A stretch of DNA of 64,000 nucleotides from Anthoceros angustus (taxonomy: Eukaryota > Plantae > Anthocerotophyta), in assembly GCA_010909165.1 (NCBI GenBank), contig MU008194.1, forward strand, positions 248,001 to 312,000. The letters run 5' to 3'. Below the pieces are notes generated by a model. That model ran no database searches. It saw only the letters and a program-made list of their open reading frames with translations, and was not told the origin of the DNA. This document shows, in pieces, positions 1-64,000 of the stretch (position 1 is the stretch's first letter; every line of letters starts with the position of its first letter). The translations under genes and the position numbers were made by a program.

Positions 1-277
1 GGCCGCGCCCGCGGCGCTGCGCCGCGCTGCGGCGCCCGCGGCGCGCGCCGCGCGCCGCGCCCGCGGCCGCGCGCTGCGGCGCCGCGCTGCGCCGCGCCGC
101 GCCGCGCGCCGCGCCAGCGCCGCGCTGCGGCCGCGCGCCCCATGGGGCGCCGCGCGCCCGCCAGCGCCCGCGGCTGGCGCTGCGCCCGCGGCTGGCGCGC
201 CAGCGCCGCGCGCTGCGGCGCCGCGCTGCGCGCCGCGCGCTGCGGCGCCGCGCCAGCGCCGCGCTGCGCCAGCGCCA
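1..277. repeat. Almost pure G/C low-complexity tract (gcgccgcgctgcg-like units)
   Basis: Very few A/T across ~277 nt, with recurrent ggcgccgcgctgc/gcgcccgc units. Confidence 0.85.
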
Positions 278-399
278 AGGTCGCGGTCTTGCCTCGCTCA
301 CGGCCTCATCCGCTCGCGGCATCTTTGCGGCGCGTGCTCGCCGCGATCTGGATCATATGCTCCACGGTACAGCGCCGGCCATTGACCCGGCCTGCGGCC

Positions 400-678
400 T
401 AGAGTTCTAGCATCACAACACAACCAAAACCGGCTCGATGCGGTTGAAGGATCGTGGGGCATGATGGTGGAAAGAGGAGAGGAGAGGAGGAGGCAAGTGT
501 AGCTCTCTCACATTGAGATGAGGCTTGGAGGGTATTTATACCTCCAATAGGGCTCCTAGGAAGCTCCACAAGAAGCCCCTAGGAAGGAGCACAAGAAGCT
601 TCCTAGTAATTAGCTTAAGCTAAACTAATGATACTTAACTGACACCTAACTTAGACTAAGTGTATTAGTCTAAGTACA
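400..678 (-). mobile_element. LTR (U3-like part) of an LTR retrotransposon; left boundary uncertain
   Basis: On the minus strand it begins TGTACTTAG at 678. TATAAATA at 533-540 (minus). Perfect 11-bp inverted repeat at 649-659/665-675 and palindrome at 611-622. It directly abuts a gag ORF. Confidence 0.55.
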
Positions 679-679
679 T

Positions 680-1665
680 TGGGCTTTAATACCCTTACAC
701 TCCGGGCTGCCATCCTCCGAGGAAGAGTCCTCCGAGTCTGAATCTTGAGAGGAGTCACTCTCCTCTGAAGATTCTTCCTTCGACGACGAAGATCCCTTGT
801 TAATCTTCCCTCGCTTGGACTTCTTCTTCTTGCTCTTTTCCTTCTTGTGCTTCTTCTTGTCCAAGGAGTTGGATTCTTCGTAGTTGAGTGCCGCCTTGAT
901 GGCCTTGTCTACGTCCTTCTCCGCTTGCAGCCTCACATGTCGGCCCATCTCGGAACCTAAACCTTTAGCAAACCACCGAATGGCTTGTAAATCAGAGTGA
1001 GGGCCACTACGGTCACGCAAGTTAAGAAACCTCTCAACATAAGCCTCCAAGGTCTCCTTCCTTCTTCTCCTCAAAACTCCAACTTTGACAACACGTAGCC
1101 TTCTACATCTATCCCCCTGAACCTCTCACAAAGGCTTTCTTGATTCGTTGAAGGTTCAGCCTTTTGAGGTACTCCTCTTGTACCACTTGGCTGGCCCTCC
1201 GAAGAACTCCGTAGAAGCGTTGAATGCGCAGAAATCCCTGCATTCCTCGATTTGCAATGGTTAGTTGCTCAAAGCGTTCAACAAACTCTGGATCTTCATA
1301 CCCCTTCTTCTCTCCATACAAAGGTATGGGTCAGTAGTCATTGCAAAAGGAACCTGAAGTCATGACGTGCTATCCCAAAGAATCGCTTGTTGGTCTAGCA
1401 ACAGGGATCTCTCTAGCAACGCCCAAAAGTTGCCGAGTTCACGCAGTCGCACAAGTTCAAAGACGAGGTCGGAAGACAAGGATGGTCTCCCTAGGCAGCT
1501 GTTTGCTTCTTGGCTCCTCCCCCAGTATCGTTTCTTGTGCTCTCCTCGCCTCCTGCCCCGCAGCCCTTCGCCTCGCCTCCACAACGTTTTGTCTCTGTCG
1601 GAGTCTTCTTCTTTGAGTCTTCTCTTCACGGCTGGGTCAGAACTTTCGGACTCAATGGGTAGCAT
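680..1665 (-). pseudogene. Retrotransposon Gag, frameshifted into 3 ORF pieces
   Basis: ETLEAYVERFLNL...IRWFAKGLGSEMGRHVRL...DKAIKAALNYEE matches the retrotransposon Gag capsid pattern, followed by a K-rich and S/E/D-rich tail. No pol follows. Confidence 0.75.
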
Positions 1666-3100
1666 CCATGTATCACACTCAAGACCCCTAATACACTACT
1701 AGACAAGGTTAGTCTACTCTAAGGTCTTGACAACAATGACACTCAAGAACGCCCAAAATGTGGAGTGATTTTCTAAACCAAGTGGTCACAAAGAGGCCAC
1801 ATTTACCCTCTTTATCGCTAGACTTGAGACTCTGCAAAAGGAGTGATTTCGTGTCAAGACAACCAAAACATAGCCAATCCAACCAAACGCATACACACCA
1901 AACATCTAGACCAAAGCATTATCCTAACAACACTGCAGGCTATCTTAGCCACCTGTTGCTGCACTTGGTTGCTATCTTAGCAACCACCCTCTATTTTAGC
2001 AGAGTGTCCACCTTGGGATCAGCCCTATTAATAGAAGGGTGGATCCCCTTGGGATCCAAGTGGATAAGGTTGGACACCCTCTCTCTATCCACAAAGTTAG
2101 ATCCACCAATCATGGTTGCAACTCACACAACTACCCCCACTCTTGCAGCACTTCTTCCGCACCTCCTTGTCTTCTCCTCTCACAAAATCTCCACCTCCTC
2201 AGCTGGACTCCTCCCTCCCTTGCTTCTTGCACGACTTCACCAACTCTCAAAATACTTGTTCACCTCCCGCAATCATTCCGCCTCATCCACTCACGGGACC
2301 TTCAACCTCCACTCAGCCTCTCTCTTCTTCAGAACACAACATCACTTATGCATTTCTCTTCTTCTTTGAGTCTTCTCTTCACGAGTGGAACTTTCGGACT
2401 CAATGGGTAGCATCCATGTATCACCTCAAGACTCCCAATACACTACTAGACAAGGTTAGTCTACTCTAAGGTCTTGACAACAATGACACTCCCAGCAGGC
2501 GTGGAGTGATTTTCTAAACCAAGTGGTCACAAAGAGGCCACATTTACCCTCTTTATCGTTGTAGACTTGAGATTCGTACCCAAGGGGTGATTTCGTGTCA
2601 AGACAACAAAACATAGCCAATCCAACCAAACACGGACATACAAAACATCTGACAGGGCTACTATCCTAACAACACTCGGACACCTTGTTTGTCTTAGCCA
2701 CCTGTGCAGCCCGGTTGCTATCTTAGCAACCACCCTCTATTTTAGCAGTAGGCGGGATCGGTGGCTATTAATAGAAGGGTGGGCCCACTTGGGGTCCAAG
2801 TGGATAAGGTTGGACACCCTCTCTCTTATCCACAAAGTTAGATCCACCAATCGGGTTGCAATCACACAACTCCCCTTACTCTTGCCTTCTTGGATCTCTC
2901 TTCTTCCCTCCAACCTTTCACCTCCCAAGCTCCATCAGACCTCCCTGCTCTCCAGCTCACCAACTCTCATCTCTACCTCCATATTCTCTCCTCCCTCTTG
3001 GCCTCCTTCCTCATCCACTCACGGCCTCATTCAACCTCCACTCACTTGACTTCTCCAATCCCTCTTCTCCTCTCAAGCAAGACTCTCCATGTCCAGATTC
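1606..3100. repeat. Imperfect tandem duplication, ~750-bp unit
   Basis: tcttcttctttgagtcttctcttcacg...actttcggactcaatgggtagcatccatgtatcac occurs at ~1606 and ~2357, and the downstream sequence is collinear with small indels. Confidence 0.85.
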
Positions 3101-5246
3101 TCCACTTCTCTCACCACTTTTTTCCTCTCATTTTCCAAACACACGAGCCCACGGGCCTCCAACTCACTTCGCCTCTCTTCTTCCCTCCAACCTTTCAGCT
3201 TTCCTCCACACACACAGGCTCCCGCCTTGTCTTCTCTCACCACCTCCAACACACCAAAAACTCAAACACAAGGTGAGTACTAGACTAGTCAAGGGAATGA
3301 GGAAGAGTGGACAGCCTCCTTCCACAACCCCTTCCTCTTGACCTTGGAACTCCCTCCAAGGAGACCTCAAGGCTCCCTCCCTTGCTTTCCACCACTCTTG
3401 CGGATCGGCCACGGATCTTGGCAACAGTGGTCTTCTTCTCCCGTGATGTAGAACAATGTCAGACTTACAAAGACCGGATCCGTACCCCCAAACCCGTGCT
3501 CACCAAACACCGAGACCTTAAGCCAACATTGCTTACATTTCATCAAGAGGGCCTCTTATACCCAAGATCACAAAAGTAGCTTGGCTACTTGCCAAAAATA
3601 CCAATCGGTCTTAGCCTACCAATCCTAGAGGCCTATCTCTTAATTTTGTCCACTATGAGAGAAGATAAGATCATCTATAACACATGGGCCTCCTATTTCT
3701 GGTCACTTACCCTATTATCTCTCCTAGGCCTCCTAGCCCATGTTCTCCTCTTGCTCCTCCCTCTTGGCGGTTGGGCAACCTCCCACAAAATCTCCACCTC
3801 CTCGTAGCTGGACTCCTCCCTCTCTTGTGCTCGCAGATAGTCCTGTACTCCTCCTGAGCTCTTGAATCTGGATGGGTCGGTGAGAGTCTCCTCCATAAGA
3901 GTCCAACCCATAGGTAGGATCCAAAGGTCTGGCCAAGGCATGGATCAAGTACCTCCATGTCCCCCGCCCGCTCCCTGTTGCTTCCTTCTTCATCTTGGAG
4001 CTCCTCCATTGCTCCCTCCTTCTCCTCCTCTTGCTCCTCTTGGCCTCGAGCCTATGCTTGTTGCTTCCTTAAAGTGCTTCAGCAACAGCTTGGACCGGTT
4101 GCTTGCTTAGTAACCTTTGCTATCTCGCAATTTCTTCCATGGGAACCTCTGCATCTTCCACGGTGGCTCTCCTTGCAGTCCTGGCCCTCTTGGCCTCCTT
4201 CCAGCCCTTCCTAGCCTCGTCCCTCTCCTTCTTGTAGCGCTCAGCGAGGGCATCCGAGGCTTCAGCCTGCACTTGTGCATCCGAGATGACATTCTGCAGC
4301 TCCCCTATGGTGTTCTGTGTGTCCGTGAGCTGAGCCATGAGGGCTTCCTGGTCCTTGGACTTCCGTTGCAACTCCTCTCGGATCTTCCCTATTTCCACTT
4401 CCAAGCTACCTAGGCGTCCCTCCAAGACCTCCTTCTCCTTCTTCATCTCCTGGAGCTCCTTCACCGCCACCCCTGCTTCCCCGCCGCTCAGTCAAGAGAG
4501 GACCAGAGCTATCTCGTCCTCCATCTCACCCCGTGCGCCATAGCTGAAACCAACCTCGTAGGTGATGTTAGGTCCCCAAACCTCGGGAATGGGCTCCCTC
4601 CTTCCTATCCGTCGAATCGACCCCGCCACAACTTCCGGTATACTTGAAAGCCACCCTTGAGCAGTGGTCACTTTCTCGGATCGGCTCGGTGTGCCCAAGG
4701 GTTGGTGATTCCTCCTTGCAATCCACAGCCCTCTTGGCTGGTTGGGCAACCTCCTTCTCCTTCTTGTGGCTGGTCTTGGAGCTCCTCCATTGCTCCCTCC
4801 TTCTTGTGGCTCTAGGTGTGGCTGGAGTCCCCTGTTGCTCAGTCCGACCCCTCTTGGTGCCTGTTAGGGTCTTAGTAACCCCGGTTGCTTTGTTAGCAAC
4901 CGCGGCTGCTACCTTAGCAACAGCCACATTCCTCTTCATGGACATTTCAGACTTCTCATCTTCACTCCCAATGCCACTGGAGATGGCCTCGTCCTCTGAC
5001 TCCTCTTTGGGCTTCCTCCTCTCAAACACCGCCTGTGGAGTGAAGGTCGAGACCATCTCCATTCCCTCCAAAGAACTTGGCATGGTCAAAACGTGGATTA
5101 AGAAGGAGATAGAGCCGAGGACCGGGTGATGGTAGGGTCAAGTGGTCCCTCTCCCTACATGTCAGGTCATAGAACATCCCGGCCCAATCTATCTTGGACC
5201 CTCTCACCACCTCATAGAAAGACAAGAAAATGGTCGACAATGTGCT

Positions 5247-7400
5247 CCGGCTTCTTAGTGAGCTGAGAGCACAGGATCCACTTGGCTAATCCAGCCAGCT
5301 CGGGGTCCAGCTTGTTGGTGACCCAGCCATTCTCCACCCTAGACAATGTGGGAGCAATGACAGCTTGTGCCTCCTACAACTTTTGGGGAGATGGCTTCCT
5401 GAAAGGGTCGATGATTATTCCGCCACATTCCTCTTCAGACCTCTCATAAACAGCCTGGAACAACTGAATATTCCAGCTGCGGGGTTGGTCCTCACGTTGC
5501 CTTCCCCTGTGGCCTTCTCCCTCATGTGCCCTGCACACTCTTGAACCAACGCCGGGCTGTTGTAGCACCACTTTTTGTCCATGAAAGACAGGTGGTGCCT
5601 AGCCACCAGAGACCCCGCCTTCGCTCTCCAGTGGCCCATGTTGGGCCACCGATGCTGGTAATGGCCTCAATGGCCACCGGAGTGGTCTTCTTAGGAGCCA
5701 TGCTTCCTGGCCTGTGACTTAGGCTCAGAGTTTACAGGAGCAAGAAGTTCCGGCTAACGTGACGCACCACCACTGGCACTACTCAACCACAAGCCTCCCC
5801 AGGTTCCTACTGCTCGTATCGGTCCTTCTCGCCAACTCCCGGAATTTCCGCTAGCCCTGCACCCGCTTGATCGGAGGATCTCTATGGCATAATCACTCGG
5901 CTCCCACTGCCAACCTCACTGCAAGGTGAATGTCATGACTTAATTTACTCCAGTGGAATCTTGCAATTACCCTCATTCAAAAGGTTAACTCGTGGTCTTA
6001 TCCTCGGCTAGGCACCTCTCTGCCCTTAGGACAACTTGTATAACACGACAGACCACCTGCCCCGAATTCATTCAACCGTCCATAACCTCCCTTGCTTCTC
6101 GTGTCCGGCTCAAGACCCTGTGCACCATCCCGGAATAGAAATCCGTTCTTATCCTCGGCGCCAACATGTCGCCCGCTGCCGGCACCTGGGCCGGCTTCCA
6201 CGCACCTCTGTGTAAGGCACGGAGGTGTATCCTGCAACCGCAGTTAAGACTGGTGCGCCGTCTCGGCCCCTATCCGCAACGGTGACCGCCCTTTGGCCGA
6301 TTATTCCAGCTGTCTCTCCCATCGTGTTACTCCCCTGCTCCGGCTTCTTAGTGGTGAGAGCAGGATCCACTGGCTAATCCGGCCTCGGGGTCTAACTTGT
6401 TGGTGACCCAGCCATTCTCCACCCTAGACAATGTGGGAGCAATGGCCTTGTGCCTCCTACAACTTTTGAGGAGATGGTTTCTGAAAGGGTCAATGATTAT
6501 TCCATACATTCCTCTTGGTCTCTCATGACGGAACAACTGAATATTCCAGCTGCGGGGTTGGTCCTCACGTTGCCTTCCCCTGTGGCCTTCTCCCTCATGT
6601 GCCCTGCACACTCTCGAACCAACGCCGGGCTGTTGTAGCACCACTTTTTGTCCATGAAAGACAGGTGGTGCCTAGCCACTAGAGACCCCGCCTTCACTCT
6701 CCAGTGGCCCATGTTGGGCCACTGGACAGTGGTAATGGCCTCAATGGCCACCGGAGTGGTCTTCTTAGGAGCCATGCTTTCTGGCCTGTGACTTAGGCTC
6801 AGAGTTCTGAGAGTAGAAGTTGGCTAACGTGACGCACCATCACTGGCACTACTTAACCACAAGCCTCCTGTCCCAGTTCCTCTCTTGTTGGGTATCGGTC
6901 CTCGCCAACTCCCAATTTCCTTGGCCAGCACCACTGCTGGAGGATCTCTATGGCATAAGCACTTTCGGCTCCTGCACCTCACTGGCGGGAATGTCATGAC
7001 TTAATTTACTCCGACTGGAATCTTGCAATTACCCTCATTCAGCAAGGTTAACTCGTGGTCTTATCCCCTCGGCTAGGCACCTCTCTGTCCTTAGGACAAC
7101 TTGTATAACACGACAGACCACCCTCAGGCCCTGAATTCATTCAACCCGCAGTCATAACCTCCCGGCTCGTTTCACTGTCCGGCTTGGCGCCCACCATCAC
7201 GGAATAGAAATCCGTTCTTATCCTCGGCGCCAACATGTCTGCCTCGGCTCGGGCCAGCCTTTCCAGCTCGGTTGTGTAAGGCACGGAGGTGTATCCACCC
7301 CAGCCGCAGTTAAGCGTGACTCTGGTGCGCCGTCTCTATCCGCAACCGGTGGCCGCCCTTGATCGATTATTCCGAGCTGTCTCTCCATCGTGTTACTCCT
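5247..7400. repeat. Imperfect tandem duplication, ~1.09-kb unit
   Basis: tccggcttcttagtg...gcaggatccac at ~5247 and ~6338. Near-identical ORF translations at 5374-5571 and 6348-6644. Confidence 0.9.
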
Positions 7401-7954
7401 GTTCGGCCAGCTACTCCGGCATGCCCAATGACCCCTTGTGTGACCATGTTCCCCACTTCCTAGTTACAGAATCACTATGTTTTCGGACATTCCTCGATGC
7501 CTCCGGTCCACCACTGCAATCGTCCCGACCACACCCCACTTTTCCACCAATCTTGCGGGATACCACTTCACCGGCCCCTATCCAATTCACCGTGCTCTTC
7601 CCAACTTCTCGCGCACAGAAGACAACCGCCCGCCCGCCTCCTCCAGAGCTGCCGACATTTACTTCCCACCCGTCAGGCGAACTGCCCACTGCATTACTTG
7701 CTCCACGCCTGCATCTTGAGCGTTCTCCACAGACCTTCATGCCTGGCCCGTCACCTCCGCTCTTTCCACCGTAGCTTGGGTGCCGCCACGCCGCGATACG
7801 GCCTCGCCGGCTCACCACCGATCCTCCGGCGTGCTACTCAAACCAAATTGGCCGTTTTTCCGAAAGGCGCTTATGGTACCTTTCGCGACTACTGCAGGCC
7901 AGGACATCCGGCTTTGGTCTCACCACACGCCGACTGAGATTCGGTATGCCTCTT

Positions 7955-8836
7955 GAGCTTTGGATTTGAAGATACTCCACTTCCGTCACGGACTTAATTG
8001 CTAATAGGACCCGTTACTTCCGTTCGGGTATTTCCACGTGATTTCGCCCAAATAGGTTTTCCGAATTTATGGAAAATAACTCGACTTGGTTGCTACGAAC
8101 AGTGCTCCGAGTCGGTTCTTTGTCATAGCAACAAGTCCTGCTAGCAACCTAGCAACGCGTTAGCAAATCGAGCGACCAACCCCTCCGAGGTTCTTCAGAT
8201 CGGGACTAGACTCTCTTCCTCCTACTAGGCTCTAGTAGACTTTCCTAACCTACTTCACATTCCAACTCCACACGATTCTCACAACTTAAACACAAAACAA
8301 AAAACACTCCTTTTAGAAGTGCAGTACCCATGTGGTCCCCACCGCATCCTCATCTTCGTCTTCGTCGTGGCCACAAAGACCGCCTTGTGACCATCGCGTC
8401 GCTTTGGTCTCAATGCAGTCGCCTCAAATTCAGCGCGGCCGTCTTGATTTACTTGGATTGAAGATACTCCTTGTCACTTCACTGGACTTAATTGCTAATA
8501 GGACCCGTTACTTCCGTTCGGGTATTTCCACTGTGATTTCGCCCAAATAGGTTTTCCGAATTTATGGGAAAATAACTCGACTTGGTTGCTACCGACAACG
8601 AGCTCCGAGTCGGTTCTTTGTCATAGCAACAAGTCCTGTAGCAGCCCTAGCAACGCGTTAGCAACCGATTCGAGCACCAACCCCTCGAGGTTACCGGGAT
8701 CGGGACTAGACTCTTCCTCCTACTAGGCTCTAGTAGACTTTCCTAACCTACTTCATTCCAACTCCACGATTCTCACAACTTAAACACAAAACAAAAAACA
8801 CTCCTTTTAGAAGTGCAGTACCCATGTGGTCCCCAC
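7955..8836. repeat. Direct duplication of a ~385-bp segment (about 7955-8341 and 8452-8836)
   Basis: aagatactcc...ggacttaattgctaataggacccgttac through gcagtacccatgtggtcccca is present twice. Confidence 0.9.
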
Positions 8837-8890
8837 ACCTCGTCATGCTTCTTTGTCATTGTTCGTGCCCGCAAAGCATCCCAGCCTTCT

Positions 8891-9133
8891 CTATGAACTT
8901 AAGGAGCTCAACCCCTCTCGGACATCATGTGGCAACAATTGCTTCGCCGCGCACTTGTTGACCTTCCCACCCCGCCGTCCTCCATGCTGATTGCCAGCAC
9001 TCTCAATCCCTTCCCTCTTTTTCCTCGATGGTCTACCCGCAACTGGACTGATAGCTTGAACCCTTCGAGTGCCATGGACAGACCCAAATCCCCGGTCCGT
9101 AGCATCCTCCTCTGCCCCATCGTCCTCTTCCAC
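8891..9133 (-). pseudogene. Possible Mutator-like (MULE) transposase C-terminal remnant
   Basis: PVAGRPSRKKR...GGKVNKCAAKQLLPHDVR resembles the GRPRKKR plus zinc-knuckle tail of MULE transposases, but is degenerate. Confidence 0.3.
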
Positions 9134-10731
9134 GTCTTCGTCGTCGGGGCCTGGATATGTTCCACTAGCCTCTGGGCCATCAGCCAGAATGCCATCGCCA
9201 ACCCCTCATTGTCCTGGTCCCCACCGCATCCTCATCTTCGTCTTCGTCGGCTAGAGAGGTTAGGGTGACATCATCGCGTGACCATGGGCTAGGAAAAACC
9301 CCGCCCGAGTGTGGCGGACTGTTGCTTGGACTCGCGTCCGGTACGTCCCGCAACCCTCTTACCTGAGGCTTTCATTTATAAACTAGTTCTTTGAAAGCGT
9401 GTCTGAATTATATTTTGTGCCACCACCTTTTGTTGCGCTTTTGCTTAGTCAGAGATCGGGCATATCGGTGGCGGTTGCCAGCGATCACTGCAGATGGATT
9501 ACTGCTCCCATTAGGGCACTAGGAGTTGCCATTTGATTTCCACCCGCAGATGCCATGCTAGGGGCCTTCTACGCAGATGCCCTTTCGATGTAAGCAATGC
9601 ATCATCCGCACACCTTCTAAACATTCTTTTGGTGCAAAGCCTTGTGGAAGACACGATGTCCATCAGTATATGTACCTCAAAGTTCTTGCCTTTTCGCTGG
9701 TTGTACGCCACAATGTCAAAGTTCTTCACCGCAAAGATCAGACACTCTAATCCATTGCGGGTCCAGACGAAGAGGCTCCTTGTGCTTGAGCGGATCGGCA
9801 ATATAGCGTACACTGCTCATCCTTCATGGTATTGCGTAAAAACAAGTGCTCCCGCACATTTCTTTTGTGGTTGGCATCTTCCTCCATCGACACATACAAG
9901 AAGAGCAAGTCTTGATTGGGTCGTTGTTGCACTGTCCAACTTCTCATTGTAATGTCAAATGGCGAGATCATCTTGTACATCTGGTGGATCAAGTCAATAT
10001 CGGACCGCTTGTAAGGACTCTGGAAAGATGCCTTGGTCGGAGGAGATGCTCTTGTGGAAGGACCCGCATCAGGTGGCGCAGTCTGAGTTGTCCTTGGAGT
10101 CCGGGCTGGGTCTGGGCTCGTCGCCTCGTTCAAGGCCTGTGAGTCACAGCCCCCGTCGCCTTTTTTCTCCACGGGCGTCCTGCGATTTGTTGGAGTCATT
10201 CTTCCGCTTGAGCCCGCCGGAGCCATTACATATGCAACTATGAAAGAAGTGAGAACACGAAGTGTTTAGATTGTTAAAGCGCGCATGACACCGCAACTTC
10301 TCAAATCAGGACGATCGTGTGCGGCGGAGTTGAGAAGTTGATGCTCACAGACGACTAGACTGCTGCACCAGAAAACAACAATTGCAGCTGCGATGAGGTC
10401 GAGTGTGTTGTGATCTGCTGCCGGCCTGCCCGATGTTGGACAAAGTGCGGGTGAGTGTGAGCACGAACCGTTTTCTCCAGTCCGCGGCAATCTCTTGCAT
10501 TTCCCGCCAACACATAAGCTAGATGGAAATACATCTTCCATGGAGAATGAATCTACACCAAGTAGAGAGGGGAAGGTGGGGTCGCTGTGCCTTCATGAAG
10601 GAGGACACAGGGCAAGGCAGGCTCTGTAATCCAGCAACTCCTTAAATGCTTTGTCGCCGGCGTCTATGTTTTGCCATTGTCCCAACTAATGTGGCAAATG
10701 TTATATTGAGCATATTCTAAGGTATATGCTA

Positions 10732-10784
10732 GTTATGCCACGGCTAAAATAGTGTTCAGCCGTGGCATAACGATGGGCACCTAG
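10732..10784. other. Perfect 14-bp hairpin followed by CTAG
   Basis: gttatgccacggct (10732-10745) and agccgtggcataac (10758-10771) with a 12-nt loop; CTAG at 10781-10784. Confidence 0.7.
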
Positions 10785-12596
10785 AATGATCAAGATCCAC
10801 CGACTAGCAATTGTACACGCTTCCTACACCCCAAAGTGGACACCTCGACTTCATTGCCAGCATTTAGTGCGAAGGCTCTTTTCGCCACGAAAGCCCGCGA
10901 ATTGTATCGAGTCTTGCGCATCCACTCCTCATCCACCTTGCGCATCCCCTCCTCCTCCCCGCTGGACGTCACACGCCCCTCGGTGTGAGAGCAATGGCCA
11001 CCGAAAGCAGCGACGGCGAAGGCGTGTTCGATTTTGCACACTTCAGGCCGGCGGGTCAAATGCATGTCATTACCGAACCGGGTGGCCATGAGTCTGACGA
11101 CTCAATTGTTGATCTCGCTGGACAGATGCCTGCACAACCCAGCGTCGGAGTTTTTGAGGCTGATTCACAGGCTATGGCGGCCGCGTCGACAGGCATAGTC
11201 CTTGAAGAGACACTGGTGAAAGCAGACTTCACAACGGTGGAGAGCGATGACGGCGCGTGTTCCGTATATGGAGGGTGGAACGAGGATATGGTTGCCCGAT
11301 GGCGACCTTTTCCAGACGACCCCTGCACGAGAGGCGGAGAGGATCGCACAAGAAGAACTTGTGCAGACGTTTAACCGGATGTCCGATGCTCGACGTAGAC
11401 GCCGCGACGTAGGGGGCGGCGTGCCACGAGAGGCGCCTCGGCACCATCCATCCGGATTTCTTCAGTCACCGGTGCGCATGGGCCGCCGCCGCGCCCACCA
11501 CACCGCCCAGCCTTGCCTTGCGCCACTGGGCCGCCACGCCATGCCTGCCGAGGTCGGAGGCCGAAGGGGCTCGTACGTGACGTCCCACACCCCGAGGCAC
11601 CAACGCCTGCACCTAGGGCTCCGGCGTGCTAACCCTTGCCGGAAGCCCTCCAGCTCACACTAAGGGCGACCACCGTGGGTCCCACCTGCACACTTGCCTC
11701 CACCACTACAAGCCACAAGTACATGATCAATACAATCCTAGTGGTATCGGAGTGTTATCTTGTTTTTTTTTTCGTGAATGAGTGTACATGTTTTTATAAA
11801 TAAAATAAATTTTATATAAAAAATGATTGACCATAAAATGTAACTTAATAAATCTTCCCAGAATTTATATCCATACTTATTATAAGACATCCTAAAAAAT
11901 AAACCCATAACGAGAACATCCACTAGAGGTTTTTACAGACCATCCCATCAACCCCCAATGTAGAAAAGTAGTGCCACATACACGCGAGTGTGAACGTCCT
12001 GTGCTACGCAGAGCAACCCAGAGCCCTAAATTGTTTTTATTGTCGGGGTAGCATGTATCGTATCGTTCAAAGGAGAGGTACCGGCACGAGCGCGGGAAGC
12101 GCAGCTGCACTGCTGGGCCGAGCGGAAAATCGAATAGCGGGCTTTGATGGAAAAATTTGGGCTTCGCCAGAAGCTAGTGAATGGGCTTCTAAGTGCAGAC
12201 TATTGAGCGCGCATGAGAGGAACCTGCGAAGGCTGTGACTTCGAAGTCTGGAAAACGAAATGCGCTTGTGCGGCATGCTCGCAGAAGGAAGTGTAGGCAT
12301 GACTGTGCGACCGGTCCTCCAGCTCCTTCCATTTGCCTGGCGCGGAATGTAGCTCGGGGCTAATAGTTGCAGGCGGGGGAAGTGAATGGAATCTAACAGA
12401 GTAATCGAATCTGGAGCGCTACCAGTGGTGAGCCATTCTGCAATGTGGATTTTGCGTAGGTGGCAGAGTGCTCAATTTATGACTTTCAGAGTTCTGCTAC
12501 ACCGGTTGTTCGTCTCAGCCACGTATCCTGGTACTGAGCTTTGAATTTACGAAGTGGTGAGCTCACTGGTTGTTTCATTGTGCTTTGACAGAGCTT

Positions 12597-15500
12597 ATGG
12601 CAGTATTTCACGGGCAAAGGGTTTTCCTTTCTCGGAAATGGCTTCCGGCAGAAGTTATCAGCCGTTTACAGGATGTGTTAAAGGAATGCGGAGCTGATAC
12701 TTGCATATATTCAGACCTCTCGTGCAACGGCAGCACAGACTTCCATGTTCTGGTCTCATTTGACGGTGTATGACTGCGAATCCCTTACTTCCTCACTACT
12801 GTTTAAGATTGACTTTGGACATGTCCTGAGGCTGAAGTTGCCACCTGAAGCTGTCAAGCAATTCTTTGCAGGAGAGATTTGAGGAGGTCCAGGCTAAAGG
12901 CTGCAATGTCGTTAGTAAGCACTTTGTTTTCAAGAGTGGGCCTTGAAGCTATATGTTCGTAGTTTCCTTGTCTATTCATGGCGAGGTAGTAGAGAACATT
13001 CATTCCCGAATACCAATAACCTAGTCCCCTTGCAGGTCCAGAATGTGTCCTCAGATGTGCCAGGGAGAGAAGACCCCTTCCCATCCGAAAATTTACTTGC
13101 TGTTTATGCATGGAGGGTGTCGGAATACTTACGACTGGTTTCTCTTCAGGAGAGAAGGTGGCTTTCTTTTCAGTCATTTTTTTGGCTTCAGCACCTGTGC
13201 TCTGGGATGGTGGTATACTTACACGAGCTTAATGCCCTCCCAGGAGAGGATAGAGCAGCTTGTTGGGAGCATGTGTGGTGAGATCCAAGATGATCCAAGT
13301 CTGATGGATTTTGTGATTGCGAAGAATGTTCTTGCTGCGAAGTACAAGGTTTGACTCTGACCTGCTTGCCTGTCTTCAACGTGGAGTATTGTGACCTTCT
13401 GGTCAGCTACCTGTCTAAGATTTGGGTCTGTCTTTTCAATCCTGAAAACAGTTTTGGGTGCTTTGTGCAGAGTGCCCAGAAATGGCGCAAGCCTGTTGTT
13501 ACCGTAGATTGGCTCTATCAATGTTCAAAGGAACACCGTCTTGTTCCTGCAGAACCTTACAAATTGCAGCCTTTCCTTGGGCTCAATATATGCGTGACAC
13601 ACTATGCTGTAGGTGGGTCAATATTAATACTGTCTGCGGAATCACTTTTGTTTGATTCAGGAAGGCTACCGATGTGTCCACCATCCCTGTTACGTCATAA
13701 CTGTGAAATACTTGCCTGTTGTGCAGATATTCGGCAGGAGTTTGAATCCAGGACAGTAGCACATGGTGGTCAATTTTCAAAGAATCTCACCAGAGAATGC
13801 ACACACTTAATTGCCAAAATATCCTTCTTTCCTCACAATTTTTAGTTGCAATCTCGGGTGCACGAAGCTGTTCTGCATACCCCACTTGAGGGTGCTGCCA
13901 GAGTTACGTCTAGAGGGGGAGGTATCTGATGCTATTGATGGATAAGATGGAGCGTGCTAACAAATATTGGTTTGGTTCAGCAATTTTCCTTGACAGTCAG
14001 CACTTCGCGCAGGGAGACAAATACAAGGTTGCAAAGGTCTGGGGCTCTGTGAGCCTAGTCAATGAGCAATGGTTCTGGCAAAGCATTGAAGCGAAAGGTA
14101 TAATGTTCCACCAGTGCCCCAACATTTTGCTGCACTGCATTTTGCTGGTCAGGTCGTAGCTTATGAGGAACGTTTTGTCTGTTGCAGCTTGTTTGGAAGA
14201 AGCGTTGTTCCCAGTTTCCTGCAGTGCAACTGATCAACCTAATCGAGGGAAGGCTCTTGTGTCTGTACCGGGGCCACCATGTCCCTCAACTTGCACAGCA
14301 CTTGAGCTGTCAAAGACACCGATAAGTCAGGCTGTAGTGTCTCTGCAGCAAGCAGCAATTTGCACAGAACCGGAGATGCCAAAGACACCGATAGATCAGA
14401 CGATAGTCCGGCAGCAATCAGCAACCGATGTGGTTCACTGCAGTAAACAGCAGGACCAGGTTGGAATTGCTGAGGCTTATAGCACATATGAAGGAAGCGG
14501 CCTGTATCTCTCTGCCTGTAGGGTGCACTTGCTTGGCTTTCAACCTGAAGAAGAGAAAAAGCTGGTGGGCATGCTTCGAGAGGGAGGAGCAACAAGGTTC
14601 ATTGAATTTAACGACATGGTCACTCATGTCATTGTTGGGCAGCCTTCTGAAGCGTAAGACCTGGGCCAATCCCCATCCACATTTCTGTCTGCGTGGTGCG
14701 CTGACTTGAGGTGCTGACCAAGTTCTGGTTGCTCATTGCATGTACAGAAAATTTCAAGAACTTAGGAATTGGATCATGTGGGGTGCAGTGCACGTTGTCC
14801 TGGGAACTTGGCTTTTGGAGTGCACGAAACATAGAAGAGAGATTTCAGTACAGGGCCATGTACTCCCACCAAATTATTCCTCACAAGGTATCTTACCATC
14901 GACTTGATTCATGCTCCAGTTCAATTTCTTTCTGCACATACTGGTAGCCAGTAGGCACTACACACAAGTTTGCTGATTCCAGGAGTGATCTCACATTCGA
15001 CTTAATACAAACTCAATTCATGTCTTTGCAGGCAACTCGCTAAAGCAAGTTAGTGCTCCGGATGGGCCCCCCGCATCGATTGAGACTTTTACAGCAGATG
15101 CAGGGGAGATGACTCAAGCAAGAGGTCGACCTTCAACCCACCTGCAAGGTGGAGAAGCAGCGGCTGTAGATGTCTCACCTCCTTCAAAGCCTGGAAGCTT
15201 ATGTGTAGAAATTGGGAAGAATCTTATGCAACCACCAAAACTTGTTACAAGCGGACCTGTGACAGTCCCTGCCACACAGCTGGAGATAGTCAAGTCGAAA
15301 CGGTCAAGCAGCTGTGTGTTTGTAGGATATACTTTTGCTTTACTCGACCCTGCCCCATCACAGCAGGTACATAGCCTCTGCTTAGCTGGTTGAGATCATA
15401 GTGACATAGCCTCTGCTTAGCTGGTTGACATCATAGTGTTTGCAATCGTCCAATTGATCTGTATCTGCCCTTCATCTTGTAGGCGTCTGAAGTCATGAAC

Positions 15501-17668
15501 TTGATCGTGCAATGCGGGGGGAGTCTGGAACAGGATATCCTCTTGCAGAAGCTTAACTTCGTGGTCTTCTCGTACGAATCAAGATCTGAAGCTCGCTTGT
15601 ATAGTGGACCAGCGGAACTTGTTTCTTATATGTGGATTCATCATTGCGCTAAAGTATGTGGTTGGAATCAAAATTGTGGCAAGGCCCTGACCTGGTTGTT
15701 ACCCCTCCGTTGTCCATTACTGATACTCTCAATTATTCTGATGGATGTGAACTGCAGGATGACAAATTGATTGATGTTAAAAGTCATATCTTATATCGGC
15801 CGCTGCAAGATCTGGTCCATTTAACTGGTTTTGAGAAGTATGTGCTTTGCCCTTCTCAGCTGACAGACAGAGAACGTGAGTTGATGGCTCAGCTTTGTAA
15901 GCTGTTTGGAGGTAGATTTTCTGAAGACCTGGTGAGGCAGGTTACTCACTTAATATGTAAGGTGCCCAAGGGTCCCAAATATGAAGCTGCAACGGGTTCG
16001 CTCTTTGATAGTATGACTATTGTATCTCAGGAGTGGCTGATTGCTTGTGCTTCACAGGTAATTGATTTGATCTCACCGTTATCATCTATCATTTTGTACA
16101 TGTGTTATTGAATTCCATCTATCCGTGACAGCATGCAGTATTAAACTCTCCTGGTTTTGGCAGAACAAGATTGTGCCCGTTGATGATTATCTCATTCGAA
16201 AAGATGCACCTCGTGGTAACCAAGATGAGAGGAGTGCCACACCTCTTGTCAAATGTGGGCCTGCGATGGCGCCAACGTGTGAGGTTCCCGTTGCTCTGTT
16301 GCAGGAGAAACCTGCGACCATGAAAGAGCCCAGAACAGTAGATCCACAGCAAACAGAGGCCGAGGTCGGCACCAAAGGTGACGAACTGTACTTTGGCTGC
16401 CGAAGGCATTCCCTTCACTTTGGTGGTGTCCTGACTGAGGTCCCCTTCAGTTCTGCAGGAAAGAAGGGAGGCTCAAGGGGCAAGCAAATTCCTCCAGTCA
16501 GGAGAAGGTCAAAAGCTGGTGAAGTCCGTCTCACTCAAGGACAAAACCAAGCAGAAGGCGGCCTTGATCCTTGGGATGTCCTCGCTGCCCCATGGTCATG
16601 TGATGATCCAAAGAAGAAGAAAATGAAGACATCCCCCGGTTTTGTTCGAGAAGGCATTCCCGTGAGACCCTCCACGAGGTCTCAACTCAAGGTTCAGGCT
16701 CCGGTAGTCCCGTCTGATGCACCTACTTGCGTGTCATCTAAGCCACAGGTTGAGGAAGGTATTGTTACTAGCCGAGAAGTTACAATATGCGAGAACCCAG
16801 TTACAGATGGAGTGGTTCCACAAATAGCAGCAGCTAATGACGGAGGTAACCCAGAGCTGGCAGGAGCTTGTGAACCTCAGAAGGACAGTGTCGACGGACA
16901 ATTTTCTGAAGATGTTGCAGCTGCTATTGAAGGTCTTCTGGCACAGACTACCAAAGTAAGCTGCAAGTATTTTGTATCCAAGTCCAGTTTTCGTCTCCCC
17001 ATTTTTCAAGGCATCGAGTTAAGGTTGTACGTTATCGCAGGTTGTTCCCAATGGCTCAACTAAGATGGACGTTGACTCCGTGGTATTTTACTCACGCATT
17101 CTCCATTTGTTGATTTGTCATCAAGGCCGTTGGAGTAAGCACGATATGGGTTTGCATTCAGGCTAACGTCCTTAGGTATGTATTCAGCTTCTGTCTCCTG
17201 AGCGGACTCCCTTGAGTAGAAGGAATAGAGATGACAGCTCAAGCCAATCTGAATTCAAACGTTCCAAGCCAAATTGGCACAGGTAAAAGTTAATCAATTT
17301 GACTATTTACTGGGCAAGTTGAACCTCTGCTTTCGTCAGCTACCAGAATTGCGGTTGTGTAGATGGCCGAATTAGAACCTGTTCATTTTAACTTGAAGTT
17401 ATCTTTCTTGTGGCGCAGGACATGCAACGGAGGGTCTGACGCTTTCAAATCTGCTACGAAACAATTTAGTCATGACCGATTCGAAGATACCCAACAAGAC
17501 TCTCAGGTTGTAGGATACGATGAAGACCATGCAGGGCGACAACTGATCATCGAGAGGGTGCGCACGAGAAGTTCTACCAAGGCCAAAGCTGCGGGCTCCA
17601 GACGTACAGAGAAGAGCAAGGATGCATGGAAAGAGCGGCTTTGCCGAGTCGCTGATAGAAACAAGTGA
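12597..17668 (+). CDS. MEI1: Multi-BRCT DNA topoisomerase II-binding protein 1 (TOPBP1/MEI1), 16 exons
   Basis: Phase-consistent exons: 12597-12767, 12872-12914, 13036-13157, 13244-13348, 13471-13612, 13727-13818, 14004-14097, 14188-14653, 14748-14887, 15032-15366, 15483-15653, 15758-16057, 16164-16955, 17041-17082, 17188-17282, 17419-17668. Motifs FVIAKNVLAAKYK, PVVTVDWL, CTHLIA, GDKYKVA..WG and C-terminal SQVVGYDED..GRQLIIERVRTRSS match Arabidopsis MEI1 as recalled. Confidence 0.93.
13819..14003 (+). other. U12-type (minor spliceosome) AT-AC intron
   Basis: 5' ATATCCTTCT at 13819, branch site TTCCTTGAC at 13986-13994, AC at 14002-14003. Removal joins HLIAK to FAQGDKYK in frame. Confidence 0.9.
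15369..15438. repeat. 35-bp tandem duplication in MEI1 intron 10
   Basis: acatagcctctgcttagctggttga(g/c)atcatagtg x2. Confidence 0.9.
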
Positions 17669-17867
17669 CGGCTTAGCCATTGCTTTGAAGTACTACTCGC
17701 ACCGCAACCTCTTGTATTATGTCTTAAAATGAGATTGGCTGGCCTCCGTGTAGATTTGCTAAACAAATCGGCATCTCCCCACATTTACGAGACAAGAAAG
17801 GTTGTGGCCAGCAGACGCGGTACTGTGTAGCAAATGAAGGGGCGTCGTTGATGAAAAAAACCCTCTT

Positions 17868-20003
17868 TTAGCGTTTGTACCGTCGCCTGCGCTTAAGTGT
17901 TTCAAGAAGCCTCACTGCCTTGCGGGGCACAGGGTGGTTATGCAAGCCTTCGTACATCCGCTTCATGAGCCCTTCATCTGTCCTCTCTTCAATTTTGCGG
18001 GCAATGCAGCCCATGTTGGTGCAACCATAGAAGACCCGAGGATGGAGCGACCCTGGTTGCAAAATTTCTCCATACTTCCTCCAGTTGTAACCATCGAAAA
18101 GTCGAAGTGCATGCTGAGGATCTGGTGCCCTGATAGCAGCAGGAGCAAATGCGTGCACCTCGGGAGTACTCACAGCTTCAGCAAACGGCTCATGGAGATG
18201 CTGGCTTACAGGTTGAGAGAAGCAATCCGCTGGCACACCAACCCCACCTAGTGTCACGCTGCTCACCATCTCCTGCTGCTGTTGGGCGTCTGGCTCCGAG
18301 GGCTCCATCACATACCCTTCACTCCGCTGCTTCTACAAGACCAGACAAGGAAAGAAAAAAGGAGTGAGCTCAAGTCACATTGCTTGGAACGTTGCCCATG
18401 ACAACTGCAGCTGGTGACATGCACCTCAAGCTCCAGCACGTATATGCCTTGTAATCTAGCCAACTCCATCTCTATGCACGTCATCTTCTGCTGGAGATCT
18501 TCTTTTTGCTGATGAAGGTGTTCATGATCCTGTCACATGCAACACAGATCCTCAGTTCGGAGTCATGCCCCTACCCAAATGGACATAGCATGCCTGGCAG
18601 CAGGCAAAGTCAAACCAACCTTCCTCAATCTGTTCATTTCAGCCTCAACAGACTGGATCACGAGGGAGACACCCTCTGCATCTGGCACGCAGTGGAGTTG
18701 CCCCATGAAAGGCCCCACGCCATTCTCGCACACATTGGATGCTGCACCTGTTTCCGAGTCTGATGTAAGCCCCTCTGTCAAACCACTTACTATGTTGACC
18801 TCATCGCGAGAACCTGCCTCTGACACTTCCTCTTGTCCCTCACCAGAAGGAGCCGCCACGGAAGCATTGTGCAGATGTGCATCACTGGACGCACAGGGAT
18901 GCAAGCACAGAAGCTGACTTTTCTCCTTCACCAAGTGTCCGGAATGCTGCCCGATGAAGTCGATGGTCTTGGGGACCAACGGATGCATGTTATCACCTTC
19001 CAGCCTTTCATCTCTCTCCAGCAAAACCTGGTCAGAGTGTCTGTCATGCGAGATATAAGCAGGCAACGGCAATCTACTGGAATCCGCATTCTCCAGCACC
19101 TGGTTAACATGGCTGTCAGGTGGACCAATGCTCTGGAACCCCCTGACTGCCCCTCCGTGATCCACCACTTCCTGATCCGAATGTCTGTCATACGCAAAAA
19201 AAGCTCGGGGCCTATGATCTTGGGCTGCATACTCTGAGTGCCTCACAGCAGGGACCACAGCCTGGGAATCAACTGGACCCACAATATCCTGATCCGAGTG
19301 CTTCAGGTGCAAACCTCTCGGACTGCAGAATGCTTGAGCTTCTGGCTGTTCAGGCATCCTCCCATCCACCTCCTCCATCTCAGCCTCACATCTCAGCAGC
19401 TTCTGCTCTCCCGGGTAGCCCAGACCCACAACCGAAGAATGGAACTCATGCACATTCATCCCAGCCATCTGCGCAGAGGAATCCTCCAGATGTGCACCCG
19501 AGCACCGCGAAGCTGCCACCGGGGCAGCGGACAGCTTCAGCCAGAAGCTTGAGGAAGCCTCAAAGCACCCTATTCCTATTGACATCGCAAATGGGCTGGA
19601 AATCGCTCCTCCAAAACAAACAACGTCAAGAGCACAGGATTCCGAAACACGCCACCCCACCGGCACCTGCCACAGCGTCAATTACCCTGCCTGCAAGGAC
19701 CCAGCATCCCCAGATTCAGCCCTAGCAACACCCTTCCAAGGACGAAGGCCTGGCGCAACTGTCAGCGTGACGCCCCTGCTGCTTTTGCTCCCCAGGAACT
19801 GCCTTGCCGAATCAAATGCTGCTGCGCTGCACGGGCCCCAGCCGGCTGCACTCCAATCCTCCCACCTTCCAGCTCTCCGACTCCCTTGCTTGTCCGGCAT
19901 GCGTACTGGAAGCTGCAATGTGGCCGACCTGGCTGCAGCCAGAGACCGTTGTGCCAGCCCGCATGAGCAGATCTGCCGGCCTTGCTGCCTCATCAGAGGT
20001 CAC
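17868..20003 (-). CDS. Atypical WRKY transcription factor with one C-terminal domain and a preceding coiled coil; 5' end uncertain
   Basis: In-phase exons: long exon ending at 18620, then 18529-18425 (DHEHLHQQKEDLQQKMTCIEMELARLQG), then 18332-17868 carrying DGYNWRKYGEI...PRVFYGCTNMGC...YEGLHNHP. Confidence 0.85.
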
Positions 20004-20469
20004 ACCAGCTAATGCTTAGCTCGTCTGCATGAACCCACCATCGCCTGGACCCGGTAGGCTGTCGTGGGCGACAAGTAGATTTACTCGACCCGTTCGACTT
20101 TGCCATTCACACCACGGTAAGGTTGGAGCACCGAACGGGCTCAACTGTTCCTTGCTCCCTCCCACATCATCTCGTGGCCCCACGTCTGTGACAGTCTTCA
20201 TTTCGATTCTCATTTTCCAGTTCAAGTTTGTGTCATCAGCTCTCGGGTTTATTTTCCTGCTGGGATGTGTATCAAGTCGGGCTCTGGGCTGCAGCGAGAT
20301 TCCAGTCGGAAAGCTTCCTCATTAAAAGCATTTCGATGTTACAATCACTCCCAGTAGAGACGATGGCCCTCCTGGTGTTGGTAATACTGATTTCTGATTA
20401 GCACACCGTTGCCACTATGTACTACCACACACACCAAGCCAGAATCCAATGTACACTACTCTCGAGATG

Positions 20470-22400
20470 TCAAAGCCGCAACACAGCAGAGGCGAGCACG
20501 TTGCCACAGGTCGTCCCCATATCAGCAACTTGCCTCCACGGCAGGAATTGAGGAGTGCACACGTCCCTGCACCTGAGACTGCTGCACACCTCCACCGTGT
20601 TCAACGTCTGGATGTGGTAGCGGTTCCGGTTCTGCCATGACTCCTTTGTCCCTCCTATGATGTAGATTTCCCCATCCAAACTCACGCATGCAAATCCGAA
20701 ACGAGAGACGGGCCTGTTGTACACGTCTCCACCTGAGACATGTCCAACATGCATCCAGCAGTTTGAGTCGTGGTCGTACGCCATTATCCTGCTGTAGTGA
20801 ATGAAGATGAGCCTTCCATCAACGACGGTGCTTGGTCCTGGCACCTGCAGTTGAAGAGGCAGCTTGAGATTGTCAGATGCACGCATCGACCCTTCATGCA
20901 GAAACAGCAAACGTTACAGAGTATGAGAAGCACTACCTTGTGACAGTCCAGCCACATCTCATTCACAACCCTCCATGTGTCGGACTGCGGATCATAAACT
21001 TCAGCCGAGCCTTTTCGAGGGCGGTCTTCATACTGGTTTCTCATGTATTCTCCTGCAACAACCCAAAACTGCCCATCGAGAGCAACTCCGCTGGAGCTAG
21101 ACCTAATGAAGTGCATGCTCCTGATGGGACGCCAAGCGTCCTCAGCAGAGTCGTAAACCTCCGCAGAGTTAAGAAAAGAATTCACTCCCCGACCACCAGC
21201 AACGTACACCTTGTCCCCAATCACCGTGGCTGCAAACCAGCTGCGTGCAGTGTTCATACTTGCCGCTGTTGACCACCTATTTGTGTGGGCATTGTAGACT
21301 TTCACATCGGAAGAGACAATGACTGCAATGGTCAAGCAACCTATAAGAGAGGTTTCTGCTGGAGCACAGCAGGCATCTTACTACTGCGAAAAGAATTCAA
21401 TCCATTCTAAGCCTGGACAGCCATACCGTCGGTCCACTGCTGAGAGGAGTGATGGTGAGCGCAATGAATCCCTCCCATGAAATAAAGGCAACATCCCAAT
21501 GCCACACAAACAAATCCTTGGCAACAAAGACCTGGAGAGTGGCCTGGTATTGGGGGAAGGTTATGCCATTTGTTAGCTGTTGGATCAAAAACTCTGAAAG
21601 GCGATCCAGCAGGTGTCTCCGCAAGTACATATATCCACCCTTCAGACGATTCCACCTGTCAGAGATATCAACAATGTACAGGGATGTAAGCCACATATAG
21701 ACGGTCTATGTTTCCAGGTTGATTGGGAGTTAGCAGCAATCATAAAATGTCTCCAAGCCACTATGTCAACAGCAACAAATATGCACGAAAGGAACTTTCA
21801 CAGGGCTGTAAGCCATAGATATGAGAAAATGCGTAAGAGCAAAGTTTTCACCTGCTGCCGGAGGGAAGGAAAATCTGCGGCCTTGACCATATCCCTCCAT
21901 GACTTGCAAACCAGGGACAAGGTAGGCATCATGCCTCGGGCTACCCGGGCCAGACACCGAATGGCAACATCGTTTGGCAGGCCAGGCATAAGCTGCATAG
22001 CTGTTGCTGTTGCAGAGCCATTTGGGTCTTCGTTGCTTTTCTCACTATGAGAAGCTTGTCCCTGATCTTCTGTACAACCCGCCAGGACATCCTTTTCAGT
22101 TAGAGCCCCCACATGAGACACCAACTGAAGACTGATAGCTCCCATGCCTTCAGGCTTCATCAACTTCTCATCCGTTTCTGGAACTTGTACTCCCCAAACA
22201 CAAGTTCTACTGTCTTCCATATGTGCCTCTGCTGCAACAGGGCATGTCTCAAGGTGGCTCACTGGCGGGTTTTGTAGTTGCTGATCACTCATTCCCTCGG
22301 GATTACTGCCAGCTCCTATTTGACCAGCTAACATGGAACCCAGGTCCGTGTTCATGTCCGTATCCCCAGACCCCTCCCCTCTCTCCATTTTGACCTCCAT
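20470..22400 (-). CDS. F-box/kelch-repeat protein
   Basis: F-box LMPGLPNDVAIRCLARV...SLVCKSW; kelch repeats (ARSWFAATVIGDKVYVAGG...SAEVYD; FACVSLDGEIYIIGG) over 4 exons. Confidence 0.92.
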
Positions 22401-24928
22401 CACTTTGATGGTTCAGCCCTGATGAAGGGTTCACTCAACAGCCCCCTGATATTAACGCTCTTCCCAAAGAAAGGCCTTCGCACACAGGCAAGTCCAAGGA
22501 ACCGGGATCAGAGAAACGGGACAAACCACTGGGCACACACTCCCTTCAATGGCCCCACTACTTGAGCATCCCCACAGACACATGTATAGAGATTCCACAG
22601 ACACCCTCGACAAGAAAAATCATGCTGCAAAGAATCTCTTCCTCACAGATCAAACCATCAAAAAATGTTAACTCTGTGCCAGCAGCACAACAAGCGTATC
22701 GTGCATCCGTGAACCTATCCCACAATTGGGTTTCCGAATGCAAGACGGAATGTTCCCGGATCGTCAATCCCTAAAAACACAACCAGTCAAAGCAAATTTT
22801 CCACTGCGTCCCACTCGTGTCAGTTTGACTCCAAACCTCGGAATTTGCACCACATCCTCTACATACAAACAACGCCCATGAAGCATCAAGCCCCGAAGCA
22901 ACACTTCGCAAGTCACAGGCTTCCACTCCTCTCCCCATCCATCCGGACCATGGCACGGGATCCTTCCATCCACAGCCAGCATGATGTGATGGGCCCTCCA
23001 GACACCAAACCTCACTCACGACACACAGAAGTGCTGGATCTGCCGTATGCCGTAGATGATGGATCACGTCAACGAGATGTCGCCCACAATGTGTTCTCAC
23101 ATTCCACGGTCCAGGCCTTCCAGCAAGCCCGGCCCATCCGGGGAAGGGGCTAGGATTGCATAGCCTCTGATGCACCATGGCTGCATTGCTTGCCATCTGG
23201 CCAGACTTTTCTTCCAAATTCCATAGTAGAGATATCTCCTTTTCATCTATAAAAAGCCAGGGAGGCCAAGCTTTCACTACTCGACCTTTCTTTCTTTCTC
23301 CGGCGGACGGTTCGTCAGCCGAGCTCCGTCCTTGAGGTTAAGCGGTCGAGTGTCCTTGTCCCTGGTTCTCTGCGTGGTTATCGGACCCACGCTTGTTCAT
23401 AGCCCAGAACTGTACGCTCCCGGCGCAAACTAGGGTTTCCCGCGGCATGTGATGTTTGCACTAGGCTCGGCTGAGAGACTGTTGGGTGGTTTGATTTGTG
23501 TTTGATTTGTTTGTGTCCCATGCTTGCTCCAACAACTGAAGTTGTCTGATGCTTGGCACGTCAAGAGCTTGTGCTGCTTGCACAGTCTTCGTGGAAATCA
23601 AGGTTCGTTTGGACACCCTCTGTCCTGTCCGGTGTAGTCTACGTGTGCCTGCGATGGCTGTAGGTCTGATGTTGGCTTCGGTCCTGAGCATGGGTTGAGG
23701 GAGCTGCCTGGATTGAGGGTCGTAGCTTTTGTATCCAGTAGCCGTGATCTCCAAGGAGGAAACTATCATGAGCTCCATCTGATACCTCAAGGGTGCTGAT
23801 GACTCAAATGACACAGGATTTCTGAGGAACTTTAGTGTTAGGTCATACGCACATGTACATATTGTCCATCATTGAAGGGAAGAGTAGAGAAGCAGCGTCT
23901 GCCATGGCGTTTCTCTTTAGTTACCCTTCGCAGAGAAAGTTCAGGCACCGTAACTGGTGTGTGAGGTCTCTTTTCCAAACCGGTCATAAAAAGGGTTTCC
24001 TTATGTGTGGCCAGTGTCAAATAGGGACTACACGATGCATCCATTCGCACACTCGTTCGTTTTTCTCAAACACTTTGTGCTAGGTCTGAACGCTTGAACA
24101 TATTACGCCTCCTGCTTCCCATAGCAGGCACCTCGCCTTGGGAGACGAAGCCGAGAAAGTCCTTGGGTTTACTCGGGGCTCCTGTTAGGTAGAGGTGTAT
24201 TGTTACAACAATGTGGTTCAACCATAGCTTCCCGAGTTCATCATCCGCAGAATGTGGGACCAAAACTGAAGAGACCGGTGGTGAAAGAGGGTAGGCCAGC
24301 AAAGCAGGTACAACGTGGAGTGAGGGTTGATGCGGGTCTGCCTCAATGTGGAAGGCAAGGCGCGGTTTGCCTCCCGCTATCTCCCCACCCCCTTTCTATC
24401 TCTCCTCCTCCCGGGGCTCCTGCCGCTCCTGCCCTCACTCCCGGCTCGTATGACAAGTGTGAATGCCAAGACTGTCGGGATGGAAACAATCTCTTTGTCA
24501 CTCTCCATAACAAGCTCCTTCTCCTGCAGCCGTGGCATCCATGCCACCCATCCTCCTGCAGCCTTGGCACGCATGCCACCTATGGATAGCGATTGTGGGG
24601 CTGGGTTGCCTGCAGGTGTGAAGTTTTAGTCACACCCTGCAGCAAGCAGGGCAGAGCTGCCGACGGTGTCTGCTAAGGGCCAAGGCGCCACACGCGGAAG
24701 GGGCAATATGTGGGTAACAGGAGGCGGGAAACCGCGCTGTGGATGCGTGGCAGATTGGCTGGCACGGATGCACCTGTGGGATCCTCCTAGGGTTGCAATG
24801 ATGGAGGATGCCATGGACTCTAAATGCATCATCTCAGTGACTGCGAGTTAGGAGGATTCCCTACACGGAAGATTGTCTCGACTCTTGTGCCGGAACAATT
24901 TTTTTCTGCAGCTGCTACTGGGTCAGCC

Positions 24929-27900
24929 ATGGATACACTGGCAGACAGGGGGGATTGCAGGCAGGGGCCATGCAGATCCCGGTCATCCAGCAACCCCAGA
25001 GAGTCCAAACGGCGGTCTCACCCGCATTTTCACCTGGCTGCAACGCAATCCATGAAGTTGGAGGGCTGGACGTCAGCTGCGGAGTCTATGCCACACGTCC
25101 CCGGGGCACCGCCGACGGGGGTGAATTGGAACAGTGGGAGCGGGGGCGGTGCCTGGATCAAGGCTCCCTCTGTCGCAGTGCCTCCGGTGGATTATTATGG
25201 CTACAGCAATGACGACGCGGAATCCAACTCGCCAAGGGGAAGAGGAGCCCAACATGTTGCCAAGAAGTTGGTCTTGGCGAGCAGAGACAAGGAGTCGTTA
25301 TTGGAGGAAATCATTGATCTGAAGAAAGCCCTGTCGGAGCAGGCACAGCACCTTAAGCTCCACAAGGTTCACTCATGCAGCGTCGAATTGGAAAACAGGT
25401 ATGTTCTCCTTGGCTCCCTTTGAATGAGAGTCCCTCGACCTGCAGCCAGCCTCGAAATCCACTGCCAAGTCAGATAACAGTCAGATCTCAGTTGTTTACC
25501 CCAGCAGCATTCTTCGTTCATCCACAGCACCATACTCTACCATTCGTCCTCATCATTTCGTCTGCTACCGTTGGAGCATTTGACTCTGTGTTATCTCTGA
25601 AGCAATACAACTTGCTTTATTCGACTCGTGCGCCTCTGTAACCTTAAATGTGAACCCCTTTCTGTAGAAGGGATCTCGTACCCATTGCTCCTGTTTCGAA
25701 GGGTGTCTTCGCCGTCTGGCCCAGCAGGGTCTGCTCTTGCTAGTTGGCAAGCGCAGACTTGCCATCTTGCCTGGGAATCACAGCGTTGCCCTGTGAGAAG
25801 ACAAAGAACTTCCAGTGCAGTCCCCATGGGACTGAGGACATCTCTTTCCAAGAGACCGAAAACGTATCTTCAAATCTAAGCCTCTCTGCATGTTGTTGAA
25901 ACCTCCCTCCCCTGCAGTCGGTGCCAAGCAAGTTCAGCAAAGGCTGGAGGGTGTGCTCCAGAAATCAGATATTCAAAGTAGGTCATCTTGTCGTGAAGTA
26001 TGCATTCAAATTATGCTGCGAATGCACCACAGGAAGTTGGAAAAGGATGTTGAGGATTTGGAGCTGGCGGGCAGTGGAGATGGTCCACGAACCGGTGGTT
26101 CAACTCGGTTGCGAGCTAAAATTCAAGGTTGGTCACACCCACAAACTACAAACCATCCTAGATTTGTGTCCTTCACATTACTCGCAAAATTTCTATCATA
26201 AGCTATAGTTGAAACAAAAAGCGTGAAATGTCTTGTTAGGCCTCAAGACAAGATGTGGGGATTTGCAATCGACATGTGATGCCCAACATGAAGAAATTGC
26301 TCTATTACGTCGTGACATTCGAGTTACACGAACTAGGGTGAGGATATGATTTTTTATGTGGATTAAAACATAAATGTGTAATATTCTCTCGTGTTCAAAT
26401 GGATTTTATACACCAGGAAATTGAAGTGGAGAGGGATGTTTTTGCTGGAGAAATTTCAAGACTGCAGAAGCTCATCAAAAGAATGAAAGGCTTGCATAAT
26501 CGTATTAGCTGTGAAAATCGGGAGCTTGGTCGTTTGAAAGATAAATCATGTCGTTTGGAAATGGCAAATGCACGACTGGAAAGTTGTATTTCTGTATGAT
26601 TCTGCGCTTTCACAGTTCCTTACTCTCTTTAGAAATTAAACATAATACTTCAATTTTCTAATGTTATATTTGTTTTGTTTGAAGGTTGTACATAAAACTT
26701 TAGAGAGGGCTAATAGAGAAGTAACCCAACACCGACATAAAGCAAATGAATCAGCTCTACAAGCTAAGAGGCATGCTAAACGTTGTAAAGAATTAGAGGA
26801 TCATGCAACCCTTTTGGAAGGCCTTTTAGAACAAGAGAGAATAGAAAAAAGAAAGCTACAAAAAAGGATCCATGACTTGGAGGAGGAGCTTGCGAAATTA
26901 GCTCATGAAAAGGAGACAAGACCCAATTCCAGATCTGACCTTAGGAGCAGAGGAGGACCTGTTGGAGAATCTTGGGGCTTCGGAGATGATAAAGGCGGAG
27001 GCTGGGACCATGATAGTGATAAGCACCACCATAGGAAACATAAAAAACACCATGGACATGAAGGTGGAGGTGGTTTGTTTTCTGGATTCTTTGGTGGCGG
27101 TGGTGGCAGTGGGGGTAGTGGTGGTGGGCGGGGTGGTGGCGGTGGGAGTGGGGGTGGCGGGAGTGGTGGAGTTGGAGGAGGTGGAGTTAAAGCCGAAACA
27201 GATGCAGCGGAACGTTTACCTCAAGGAAAGCAACCTGGGCATGGCGTAGATACCCCTCCTAAGGGCCATCCTCCAGGGCCTGGAGCTGGAGGGGGAGCAG
27301 TAGCAGCTTCAAAAGGAGCTGCAATAGCCAAAAAAGAAGTCGTAGTTCCAAAGTTAAATCTAGATGGACTCGAGGGTAAAGCTGAAGGGTTGATGTTTGA
27401 TAAAGACTCAAAACCTATTACTTTGCATGATAAGCATCAAAGAGGCTTTTTCGATAAGGAGCATAAGGAAATGGTGTACGACAAGGATAAACCTATCCCT
27501 AAGGATAAGGAGGGCAAGCCACTCTTTGATAAACGAGGTAATTCAATTTTCTATGATAAAAAAGGAGCAATCATTAAAACAAATAAAGAAGGGAACCCAT
27601 TATTCGATAAAGATGGAAGACCATTGTTTGACAAGAGTGGTAATCCTATTACCTATGACAAAGATGGAAATATCGTGCCAGCCAAAAAAGATGTTAAGGA
27701 TACAAAGACTAAGGATATTAAGATTACCCCGGGAGATATGGATGATAAATTTGCGAAAGATGCTGCGCCTATTCCCTTGCATGATAAGAGTGCTAGACCA
27801 TTGTTTGATGATGATCACAAACCTATAACATATGATAATCAAAATAAGCCTATACCCAGAGATAAGAATGGGAACCTATTGTACAATAAGAATGGATCTG

Positions 27901-29624
27901 CTGTATACTATGACAAAAATGGGAAAAGAATACCAACTGATGAGCAAGGTAGACCATTATTTGATGAATATGGTAGACCATTATTTGATAAAGACGGAAA
28001 TCCAATATACTACGATAAAGATGGCAATATTGTCGATAAATTTGGTCGTCCGCTCTTTGACAAAGATGGCAATCCAATTTATTATGATAAAGATGGTAAC
28101 AGAGTTGATAAAGATGGCAATAGACTTGATAAAGATGGTAATAGACTTGATAAAGATGGTAATAGACTTGATAAAGGTAGTAACCTACTTGACAAAGATG
28201 GTAAGTTATTGAGTAAAGGTGCAAAGGGCAAGGGCCCAGCAGAAGGTTATGATGAGTGGGGCAATAAGCTTGGTAGTCCCGAAGCTGAAAGGAGAAGGCT
28301 AGAAGAATTGGCAAAAGAGAAAAATAAATATCATATTACTGTCAATGATACTAATATTGACACTAATGAGTTTGAACTTGAAAAAGATAAAGATGGAAAT
28401 GTTTCCATAGATATATCACTAAAAAGTCCTCCAGGAGAACCAGAAGACTTAATCTTATCACCTCACGAGCTTCAACTTTTGGCACAACACAAAGAAGTTG
28501 CCAAAAGCACAGAGACCCTCATAGGAAAACATTTAGAAATCAAGGATGATACTAAGGAGATATTACATGATATAGATGAAACACATCATGCAAAATTGGA
28601 CCATGAACAAGAAGAGGTCCTAGATAAACAAATGAACGTAGCAAAGACTATGGAAGATATATTAGAAAAACATAAGGATGTAGCTAAGGCTATTGAAAAA
28701 GAAATAACAAGCCAAGAAGTTAAAGCAGCACTTAGAGCATCTAGGTCAGAGGGAGGAGAACATAGTGGACACGGGAAAAAAGTCAGCATAAAAGATCCAA
28801 GTGCTGAGGGTGGTGATGGATCCGGAAAGAGTGGAAAGCGCCGATCCTCAAGGAAAAGTAGTAGCAAATATGGTATCCATGCAAGTGAAAGTTCGGATGA
28901 AGAGGGAGGACAGAGTGCCAAATCTGGAAGGAAATCGATAGCTGGGACAGGGACTGGAGGTGATCCACACAGAAAAACCAGCAGGGTTGGAGGGGCTGGA
29001 CAAGACTCTGATCCCTTTGCTCGAGGAAAAGCAAGGGCAGGACAAGGAAAATCAACAGAAGAAGATGATAAGTTTGCACATGATACTAGACAAAGGATAT
29101 CAGTGCGAGAAGACATGGCACCTGAAAGGTTGGGTGGCCATGGTGAGGAGTATTTGGATCTACCTGCTACTGTGGAGTCTGTTGATGATGTCAAAAAAGC
29201 ATTTGGAGGGAAAATGGAGCGCCATTCATTTGATCATCATGCCCATGATCTTGCAAGTGTACATGATGATGTCAAAGACGTGCTGCATTCTGCATTGGAT
29301 TCAGTTCGAGGGCATGGAGAACAAGAAGGCCATGGTGGTACAAGTGGTGGTGGTCATGGTAGTTCAGATGATCCAAGTGGGTCTGGTGGGACAGGAGGGT
29401 CTAGTAGCCACGAGGGTGGCTCATCCGGTGGTGGTAGTGGTCGTAAAAAGCCATTTGGTGGAGCAGGTGTTCTACAACTTGGTCTCATAAAGGAAAACAT
29501 GAAAGAAGTTCTAGAGCACTTAGATAATATCAAGGGAGTATTGGTCCACAGAAAAGATGAGCCACATGAAGATGATAAACATGATGGTCAACATAAACAT
29601 GATGAACCCCCACATTCATCTTAA
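24929..29624 (+). CDS. IQCE-like coiled-coil protein with a ~980-aa last exon (Gly-rich, DKDG repeats, acidic/His-rich tail); start may lie upstream
   Basis: Phase-consistent exons ~24929-25398, 26033-26127, 26240-26337, 26417-26593, 26685-29624. RDKESLLEEIIDLKKAL and IQGLKTRCGDLQSTC...EISRLQKLI align without gaps to the human IQCE coiled coil as recalled. Confidence 0.75.
27399..28211 (+). repeat. Coding repeat array of about 29 D(K)xG(N/R/K)P(L/I)(F/Y)-like units of 7-10 aa, including six 21-nt units at 28086-28211
   Basis: Counted by eye from the translation; gataaagatggtaatagactt is repeated perfectly at 28128 and 28149. Confidence 0.9.
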
Positions 29625-31305
29625 GAGCAAGAAGTTAGGGATCTAAAATCCTGCAAACTATATTGAGCCATTAATCTATTAATAGCTCATTAGTTGATAG
29701 AAAGTGGCTGTTGAATATTTGTCATCTAAGAAATGACCTTACATGAACATGATATGCAAAAGCTCTTTTGAGCATTGATACATCTTGAATGGTGCCTCAT
29801 TTTACCAGCTTACAGCTTGCTCATGCAAGTTTTCATTAAGGGAGCTTGGTCTCCCATATTTATCCTATAGTTATGAGGTTCACCTTCATAATTATGTCCT
29901 ACTTTTTGTGACATATTCTGAATAAGAACCAACAACATCTTAAAAGAAATCACTTTTGTAGAAGAGGAGGATCTCAAACATTTTTAGAAGAAGTCTCAAA
30001 CATTTTTGGAGCTTCTCCCTGATTACATGTCAAAAACATGACTTGTTATTTTTTGGCTCATAATTTTGCTCTCGTAGTTAGAGATTTAATGAGCAAAGCG
30101 AAAAACAATTAGTTTTCATCTAAGAAATTTTAAACTCTATTTTTTTATAGTACTATGAAAGAATTATTTATTAACCATATCCAGAGCTAGGTGCTTGTAT
30201 TTAGTCAATTATGTAATTTTGAGAAGAATATTATTTAAGTTTTTTAATTATTTTTTTGCACCATTTCAAAGAAAATTTAGATGTACCTACGTATTAAAGA
30301 AATAAGAATTTCAAACTTGAGCATGAAACCATTAACAATCATTTTCAAAGATTTCACACTAGTGACAACTACAAGAAACTTGTGCACCTCATCACTAGAG
30401 GGCCATGACTAAAATATAATATATGAATAAATAATGAATAATTAATAAAAATAATATAAAATTTTATATTAATAATAATCTCAATTAGCATGCTCATATA
30501 TATTTTCCTTATTGTGAACCACTGATACACGAATGGAACACTAGATCCGAGTAGATATAATAAATTTTCAAAAGAAGAATTCTTGCTCCCCATTTTATGA
30601 TGAAGTATTTTCTTTGATTTCATGTATTGGTAGCTTTTGTCTACTATGAGGCTTGAGCAAATGAGTCTGATTTTTTTTTTAATTTGCTATTTTGAAAAAT
30701 AAATCAAAACAACCTCGAAGGAAAAATCTTCGGCTAGGGTTTTGATTCCCCTATGTTACATATCGTATTATCGCATTAAAAAGAGACGGTCCTCTTCTCA
30801 AGGTCATATGAATACGTGCCTAGATACCATCACATGAGTCTGATATCAAATTTTTAACATTTGTGTTCAATATCTATCCTACCGACTTCTATCCATCTGA
30901 ACCCTCTTCAATACATCCCAATTTATAACACAGCATCAAGTGAGTATAATCATGTATGAACATTCTTGAAGAAATTATCCTACATAGTCATAACGGTATT
31001 TAAACTATTTAAATAAAATTAAACATCCAAGCTCATAATTGTGAGAAAAATTTGGAGCAAAAAGCCTTGCAACCTTATAGCCATGCTAGCTTCGAGAAGA
31101 GGTACAGGCCTTAGTTTTTGTAAGAGGTAAGTCTCCTACTTCAGCATAATCCTGGACTGAAATGTATTTTCAAGGGGTATGTTAAAAAGTAGCTTGTTAA
31201 AAGGGCAATGCTTCCTCTTGTTCCGGGTCATTGTCTAGATGTCCGCGGGACGATCGGGAGAGATTCACTGGTGGGATATCTTTTTATATGATCGAGATTT
31301 CCATT

Positions 31306-33393
31306 CTACACATCTTCCTTTTCCTTCTCAGACAATGGCTTCAACACCAACTTTGTTTGTGGTACATGGCCCCCTTCTTCCTTCAGACGTTCATTCATGC
31401 TCTCAGCCTTGAATGAAATATCATGTCTCTTGTCTCCCACCACAAATGTATGTACCTGCTTCTTCACCTCAATCCCCGCCACTAAAGGTTTCTTGTTAGC
31501 TCCTGCTACCTTTCTCTGTGTTTCAATCCTCTCTACATCAGACCACATACCCACATCCGCGTAGACACTGGCCATGAGCACATATGCAGATTGATGCCAT
31601 GATGTTCAACCATGGAATCAAAGAGCTTGCGACCCTCACCAACCAGTCCCTCATGACTGCATGCTACTAGAAGGCAAGTAAATGTAGTAGCATCAGGCTG
31701 AACACCATCGACTAACATCTCCTCAAAACAAGCTAGGGCATTGTGACCTTCATCACAAGAACCACACCCGGCTATCAGGGCCGTCCATGTCACCACATCC
31801 TTTGTAGCCAGACTGTCAAACACCTGGCGTGCATCTTCCAGTTGGCCACTTGCATACTTGTCCACCAGGCAGGAGCCCAACAGTACGTTATCCAGCTGCC
31901 CTCTTTCCACAATGTGAGAGTGCAGCTGCTTGCCCTTCTGTAAGACACCAGTGCTTGCACAGGCCTTCAGAAGACAAGCAAGAGTAACATGGTCAGGTAA
32001 GACTAGGCCCTCCTTTTCCGTTTGTCCATACAGAACCAGCGCCTCCTGGCCGAGACCTTGCTGTGCATACCCAGCAATCAGGGCACTCCATGTCACCAGA
32101 TCCTTTGTGGCCAAGCTGTCAAAGACCTTGCGTGCATCTTCCAGTTAGCCACATTAAGCATACATGTCAACCAGGCAGGGGCCCACCAGCACATTGTCTA
32201 GATGTCCTCTTTCCACAATCTGCGATTGCAGCTGCCTTCCCTTCTGTAAGGTGCCAGCACTTGCACAGGCCTTCAGAAGGCAAGCAAACGTAACCTAGTT
32301 GGCCACAAGCAGGCCCTCTTGCTCCTTTTGTCCATACAGAACAAGCGCCTCCTGGTCAAGAACTTGCTGTGCATCCCCAGCAATCAGGGCCGTCCATGTC
32401 ACCACATCCTTTGTCGCCAAGCTGTCAAAAACCCGGCATGCATCTTCCATTTGGCCACATTTTGCATACATGTCCACCAGGTAGGTGCCCAAGAGCACGT
32501 TATCTACCTTTCCTCGTTCCACAATCTGCAAGTGAAGTTGCCTGCCCGTGTGCAAGGCACCAGTGCTCGCACAGGCCTTTAGAAGGCAAGCAAAGGCAAC
32601 CTGGTCAGCCACACGCAGGCCCCTCCTGCTCCATCTGTCCATGTAGCACTATCGCCTCTTGACCGAGTCCTTGCTGTGGATACCCAGCGATCAAGGCATT
32701 TACATCAGCACATCCTTGGTGGCCAAGCTGTCAAAAACCTGGCGTGCATCGTCCAGTTGGCCACATTTTGCATAGATGTCCACCAGGCAGGTGCCAACAA
32801 ACAGGTCAGGAGTAATTCCACTGGCAACACATCCCAGAGCACCTTTCTGCCAGATTCCAAGTCGCCGGCAAATGCACAAGCTTGCAAGGCAGCTATAAAG
32901 ACGTGAGCATCCGGATGCCTTCACACCTGAGCCCTGCATCTCATGGTACTGTCGTATAGCATCGTGAGTTTTCCCATGTTTAGCATGGGCGGAGATTATA
33001 GAGGACCACATAAAGGCATCCGGGTTTCCCCACCCTGGTCAACACATCCATGGCCTCCTGCAACCTACCTCCACAAGCATGCATGCGCAAGATATGGTTC
33101 CCCAAATACGTGTTCGACTCGTACTCTAGTTTGACAGTGAGAAGACGAACTCGTCGCCGAACAACCATATCCTTCTTAGCTGCACACAGCTTCAGCACAT
33201 TATAAAACACATACTGTGAAATAGGACAGTCTGTGAGCGCCAGCAATTCCAGGGCTCCAACAGCCTCAACAAGCTTCCCCTGTTGACATAAGGTGCTCAC
33301 GGTTGCAGCCGTTACGCGCATTTCAAATTCTGCAGGTCTGCTAGTGGAAGGACCAGGCATGTGCATATCCAACGAGCCCAGCTGCTCATCCAC
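31306..33393 (-). pseudogene. PLS-class PPR gene with E/E+ region, frameshifted and truncated before the DYW catalytic motif
   Basis: Repeated KDVVTWTALIAG..QQG / ACLLKACASTG / LVDMYAKCGQ triplets, then KKPLVAGIEVKKQVHTFVVGD...VPQTKLVLKPLSEKEKEDV followed by a stop. Several frameshifts. Confidence 0.85.
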
Positions 33394-34504
33394 CCACGCT
33401 GGCTTGGAAGGGGTGTCCCGGACCCCTTCCGCCGGAAATCAGGCGACGGGAGCTCCTCTTATCCCGCCTGTTATCCCACCACATGGTAGGGTCCAGAAAA
33501 AATAGTCGCCACAAGAGCTCCTGCTCCTGTCGACGGCCATCTCTGGAAAATCCTTCTCCAGCCGTAGATTTTCTGGGAAATGCTGGGCCACCTATACTGC
33601 TGCACCTGCACCTCGAGCCACGCTTGCTCGCCAGCGATTCACTTCCTGAGGTGGGGTGGGGAGAATCGCCTCACAGAATCCCTGTAGACCCACCAATTGG
33701 CTGGGTCCACAAGTGATCCGATTGCCACATTGTGGCCAGCTTGCAGGCACACAGGCGCAAGCTTACAAACAAAGGCCAGCACAGCTCATACGCTACATCG
33801 TCTAGAGACTTCCATCACCTCAATGCACGCTTCATTTTCCAGAGTGCGACGATCGCTCCTCGCAACTCGACAGCAGTTCATTTTGCTGCCTCGCCTGGAG
33901 GAACAAAGAACCGATTTTTCATGTGCTGCATAAGCAGTAAGTACATAATCGGAGTCCTATGCGTAAAACGGTAGACCAGCCCATAGGCAGTCAGACTTAT
34001 AACTGAAACACCTAGAGCCCACCATCGAACCGTTTTGACATCGTCCAAACAATGGAGACTAACCCTAAACCTTCAATGGTGACTGAGCTGTGGCATCGAC
34101 CGATGCGCCCGGCTGTCGGGACCGTGCTTGAGCGTGGATGTAGGCAGGATGGCATATCCGAAATGAGGAAGAGTGCCACAGCAGGGTTTGCTGTGCAAAG
34201 ATAGGCGTTTGTTGAATGAAATCTTCAACATTGAGTCCATCTGTCCCTCGCACGGGGGACACAGATGTACGCAAAAAAGATATGGTTTTGCAGAGGATGC
34301 GATGCGCAACCCTGTTCTGCCACTAGTTGCGCATTTCCATCCTGAAGCAGCGGCCAGGTTTCCTGTGCAGCACAGGAAGGGTTGAAGAGGGACGTAGCGG
34401 TGTCCAACCTAGATGAAACCCTTGCACATGGCCTGGATTCCTTGTGCCCGGTCGATTGTCACCACATTGAGACTAGAGAGGGTACAAGGGAGGGGTAGGA
34501 TACC

Positions 34505-35059
34505 ATGAAAGACGAACGCGAAGCCTTAGCCCACATTGACAAGTCCCCGAGCTCGTGGAGTCTTGACAAACTCTCCCCCGAGCGGTTGCGAAGGCTCAAG
34601 CTCTATACTGGGCTTGGGCTTCTGGCCATAGGCCTGTCCGGAACCCTTGCCTTCTTCATTCGGAGGCAGAGGAAGGGGAGGAGGTTCAAAGGGTCCAATT
34701 ATGCCCGTAGCTTTCCCCGAGGTGACGCAGGCTTTGCGTCTGTGGGAAGACAACTCGAAACGGGACTCGAAATTGATGAATACGAGCATCGATATGAGAG
34801 GGGTGAGAGCTCCCGGCGCAGGGGTCCAAGGGACTTACGCGACATGGAGAACGCTCTTTTCAACACTACTCCTCCATCCAGTGTGGGGTACTCAGTTTAC
34901 TCAGACGACATCCCGTCTTATGAGTATGAGCAACCTCGGTCAGCTACATGGAGGAGTTTTGTTGGTATTCTCATCTTTGTGTTATCCATTTTTGTGATAG
35001 CATGGAGAAACGAACTCTTGGGAGACATGGATGACACAATAGAAACAGAGGACGACTAG
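34505..35059 (+). CDS. Putative membrane protein of unknown function (two hydrophobic segments); may be the last exon of a longer gene
   Basis: 184-aa open frame with LYTGLGLLAIGLSGTLAFFI and FVGILIFVLSIFVIAW and an acidic C-terminus. No family recognised. Confidence 0.5.
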   Translation: MKDEREALAHIDKSPSSWSLDKLSPERLRRLKLYTGLGLLAIGLSGTLAFFIRRQRKGRRFKGSNYARSFPRGDAGFASVGRQLETGLEIDEYEHRYERGESSRRRGPRDLRDMENALFNTTPPSSVGYSVYSDDIPSYEYEQPRSATWRSFVGILIFVLSIFVIAWRNELLGDMDDTIETEDD

Positions 35060-35423
35060 ATTTTGAGTGATCCATTTCCACAGCAGGAGGCACTTTCCGA
35101 TGACGCTGAACAGTCCTGACAGTAGATGGAAGGGCTTTAAGGTCTCTTCGAAGAGATGCCTAACCCAACTTTAGTCTTAGGGCACGTAGGACGTTACAAA
35201 TTTTTCCTATTGAGGATGCTAGCATGACTCAGCAACCATCACCAACCACCTAAGGCCATTAGTGATTATCTCCGGACAGGTTCCTCCGGAGGAAGTGCGA
35301 AGGGAGCCAGTTCACCTATCTCAGGATGATCACCCTGTCATGGAAAAGTGCAACGAGTCAGAACATCATCCAGCGAGTAAGTATGTGTTCCAACTCGTGC
35401 TGTAGCTTTCCCAAGAAAGACAT

Positions 35424-38400
35424 TCAGAGAGTTTTCCCTGGTGGGAAAAATCTGGGATGGAACGAACCAGTAGCTGAGTTACATTCCATTCATTTCGAAA
35501 TAGCAAAACAGGGCGCCCCCACTGCATCACAATCAAACAGTCCCTCAGAACCTGGAGATTTTTCCGAAGGCTATAAGGCTAACAATCAGCGAATGAGAGA
35601 ATCTAACAAACACTAACCCGATCCTTCACCGTTGCACAGTTGTAGATTTTGCCAACTCTTTCGAGGGCGGGCCAACCTCCAGACACCCATCGTGCCACAC
35701 TGAATCCAATTGGCTCAAGTTGAGTCTCTACGTTGTATTCACTCAGCATGCGGTACTGTACCACCTGAAACCAGACGCATAATTTCATATCTCGGTTTCA
35801 GGGACACTATCCTTGAGGGACAGAACTGATGTAGATACCTCAAATTGGAGCTGCCCCACAGCTGCTAAAATTGGATCAGTTCTTCCAGAATCAACGGAAA
35901 ACAGTGCCTGCCGTACAACAACCAGCCAATTGTTGAGAGAGCACTCGACGTGCATCCTATAATAGCTTACCACTTAAGGAAAAGCTATGCTTAACGAAAC
36001 TAGATCTTGGTCCTGACAACGACGCACCTGTACTGCACCTTCACCGAGCAACTCATTTATCCCCTTCTGGAACTGCTTGTACTTGGACGGATTTGGGTTC
36101 CTCATGTAACAGAACAGTTCAGGAGAAAACGATGGGATTCCTGGGAAAGTCCTCCTTGGGCCAGTGTACAGCGTGTCACCAATGCAGAAGGCATTTGGAT
36201 TGTTCAATCCAATGACTGGACCAAGGGACCCAAGTCAACTGAGGCAAGGACCATCCAGCGCTAGACATGCGCAAACCATCTTAATCATTGGCAATGACGA
36301 GACGAGTACCTACCATCACCCGCAAACCCAGTTTCAACAGTAGAACGGTCTTGCGCAAACATCTTCTGTGGTCTTGTTAACGACAATACTTTGCCTGTGC
36401 GAGCAAGCTGAACTTTCATGCCTTTACTGAACTGACCTGCCAGAAACAGGAGGTCAGTATTGTCGTCAAGGGCCTCACATGTTCAAGGTACACAGTGAGA
36501 GAACAAGTCCGAACCTGAACAAACCCTCACAAAGGCGACCTTGTCTCTGTGCTTTGGGTCCATATTCGCTTGCAACTGAATCCACCAGAGGGAGAATAAC
36601 AGCTTCAGGTAATGACCATAAGCAAGAATTACAGAAGCCGAAGTCACAAGGAATGCTTCTAAAAATGATCCATGATTGCATCATCCTCCAACTCTTACAA
36701 CAGTCAGTGGGTCAGAGCCTGTAACAATTGTTGACCAAAGATATCTGCTAACATACTTGACTTGGGAGGCTCAACGAGGTGGTGTCAGCAAACACATTCA
36801 CCAGATTCTGCTAAGAAACTCGAGTTGGGCTTTTTTTTATGCTCATATTCGAGCTGCCATTGTTTCCAAAGAGAGCCCAATGACTGAAAGCATCCTAGAC
36901 TAAAACTTTTAAAGTCAGCTCTACCCTTCAAAAGATAAATGCCAGGAACAATGTTGACGAGCAACAATCAGGGTGCCCATTGGCTGATGGCCTTGAGACC
37001 TGAAACGACATCTCGCCATCATTCTATCTGCCTGCAGGGTCACTGCCTCACCATGCCTTACAGCACTCCACAGTACTGCTAGAAACCAGACAGATACAAT
37101 ACACAACAGCAGAAGATATGACTTTTGAAAATCACAAGTAGACTCTGCTGTTGAAAACAAATACTAGCAAGCATGTTGATGAGCAACCGTCAAAGCCCAT
37201 TAGGTGATGGCCTTGAGACCTGAACCAACATCTCCTCATCATGGTAATCTACCTGCAGGGTCACTGCTCCTTGCGCGTTGTAGGGCACTCTACAGTACTG
37301 CTGTAAACCAGGGAGACAGGACGCAACCTCTAAAGGTCAACACCAAGGCATCTCTATCAAAGCCATTCCACCTGAGAAGGGAACGTCCATGGCCTGTACA
37401 CTGTTGTTACCTTGAAAACAAAGCCCGTGAAGTGGGGATACTCAGGGAGGACCTCTCCCGCATCACTATGATGCTTGCCTGGTCGAACGGCACATTCAAG
37501 AAAGCTCTCCAAGAAAAGCTCAACCTGAAAACATAAGACATAAGAACCCTCCTTTAGAAAAGACAAGTCAAATACATCCAAAGGAAAATGCCCAACTCAT
37601 CCTCATTTGACTGTTGAGTAGCAGGAATCTTACCCCAAAATTGTTCATTGCACTACCAAAGAAAACTGGGGACAAATCTCCAGAATGCACAAGATTCAAG
37701 TCCAATGGTGGTGTCAGCTCCTCCAGAAGCTCAATCTCCTCCTGTGAGAATGAAACTTTCAGCACATTTCACAAAAGAAGCACGAACCAAGGCCAACCAT
37801 AGTGTATACCTGCAGTTGTTGGAATAGATCTCCTGGAATAATCTGCTCAAGGCGAGGATCACCCCATGGGATGACTTGCACTGTTGCTTCTTTCGTTCCA
37901 TGTTTCTCACCCTTATCAAAGAGATGAACTTCTTGACGAGGTCTGTGGACAACACCCATGAACCTGCATTCATTCGTGGACCAGTTATATGACCTGCCCT
38001 CACAAGACCAGCTGCTAAATGACACCAAAAGCATGCGAGCCAGCAGAGGAAGTCCTCTGCATACCTGTCACCTGATCCAATCAATGTTCATAGGATAAGT
38101 AGCAAGACCAAACTCCTTTTCAATTTGGTCTAGGAGCTCCAATGGTGCTAAACAGGACGGTCCATCTTATTCATGAAAGTAAATATTGGCAGCTTGCGCA
38201 TTCTGCAAACCTGTCAGGAGAATCAGGAATGTCCATCAGTTCAGAAACAAGATACAAGTCACAAGGAATGCTTCTAAAAATGATCCATGATTGCATCATC
38301 CTCCAACTCTTACAACAGTCAGTGGGTCAGAGCCTGTAACAATTGTTGACCAAAGATATCTGCTAACATCGCCGGACTTGGGAGGCTCAACGAGGTGGTG

Positions 38401-41098
38401 TCAGCAAACACATTCACCAGATTCTGCTAAGAAACTCGAGTTGGGCTTTTTTTTATGCTCATATTCGAGCTGCCATTGTTTCCAAAGAGAGCCCAATGAC
38501 TGAAAGCATCCTAGACTAAAACTTTTAAAGTCAGCTCTACCCTTCAAAAGATAAATGCCAGGAACAATGTTGACGAGCAACAATCAGGGTGCCCATTGGC
38601 TGATGGCCTTGAGACCTGAAACGACATCTCGCCATCATTCTATCTGCCTGCAGGGTCACTGCCCTCACCATGCCTTACAGCACTCCACAGTACTGCTAGA
38701 AACCAGACAGATACAATACACAACAGCAGAAGATATGACTTTTGAAAATCACAAGTAGACTCTGCTGTTGAAAACAAATACTGCAAGCATGTTGATGAGC
38801 AACCGTCAGCCCATTAGGTGATGGCCTTGAGACCTGAACCAACATCTCCTCATCATGGTAATCTACCTGCAGGGTCACTGCTCCTTGCGCGTTGTAGGCA
38901 CTCTACAGTACTGCTGTAAACCAGGAGACAGGACGCAACCTCTAAAGGTCAACACCAAGGCATCTCTATCAAAGCCATTCCACCTGAGAAGGGAACGTCC
39001 ATGGCCTGTACACTGTTGTTACCTTGAAAACAAAGCCCGTGAAGTGGGGATACTCAGGGAGGACCTCTCCCGCATCACTATGATGCTTGCCTGGTCGAAC
39101 GGCACATTCAAGAAAGCTCTCAAGAAAAGCTCAACCTGAAAACATAAGACATAAGAACCCTCCTTTAGAAAAGACAAGTCAAATACATCCAAAGGAAAAT
39201 GCCCAACTCATCCTCATTTGACTGTTGAGTAGCAGGAATCTTACCCCAAAATTGTTCATTGCACTACCAAAGAAAACTGGGGACAAATCTCCAGAATGCA
39301 CAAGATTCAAGTCCAATGGTGGTGTCAGCTCCTCCAGAAGCTCAATCTCCTCCTGTGAGAATGAAACTTTCAGCACATTTCACAAAAGAAGCACGAACCA
39401 AGGCCAACCATAGTGTATACCTGCAGTTGTTGGAATAGATCTCCTGGAATAATCTGCTCAAGGCGAGGATCACCCCATGGGATGACTTGCACTGTTGCTT
39501 CTTTCGTTCCATGTTTCTCACCCTTATCAAAGAGATGAACTTCTTGACGAGGTCTGTGGACAACACCCATGAACCTGCATTCATTCGTGGACCAGTTATA
39601 TGACCTGCCCTCACAAGACCAGCTGCTAAATGACACCAAAAGCATGCGAGCCAGCAGAGGAAGTCCTCTGCATACCTGTCACCTGATCCAATCGGCCAGT
39701 TCATAGGATAAGTAGCAAGACCAAACTCCTTTTCAATTTGGTCTAGGAGCTCCAATGGTGCTAAGGCAGGACGGTCCATCTTATTCATGAAAGTAAATAT
39801 TGGCAGCTTGCGCATTCTGCAAACCTGTCAGGAGAATCAGGAATGTCCATCAGTTCAGAAACAAGATACAAGTCCTGCAATTGCCCATTCTTGCTGGTAT
39901 CCCTCTCATCCAACTTACCTCAAACAGCTTCCTTGTTTGCGGCTCCAACCCTTTGCCTCCATCCACCAACATGACGGCGTTATCTGCAGCTGCAAGTGTC
40001 CTGCAAAATGCTCAAATCGGACAGAAACAATGTGGACTCTGTGAACACCACACATGGCCTACATAACATCGCCCAGTACTGAGTCAGGCGTACAAGCTCA
40101 CCTGTAAGTATCCTCTCCGAAATCCTGCAACAGTTCCATACCCAGTCTCAGAAAGATGTCATTTACCAGAGGCACTACCCTGCTTCCAGAAACGCACTCA
40201 ACGTGCGTACAGGGCTGATCCTGAGCGAGTGAACGAACCTGGTGCCCCGGAGTGTCGAGAAGCGTTATCTGATAACCCTTCGTTTCAAAAATCATCGCCG
40301 TTGACGTGATGGATATACCTACCTTAACCAAACAGAAAACAAAGAAATCAGCTTCCACATACCTGCAAGCTTCCCCGCAGCGACCACACACTGGCAACGG
40401 TGATAAACTCCACTCACCTCTCTGTTTCTCAAGCTCCATCCAATCAGAGGTTGCATGACGAGCAGACCTCCTAGCCTTCACAGCACCTGCTTCCTGAATC
40501 GCTCCGCCGTAGAGAAGCAGCTTCTCAGTCTGCTCCACACATTGTAAAAGTGAACCCGGCGAAACTCCAACGGCACCAGATTCCAGACACATCCTAAACA
40601 CTCTCAGCTTACAAGAGTTGTTTTTCCAGCATCAGGATGAGAAATGATGGCGAAGTTGCGCCTTCTGGCCACCTCCCTGGCCAGAGCTTGAGGAGAAAGC
40701 AAATCCCCGGCCTCATTGCCTTTATCTTCTCCCGAACCCGGCCGGTCGCCGTCATTCTCCAACGCCTGCACTGCTGGATCCTCCTGGTCCTCTAACTCCG
40801 TGTTGACTTGAGCCAGAGCTCCCTCCGCGTTCCTGGCGTGGTCATCGTCCCAGCTCCCTTTCGCAGCCTCCTCGTCCGGCCGCACATCCGTCACAGGAGC
40901 GGTCTCCAGAAACACGCATTTTCTCCGCCACGGCCTCCTGTCTGTCAAGTCCACCTGGAGGACTAGTCCTCCTGCAATCCTCCTCGGCAGACATGCGCCG
41001 CTGCAGCCGGCAGCCGCCTTGTATCTGCTCTCGTACAGCTTGCAAGAGGACGGAGATACCAGTACCTGCGAAGGAGCCAGCGCTCCAACGGCAGCCAT
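35424..41098 (-). CDS. prfC: Plastid peptide chain release factor 3 (bacterial-type RF3 GTPase) with an internal 4-exon duplication
   Basis: Transit-peptide-like N-terminus, [91 protein letters not shown]. Confidence 0.92.
36641..39874. repeat. Tandem duplication of ~1.62 kb (36641-38255 and 38256-39869) inside prfC
   Basis: aagtcacaaggaatgcttctaaaaatg at 36641 and 38256; duplicate ORF translations (37568/39179, 37759/39370); aagtc microhomology at the boundaries. Confidence 0.95.
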
Positions 41099-41294
41099 GG
41101 TCTCACCGAGCTGCTATCACCAATGCGTCCAAGACCATAGCCAGTGCTTGCCCGAGGATAGATGGCTTCTTTTATAAAAAAAATCCTAACTAACAAATGA
41201 GCTACAGGCTTTTTGGCTCCGGCAGCGAGAACCTTTTTCGCCACCTTATGGCCATTTGAAGGACCCGCCGTCACCATGCCATGTTTCATGAAGC

Positions 41295-43490
41295 TAAAAC
41301 TTATTTAGAGCACGGGAGAGAGGGTAGGTACATAAAGCACTCCACGGCAAACGGTGTACATGAACGAGGTACATAACAGGTAGACGTGGAGACCTTATAA
41401 AACGAACGACATGGAAAATCTCATCTACCCCGAGAGGAAAGGAGACAACCCACGACCAGGCCAGGGGCATGCCCCGCACTAATCTACCCTATAACCCCCA
41501 ACCGCCCCCAAGATGTCACCGTCCGAGATAGGGAAGGGCCTACTTACCACTGGTGCTGCCGATGCCGCGTCTCCAGCACTAGCGATCGTCCTAAAGATGG
41601 CGCTGGCCAACGCCTTTTACAGGGCGATGGAAACCCGTTGCTTGAATTATGCCACGACACTTGGAAAAGGGGAGGCCGCCCCTGCCGTTGTGGTAGGCCC
41701 TTGCGCACTCCTTGATGAAACGAGAAAAAACCTTACCCAAAGCCCCATGGGTTTTCATGGCAAGGGGGATGAAAATGTGACCTTGCTGCATGGGCCTGTA
41801 ATTGTAAGTTTTCTTAGTTGCGCTCCCTTCCGCCACCCAACCTAAAAGGTTGATGATGACATGGTCGCTAAGAGAATCTCTGATTGGGTCAGTAACAACC
41901 ACGTCCGCAACCAAGACCTCGTCTCCCCGCTTCAAGGAAAGGTCAACTCTGATAGAGACGCTATTGAGCAAAGTATATTGCCGCTCCTTGAAAGGGAAGA
42001 AACCCCTCTCCTTGGCCATCGAGAACATGACGTCGTGTGTAGCAATACGCTAACTACCCATTGGATAACGCGCTAAGTGGGCCCCAGGGTCGTCCATGGA
42101 GGCCCCACATCAGCTCACCAAAAGAAAACAGGCTAGTGGTTGGACCAGACTCAAGCAAAACCTGATCATGATAGAAAAGAAGCGATTGAAATGCACGGAT
42201 GCAAGGCGGGCTGAAGCCAGAACACCTTCCACGAGCAAGAGTGAAGGCGAGCTTTAGCGGGACGAGGAATAGATGAATCCAAAAGAAGACCCTATAGCAC
42301 CTGCCCATAATGCTTCTCCTCAAGAGAAGCCTACAACCCTTGAAGCCCGTCTGCGAGAAACGAAGAAAAAGAAGGCATGGCCTCCCTGGCCAGAGGGGGT
42401 AAGAGGTCCCTAGCCGACCTTAGGGACACTTGGATGGGGAAGCACCCCTCCTCAACTCCTGCGATGAAATTTTCCAAAATGCTGCTATCTCGAATAAGGA
42501 AGCGAGAGGACAAAATTGGAGCCGAGAGGACCCAGCTTCCTAGAAAAGCCGTTGGTGTTGAGGCCTCCATGGCCAAAACCACTGCGCTTCATGACAAGGA
42601 GGATGCTATGTCAGCAAGTCCTAGCATATTTGAAGGAACCTGGACCGATCATGTCTCCCAGAGACTGCATAACATGCTTGTCGAAATCTCCAAGTTGAGA
42701 AAGAAAAACTGAAGGGTGGGGGGTGGGGGCGACAGTGCGAATGAGGTACCTAGGGCAGCGTGCAAAGCATGAAGAGAGGATGTCGAAGGCCACCTGCAGG
42801 TCGCCCAACCTAGAGAGGTCATCGATATGCGCAAGATTCTCTTTCAAAGTAGAATCCACAAATTCCCGTATGAAGCCTGGGAGCCCGACCAGGACTCCAA
42901 GGTCCCGCAACCCCTGTGGAGAATCAATATCCCCCCGGGATACTAAAGAGGGGGCGTAATTCCGCACGGAGACCAAACCTTGCACTTCAAGATCTTGACC
43001 TTCATGCCAAGGCGGGAGAGCTCCAAGAAGAAGAGGACGAAAGCATCCTTGATTTGTCCACTGGACCAAGGATGTGGGATGAGGAGGCAATTATTGACAA
43101 GGCCTTGAAATGCGCCATAGTAAAAGGAGCTCCCCCCAAGGGATCCCCTTGTCAGGTTCCCGTTACGGAGTCAAGCACGGAGACCCCCTCCACCAAGGAG
43201 TCGTACTGATAATATAGGTTAGACGGGGAAACATAGAAAGAGCGAACAAAAGGAATAGGACTTGCCAGTTGCCCGCCCGCGTCTTTAAGCTCTTCAAAGA
43301 TAGCCGCCCTGGATACTGTGTTGAAAGCATGCTCAACATCGACCTGAAGGGCAACCCAATCCAGATGTAGTTCGAGAACCGCCTCAAATCCCAAATTCAC
43401 CGTCTCGCAGCCCACCGGGGTGGCGATGCCACATTGATGGGGGCTATGATGAGCCCGGAATCTCCCTGAGCTGGAGGGCAATGTTGTGGC
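41295..43490 (-). mobile_element. 5'-truncated, decayed non-LTR retrotransposon with RT and C-terminal restriction-like endonuclease (CRE-clade-like)
   Basis: QCGIATPVGCE, DVEHAFNTVSR, TGT*QGDPLGG (RT). DEVLVADVVVTDP and FIPLAMKTHGALG (RLE-type C-terminus). Contains stops and frameshifts. Confidence 0.75.
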
Positions 43491-44499
43491 TAATCGGACG
43501 TAGGAATGCCTCTCCCACGGCGATAGGGTCCACCCCCGGTATGGGCTTCTCCATATTATGGCGTCTGTTTAGAAAGGGGTTTCTCCTGTCAAAAGGGGTT
43601 TTGGAAAAAATCCCAACCCTATTTCGCCGGAAACTAAAGTTGGTTTGGTTTTTGTTGGTTTTTGTAGGTGTTCATCCATCGGTTTCGGGCATTCGGCCGG
43701 CACCACTTCTGTCGAGTCATTTACCCCTTTTAACTCGAGTTCATGGCGATTTAGTCGGTGTGATGAAGGCCGATGACCTCATTGTTCCATAATTCGTCAT
43801 GTAGTTTCTATATTTTGTGTGGTTTTGTATGTTTTGTATACCGGGGGCCTAGGCAGCATAAGTGCGGCGCCTAAACAACGCTATGTGCAAACTTGTGCAT
43901 GCACTGCAAAGAGCGAAAAATGATCTTCTAATGGGAAGCATGTCCTTTTGGCGGTCGGAGGATGTGGAACTCCAGAGCAAAATAACAAGTAGCGACATCG
44001 GCGGAGGTTCACTAGACCACTTTATATACCTATCCTATGCCTAATGCGACGAAGAACACCCTATCCCTTTTTATTCTTTGGTGTTTAGTCTCTTTTTGGC
44101 GGTGACCTAGTAGGGTTATCATCAAACATGCCGGGGCCGGTGGGTGAACAAGTGCATGCACGAGGCAGGGGCTCGGTGCGCGCACCAAGCAAGGGGCACA
44201 GGTGGCATGCGCAAGGAGGGCCTCAGCGCAGGGGCAAGGATGCCCAAGGTGCAGCACAGGGGCAAGGGGCAGATGTGCCTCTGGTGCCACCGAGGGGCAA
44301 GGAGGCCCAGTGTGCACACAAGTGCATGCACCCAAGGTCAAGAAGGGCACAGGGAGCATGAACCCAAATGGTTCATGCCTCCTAGTGCCAAAATACTCCG
44401 TCATGTGGCCACCACATCATTAAGGAAATGGGTTCCTATCACTTGCAGTAGGACATCCGTCTTGGGTTATGATGTTCTCGTCACGAGGACGATTTGAGT

Positions 44500-45000
44500 C
44501 CGTTCTTGTCGCCCAGCCTCTACCCACACAGTGCGATGTCGGGTGCCACCGGATGTACCTCCTTTGTGTGTGTCTTGTCGTGGTGTATGGGTCCAACAAA
44601 GTCAATACCCCACTTTTCGAAAGGTGCGGTGCCAATATCGGTACTAGCGACCCTTTGTGTCGTCGGGGTTGGCTTTCGATCCGGCGGCAGCATCACACTT
44701 CTTCTGGGGTGGGTGTCCCCATACATTGTTGGCCACAGTTATCCGCTTCCAAAATCTTTTTGGTGGTGACACATCTTCGCGTAGTGTCCTCCCCAATCCA
44801 TTGCATTCCACGGCGGCTCCCTAGGCGGAGGTGGCGTCAGACGGAGGTGTGTTTGGGTATACCTCTTCACTCCCACTTGTTGATCATTTTGGAAAGTGAT
44901 GCTCCAACAACGGATCATCTCCGGTCCTTGTAGGATGGAGTCGGGTGAAAAGCCGAGATGCATTGCGTTGTGCGTTCGCCCCGCTCCTCGCGGTATATAT
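44500..45000 (-). mobile_element. Ty3/Gypsy integrase remnant
   Basis: GGHYA...LWPTMYGD (H2C2 zinc-finger region) and PFEKWGIDFVGPI (start of integrase core), broken by stops. Confidence 0.8.
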
Positions 45001-46764
45001 ATTGGCGTGCGGTGAGAAACCAGTCCTCACCGGTGCGTTATATTCCTCTTCTTCATCTTCACGCTCTGCAATTGGAGAAGGGGTTGTGGAGCGTAACTCG
45101 AGAGATGTCGTCCTCCTCTAAGGATGCGAACCCCGCCGGAGAGACTCCCTAGGCGCTTTGCGGCAAGCAAGGCGGCTAGGACCGCCTCCTCTGCGCAAGG
45201 GACCCGGCCGACCTGCTGCGGGAAGCTCGAGCCGACCAAGCAGGGCGCCCTCACGCTGTGCGGCAGTCTTGAGGACTAGCGAGGCCATAATCGGGAGGAC
45301 ATGGGAGGTCCTCCATTGCGCTTAGCTTCCAATTTCTCCCACGCGTGCCCCTCCTGCGCAAAGAGGGGCTCGGGGCCTGACACGTGGGCTGAGGCTATGT
45401 CTGACGGAGGGAGGTGAGGCCCTCACGGCCTCGAATTTCCCTCGGTAACCACGATAAGGATGTGAAGATTGTGAGCCTAGGCAGCGTACAGCGGGCTCTC
45501 CTGATCGATGCAAGCATCTTGCAGTCGGTCATGAAGCGGATCGAGTGCGTGGTCTGACCTGTTCACAGTCATGTGTTGTAAGCCGCCATGAAGTGACTGG
45601 TTTTGCTTCATCTCACTCCTACTCCCACTCGCTCTAAAGCTATCTAATTGCTTTGTGTCTTGACTGCGAGGATCATCTTGAGGATTGAGGAGGATCTTTC
45701 CTCCTGAAGATGACATGTGCGGTGAGGACTCCGATGCTCTGAGGCCTCCAGGCGGTCCCTCCGACTCGGAGAATCCAAAGGAAGAGTCCTCAGGGCGGCG
45801 AATCAGGTGGGATTAGGTAGCAGGGCATGTAGGCTAGTTGGGGTTAGATAGGAAAGTTCCGGACTCTCCTAACCCCGGACCTCGAACATGCTTCTCGTGC
45901 GCTCTTTTGAAAGAGCTTTCGTTAATATCTGCGGGGTTTTCTTGTGTAGGCACATACTCCAGTTGTATTCCAGCTTGCGTTTGGGATCTTGTGTTTGAGC
46001 TCGGAAGTGAGATCAAGATTCGGAAGTGAGATGAGGAGTCAAAGTGTGAGCTCCTCTTCACTCGAAGGTCACGGAGGATCCTTCAACCTTAGCGACTAAG
46101 GATCTAAATACTCCTATGTGTTTTCGGTGGAATCACCTCAATCGCCATTACACTAATGACATTTAGTCACGCATACAGTCCTTCAACCTCTTCCGGATCT
46201 GCGGTGACATTTCAACATTTCAACATGCCTCTACATTTCGGATGTTCGACTAACCATGCTTCGTGAAATCCCTCTGTAGATTGGTTTTTTTCAGCATTAC
46301 TATACTATGTAGATTATCGGCAAGTGAAGGCCTATCGAAACTCTATACCTATTGCGTCTATTAGAAATTAGCTCGGTAGCGACTCTTGGCGCTTTGGATT
46401 CCATTTCATTAGGCGACTTTGTCGCTAATATGCAAGAACTACGCATATCATTGTATTACAAATCTTTATATGTAAGCCCAATCAGTGTCCTAGTGTATGT
46501 CCATTGGAATTGCGGTGCAATCCAAAGGAAGTACACTAGGATTCCTAGATTCGCAGTTGCTATAAAATTTTCAACCGGTATACTCACGGCCTAGGTTGAA
46601 CTCACTACTCCGCCCATGGAGTAGCGAGATTATATACATGTCTGACAGCCCTTGATGAGTCGGCCAATTTTACCCCTGATCTACCTAACATGCATATATA
46701 GCCCTACATGCAATATCTAGAAAAGCGAATTCCCATGGTTCAAGGAAGTTGCCTTCCTCGGCCC

Positions 46765-47020
46765 TCGAAATAGGTTTCTATCTACATGCTACTTTTCCCA
46801 AGGACCAAGGAACATCCTTCCGAAACCCCAAGACCAAGGACTAGGTTTCTATCTACATACCATTTTCCCAAGGACCAAGGAACATCCTTGACCCAAGACC
46901 AAGGACTCGAAATAGGCTTCTATCTACTTGCTACTTTTCCCAAGGACCAAGGAACATCATTCAAACCCCAAGACCAAGGACTTGAGTCTTTTCCAAACCC
47001 CAAAGACCAAGGACTTGAGT
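46765..47020. repeat. ~71-bp tandem repeat x3 plus partial copies, probably retroelement UTR
   Basis: tagg(t/c)ttctatctac...ttttcccaaggaccaaggaacatc...ccaagaccaaggact recurs at ~46771, 46842 and 46913. Confidence 0.85.
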
Positions 47021-47896
47021 CCTACCTATTTGAATAGATAGGACTACGGACTCGGTAGCGGACTTGAGCGGCCACCGCTTCTCGGTGTGACCACACCAAG
47101 TAGTCCTCCCATCACCACTTCCTAGGACTCCCCTCTTGTGCGTGGGAAACTAGGCGAGGTAAGAGGAGCTCTTGCTCACACATTCGTGCAAGGAGTCCGT
47201 GAGGTCCTCGGGTTAAACAACATGTTCAAGCCACTTGTTGGATGAGAAGCTTGTTTCTTTGAATATGCAGTGGGTCATTGTGCTTCTCCTTCCAAGTCGA
47301 GCTCTCCAAAGCTGAGCACAGGAGGTGTCGGATTGGATATGGGAGTCGTGACACGTAACCATCGACGTTATGTGAGTAGGAAAGCTTCGAGGCCGTTGGA
47401 GCTCTGTAAAATCTAGCGTAGATAGACTATTCTATTCCTCGATCCATTATATGTCGCTAAAACTTTGTGCGAGATAAGAAGGACATGGTTGTGGGATGAC
47501 GCGTTCATGATCTCACATCAAACTTGGGTACGAGTCAATCACATACTTGGGGAACCATATCTTGCGGATGTATGTATCCGGAGGTAGGCTACGGAGGGTG
47601 GGCAAACCAAATCCCTTCATGTGGTTTTCAATAATCTCACATGCTACACATGGGGAGCCTAATGAGGCGATACAACTTTACTATGCGATGTGTCGCTCGG
47701 TGTGAAGCGGATGCCCACATCTTTGTAGCAGCCCTTCAAGCTTGTGCATTTCTTTGTGGACACGGAATCTAGCGAGAAGTGCGCGATATGTTGCATGACA
47801 TTCCACGAACTTGTTTATTGCCAATCGGTGGACATGTATAGCGCATGGTGAAGGAAGAGACACACGGTTTTCGATAGGTTAGGCGTAAAGGATGTC

Positions 47897-48400
47897 GTGA
47901 CATGGACGGCCACGATAGTTGGGTATGCAAATCATGGCTTGGCCAAGGCGCTTATGTATGGACAAATGGAGAAGGAGGGCACGATTGTGGGCAACCATGT
48001 TACCTTTGCTTGCCCAAGCAAGCAAGTGCCTTCTGAGCATGCACTCCTGATTGTGGAGAGAGGACTAGATAACACACTTGTGGGCACTTTGGTGGACATG
48101 TAGGCAAAGTGTGGCGAAGTAGAAGATGCGCATCAAGTTTTTCAATGCTTGAGCCCAAAGGATGTGGTGACTTGGAATGCCACGATTCTTTGGGTATGGA
48201 CGAAGGGCTTGGTCAAGAGGCGCTATTTTTGTATGGACGAATACAGCAGGAGGGCCTTGTGGCGATGAGGTTACTTTTGCTTGCCTTTTGAAGGCATGTG
48301 CAAGCATTGGTGCCTTCTGAGAAGGCGTGCACTCACGGCTTGTGCAAAGAGGACATTTGGATAACGACTTGTGGGCGCTTCCTGGTGGACTGCCAAGATG
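47897..48400 (+). pseudogene. Degenerate PLS-PPR fragment
   Basis: VTWTATIVGYANHGL, VTFAC, LVGTLVDM and KDVVTWNA-like motifs, same style as the 31-33 kb gene, heavily frameshifted. Confidence 0.75.
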
Positions 48401-48456
48401 CATGCCTCGTTTTTTGGACAGCTAGGAAAATTCTTACACCGACATTTACAATCTGG

Positions 48457-49510
48457 CACTATTTATAAATCGATAAATTTGTATAACATTTTACAATGTA
48501 TTTGCAATGAACATACATCGCAATTTCACTAATATATAGCCTCATAAATGACATAAATCAGGAAAAGGTCTCTTCCACATATTTACAACGGCATTTGCGA
48601 CAAGCATGCCACATCGCAATCTTACTAATATATAACCTCATAAATTACATAAATAAGGAAAAGGCATGCCACATCGCAATCTTACTAATATATAACCTCA
48701 TAAATTACATAAATAAGGAAAAGGTCTCTTCCAAAATTTTACAACGGCATTTAAACAAACATGCCACATCAACAAATAATATATTTATTCATGGATATTG
48801 GCTGGCTTGTGCATTTTACAACCATAATTCTGACGCATGTGCCACGTCGATAAATATACAATAAAATGAATAATCCAATAATATAACATAAATTGGAGAA
48901 ACCATTTTACAATGATATTTGCAATGAGCTTGCCATGTCAGCAAATAATAAATTTATTTATAGATATTTATATAAAATGGTTTTCATGCGTTTACAACCA
49001 TAGCTACAATGCATGTGACACGTCGATAAATACAAAAAAAAAGATAATCCCATAACTAACATAAATCCAGAGAAACATATTTACAACATCATTTGCAACG
49101 AACTTGCCACATCAGCAAATAATAAATCTATTCATAGATATTCCAATAAATGGTATTATTTCAAAAATCAAGTCTTGCACAATTTACAAACACATCTACA
49201 ACAAACATGGTTTACAACGTCTTTTACAAGTACCGTTTACAACATCCTTTATGCCACGTCATTATAAATTCAACAAAATGTAGTTTTATTAACAAATAAC
49301 CCCCATAGTTTTCTAAATCAAAAGAGTTTATGCACAATTAACAACGTCATGTACAACGAGCAAGCCATGTCAACAAACCCCGTTGTAAAATTTGTGTCAA
49401 CATGCCATGTCAACAAATCCCGTTGTAAAATTGTCAACATGCCATGTCAACAAACCCCCATTGTAAAATCCATGCCACATCATATTAGTTAGGAACCCTT
49501 GTTGTAAATG
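48457..49510. repeat. AT-rich region with dispersed tttacaac/catgccac motifs and a 60-bp tandem pair (48604-48723); possible non-autonomous DNA transposon remnant
   Basis: 60-bp unit repeated exactly; many tttacaa(c) copies, then the reverse-complement ttgtaaa after ~49380. Confidence 0.55.
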
Positions 49511-49558
49511 TTCAAAAACTTACAGAGGCTTTGAGTAGTAAGAGTGTTGTAGTTTCCT

Positions 49559-51360
49559 CTAACTAAACTTAGACCCATTTGTAAAGGTAGCCCCTCCTTG
49601 TGTGTCAAGAGCGCCCCGCCTTGCCTTCCACCTTCCCTTCACCTTAAGGGCTCGGGACTCGCCTCCCACTTCCTCCATTTGTCGCCGCCCTCGGGACCTC
49701 TGATCCACCTCACAGGGTCCTCCTCGATTCTTGGGTGGACCTCCTTGTGGCCCGCCAACATCTTCGGCGTATTCCGGACTAGAGGCGTCAGTCAAACAGC
49801 CTAGAAGATATCCAAGTGCCAGTCCTCCACCAGCTCCTCCGCTTCTGCCAGCCAAGGTCCGAAATCCGGGTAGCGTTTGGTGACGAAGTTCCGTTCCACC
49901 AAGCACCAGGGTTCCCAAACCTCCGCCGCCTTCTTGGGCCCCATTGCTGTGCGCCTCTTGGTCTGCTGTTGTGGCTTGAGGCTCAACAATTCTCCTTCCT
50001 CCCTTCGCCGCGTCGAACGCTTCGTTCGCAAAAGTGAGCCGCTCGTAATTGCGCTCGGACGCTTGAAAAGACAGCGCGAGGCGGGGTGTCGGGCGCCGAG
50101 GCGCAAAAGCGCCGGAAGAATGACCGTTGAGGCCAAAGCGTCGGGGGCGCGAAGCAGGCGTCCCTTGCTGCCGTAGCGTCAAAAGGCACGGGCTTACTCT
50201 AGCCTTCTGCCGCCCGCAGTACTCTAGGACGTTGGTGCATGTACCGGGCGTGAATACTTGCCTATAACCGCGGCCCTCGGTCCGTTGCATGCTGTCCCAC
50301 CTCTCGGCCGTCACGTGGCCCCTCTTGCCAAAATCGCTCCCGCTCCAAAGTTACTTTCACGGGCGTGCCACTTACTTGGTCGATCCAGGACTCACGCGAT
50401 CTACCGGGTCGGTCCAGATGATCGGCTCCTCCGGAGTGCAGTCCGAAGTCCTCTGCCTACTCCGGAGTGAGGTCTGGAGCCAACTTATTACCCATCTTGG
50501 CCTTATTCCCTGTCTTATTTCTCACTCCACACCCAAAAAACAAAAAAACTAGCTCATTACCTTTCTAGGGGGAGAGCCTACGGTCCACAACCCCACCAGG
50601 GAAGGAAGGGAGGAGGGCCCCGAGGGGGTCAGAGAAGAAGAAGCCTGTGGACCCAAGGCAGGCGGGTCCGGTGGGCGGGCGGACCCGAGTGCTCTAGGTG
50701 GGAGTTCGGGACTCAGCGAGTCCGGACCTGAGGTCCGGACTCGGAGGCAGACGGACCACGAGGTCCGGACTCTCGACGGACCACGAGGTCCGGACTGAAG
50801 GCCGGACCCAGGGGCCGGACTTAGGAGGAGAGGATCACCACCGGCTCATGAGGGGCAACATCACTGGTGGACCCAGGCGAGGGACCCACCGGTGAGTTAA
50901 GAGGGGGAGAGGAGGAGGATTTGGTGGTCACTGCGGTCGTCGAGCCGCCCCGCGTAGCTCAACACAGGGTCTCGGGAAGGGAGGCCCGCATCGCGGATCA
51001 TCCGATTAGGTAGCCAACCTCGAGGACTAGGGATTGGGCCACCAGCCAAAGGCGGAATCAGCCACTCCCCGCCGCGACGTAGATGGTGGCTAAGGGGAAT
51101 AGTGGGCGGGAGGCTAGGGGCACCGAAATGGACATCACTTTCGAATAGGAGTGTAATAAGTGAGGAGGAAGGTCCGGGGCAGACGACCACGGGGACCTTA
51201 GGAAGTGTTTGGCTGACGGCCGGCCGTCTTGGGGCGTAGTATAAGAGGGCAGAGGCTGCTCTAGTAAAGTATCTTTCTTTTGGGGTGGATACCGCGTTCT
51301 CTTGTAGACCCTTGTGTGTCCTTTGCTAACGCGAGTCCTGCGTCACTGAGCAGGCAAGAC
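49559..51360. mobile_element. Retroelement-like fragment: broken accessory ORF (minus, 49559-50314), gaggtccggact repeats (50715-50825), possible LTR promoter near 51240
   Basis: GPKKAAEVWEPW...ERNFVTKRYPDFGPW...DW ORF, short tandem repeats and a TATAAG. No catalytic domain recognised. Confidence 0.35.
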
Positions 51361-51659
51361 AGCCCCGGAGAGATTGATCAAGGTCCTGGTGACGGACCCT
51401 AACGTGTGGTGGTGTGTGCAGGGCGAACGACTAGAGACCCTTGCTCTTCCGGAGTAGGTGGCCGACGTCGGACGAACCGGAACGTGTGAGACTAGTGGAA
51501 CTCCGGGAGGGCGGGTAGAGCCCGGACGGAGAGGCCTGGTGGAACAGCGACGGAGGTCCGGACCACGCAACCCACCCACTCTTCCCCAACTGGTGATGAG
51601 CGTAGTGAGAGTGGTAAGGAAGGCGGACTAGGCAGAAGCGTGGACGGATTTGGTAGGAT

Positions 51660-52100
51660 ACGGACGTGAGCAGGTCCTTAAACGTTTGTACGCCCGGGCA
51701 CATTGTTGGGCGCTTAAGAGTAGTTAATAGTAAACCGTGGTAGCGTTGAGAACTTGGGTAAAGCAGCCCACGGCGATGAGGCGAGAATCGGTTTGAGACG
51801 CATAAGCGGAACAATCATTCTCTTGGGAACGGACCCCTTACTACAGAGTCGAGACTCGGATAGCGTCGAGATGGCTGCCCGCCCGTGTGGTATGTGCAAG
51901 TCCATGTCGGCAATAAGCTGGATTGATTTGTCTTTGTGGGCGGTAGATTTGATGCAGTTCCTATCTTCGGTATGCGAGCAAAGCAAGCGGCAAATGAAAC
52001 ACGCAGCGGGCGGCGCATCGAGGACGAGAAATCCGCCATCGCGGTGCGTGGTTGGTGGAGAAGTGCTTGTGGGCGATAGCAACTTGCGAGCGCTTGGTTG
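51660..52100 (-). mobile_element. Possible Helitron Rep/Helicase fragment
   Basis: RYHGLLLTT..MCPGVQTFKDLLT resembles the Helitron LRLLL..V.G.TSFEDLRTV motif; upstream similarity is weak. Confidence 0.35.
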
Positions 52101-52535
52101 CTAGTGCGTCGAGGGCGGGTGATGGTCGATCACGAGCGAGAGGAAGGAGATCGGCCTTGACGGTAGCCCACACACGCGTCATTCCATATTTACGGCGTTT
52201 ACGGTGTCCTTGATAAGTTTAGCAAGTTGTGGAATGAACCTCGAAAACAATGGCATATGTCTTTAGCCGCATGTTCGTATCTGACGAAGTCTAGATTGGA
52301 AAAAGCGCACAAAGGCGTTTGAAGAAGCGTAATGCGCATGTGTCGCATTTGGTGGTAAATGTGATGAGGTATATATTAATGTATGAGGTGTATACTTATA
52401 ACTATGCCATGGTTAGATATCTATGAATTTGTACCTATACATAAAGAGTATGTATTCATTATATATATATATATATACGTGTTTGGGTCATATATATAGG
52501 ATTATCTGAGAACAAGTCGGCACATAGCCGTATAT

Positions 52536-52545
52536 NNNNNNNNNN
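52536..52545. other. Assembly gap (10 N); a single N also occurs at 63621
   Basis: Seen directly in the sequence. Confidence 1.
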
Positions 52546-53162
52546 TTTGTGGTAACCAAGGGTCTGCTCTTGAGGCGATTGCGACCCACTAGAAGCTTAT
52601 ATACTAGGGCCATAGAGATGTTCAAAATTGAACGCGAATGAGGGGCCATCTTGTGAGGAGTGCCTTGGCCATCTCCAATAGCCAAGAAGCACCTATCCGC
52701 ACCCCAAGCCTTTTGTCCCATTTGTAAAGCACCACTAAGTAACCAATATAAGTTTGAAATCCTCAAGAATAAGATATGTTGTGACCATCATGCTGAAATT
52801 GTATTTATTTTTTTATAATATCCATAAAATATCTTTTGGTAAGAGAATAAAAATCCACATGTCACCGACCTACTATTTCAGATTATCTTGATAATGTATG
52901 AATAACAAAATACATAAGTCATGGTATATAATTTTTATAAGTGAGTAAAGCTTCAACGCTCCTACTAACTACTGTAAATGGATAAAACACCAACTTATTA
53001 TAAAAGATAATACAAAGTTTGGAATATTCATTTAACAACACAAGAAGACCTGGTTGTGAAATGAAACCGCTTAATTATTTTCAGAAACATGATCACTTCA
53101 AGCTAGAGACAACATGTACATTACAAACAAGCACCCGGGTGGCATGCTCTGCCGGTGCGGAA

Positions 53163-55725
53163 TCAATTCGATGGCACCCAACAGCCGTGCAGTCCGTACG
53201 GGAGGCCGTAGGGCAGGATCCCTCGGGCGAGTTCCTCGAACGTCTGGCCGTCCAAGAGGACGACGAAGCCGCCGCCACTGTCGTCGCTCACAAGGGATAT
53301 AACCACGCCTGCACACAGCCGGACGGAACGGGAGCGAGTGATGAGAGGCTGGGTTCTGTCCCGTTCCGTTTCGTTCCGGGGTGGGGAAACCTGGCTAGGG
53401 GAGGGAGTTGGGTTGAGGAGTACGAACCATCGTCTTCTCCGATCGCGCCGGGCCTTGGGACGAAGAAGGGCTCGGTGGGGATGCCGCCGTCGTGGTACCA
53501 AGTCTTGGCGCTCTTGTCCACCAAATCCACCTTTGCGAGGTTGTTGGGGAAGTTGCAAGGGCGGTGTGCTCCAGCTGCGTACAAGTATCGATACTTCCTG
53601 GATTGAAGCTCTCATTGATGGTGTTCATGTCCAGACCCTGCCGTGCACGTCCGGCGGCACGGCTGCTTCTAATGTGCCCTTGCTGGATCCGTCGAGCGGG
53701 ATGGTGAACCTCCCAACTCTGTTGATGTGTTCTGGAATGGTTAATTTGATGCATTTATGTGATGAGCGGAGGAGGAGGATGGATGGATGGAATGTGTACC
53801 TTGCATCGGGGAGAACTTTGCCGGGGAAAGATCGGAGCTCATGGAGCTCCAGGCGCTGGAGAATGGTAGGGTTCGCGTTGTGCTCGCAGCAGTCCACGAT
53901 CACTCTCGCAGGCTTGCCGTCCTCCGCGGGCTCCTCGTACGCGTTGATGAAGTGGAAGGTGACGAAAGGCGGGACTTCCACTGACGCTTCCTGAACAAGC
54001 GTGCGATGGAGTGAGGAATGGAGGTGAGAGGTGGAACAGAATTGGAGAGGCGTGGAGCAAGATTTATTACCAGGGCGCCGGTTTTCCTGTTGAGGATGTG
54101 CATGTAGGAGCCGCTGTCAGGGAGCCACTCGAATTTGTAGTACGGGCAGGGCGCGCTCTTGAGGAGGTTCATCGCGGAGTAGCGCAGTGGCATCTCTGGT
54201 ACCACGATGTAGTTTTCCGATACGGCGAAGGAGTGCACCCATCCTGGGGGCCTTTACCCCTGCATTGGACCTGAAGGGACGGAGCAAAAGAAATGAAGCA
54301 AGTGCTGCATGCGTCCAAGGCTCAAGGAATGCGGAGGAGAGCCTGGAGGAAGTAGTGTTGCTCACTCTGCCAATCATCTCCCTGGTGTTTGATCCGGCGG
54401 GCATCCGCACGACGTTAGCCAGGGTGGATCAAATCCGGCAGCAGCGTGATGAATTCCTTGTCATCTACGTAGGGGTGGGAGTGCAGAATTCCTGCGCGCA
54501 CCAGTTCAAATGTGTCGATGTGAGATATGAGATCTTCAGGAATCTGGACTTGTCTGCAGGCACTCTGCAGCAGCATGGAAGAAAGCAGTTTGAGAATTGC
54601 GGCTCCGGAGGACCTGGAATCCGTCCTCGTATGTGAACTTTCCCAGGGTTTCCAGCGTGTTTGGATCAATCTGAATGGTCCCCTTCATCGTCTCCGTCAA
54701 GCACAGGACTCTTCCGTCTCCCAATCTGCACCAAGAAGCCGTTTCAAGCACGTCATGGATTGAGCGAAGGTTGAAGGATGTGGCGATGGCGTGGCGTGTT
54801 GTAGCATTGCAGGATGCAGGCAGCGTACAGGATGACTCCGGTGTTGGCGTTGTCGGTGAGACTGTGGCCCGTGGCCATCCCGGCGAGCTCACCGATCCGC
54901 TGGAACACGTTCCCTGCCTCCGGCACGACCTTGAATTCCCGGTACATGGGGCGATGGTTGCTGGTGGCCTGCTTGTATGCCTCGGATTGCAGCTGCGCGT
55001 GCCCGCACACCAGCTTCCCGTTGTCGAAGTGGAGACGGACGAGGGTGGAGTACCTGGAGGCCGCTCATGTCACACACTCCATCGCTCCCTATCCAAGGAA
55101 ATGAAGATCGCTACAAGATGAAGCAAGTTCACAATTGCTCCACTCACCCGTCGAAGGTGCTCAAATTCCATGTCCCCAGCGTTCCAGCTTCCGGGCCCGT
55201 TTCGGATATATGTTCCACTCTGCAGCAGCAAGCAAGAACCGCTGAGCTGCTTCAATTTATGATACACAAGTGCAATGCTATCCTGAAGGTGGACTAGTAC
55301 ATGTGATCCATCTACAAAGGTAAGTACCAGCCACTTTGGGATTGCTCCCTGCAGTTCCAGCTCTCCTTCCCATCTCGGCTGCTTGACAGTGTTCCAGGAC
55401 GCATATCCAGGATACCTCTCTTGCTGCCGCACCTCAGCTCCTCCAACTCTCTCGGCCACCAGAGCTCGATTCACAGCCCCCTTCCGGTCCACGGGCTTGG
55501 GAGCTGGAGTGAAGGTTGCGGCCTGATCTGCAGCGTGGCCCTCACCCAGGGCTTGGGCTGTGATTGTGCAGGAGTGGCGGGAGCGCCAGCGCAGGGCCTT
55601 CGGTTGCTTCAAAGGCCGATGGACGACACCTTGACCACCTGACTCTGCTGGAGCGGTGAGGGCGAGAGAAGTGCCATGTTGTCTGCACCCACTGCTGCTG
55701 CTGCAGCTGCAATGCACTTAGCCAT
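53163..55725 (-). CDS. CCD8: Carotenoid cleavage dioxygenase 8 (strigolactone biosynthesis); several apparent frameshifts as assembled
   Basis: WEGELELQGAIPKWL, GTYIRNGPG, TDNANTGVI, GRVLCLTET, WVHSFAVSENY, TFHFINAYEE, AHRPCNFPN, PYGLPYGLHGCWVP match MAX4/CCD8. ATG at 55725 gives a transit-peptide-like start. Confidence 0.93.
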
Positions 55726-55856
55726 GTCACTCCGCAGTCGACGAGCTTTGTGTCCAAGGCTGAGCACGAGCTGTGAAGCACGGCGCGAAGCCTTAAGTAG
55801 AGCCCATCCACCAGCAGTAGACCCACAGGGGCACCCACTTAGCCCGCTGTGACCAA

Positions 55857-57245
55857 CCATGTGGAATCCGGGTTTTTAGAAAATCGCTTCTGGAAACGAC
55901 AAGCCATCACAGGCCATGCCAAACGCTTCATGGAGAAGCACCACGCTTAGTCACGAGGCTCTAACTAAATAAACTGAAATGCAATTATCATTCCCTGCAA
56001 GGAAGGCCACTTGGTGTATCCACCCACCTTGACGACAGCCTCATTAGTTTTCTTTTTTATCTTCATATCATCTTACGACACATGAGTAGCGGTTTTAATT
56101 TCTTTCTTCTTGATGCAAAGCAAGGACAATCAATTCACCTCGATCATGAGAGAGCCTCAAAAACTCATATCCCATAACATATTTAGATCCTCCAAGAAAC
56201 AAGGTAACAAATTATGTAAGTATAATAGAAGACATCTATCTTACATAAGAGAAGGAGAAAGTTGTATCAAAGCTATCAAAGTCTCTTATAGGACAAAAAT
56301 CGTATTCCCAAGGACAAAGTGTGAAACATTTGCATCCTTGAAAAAGTTCAAACCTTGGCTAGATATTGATAAGAGTACAAATGTTTCACCTCGTCAATGA
56401 GATAACTAACCTCACATCATGTGCTTCAAGTGCCAAGTTCCTATTGCAACATTCCAAGGATCCCAACTGTTCCATATTCTCTTCGAAAGTAAAGCCTACA
56501 CACTAGATTTAGAATAAGAGGAAAAAGTGTGGATTCATGTAGTAAATTTCACAACCTTGAGAGAGTAGCTACCAACAAGATATGTAATTGTGAATACTTA
56601 ACATTGAGAGTGAGACATAAAACTTAAAAATGGACAAGTTTAAAGTCCATCGTTATAAAACTTTTATAGACTCTCGGTATGTGATTTTACTTAATTATAT
56701 AATCTCTAATGTAATAAGTTCTAAATGAACCTTAAAAGGCCCTTTCTAGTCTTCAAGGCCTTTGCCGGTAGATAGCCTTACTCTTGTAAAGCAAGCCTCT
56801 TAGACCTTTTGCATCTCCTTCCTTCACTTTTGTAAAGCAAGCCTCTTAAACCTTTTACGCATCTCCTTCCTTTATTCTTGTAAAGCAAGCCTCTTAGACC
56901 TTTTCTGCATCTCCTTCCTTCACTTTTGTAAAGCAAGCCTCTTAGACCTTTTCTGCATCTCCTTCCTTTATTCTTGTAAAGCAAGCCTCTTAGACCTTTT
57001 CTGCATCTCCTTCCTTTACTTGCGGTACCGGTTGATCTGGTGATAAAAGAAACCTAGTGAGATTGTTGTCAAGGTGGGTGGATACGCCAAGTGGCCTTCC
57101 TCGCAGGCGATGATATTGTATTTCAGTTTATTCAGTTAGAACCTTCGGACTACGCGTGGTGTATTTACATGAAGCGGTTTGGCATGGCCTATGATGGCTT
57201 GTCGTTTCCAAAAGCGATTTTCTGAAAACCAGGATTCCACATTAT
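55857..57245. repeat. ~185-bp imperfect inverted repeat (55857-56036 / 57063-57245) enclosing a 48-bp tandem array; third partial direct copy at 57316-57400
   Basis: atgtggaatcc...gacaagccatca...gccacttgg(t/c)gtatccacccaccttgac is present in both orientations. Confidence 0.85.
56786..57018. repeat. 48-bp tandem repeat x5
   Basis: gtaaagcaagcctcttagaccttttctgcatctccttcctt(c/t)a(c/t)t(t/c)tt at 56786, 56832, 56880, 56928 and 56976. Confidence 0.95.
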
Positions 57246-59106
57246 TGGTCACAGTGAGTCACTCCTCTTTCACATGAAGGCCAAATTCACCTTGTTGATG
57301 AGTGTCACATGAGGGCCAAACGCTTCATGTAGATGCACCACGCTTAGTCCGGAGGCTCTAATTGAATAAACTGAAATACAATATCATCGTCTGCAAGGAA
57401 GGCCTTAGACCTTTTCTGCATCTCCTTCCTTTTGTTAGGTTGCATGTTGTACCTCTTGATAACTAAGAGAGAGCCAATATGAATTCTCAATCACTGCCTC
57501 CTTCCAAATCCAAAACTTAGAAGAGTTTAAATGAAAGGTGAGTTGTTCCAATCCATCTTATGGGACTTGCATATGGCGTACCAAAGCGGGCTAGATGAAT
57601 GTGCTATCGCTAATTTTGAAAGTCTCTCTTCTATTTTCAAAGTGTCTTCCGTTTTCAAAGTGTCTTCTGTTTCAAACAATCTCTCAAATGCAAATGCAAT
57701 TGGATTCCACAAACCCTAACTCCGCTGCGACCACATTCTGGAGTTGCGAAACCTCCCACCCCAACTGCGCGCTTGGAGAGGCCACACCCACGCGTGCCTC
57801 ATTGCTCAACCGCCTCACCGCTCCCATTCAATGTGCACGCCCGCTTGGAGAGGCCGTTTTTGGTATTTGCTGCCCTAGCCAGCCACCCCACCAGCCTCAT
57901 GGAAGGGATGAAGTGAAGGGTGCTGGAGGGCTGAGTTTCTCCAAAACTCAGCTCCCTCAAATTGCAACTATGGTATGCAAAGAAAACATGAACCGACCAC
58001 AAAGAAGTTCCGTGTGAAAGAAAAAGATTAAGTTTGTGTGTAAGTATGCTTGCTTGTGGCCGCGTTGGTAGGTCCACTTTGGGCACTCTTAGTTCGGTCC
58101 GATACCAAAGCGGACACAAGCGTGCTTGCAGGTAAAATGTGTGGTGTGAAGGAAAGTTTGGTGTGAAAAAATGTGCCCCGTTCCCTCTGTCCTCTTCGGT
58201 ATGCCATGAAACGCCGGCTGCCAGCACTTTTTGTTTTGCGATAAAGAAGGCTTTATAAGAAAAAGAACATCGAAGAACAGAAGTACAGAAAGCATGAGCG
58301 GGCAGAGCAAGCAACAAGAGAGCCAAAACTCAAGCCGAGGGCCACACTACAGGACAGCCCGGATGCCGGGACTTTTGATGAAATTCTGACCAAGCTTTTT
58401 GACCAACAACAGCATCAACATTGGAGTCTAGCTAACATATTTCGTGGGTGTATGTGTGCTGGGTCGTACCACCATGTCATCGCCACACGTATGCGGTCTA
58501 GAATTGGCGGCCTGACCTTGGTCTGAAGCCAACCTGGCTTTGAAGGATTTGTTGCATGCGAGATCCATTCGGTGGTGTCGTGATGCACGCAAAGAATTTT
58601 GCGGTGGCATGCACAGCATATAGCACTTTCCACATCCGCCACTCCAGCCAGCACATTGTGCCGCAGGCTCCTGGTGGGTTGCAACAATACTTCTACGTGT
58701 GCACACTAGGACATGTCTACAGCACCAGAACTTTGTTTCCCTTGTTGGAGCTTTCCTGTGTTGAAGTAGATTCTCTTGCTCCAGCATCTACGACCGGGCA
58801 CTTCACTCCAAAACGAACGGTGAGGGCAGGAGGTGGAAGAGTTGCTTCAACTGGCATGGCCATTCTTGAATAACTCTCCGGGCCATGGAATGTCTCATCG
58901 TGCCTACGTAACCCTGGAGCGTTGCAGAGAAGAGAGAAGGATGTGGTGTTTGATTCGCATCTGCTTCTGAGTTCAGCAGCCCTAAATAGCTTCAAGACTG
59001 AAGTAGTGTGGGGTCACTCGAGAAGAAGCTCCGATTCGGCTCTGATTCCTGTGGCCTCGGAGGTACACATGTACATCAGACAGAATCTGCCAAAGCAACT
59101 TCTCAC

Positions 59107-60837
59107 TTAATTTGGTTTCAGATCCAAAAAGGCTTCCAGTGCAGTTACAAGGCGTGGGGCCATCTCCTGGTGTTTCAGACCCAGTTCCTGTCCCTGTATC
59201 TCCCGTCCTGGCCACAACATAACCATGAGACCGTGTCAAAGGAGTGCAATCCAGGGTTGATAAACCATCTCACAGAAAATTTGTGTACCTCAGACGCCCC
59301 AATTATTTTCTGCTTCAGCAGTCAGCCCCTGAGAATACAAGGATACCGCTAGAGCTGCTCTCATGTCTGGAAACTGTGACAACCCAAGAGTGAAACTGGG
59401 CCTCTGAGGGACTGTGACTTGGGTAGAAGCCAACGGCAGTGAGGTACGACCAGAAGTGTACCTCAGGATATCTTCTTAGAAGAGAGCGAAACTGCCGAAT
59501 AGCCTCATTGTCCCGACCGACTTGATAGAGCGCCTGCTTGGGTTAGTTTACAAGGAGCACATGTAAATGAGCAGACCTTGAGTAAGAGGGAAAACAGATC
59601 TGCATTAAATGGGTGGACTCTGTATAGCATGAAAATACCAACCAGGGCACAATTTGCAGCTGCAAATGAGAACTCAGGAGCAAGCTGAGCAGCTCTACGA
59701 TAGTTGGAGATGGCTTCATCCCATTTGCTCATGGCAGCCTGCAAGCACCATAACATACTGCATTTTAAGCTAGTGGCTTTTGTGATTGTCACCAGAATGA
59801 GCAGGGATTGGAATTCCAGCTAGGGTGTAAGATCAACCTGCAGAAGTGTGGGGTACGTGAGATGCTGCAGCTTACCAGCACGTTGCCCAGGTTGTTGAGA
59901 GCAGCAGGATCATTCGGCTGGACAGAAAGAACAGCCTTGTAGTCAGCAGCAGCCTCGTCATAGCGTCCAAGGCTCTCCAGTACAACCCCGCGGTTCAGAA
60001 CAGGATCCACTGCATAACTGTAGCATTTCCAGCTTCATCAGTCCTCGAACAACATTTTACTGACACCCCAGACCCCACTTGAGAGGATCAGAATTCACGG
60101 CAAGGAGGCCTTACGGTGCTAGCTCGATAGATCGGTCGAAATCCTGTAGAGCTTGCTCCATTTTTCCCTGTACAGCTAAACAGCATCAAGGCACTCCAAC
60201 AACTCAGCCATTGGTGGGAAGCACGTTCAAAAATCCGTGTGTAACCCCACTTGTGCCGATAACAACTCTAACCTGGCGACTGCGGCAGTTTCCACGGTTC
60301 CCCCAAGCTCTGGAAAGAATGTCAGGAACCCATTCGCTTCAATCTCTCCATACCTGTCGATAACTTCTGTCCAGAGTCTCTCCTCTTCCTCAATCTGCAG
60401 TACGCACCAACGCAGCTCCAGTCCAAAGACAAACAGCCATCAGCGCGGAAGGCTTGCTCATTCTCAACCTACATACCGTCGGTGCATCCAGTGCTTTTTC
60501 GAACACAATGGCAGCATCCCTCAGCCTTCCATCCGCTGGATCAAAAGCGCGTTTTGGGGCTTTCCCGAGATCGATGCTCGCAGGGACCACGGCCTGTGCC
60601 TGCTCCACACCAACGCCACATACGGCAGCTAAGGAGAACCACACCGGGGCCTGCAGAATAAGCCTTCTCCCAACACCTCTCCCGCCCCGTGGATTTCCAC
60701 CCTGTGATTCCTTGAACCCATGACCAGAAACCCGCAATCTGCCAGAGGTCGAAGCCGGAACTCTGATCCTGGGCCAAGCAGAATGCACTGGAAGCCGGAG
60801 GGGCAGGGGCAATCGAGAAAACCATGGCCTTCATCAA
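59107..60837 (-). CDS. Plastid-targeted TPR-repeat protein of cyanobacterial type; frameshifts as assembled
   Basis: TPR helices (EQALQDFDRSIELAP, PVLNRGVVLESLGRYDEAAADY, DPAALNNLGNV, WDEAISNYRRAAQLAPEF) and C-terminal RYRDRNWV..RRWP.RLVTALEAFL after homopolymer correction. Confidence 0.75.
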
Positions 60838-61207
60838 TCATTCACAACTGTTCACGGAAGCGGCACCTCACGAACGTGGATGATGATGTTCCAGCGTTTG
60901 AGAAAAAGGCATTGAGACGAAGAACTTTTGAGGAACCCATCTTATTGACAGCGCATCTACCAACTCGGGAGGTCATGGCCAACCGGAAGGATACATTCAA
61001 ATGGGCAAGCAAGATACTGTGCCATCGGAACGTTTAGCTTGAACCTGGCATCTGGATTCAAGCATTCACTCCAGACATTGACCTACAATGGTTACGACTT
61101 TTTGATGACAGCTCTCCGCTACCACATCATTGACCTCCGGCTTCCAGGAGCCCAGCCACTCCCGAGGCTAAGACCTTGGTACAAGAGTGGAGAACTACTG
61201 AATGAGA

Positions 61208-61923
61208 CTAAGAAGCTTTCTTCTTCGGGTCGGGCTGTTGATGCATCACTGCAGAGATTTTGTTCACTTCATACAAAAGGACGACTGAGAACAGTATGCT
61301 GCACAGGTACGCAAAACTCTATCAGTACCAATTCAACATAGTGGCAAGAAGGCTACATAGAATGCAAGAGAGGTTCCAAATCCCCACACTGACCATGTGG
61401 TACAAGAGACCCTATGCACGGAACCCGCTGCAACAGCAGCAATAGATTCGGCAAGGAGAACTGCAAATGATTTCCAAGCATTAGTGGATCTGTGATCACG
61501 AGCTCAGTAATCTTAGCAAACCTATGTCATACTGCAGCCGATACAACCAACAAGTTCTAATTCTAGGTTTTGCAGCTCAGCCACCCCAAAGTACTGTCAA
61601 CCAAGGTGAAGCGTACCAGCTCCCATCCGGTTCGCGATCCGAGCGACTCTTGTAAATTGCCAACAAACTGCAAATCCAAAGACACGTGATCAGAACCCGA
61701 ATATGGAGCAAAATAACGCTCGACAACCAGAAAACAGCAGGGGTCCTTACAGTCAAAACTAGGAGGAACAAAAGAGAACCGATGAAGCCGCCAAAGATGG
61801 TGAACAACTCAGTTGAAGCCAATTTCTCCTTGTAGACCTGCTGCAGCGAGTGTGATGACGAAGAGCAGAAAAGAACAGAGCATCGAGTTGGCCGTGCTTG
61901 TCAAACGCTTCCGATCTGCCCAT
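61208..61923 (-). CDS. KCP2: Keratinocyte-associated protein 2 homolog (oligosaccharyltransferase subunit KCP2); frameshifts as assembled
   Basis: VYKEKLASTELFTIFGGFIGSLLFL, FVGNLQE....TGW, LAESIA..AAGSVHRV..TTC, LLYEVNKIS over 4 exons match plant KRTCAP2. Confidence 0.85.
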
Positions 61924-62276
61924 CACAACAATCCACAAGCTTCAGTTCCCAATTTCCAGCTCCGCAATTTCCACCACAAGTAGTCAAAACCCGTCCATCT
62001 GCAGCATCAAAGTTCCAGTTTCGCAGAAGCAAACCGTGACTGACAATCAACAGGCTGCGCCATGGCTGCTCGGATCTGCCCAACAACGGATCTAGCAAGG
62101 CGGTCCAGCGCGAAGCGAGATCAAAGATGCTCCGTTAGGGCAATTGGCCTAAACCCTTAACCCTCCGATGTCAGTTAACCGGCCTTCTGGGTTAGAAGCC
62201 ACCACAAGGAGAAGCATGGCGGAGGAAGACGATGAACAGCCTCAGCTGAGCGTTGCTACTCTTGCTGCCCTGAGGA

Positions 62277-63131
62277 ATGGATAGAGGAGAGGCAGGGCAA
62301 GAGGAAGATAAAGCAGGTGTTGCCGAAGACGGAGCTGTGGACATAGTGGCCGAGGATTGGCGTTTGAGCCAGTTCTGGTATAATGCTGCAACGGCAGCCA
62401 CTGTAGCAGAGGAGCTCCATCATCTTAGCAAGGCCTTCGATTCTGCTAGGATTGCCTGTGTCGCATGCCCCTCTTTATGTAGAACTCAAGGTGCTGTACT
62501 TTGGATGGGTTTGACGGTTCGACCGTATCAGACTGATTTCTGACGGGTAGAATGGGATGCTTTTGAATGCAGAACAAACACCGTGAAGTGGACGCTCACT
62601 TGTTTGAGTATGACCGACGGTTTGGGAAGTATGGCGATGATTTTAGTTTCTACGACTACAACTCCCCTCAAGATGTGCCAAACGAATGCCAGGGTGCTTT
62701 TCACGTCATCGTGGCTGATCCACCATACTTGGCAAGACATCATCTCTGCCTTAGCCTCAAGTTCCCAGTCAGTTGCAGAATCGAAGAATCTCAATGCTTC
62801 GTCGTGGTTAGCCTTTCTGACAAGCGTTTCAATCCATGCAGAGTGAAGAGTGCTTACTAAAGACTGTGCAGACTATGAAGCACCTCTCAGCTGACCCGGA
62901 AAAATCCATTTCTTGTTGCTTACAGGTAGTTGTCGAATTTCTGCAATGGGAGGATTGTGGGATCTGTTCGTGAAATGCATTGAAATTCATGGTAGTGGGT
63001 CGGGTTGTAGCTTGTCTTCTTGAAATGCACTGACCGTCCGTGGTCTGGGTTTTGCAGGTGCTGTTCAAAGAGAACGCGTTGCGGGGCTGATACATGCGTA
63101 TCCCTGCAAGTTCAGGCCACAGCATCAGAAT
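62277..63131 (+). pseudogene. EEF1AKMT1: EEF1A lysine methyltransferase 1 (N6AMT2) homolog, apparently 3'-truncated, with one GC-AG intron (62732-62841)
   Basis: EDWRLSQFWY, IACVACPSL, LFEYDRRF..YG..F.FYDYN, ADPPYL/SEECL, GAVQRE..CKFRPQH. The expected KLGNEF-type end is replaced by short repeats. Confidence 0.8.
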
Positions 63132-63621
63132 GGTGCCCAACGCCCAACAATGGCACCCAATTAACGCCTAACAATGGCGCCAACGCCCGACAATGGCTGG
63201 CCATACAATGGCCTGCGAAGGTAAGCATGTACGAACATGTACCATCGGCGGCGCGCCTTGTGGGCATAGAGGTGGTACCGCTCACAATAAGAACACTAAA
63301 GAAAATGCTAAAGAGCGTGACGTACTAGTATTAGAGCACTAGCGGCCCTCTCAACTTTTTCCCTCTCCATGCCATGTGTGTAAATGGGATTAATGGAGTG
63401 GAGGCGAGTGGCACGCCTCCTGCTTGAATGGACGCTCATCATGCCCCCACAAAATAACCCCAATCAAATTTAAAATAGCCCTCCCCTCACATTTTGAAGA
63501 AAAATGCTTTACAATAATCTGGGAATCACGTCATCAATCGGTAAATGGCCTCCTATCATATTTTTGTGATTAATAACAATAATAAAGAGTTTAAAAAATA
63601 AAGAACACATTTTGAGAAAAN

Positions 63622-64000
63622 AGTAACCAATATAAGTTTGAAATCCTCAAGAATAAGATATGTTGTGACCATCATGCTGAAATTGTATTTATTTTTTTAT
63701 AATATCCATAAAATATCTTTTGGTAAGAGAATAAAAATCCACATGTCACCGACCTACTATTTCAGATTATCTTGATAATGTATGAATAACAAAATACATA
63801 AGTCATGGTATATGAGGTACATATTATATAAGTGAAGTAAAGCTTCAACGCTCCTACTAACTACTGTAAATGGATAAAACACCAACTTATTATAAAAAGA
63901 TAATACAAAGTTTGGAATATTCATTTAACAACACAAGAAGACCTGGTTGTGAAATGAAACCGCTTAATTATTTTCCAAGAAACTATGATCACTTCAAGCT
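63622..64000. repeat. Direct copy of 52738-53104 (CCD8 downstream flank), offset 10884 bp
   Basis: agtaaccaatataagtttgaaatcc ... gatcacttcaagct is near-identical at both places and runs to the end of the window. Confidence 0.95.

What the first reader, a model, noticed from the sequence alone, without database searches (positions are those of the whole stretch)
24929..29624. IQCE-like putative ciliary protein in a land plant, with IQ motifs apparently replaced by a giant DKDG-repeat tail
Seen: a clean 5-exon gene whose coiled coil gives two ungapped blocks (RDKESLLEEIIDLKKALSEQ; IQGLKTRCGDLQSTC...EISRLQKLI). These match my recollection of human IQCE (REKEDMYDEIIELKKSLHVQ; INGLKQRILKLEQQC...EVHRLQTLL). 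Established: animal IQCE sits at the cilium base with EFCAB7/EVC, and non-seed plants have flagellated sperm. Seen: no IQxxxRG motif, but ~980 aa of Gly-rich, DKDG-repeat and acidic/His-rich sequence. Inference: a sperm basal-body or flagellar scaffold with an architecture I do not recognise as described.
Basis: partly seen in the sequence, partly recalled or inferred. Interest (0 to 1): 0.75.

Follow-up and report, generated by a model that had tools for sequence, protein, structure and literature searches.

The report
IQ-less IQCE relative in a plant
This land-plant gene encodes a long coiled-coil protein whose front part is truly related to animal IQCE, a protein that anchors signalling proteins at the base of cilia. 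Its family occurs in plants with swimming sperm and in no seed plant among the named hits, so an "animal" cilium-base part is much older than papers state.

Summary
A 5-exon, all GT-AG gene (24929-29624, + strand, about 1259 aa) encodes an N-terminal coiled coil and a roughly 900-aa repetitive tail with no IQ motif.

The IQCE link also holds.
- A fern orthologue searched against 1.84 billion proteins gave only 48 hits. These were flagellate streptophytes plus animal IQCE (best E 2e-7). The only other named hits were one ciliate and one cryptophyte, both weak. No other animal protein was named.
- A plant-versus-animal profile comparison gave probability 98.9%, E 2e-17. Reversed and block-shuffled controls scored 21-42 against 147.
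- Named hits are Chara, liverworts, mosses, Selaginella and a fern. No seed plant appears.

The family is "Group-75" of Koshimizu et al. 2021: specific to spermatozoid-producing plants, enriched in antheridia, uncharacterised, and treated there as lacking animal relatives.

No non-animal member has IQ motifs. The D-K-x-G array (22 units) was found only in this genome's copy; liverwort orthologues carry other repeats between the same three conserved tail motifs. So "IQ replaced by DKDG" is not the right history.

Most likely it is a sperm flagellar-base or basal-apparatus scaffold. That role is inferred, not shown.

I did not search the joined spliced protein. I searched exon by exon and used natural orthologues as stand-ins. 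The scan has not noted this on other DNA.

The parts
24929..25398 (+). Exon 1. N-terminal region with a K-L-E-x-W motif at about 25052, followed by the first IQCE-homologous coiled-coil block. The start codon is uncertain (24824, 24929 or 25052).
   Evidence: Donor site is CAG|gtatgt. 49% identity to the Riccia long orthologue.
25283..25342 (+). Block R-D-K-E-S...K-K-A-L-S-E-Q. This is the best single match to the animal IQCE profile (HMM positions 144-165).
   Evidence: 10.9 bits for this exon alone
26033..26127 (+). Exon 2. Coiled-coil segment K-L-E-K-D...A-K-I-Q.
   Evidence: 68-71% identity to liverwort long orthologues
26240..26337 (+). Exon 3. G-L-K-T-R...T-R-T-R, matching IQCE profile positions 219-247.
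   Evidence: 72-75% identity to liverwort orthologues
26417..26593 (+). Exon 4. E-I-E-V-E-R-D...R-L-Q-K-L-I..., matching IQCE profile positions 250-304.
26685..29624 (+). Exon 5 (979 codons plus stop). It contains the end of the coiled coil and the whole tail.
26685..26930 (+). Last coiled-coil segment, conserved with liverworts (66% identity over 62 aa).
26952..27329 (+). His/Lys patch followed by a Gly-rich low-complexity segment.
27345..27362 (+). Conserved short motif V-P-K-L-N-L, shared with liverwort long orthologues and ferns.
27396..28214 (+). D(K/E)xG(N/R/K) repeat array. 22 strict units with a 7-9 aa period, in two blocks, plus degenerate units. Found in no other family member checked.
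   Evidence: AF2 models have low confidence.
28085..28204 (+). 21-nt tandem array (5.7 copies, 87% matches) encoding D-K-D-G-N-R-L heptads. Its high copy identity suggests a recent expansion.
28290..28442 (+). Conserved tail island ending G-N-V-S-I-D-I-S-L-K, which aligns to G-R-L-S-x-x-I-N-L-K in liverworts.
28452..29459 (+). Acidic, His, Ser and Gly-rich tail, predicted to be disordered. Not conserved.
29472..29552 (+). Conserved C-terminal motif I-K-E-N-x-K-x-V-L-x-H-L-x-N-I, shared with liverwort long orthologues.

Best explanation
The gene encodes a member of a streptophyte protein family whose N-terminal coiled coil, of about 170-250 aa, is homologous to the N-terminal coiled coil of metazoan IQCE. 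IQCE is the scaffold that, together with EFCAB7, holds EVC-EVC2 at the EvC zone just above the ciliary transition zone.

The plant proteins have no IQ motifs. In this copy and its long liverwort orthologues, the module is followed by a roughly 900-aa tail. That tail evolves fast and is repetitive, but it keeps three short motifs in fixed order: V-P-K-L-N-L, G-(R/N)-(L/V)-S..I.L-K, and a C-terminal I-K-E-N..V-L.H-L.N-I. In this genome the filler between the first two motifs has become an array of D-K-x-G-x-P-h-aromatic units.

Shown here:
- the gene structure
- orthology to the liverwort and fern genes
- statistically robust homology to IQCE
- restriction of named family members to organisms with cilia or flagella

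Taken from the literature: antheridium-enriched expression of all Marchantia and Physcomitrium members.

Inferred: the coiled coil oligomerises and docks at the flagellar base or basal-body apparatus of developing spermatozoids. The conserved tail motifs recruit partners. The repeats act as a spacer or a multivalent element.
For: Gene model and orthology.

Homology to IQCE:
- phmmer of fern orthologue P0009 against 1.84e9 proteins gave only 48 hits. These included IQCE of fish, lamprey, amphioxus, reptile and mammals, all carrying Pfam IQ motifs.
- hhalign of 12 plant against 6 animal sequences gave probability 98.9, E 2.3e-17, 169 columns at 28% identity.
- Reversed and 7-column block-shuffled controls scored 21-42 against 147.
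- An animal HMM scored the fern protein at 42.7 bits and family member P0101 (organism not given) at 44.1 bits.
- The window's E1, E3 and E4 hit the animal HMM in the same order as the model, colinearly.

Phyletic pattern: Chara, Marchantia, Riccia, Calypogeia, Physcomitrium, Ceratodon, Selaginella and Adiantum. No seed plant appears.

Literature: Koshimizu et al. 2021 (bioRxiv 10.1101/2021.07.25.453666), Table S1, Group-75. It has the same Marchantia, Chara and Selaginella genes plus Ginkgo Gb_29134. Antheridium TPM exceeds vegetative TPM for all eight bryophyte members.

IQCE role: PMC10413113.

Conserved tail motifs.
Against: - There is no expression, splicing or localisation data for this species.
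- Each window exon alone matches the IQCE profile only weakly. The long liverwort orthologues alone score only about 22 bits against the animal HMM, so the link for this particular gene rests on family membership.
- Coiled coils are prone to spurious similarity; the plant profile also hits tropomyosin and other coiled coils in the PDB at up to 33 bits, in a different region.
- Plants have no Hedgehog pathway. Homologues of EVC, EVC2 and EFCAB7 were not looked for in this genome.
- No intron position is exactly shared with amphioxus IQCE.
- No Chlamydomonas member is known. The published pipeline excluded families with Chlamydomonas members, and this family was retained.
Confidence: 0.65

Rival explanations
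1. The protein is sperm-specific but does not act at the ciliary base. The family would instead work in another feature of plant spermiogenesis, such as the spline or multilayered structure, nuclear elongation, or removal of cytoplasm. Its homology to IQCE would reflect only a shared ancient coiled-coil module.
For: Antheridium enrichment and the phyletic pattern fit any structure specific to spermatozoids. The family is retained in Chara and land plants but was not found in Chlamydomonas by the published pipeline. Animal partners (EVC, EVC2, Hedgehog signalling) are absent from or unknown in plants.
Against: The only characterised homologue is a ciliary-base scaffold. Loss of the family tracks loss of flagella.
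Confidence: 0.22
2. The resemblance to IQCE is convergent coiled-coil similarity rather than common descent.
For: The region is a heptad-rich coiled coil. Individual exon scores are low. The plant profile gives generic coiled-coil hits in the PDB. No intron position is shared.
Against: Among 1.84e9 proteins, IQCE is the only animal family among the named hits. hhalign gave E 2.3e-17, and reversed and block-shuffled controls scored at most 42 against 147. Non-heptad landmarks are conserved in the same order: G-L-K, a Cys after Q-x-x, and D-x-R-x-T...E...R-L-Q.
Confidence: 0.05
3. This copy is decaying, or its tail is functionless filler. The DKDG array would then be replication-slippage junk in a gene that is no longer needed.
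For: The tandem 21-nt copies are 87-94% identical, which suggests recent slippage. The tail is not conserved apart from short islands. AF2 confidence is low.
Against: A 2940-nt exon remains open. All splice sites are intact. Three tail motifs and the C-terminal motif are kept in order across the divergence from liverworts.
Confidence: 0.06
4. The DKDG array was acquired from bacteria. Its best database matches are bacterial TrbI/VirB10-type proteins.
For: P0001-P0004 and P0006 match the array at E 1e-11 to 5e-45 and carry 10-23 units of the same type.
Against: The similarity is confined to a short, simple repeat, so E-values are inflated by repetition. No TrbI domain is present. The array sits in frame between conserved plant motifs. 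A related single unit exists in the conserved island just downstream, which offers a local origin.
Confidence: 0.02

Closest known systems
Metazoan IQCE (IQ domain-containing protein E), the EvC-zone scaffold of primary cilia
   Same: The N-terminal coiled-coil module is homologous over about 170 aligned columns at 28% identity, with landmark blocks in the same order. Both are found in organisms with cilia. Both have a long, low-complexity, partly acidic C-terminal half.
   Different: No non-animal member checked has IQ motifs, whereas amphioxus has four. The tail is unrelated. Plants lack Hedgehog signalling. Binding to EFCAB7, EVC or EVC2 is untested. Intron positions are not shared.
Streptophyte 'Group-75' of Koshimizu et al. 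2021 (Mapoly0023s0053, Mapoly0031s0069, Mapoly0031s0154, Mapoly0139s0023, the Physcomitrium Pp3c genes, Chara g36891, Ginkgo Gb_29134)
   Same: It is the same family. The Marchantia, Chara and Selaginella members are hits of the same search. It is restricted to plants that produce spermatozoids.
   Different: That paper treated the group as lacking animal relatives (IQCE BLAST E 0.35 and 0.002) and left it uncharacterised. This copy belongs to the long subtype, with tail motifs and a D-K-x-G array found in no other family member checked here.
Long liverwort orthologues (Riccia sorocarpa R1sor_002384, Riccia fluitans R1flu_020658, and a Calypogeia fissa 1300-aa protein)
   Same: They share the five-exon structure, 45-75% identity per coiled-coil exon, and the same three tail motifs in the same order.
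   Different: Their tail repeats are different. Riccia has six L-T-P-E-Q-L-E-E-F-R-R-R-V-type units that hit DUF6374. Calypogeia has about ten S-G-L-T...G-I-P-L-T units. Neither has any D-K-x-G unit.
Bacterial TrbI/VirB10-type proteins with D-x-x-G-N-P repeats (P0001-P0004, P0006)
   Same: They share the same short repeat unit, probably a beta-hairpin turn.
   Different: The plant protein has no TrbI domain, and the bacterial proteins show no hit outside the repeat array. The similarity lies in the repeat only.

Membership tests
IQCE | The conserved N-terminal coiled-coil region (animal consensus K-E-K-E-D-M-Y-D-E-I-I-E-L-K-K ... N-G-L-K-Q-R-I-L-K-L-E-Q-Q-C ... Y-Y-E-E-V-Q-R-L) | tested here: met
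IQCE | One or more IQ calmodulin-binding motifs (Pfam PF00612) | tested here: not met
   There is no Pfam IQ hit and no IQxxxRGxxxR in the window exons or in any plant, Chara, ciliate or cryptophyte member. Animal members have 1-4.
IQCE | Binds EFCAB7 and localises to the EvC zone at the ciliary base | not testable with these tools
   This needs biochemistry or imaging. The role in animals is taken from PMC10413113.
IQCE | Occurs only in organisms with cilia | tested here: met
   All named hits come from flagellate streptophytes, animals, a ciliate or a cryptophyte. None comes from a seed plant. 15 short hits remain unnamed.
Streptophyte Group-75 (Koshimizu et al. 2021) | Sequence membership in the orthogroup | tested here: met
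   The window exons are 45-75% identical to long liverwort members. Group-75 genes from Marchantia, Chara and Selaginella are hits of the same search.
Streptophyte Group-75 (Koshimizu et al. 2021) | Expression enriched in antheridia | not testable with these tools
   This is reported for Marchantia and Physcomitrium members. No data are available for this species.
EF-hand / DxDxDG calcium-binding loops (considered for the D-K-D-G-N units) | A 12-residue loop with Gly at position 6 and Glu at position 12, flanked by helices | tested here: not met
   Pfam finds no EF-hand. In the repeat unit, position 6 is Pro, Arg or Ile, and there are no flanking helices.
TrbI/VirB10 | C-terminal TrbI domain (PF03743) | tested here: not met
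   Pfam finds no such domain in the window protein. The similarity is confined to the repeats.

The most novel reading that the evidence does not exclude
The IQCE coiled coil would be an ancient ciliary-base anchoring module, already present in the common ancestor of plants and animals. Plant sperm would use it without IQ motifs. In this lineage, the 22-unit D-K-D-G-N array, which copies the first five positions of a calmodulin-type EF-loop, would act as a built-in low-affinity calcium-binding region. It would stand in for the calmodulin/EFCAB7 calcium input that animal IQCE receives through its IQ motifs.
Probability: 0.08. Interest if true: 0.8.

Novelty: new variant of a known kind. Interest (0 to 1): 0.58.

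Why it matters
IQCE, and the EvC-zone complex it belongs to, are described as animal inventions tied to Hedgehog signalling. For example, bioRxiv 10.1101/153437 states that orthologues are absent from choanoflagellates and "emerged during animal evolution".

The plant family was short-listed as a plant-specific sperm gene family precisely because it seemed to have no animal relatives. Joining the two gives three things:
- It dates the IQCE coiled-coil module to before the plant-animal split.
- It gives an uncharacterised, antheridium-enriched plant family a concrete hypothesis that can be tested: anchoring at the flagellar base.
- It gives cilium biologists a system free of Hedgehog signalling in which to ask what the module binds.

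The tail repeats that differ between lineages, set between fixed motifs, are also a clear case of rapid turnover in a scaffold protein.

Tried and rejected
- Pfam on each exon and on the liverwort orthologues found no family for the coiled coil.
- The ESM Atlas look-alike search on the coiled-coil region returned only generic bacterial coiled-coil clusters.
- Alignment A1, with the fern protein as scaffold and exon fragments from the window, L001 and L002, was meant to give a profile of the coiled coil only. MAFFT stacked the fragments on each other, so I discarded it and used the single fern protein for the one large HMMER job.
- A reciprocal word-index search with the animal IQCE alignment was saturated by more than 1000 vertebrate IQCE entries. 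Only the best 120 are shown, so it says nothing about plants. I replaced it with a local hmmsearch scaled to Z = 1.84e9.
- Intron positions in plants and amphioxus IQCE are not exactly shared; the nearest offsets are 2-4 residues. This is neutral.
- AF2 of the repeat array had mean pLDDT 47 on its own and 51 with bacterial repeat proteins. It predicted short strand-turn units only, so I ran no fold search.
- The PDB holds no IQCE structure. The plant profile gave only generic coiled-coil hits, and exon 5 gave none.
- The paper by Pusapati et al. 2014 is not held in the library.
Full report
Observation.

The region holds a five-exon gene on the + strand: E1 24929-25398, E2 26033-26127, E3 26240-26337, E4 26417-26593 and E5 26685-29624. 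Every intron is GT-AG, and the exon lengths sum to 3780 nt, or 1259 codons plus a stop.

E5 is a single 2940-nt open exon. It starts with the last 80 aa or so of a coiled coil. It then runs through a His/Lys patch and a Gly-rich stretch, followed by an array of 22 strict D(K/E)xG(N/R/K) units with a period of 7-9 residues. The array includes a 21-nt tandem repeat at 28085-28204. An acidic, His, Ser and Gly-rich tail completes the exon.

No IQ motif is present. The start codon is uncertain. ATG codons at 24824, 24929 and 25052 are all in frame. Liverwort orthologues begin at the position that corresponds to 25052, while another family member (P0101) shows weak similarity further upstream.

Exons were searched one by one by reference, and naturally annotated orthologues served as stand-ins for the spliced product.

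Orthologues and gene model.

The large exon found two Riccia proteins. A second search, using the coiled-coil region of one of them, added a Calypogeia fissa protein and an Adiantum protein.

tblastn shows the same five-exon layout and junction residues in the Riccia sorocarpa and Calypogeia loci. This supports the splicing of E5 to the upstream exons. Exon by exon, the long liverwort proteins are the best or near-best matches, at 45-75% identity.

Outside the coiled coil, only three short islands are conserved, and they keep the same order. They are V-P-K-L-N-L (also present in ferns), a block ending G-(R/N)-(L/V)-S..I.L-K, and a C-terminal I-K-E-N..V-L.H-L.N-I motif.

The sequence between these islands differs by lineage. 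This genome has D-K-x-G units. Riccia has six L-T-P-E-Q-L-E-E-F-type units that hit DUF6374. Calypogeia has about ten S-G-L-T...G-I-P-L-T units. Adiantum has plain low-complexity sequence.

The IQCE question.

Pfam and the Atlas search left the coiled coil unexplained. I therefore ran the one exhaustive HMMER job, using the fern orthologue P0009.

Among 1.84 billion representative proteins, only 48 reached E <= 1e-3. Looked up by name, they fall into three groups:
- Flagellate streptophytes: Chara braunii, Marchantia, Riccia, Calypogeia, Physcomitrium, Ceratodon, many Selaginella paralogues, and ferns.
- Animal IQCE from fish, lamprey, amphioxus, an amphisbaenian and mammals. The best is at E 2.2e-7 over query residues 131-391, and all carry Pfam IQ motifs.
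- Two weak hits from a ciliate and a cryptophyte.

No other animal coiled-coil protein and no seed-plant protein was among the named hits.

A profile-profile comparison of 12 plant members against 6 non-human animal IQCE proteins gave probability 98.9% and E 2.3e-17 over 169 columns at 28% identity. Reversing either alignment gave scores of 24-27. Twenty-two shuffles of the animal alignment in 7-column blocks gave 21-42. The real alignment scored 147.

In the reverse direction, an HMM of the animal proteins scored a 523-aa family member (P0101, organism not given) at 44.1 bits and the fern protein at 42.7 bits. That is E about 1e-6 at the size of the large library. The long liverwort proteins scored only about 22 bits.

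The window's own E1, E3 and E4 match that HMM in the same order as the model, at positions 144-165, 219-247 and 250-304. Each match is weak on its own.

The homology is therefore well supported at the level of the family. For this particular gene it is inherited through clear orthology.

What is already known.

Table S1 of Koshimizu et al. 2021 (bioRxiv 10.1101/2021.07.25.453666) lists this family as Group-75. It holds four Marchantia genes, including Mapoly0023s0053 and Mapoly0031s0154, which are hits here. It also holds four Physcomitrium genes, Chara g36891 (a hit here), nine Selaginella genes and Ginkgo Gb_29134.

That group was selected for two reasons. It is confined to streptophytes that make spermatozoids, and all bryophyte members are more highly expressed in antheridia. 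For example, one gene has 0 TPM in vegetative tissue against 24.7 in antheridia, another 0.04 against 59.6, and another 1.9 against 41.8.

The best animal BLAST hits in that table were IQCE, at E 0.35 and 0.002. The pipeline counted these as no similarity. The group was set aside for later work because four paralogues would need to be knocked out.

Separately, a study of ciliary proteomes states that IQCE, EFCAB7, EVC and EVC2 have no choanoflagellate orthologues and arose in animals. I found no paper in the held library that links IQCE to plants.

Mechanism.

In animals, the EFCAB7-IQCE complex recruits EVC-EVC2 to the EvC zone, just distal to the transition zone.

Four lines of evidence point the same way: homology of the coiled coil, loss of the family wherever flagella were lost, retention in Ginkgo, and antheridium-biased expression. 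The most likely role is therefore a coiled-coil scaffold at the flagellar base or basal apparatus of developing sperm. The three conserved tail motifs would be partner-binding sites and the repeats a spacer or multivalent element. This step is inference.

A sperm-specific role away from the ciliary base is the main rival. Candidates are the spline or multilayered structure and nuclear shaping.

None of the non-animal members I checked has IQ motifs. IQ motifs were therefore either gained on the animal side or lost early in the plant lineage. The D-K-x-G array was found in no other member and is partly recent, so it did not replace them.

The repeat array.

Its best database matches are bacterial TrbI/VirB10-type proteins that carry the same unit. 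The similarity is confined to the repeat. A single related unit sits in the conserved island just downstream of the array, so local expansion is the simpler origin.

AF2 predicts regular two-residue strands separated by turns, but with low confidence: mean pLDDT 47 for the sequence alone and 51 with an alignment. No fold is claimed.

The unit begins like a calmodulin EF-loop, D-K-D-G-N. It lacks Gly at position 6 and has no flanking helices. Calcium binding is only an idea.

Context.

The neighbouring genes are an F-box/Kelch gene upstream and a PPR gene downstream, both on the - strand. This is normal for a plant nuclear genome.

Earlier notes of this scan on the same genome, which I did not check, report axonemal dynein and docking-complex genes and a DYW:KP editing domain, and call the genome hornwort-like. 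That agrees with a flagellate non-seed plant.

Verdict.

The IQCE reading is supported. Functional placement at the flagellar base remains a well-grounded inference. The finding is an IQ-less variant of a known ciliary scaffold, in a plant family that was already flagged but whose link to IQCE was not recognised.

Noticed in passing
window 20470-22403 (- strand): ORFs with Kelch repeats (20787-21335) and an F-box (21801-22403). Probably one F-box/Kelch gene upstream of the finding.
   Followed up: partly
window 31533-32114 (- strand): An ORF with PPR repeats (E 4e-24), just downstream of the gene.
   Followed up: partly
window 24001-32000: GC falls from 0.54 (24-26 kb, covering exons 1-2) to 0.37-0.41 (26-32 kb). 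Exon 5 shows strong positive GC skew and AT skew, meaning the coding strand is purine-rich. This probably reflects Lys/Asp/Gly/Glu codon usage.
   Followed up: no
L001:1529-1657 and P0007 / P0005: The annotated Riccia models look slightly wrong. The R. sorocarpa genome encodes R-L-R-S-K-L-Q-G at the end of exon 2, which the model skips. The R. fluitans model lacks the end of exon 1 and all of exon 2.
   Followed up: partly
P0007, P0005 (Riccia) and P0008 (Calypogeia) tails: Each liverwort orthologue has its own tandem peptide repeats at the same place in the tail. The Riccia unit hits Pfam DUF6374 (E 8e-9), a family of unknown function.
   Followed up: partly
P0001-P0004, P0006 (metagenome proteins): Bacterial TrbI/VirB10-type proteins carry 10-23 D-x-x-G-N-P units like those in the plant tail. 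This repeat type seems not to have a Pfam model; the Bflower family matches only weakly.
   Followed up: partly
P0051 (Euplotes, 1418 aa) and P0056 (Hanusia phi, 360 aa): Weak hits to the family from a ciliate (high compositional bias) and a cryptophyte. If real, they would date the module to early eukaryotes.
   Followed up: no
Selaginella hits (P0014, P0018, P0020, P0021, P0025, P0028-P0030 and members of their clusters): Selaginella moellendorffii has an unusually large set of paralogues: nine gene IDs in the published group, and many clusters here.
   Followed up: no
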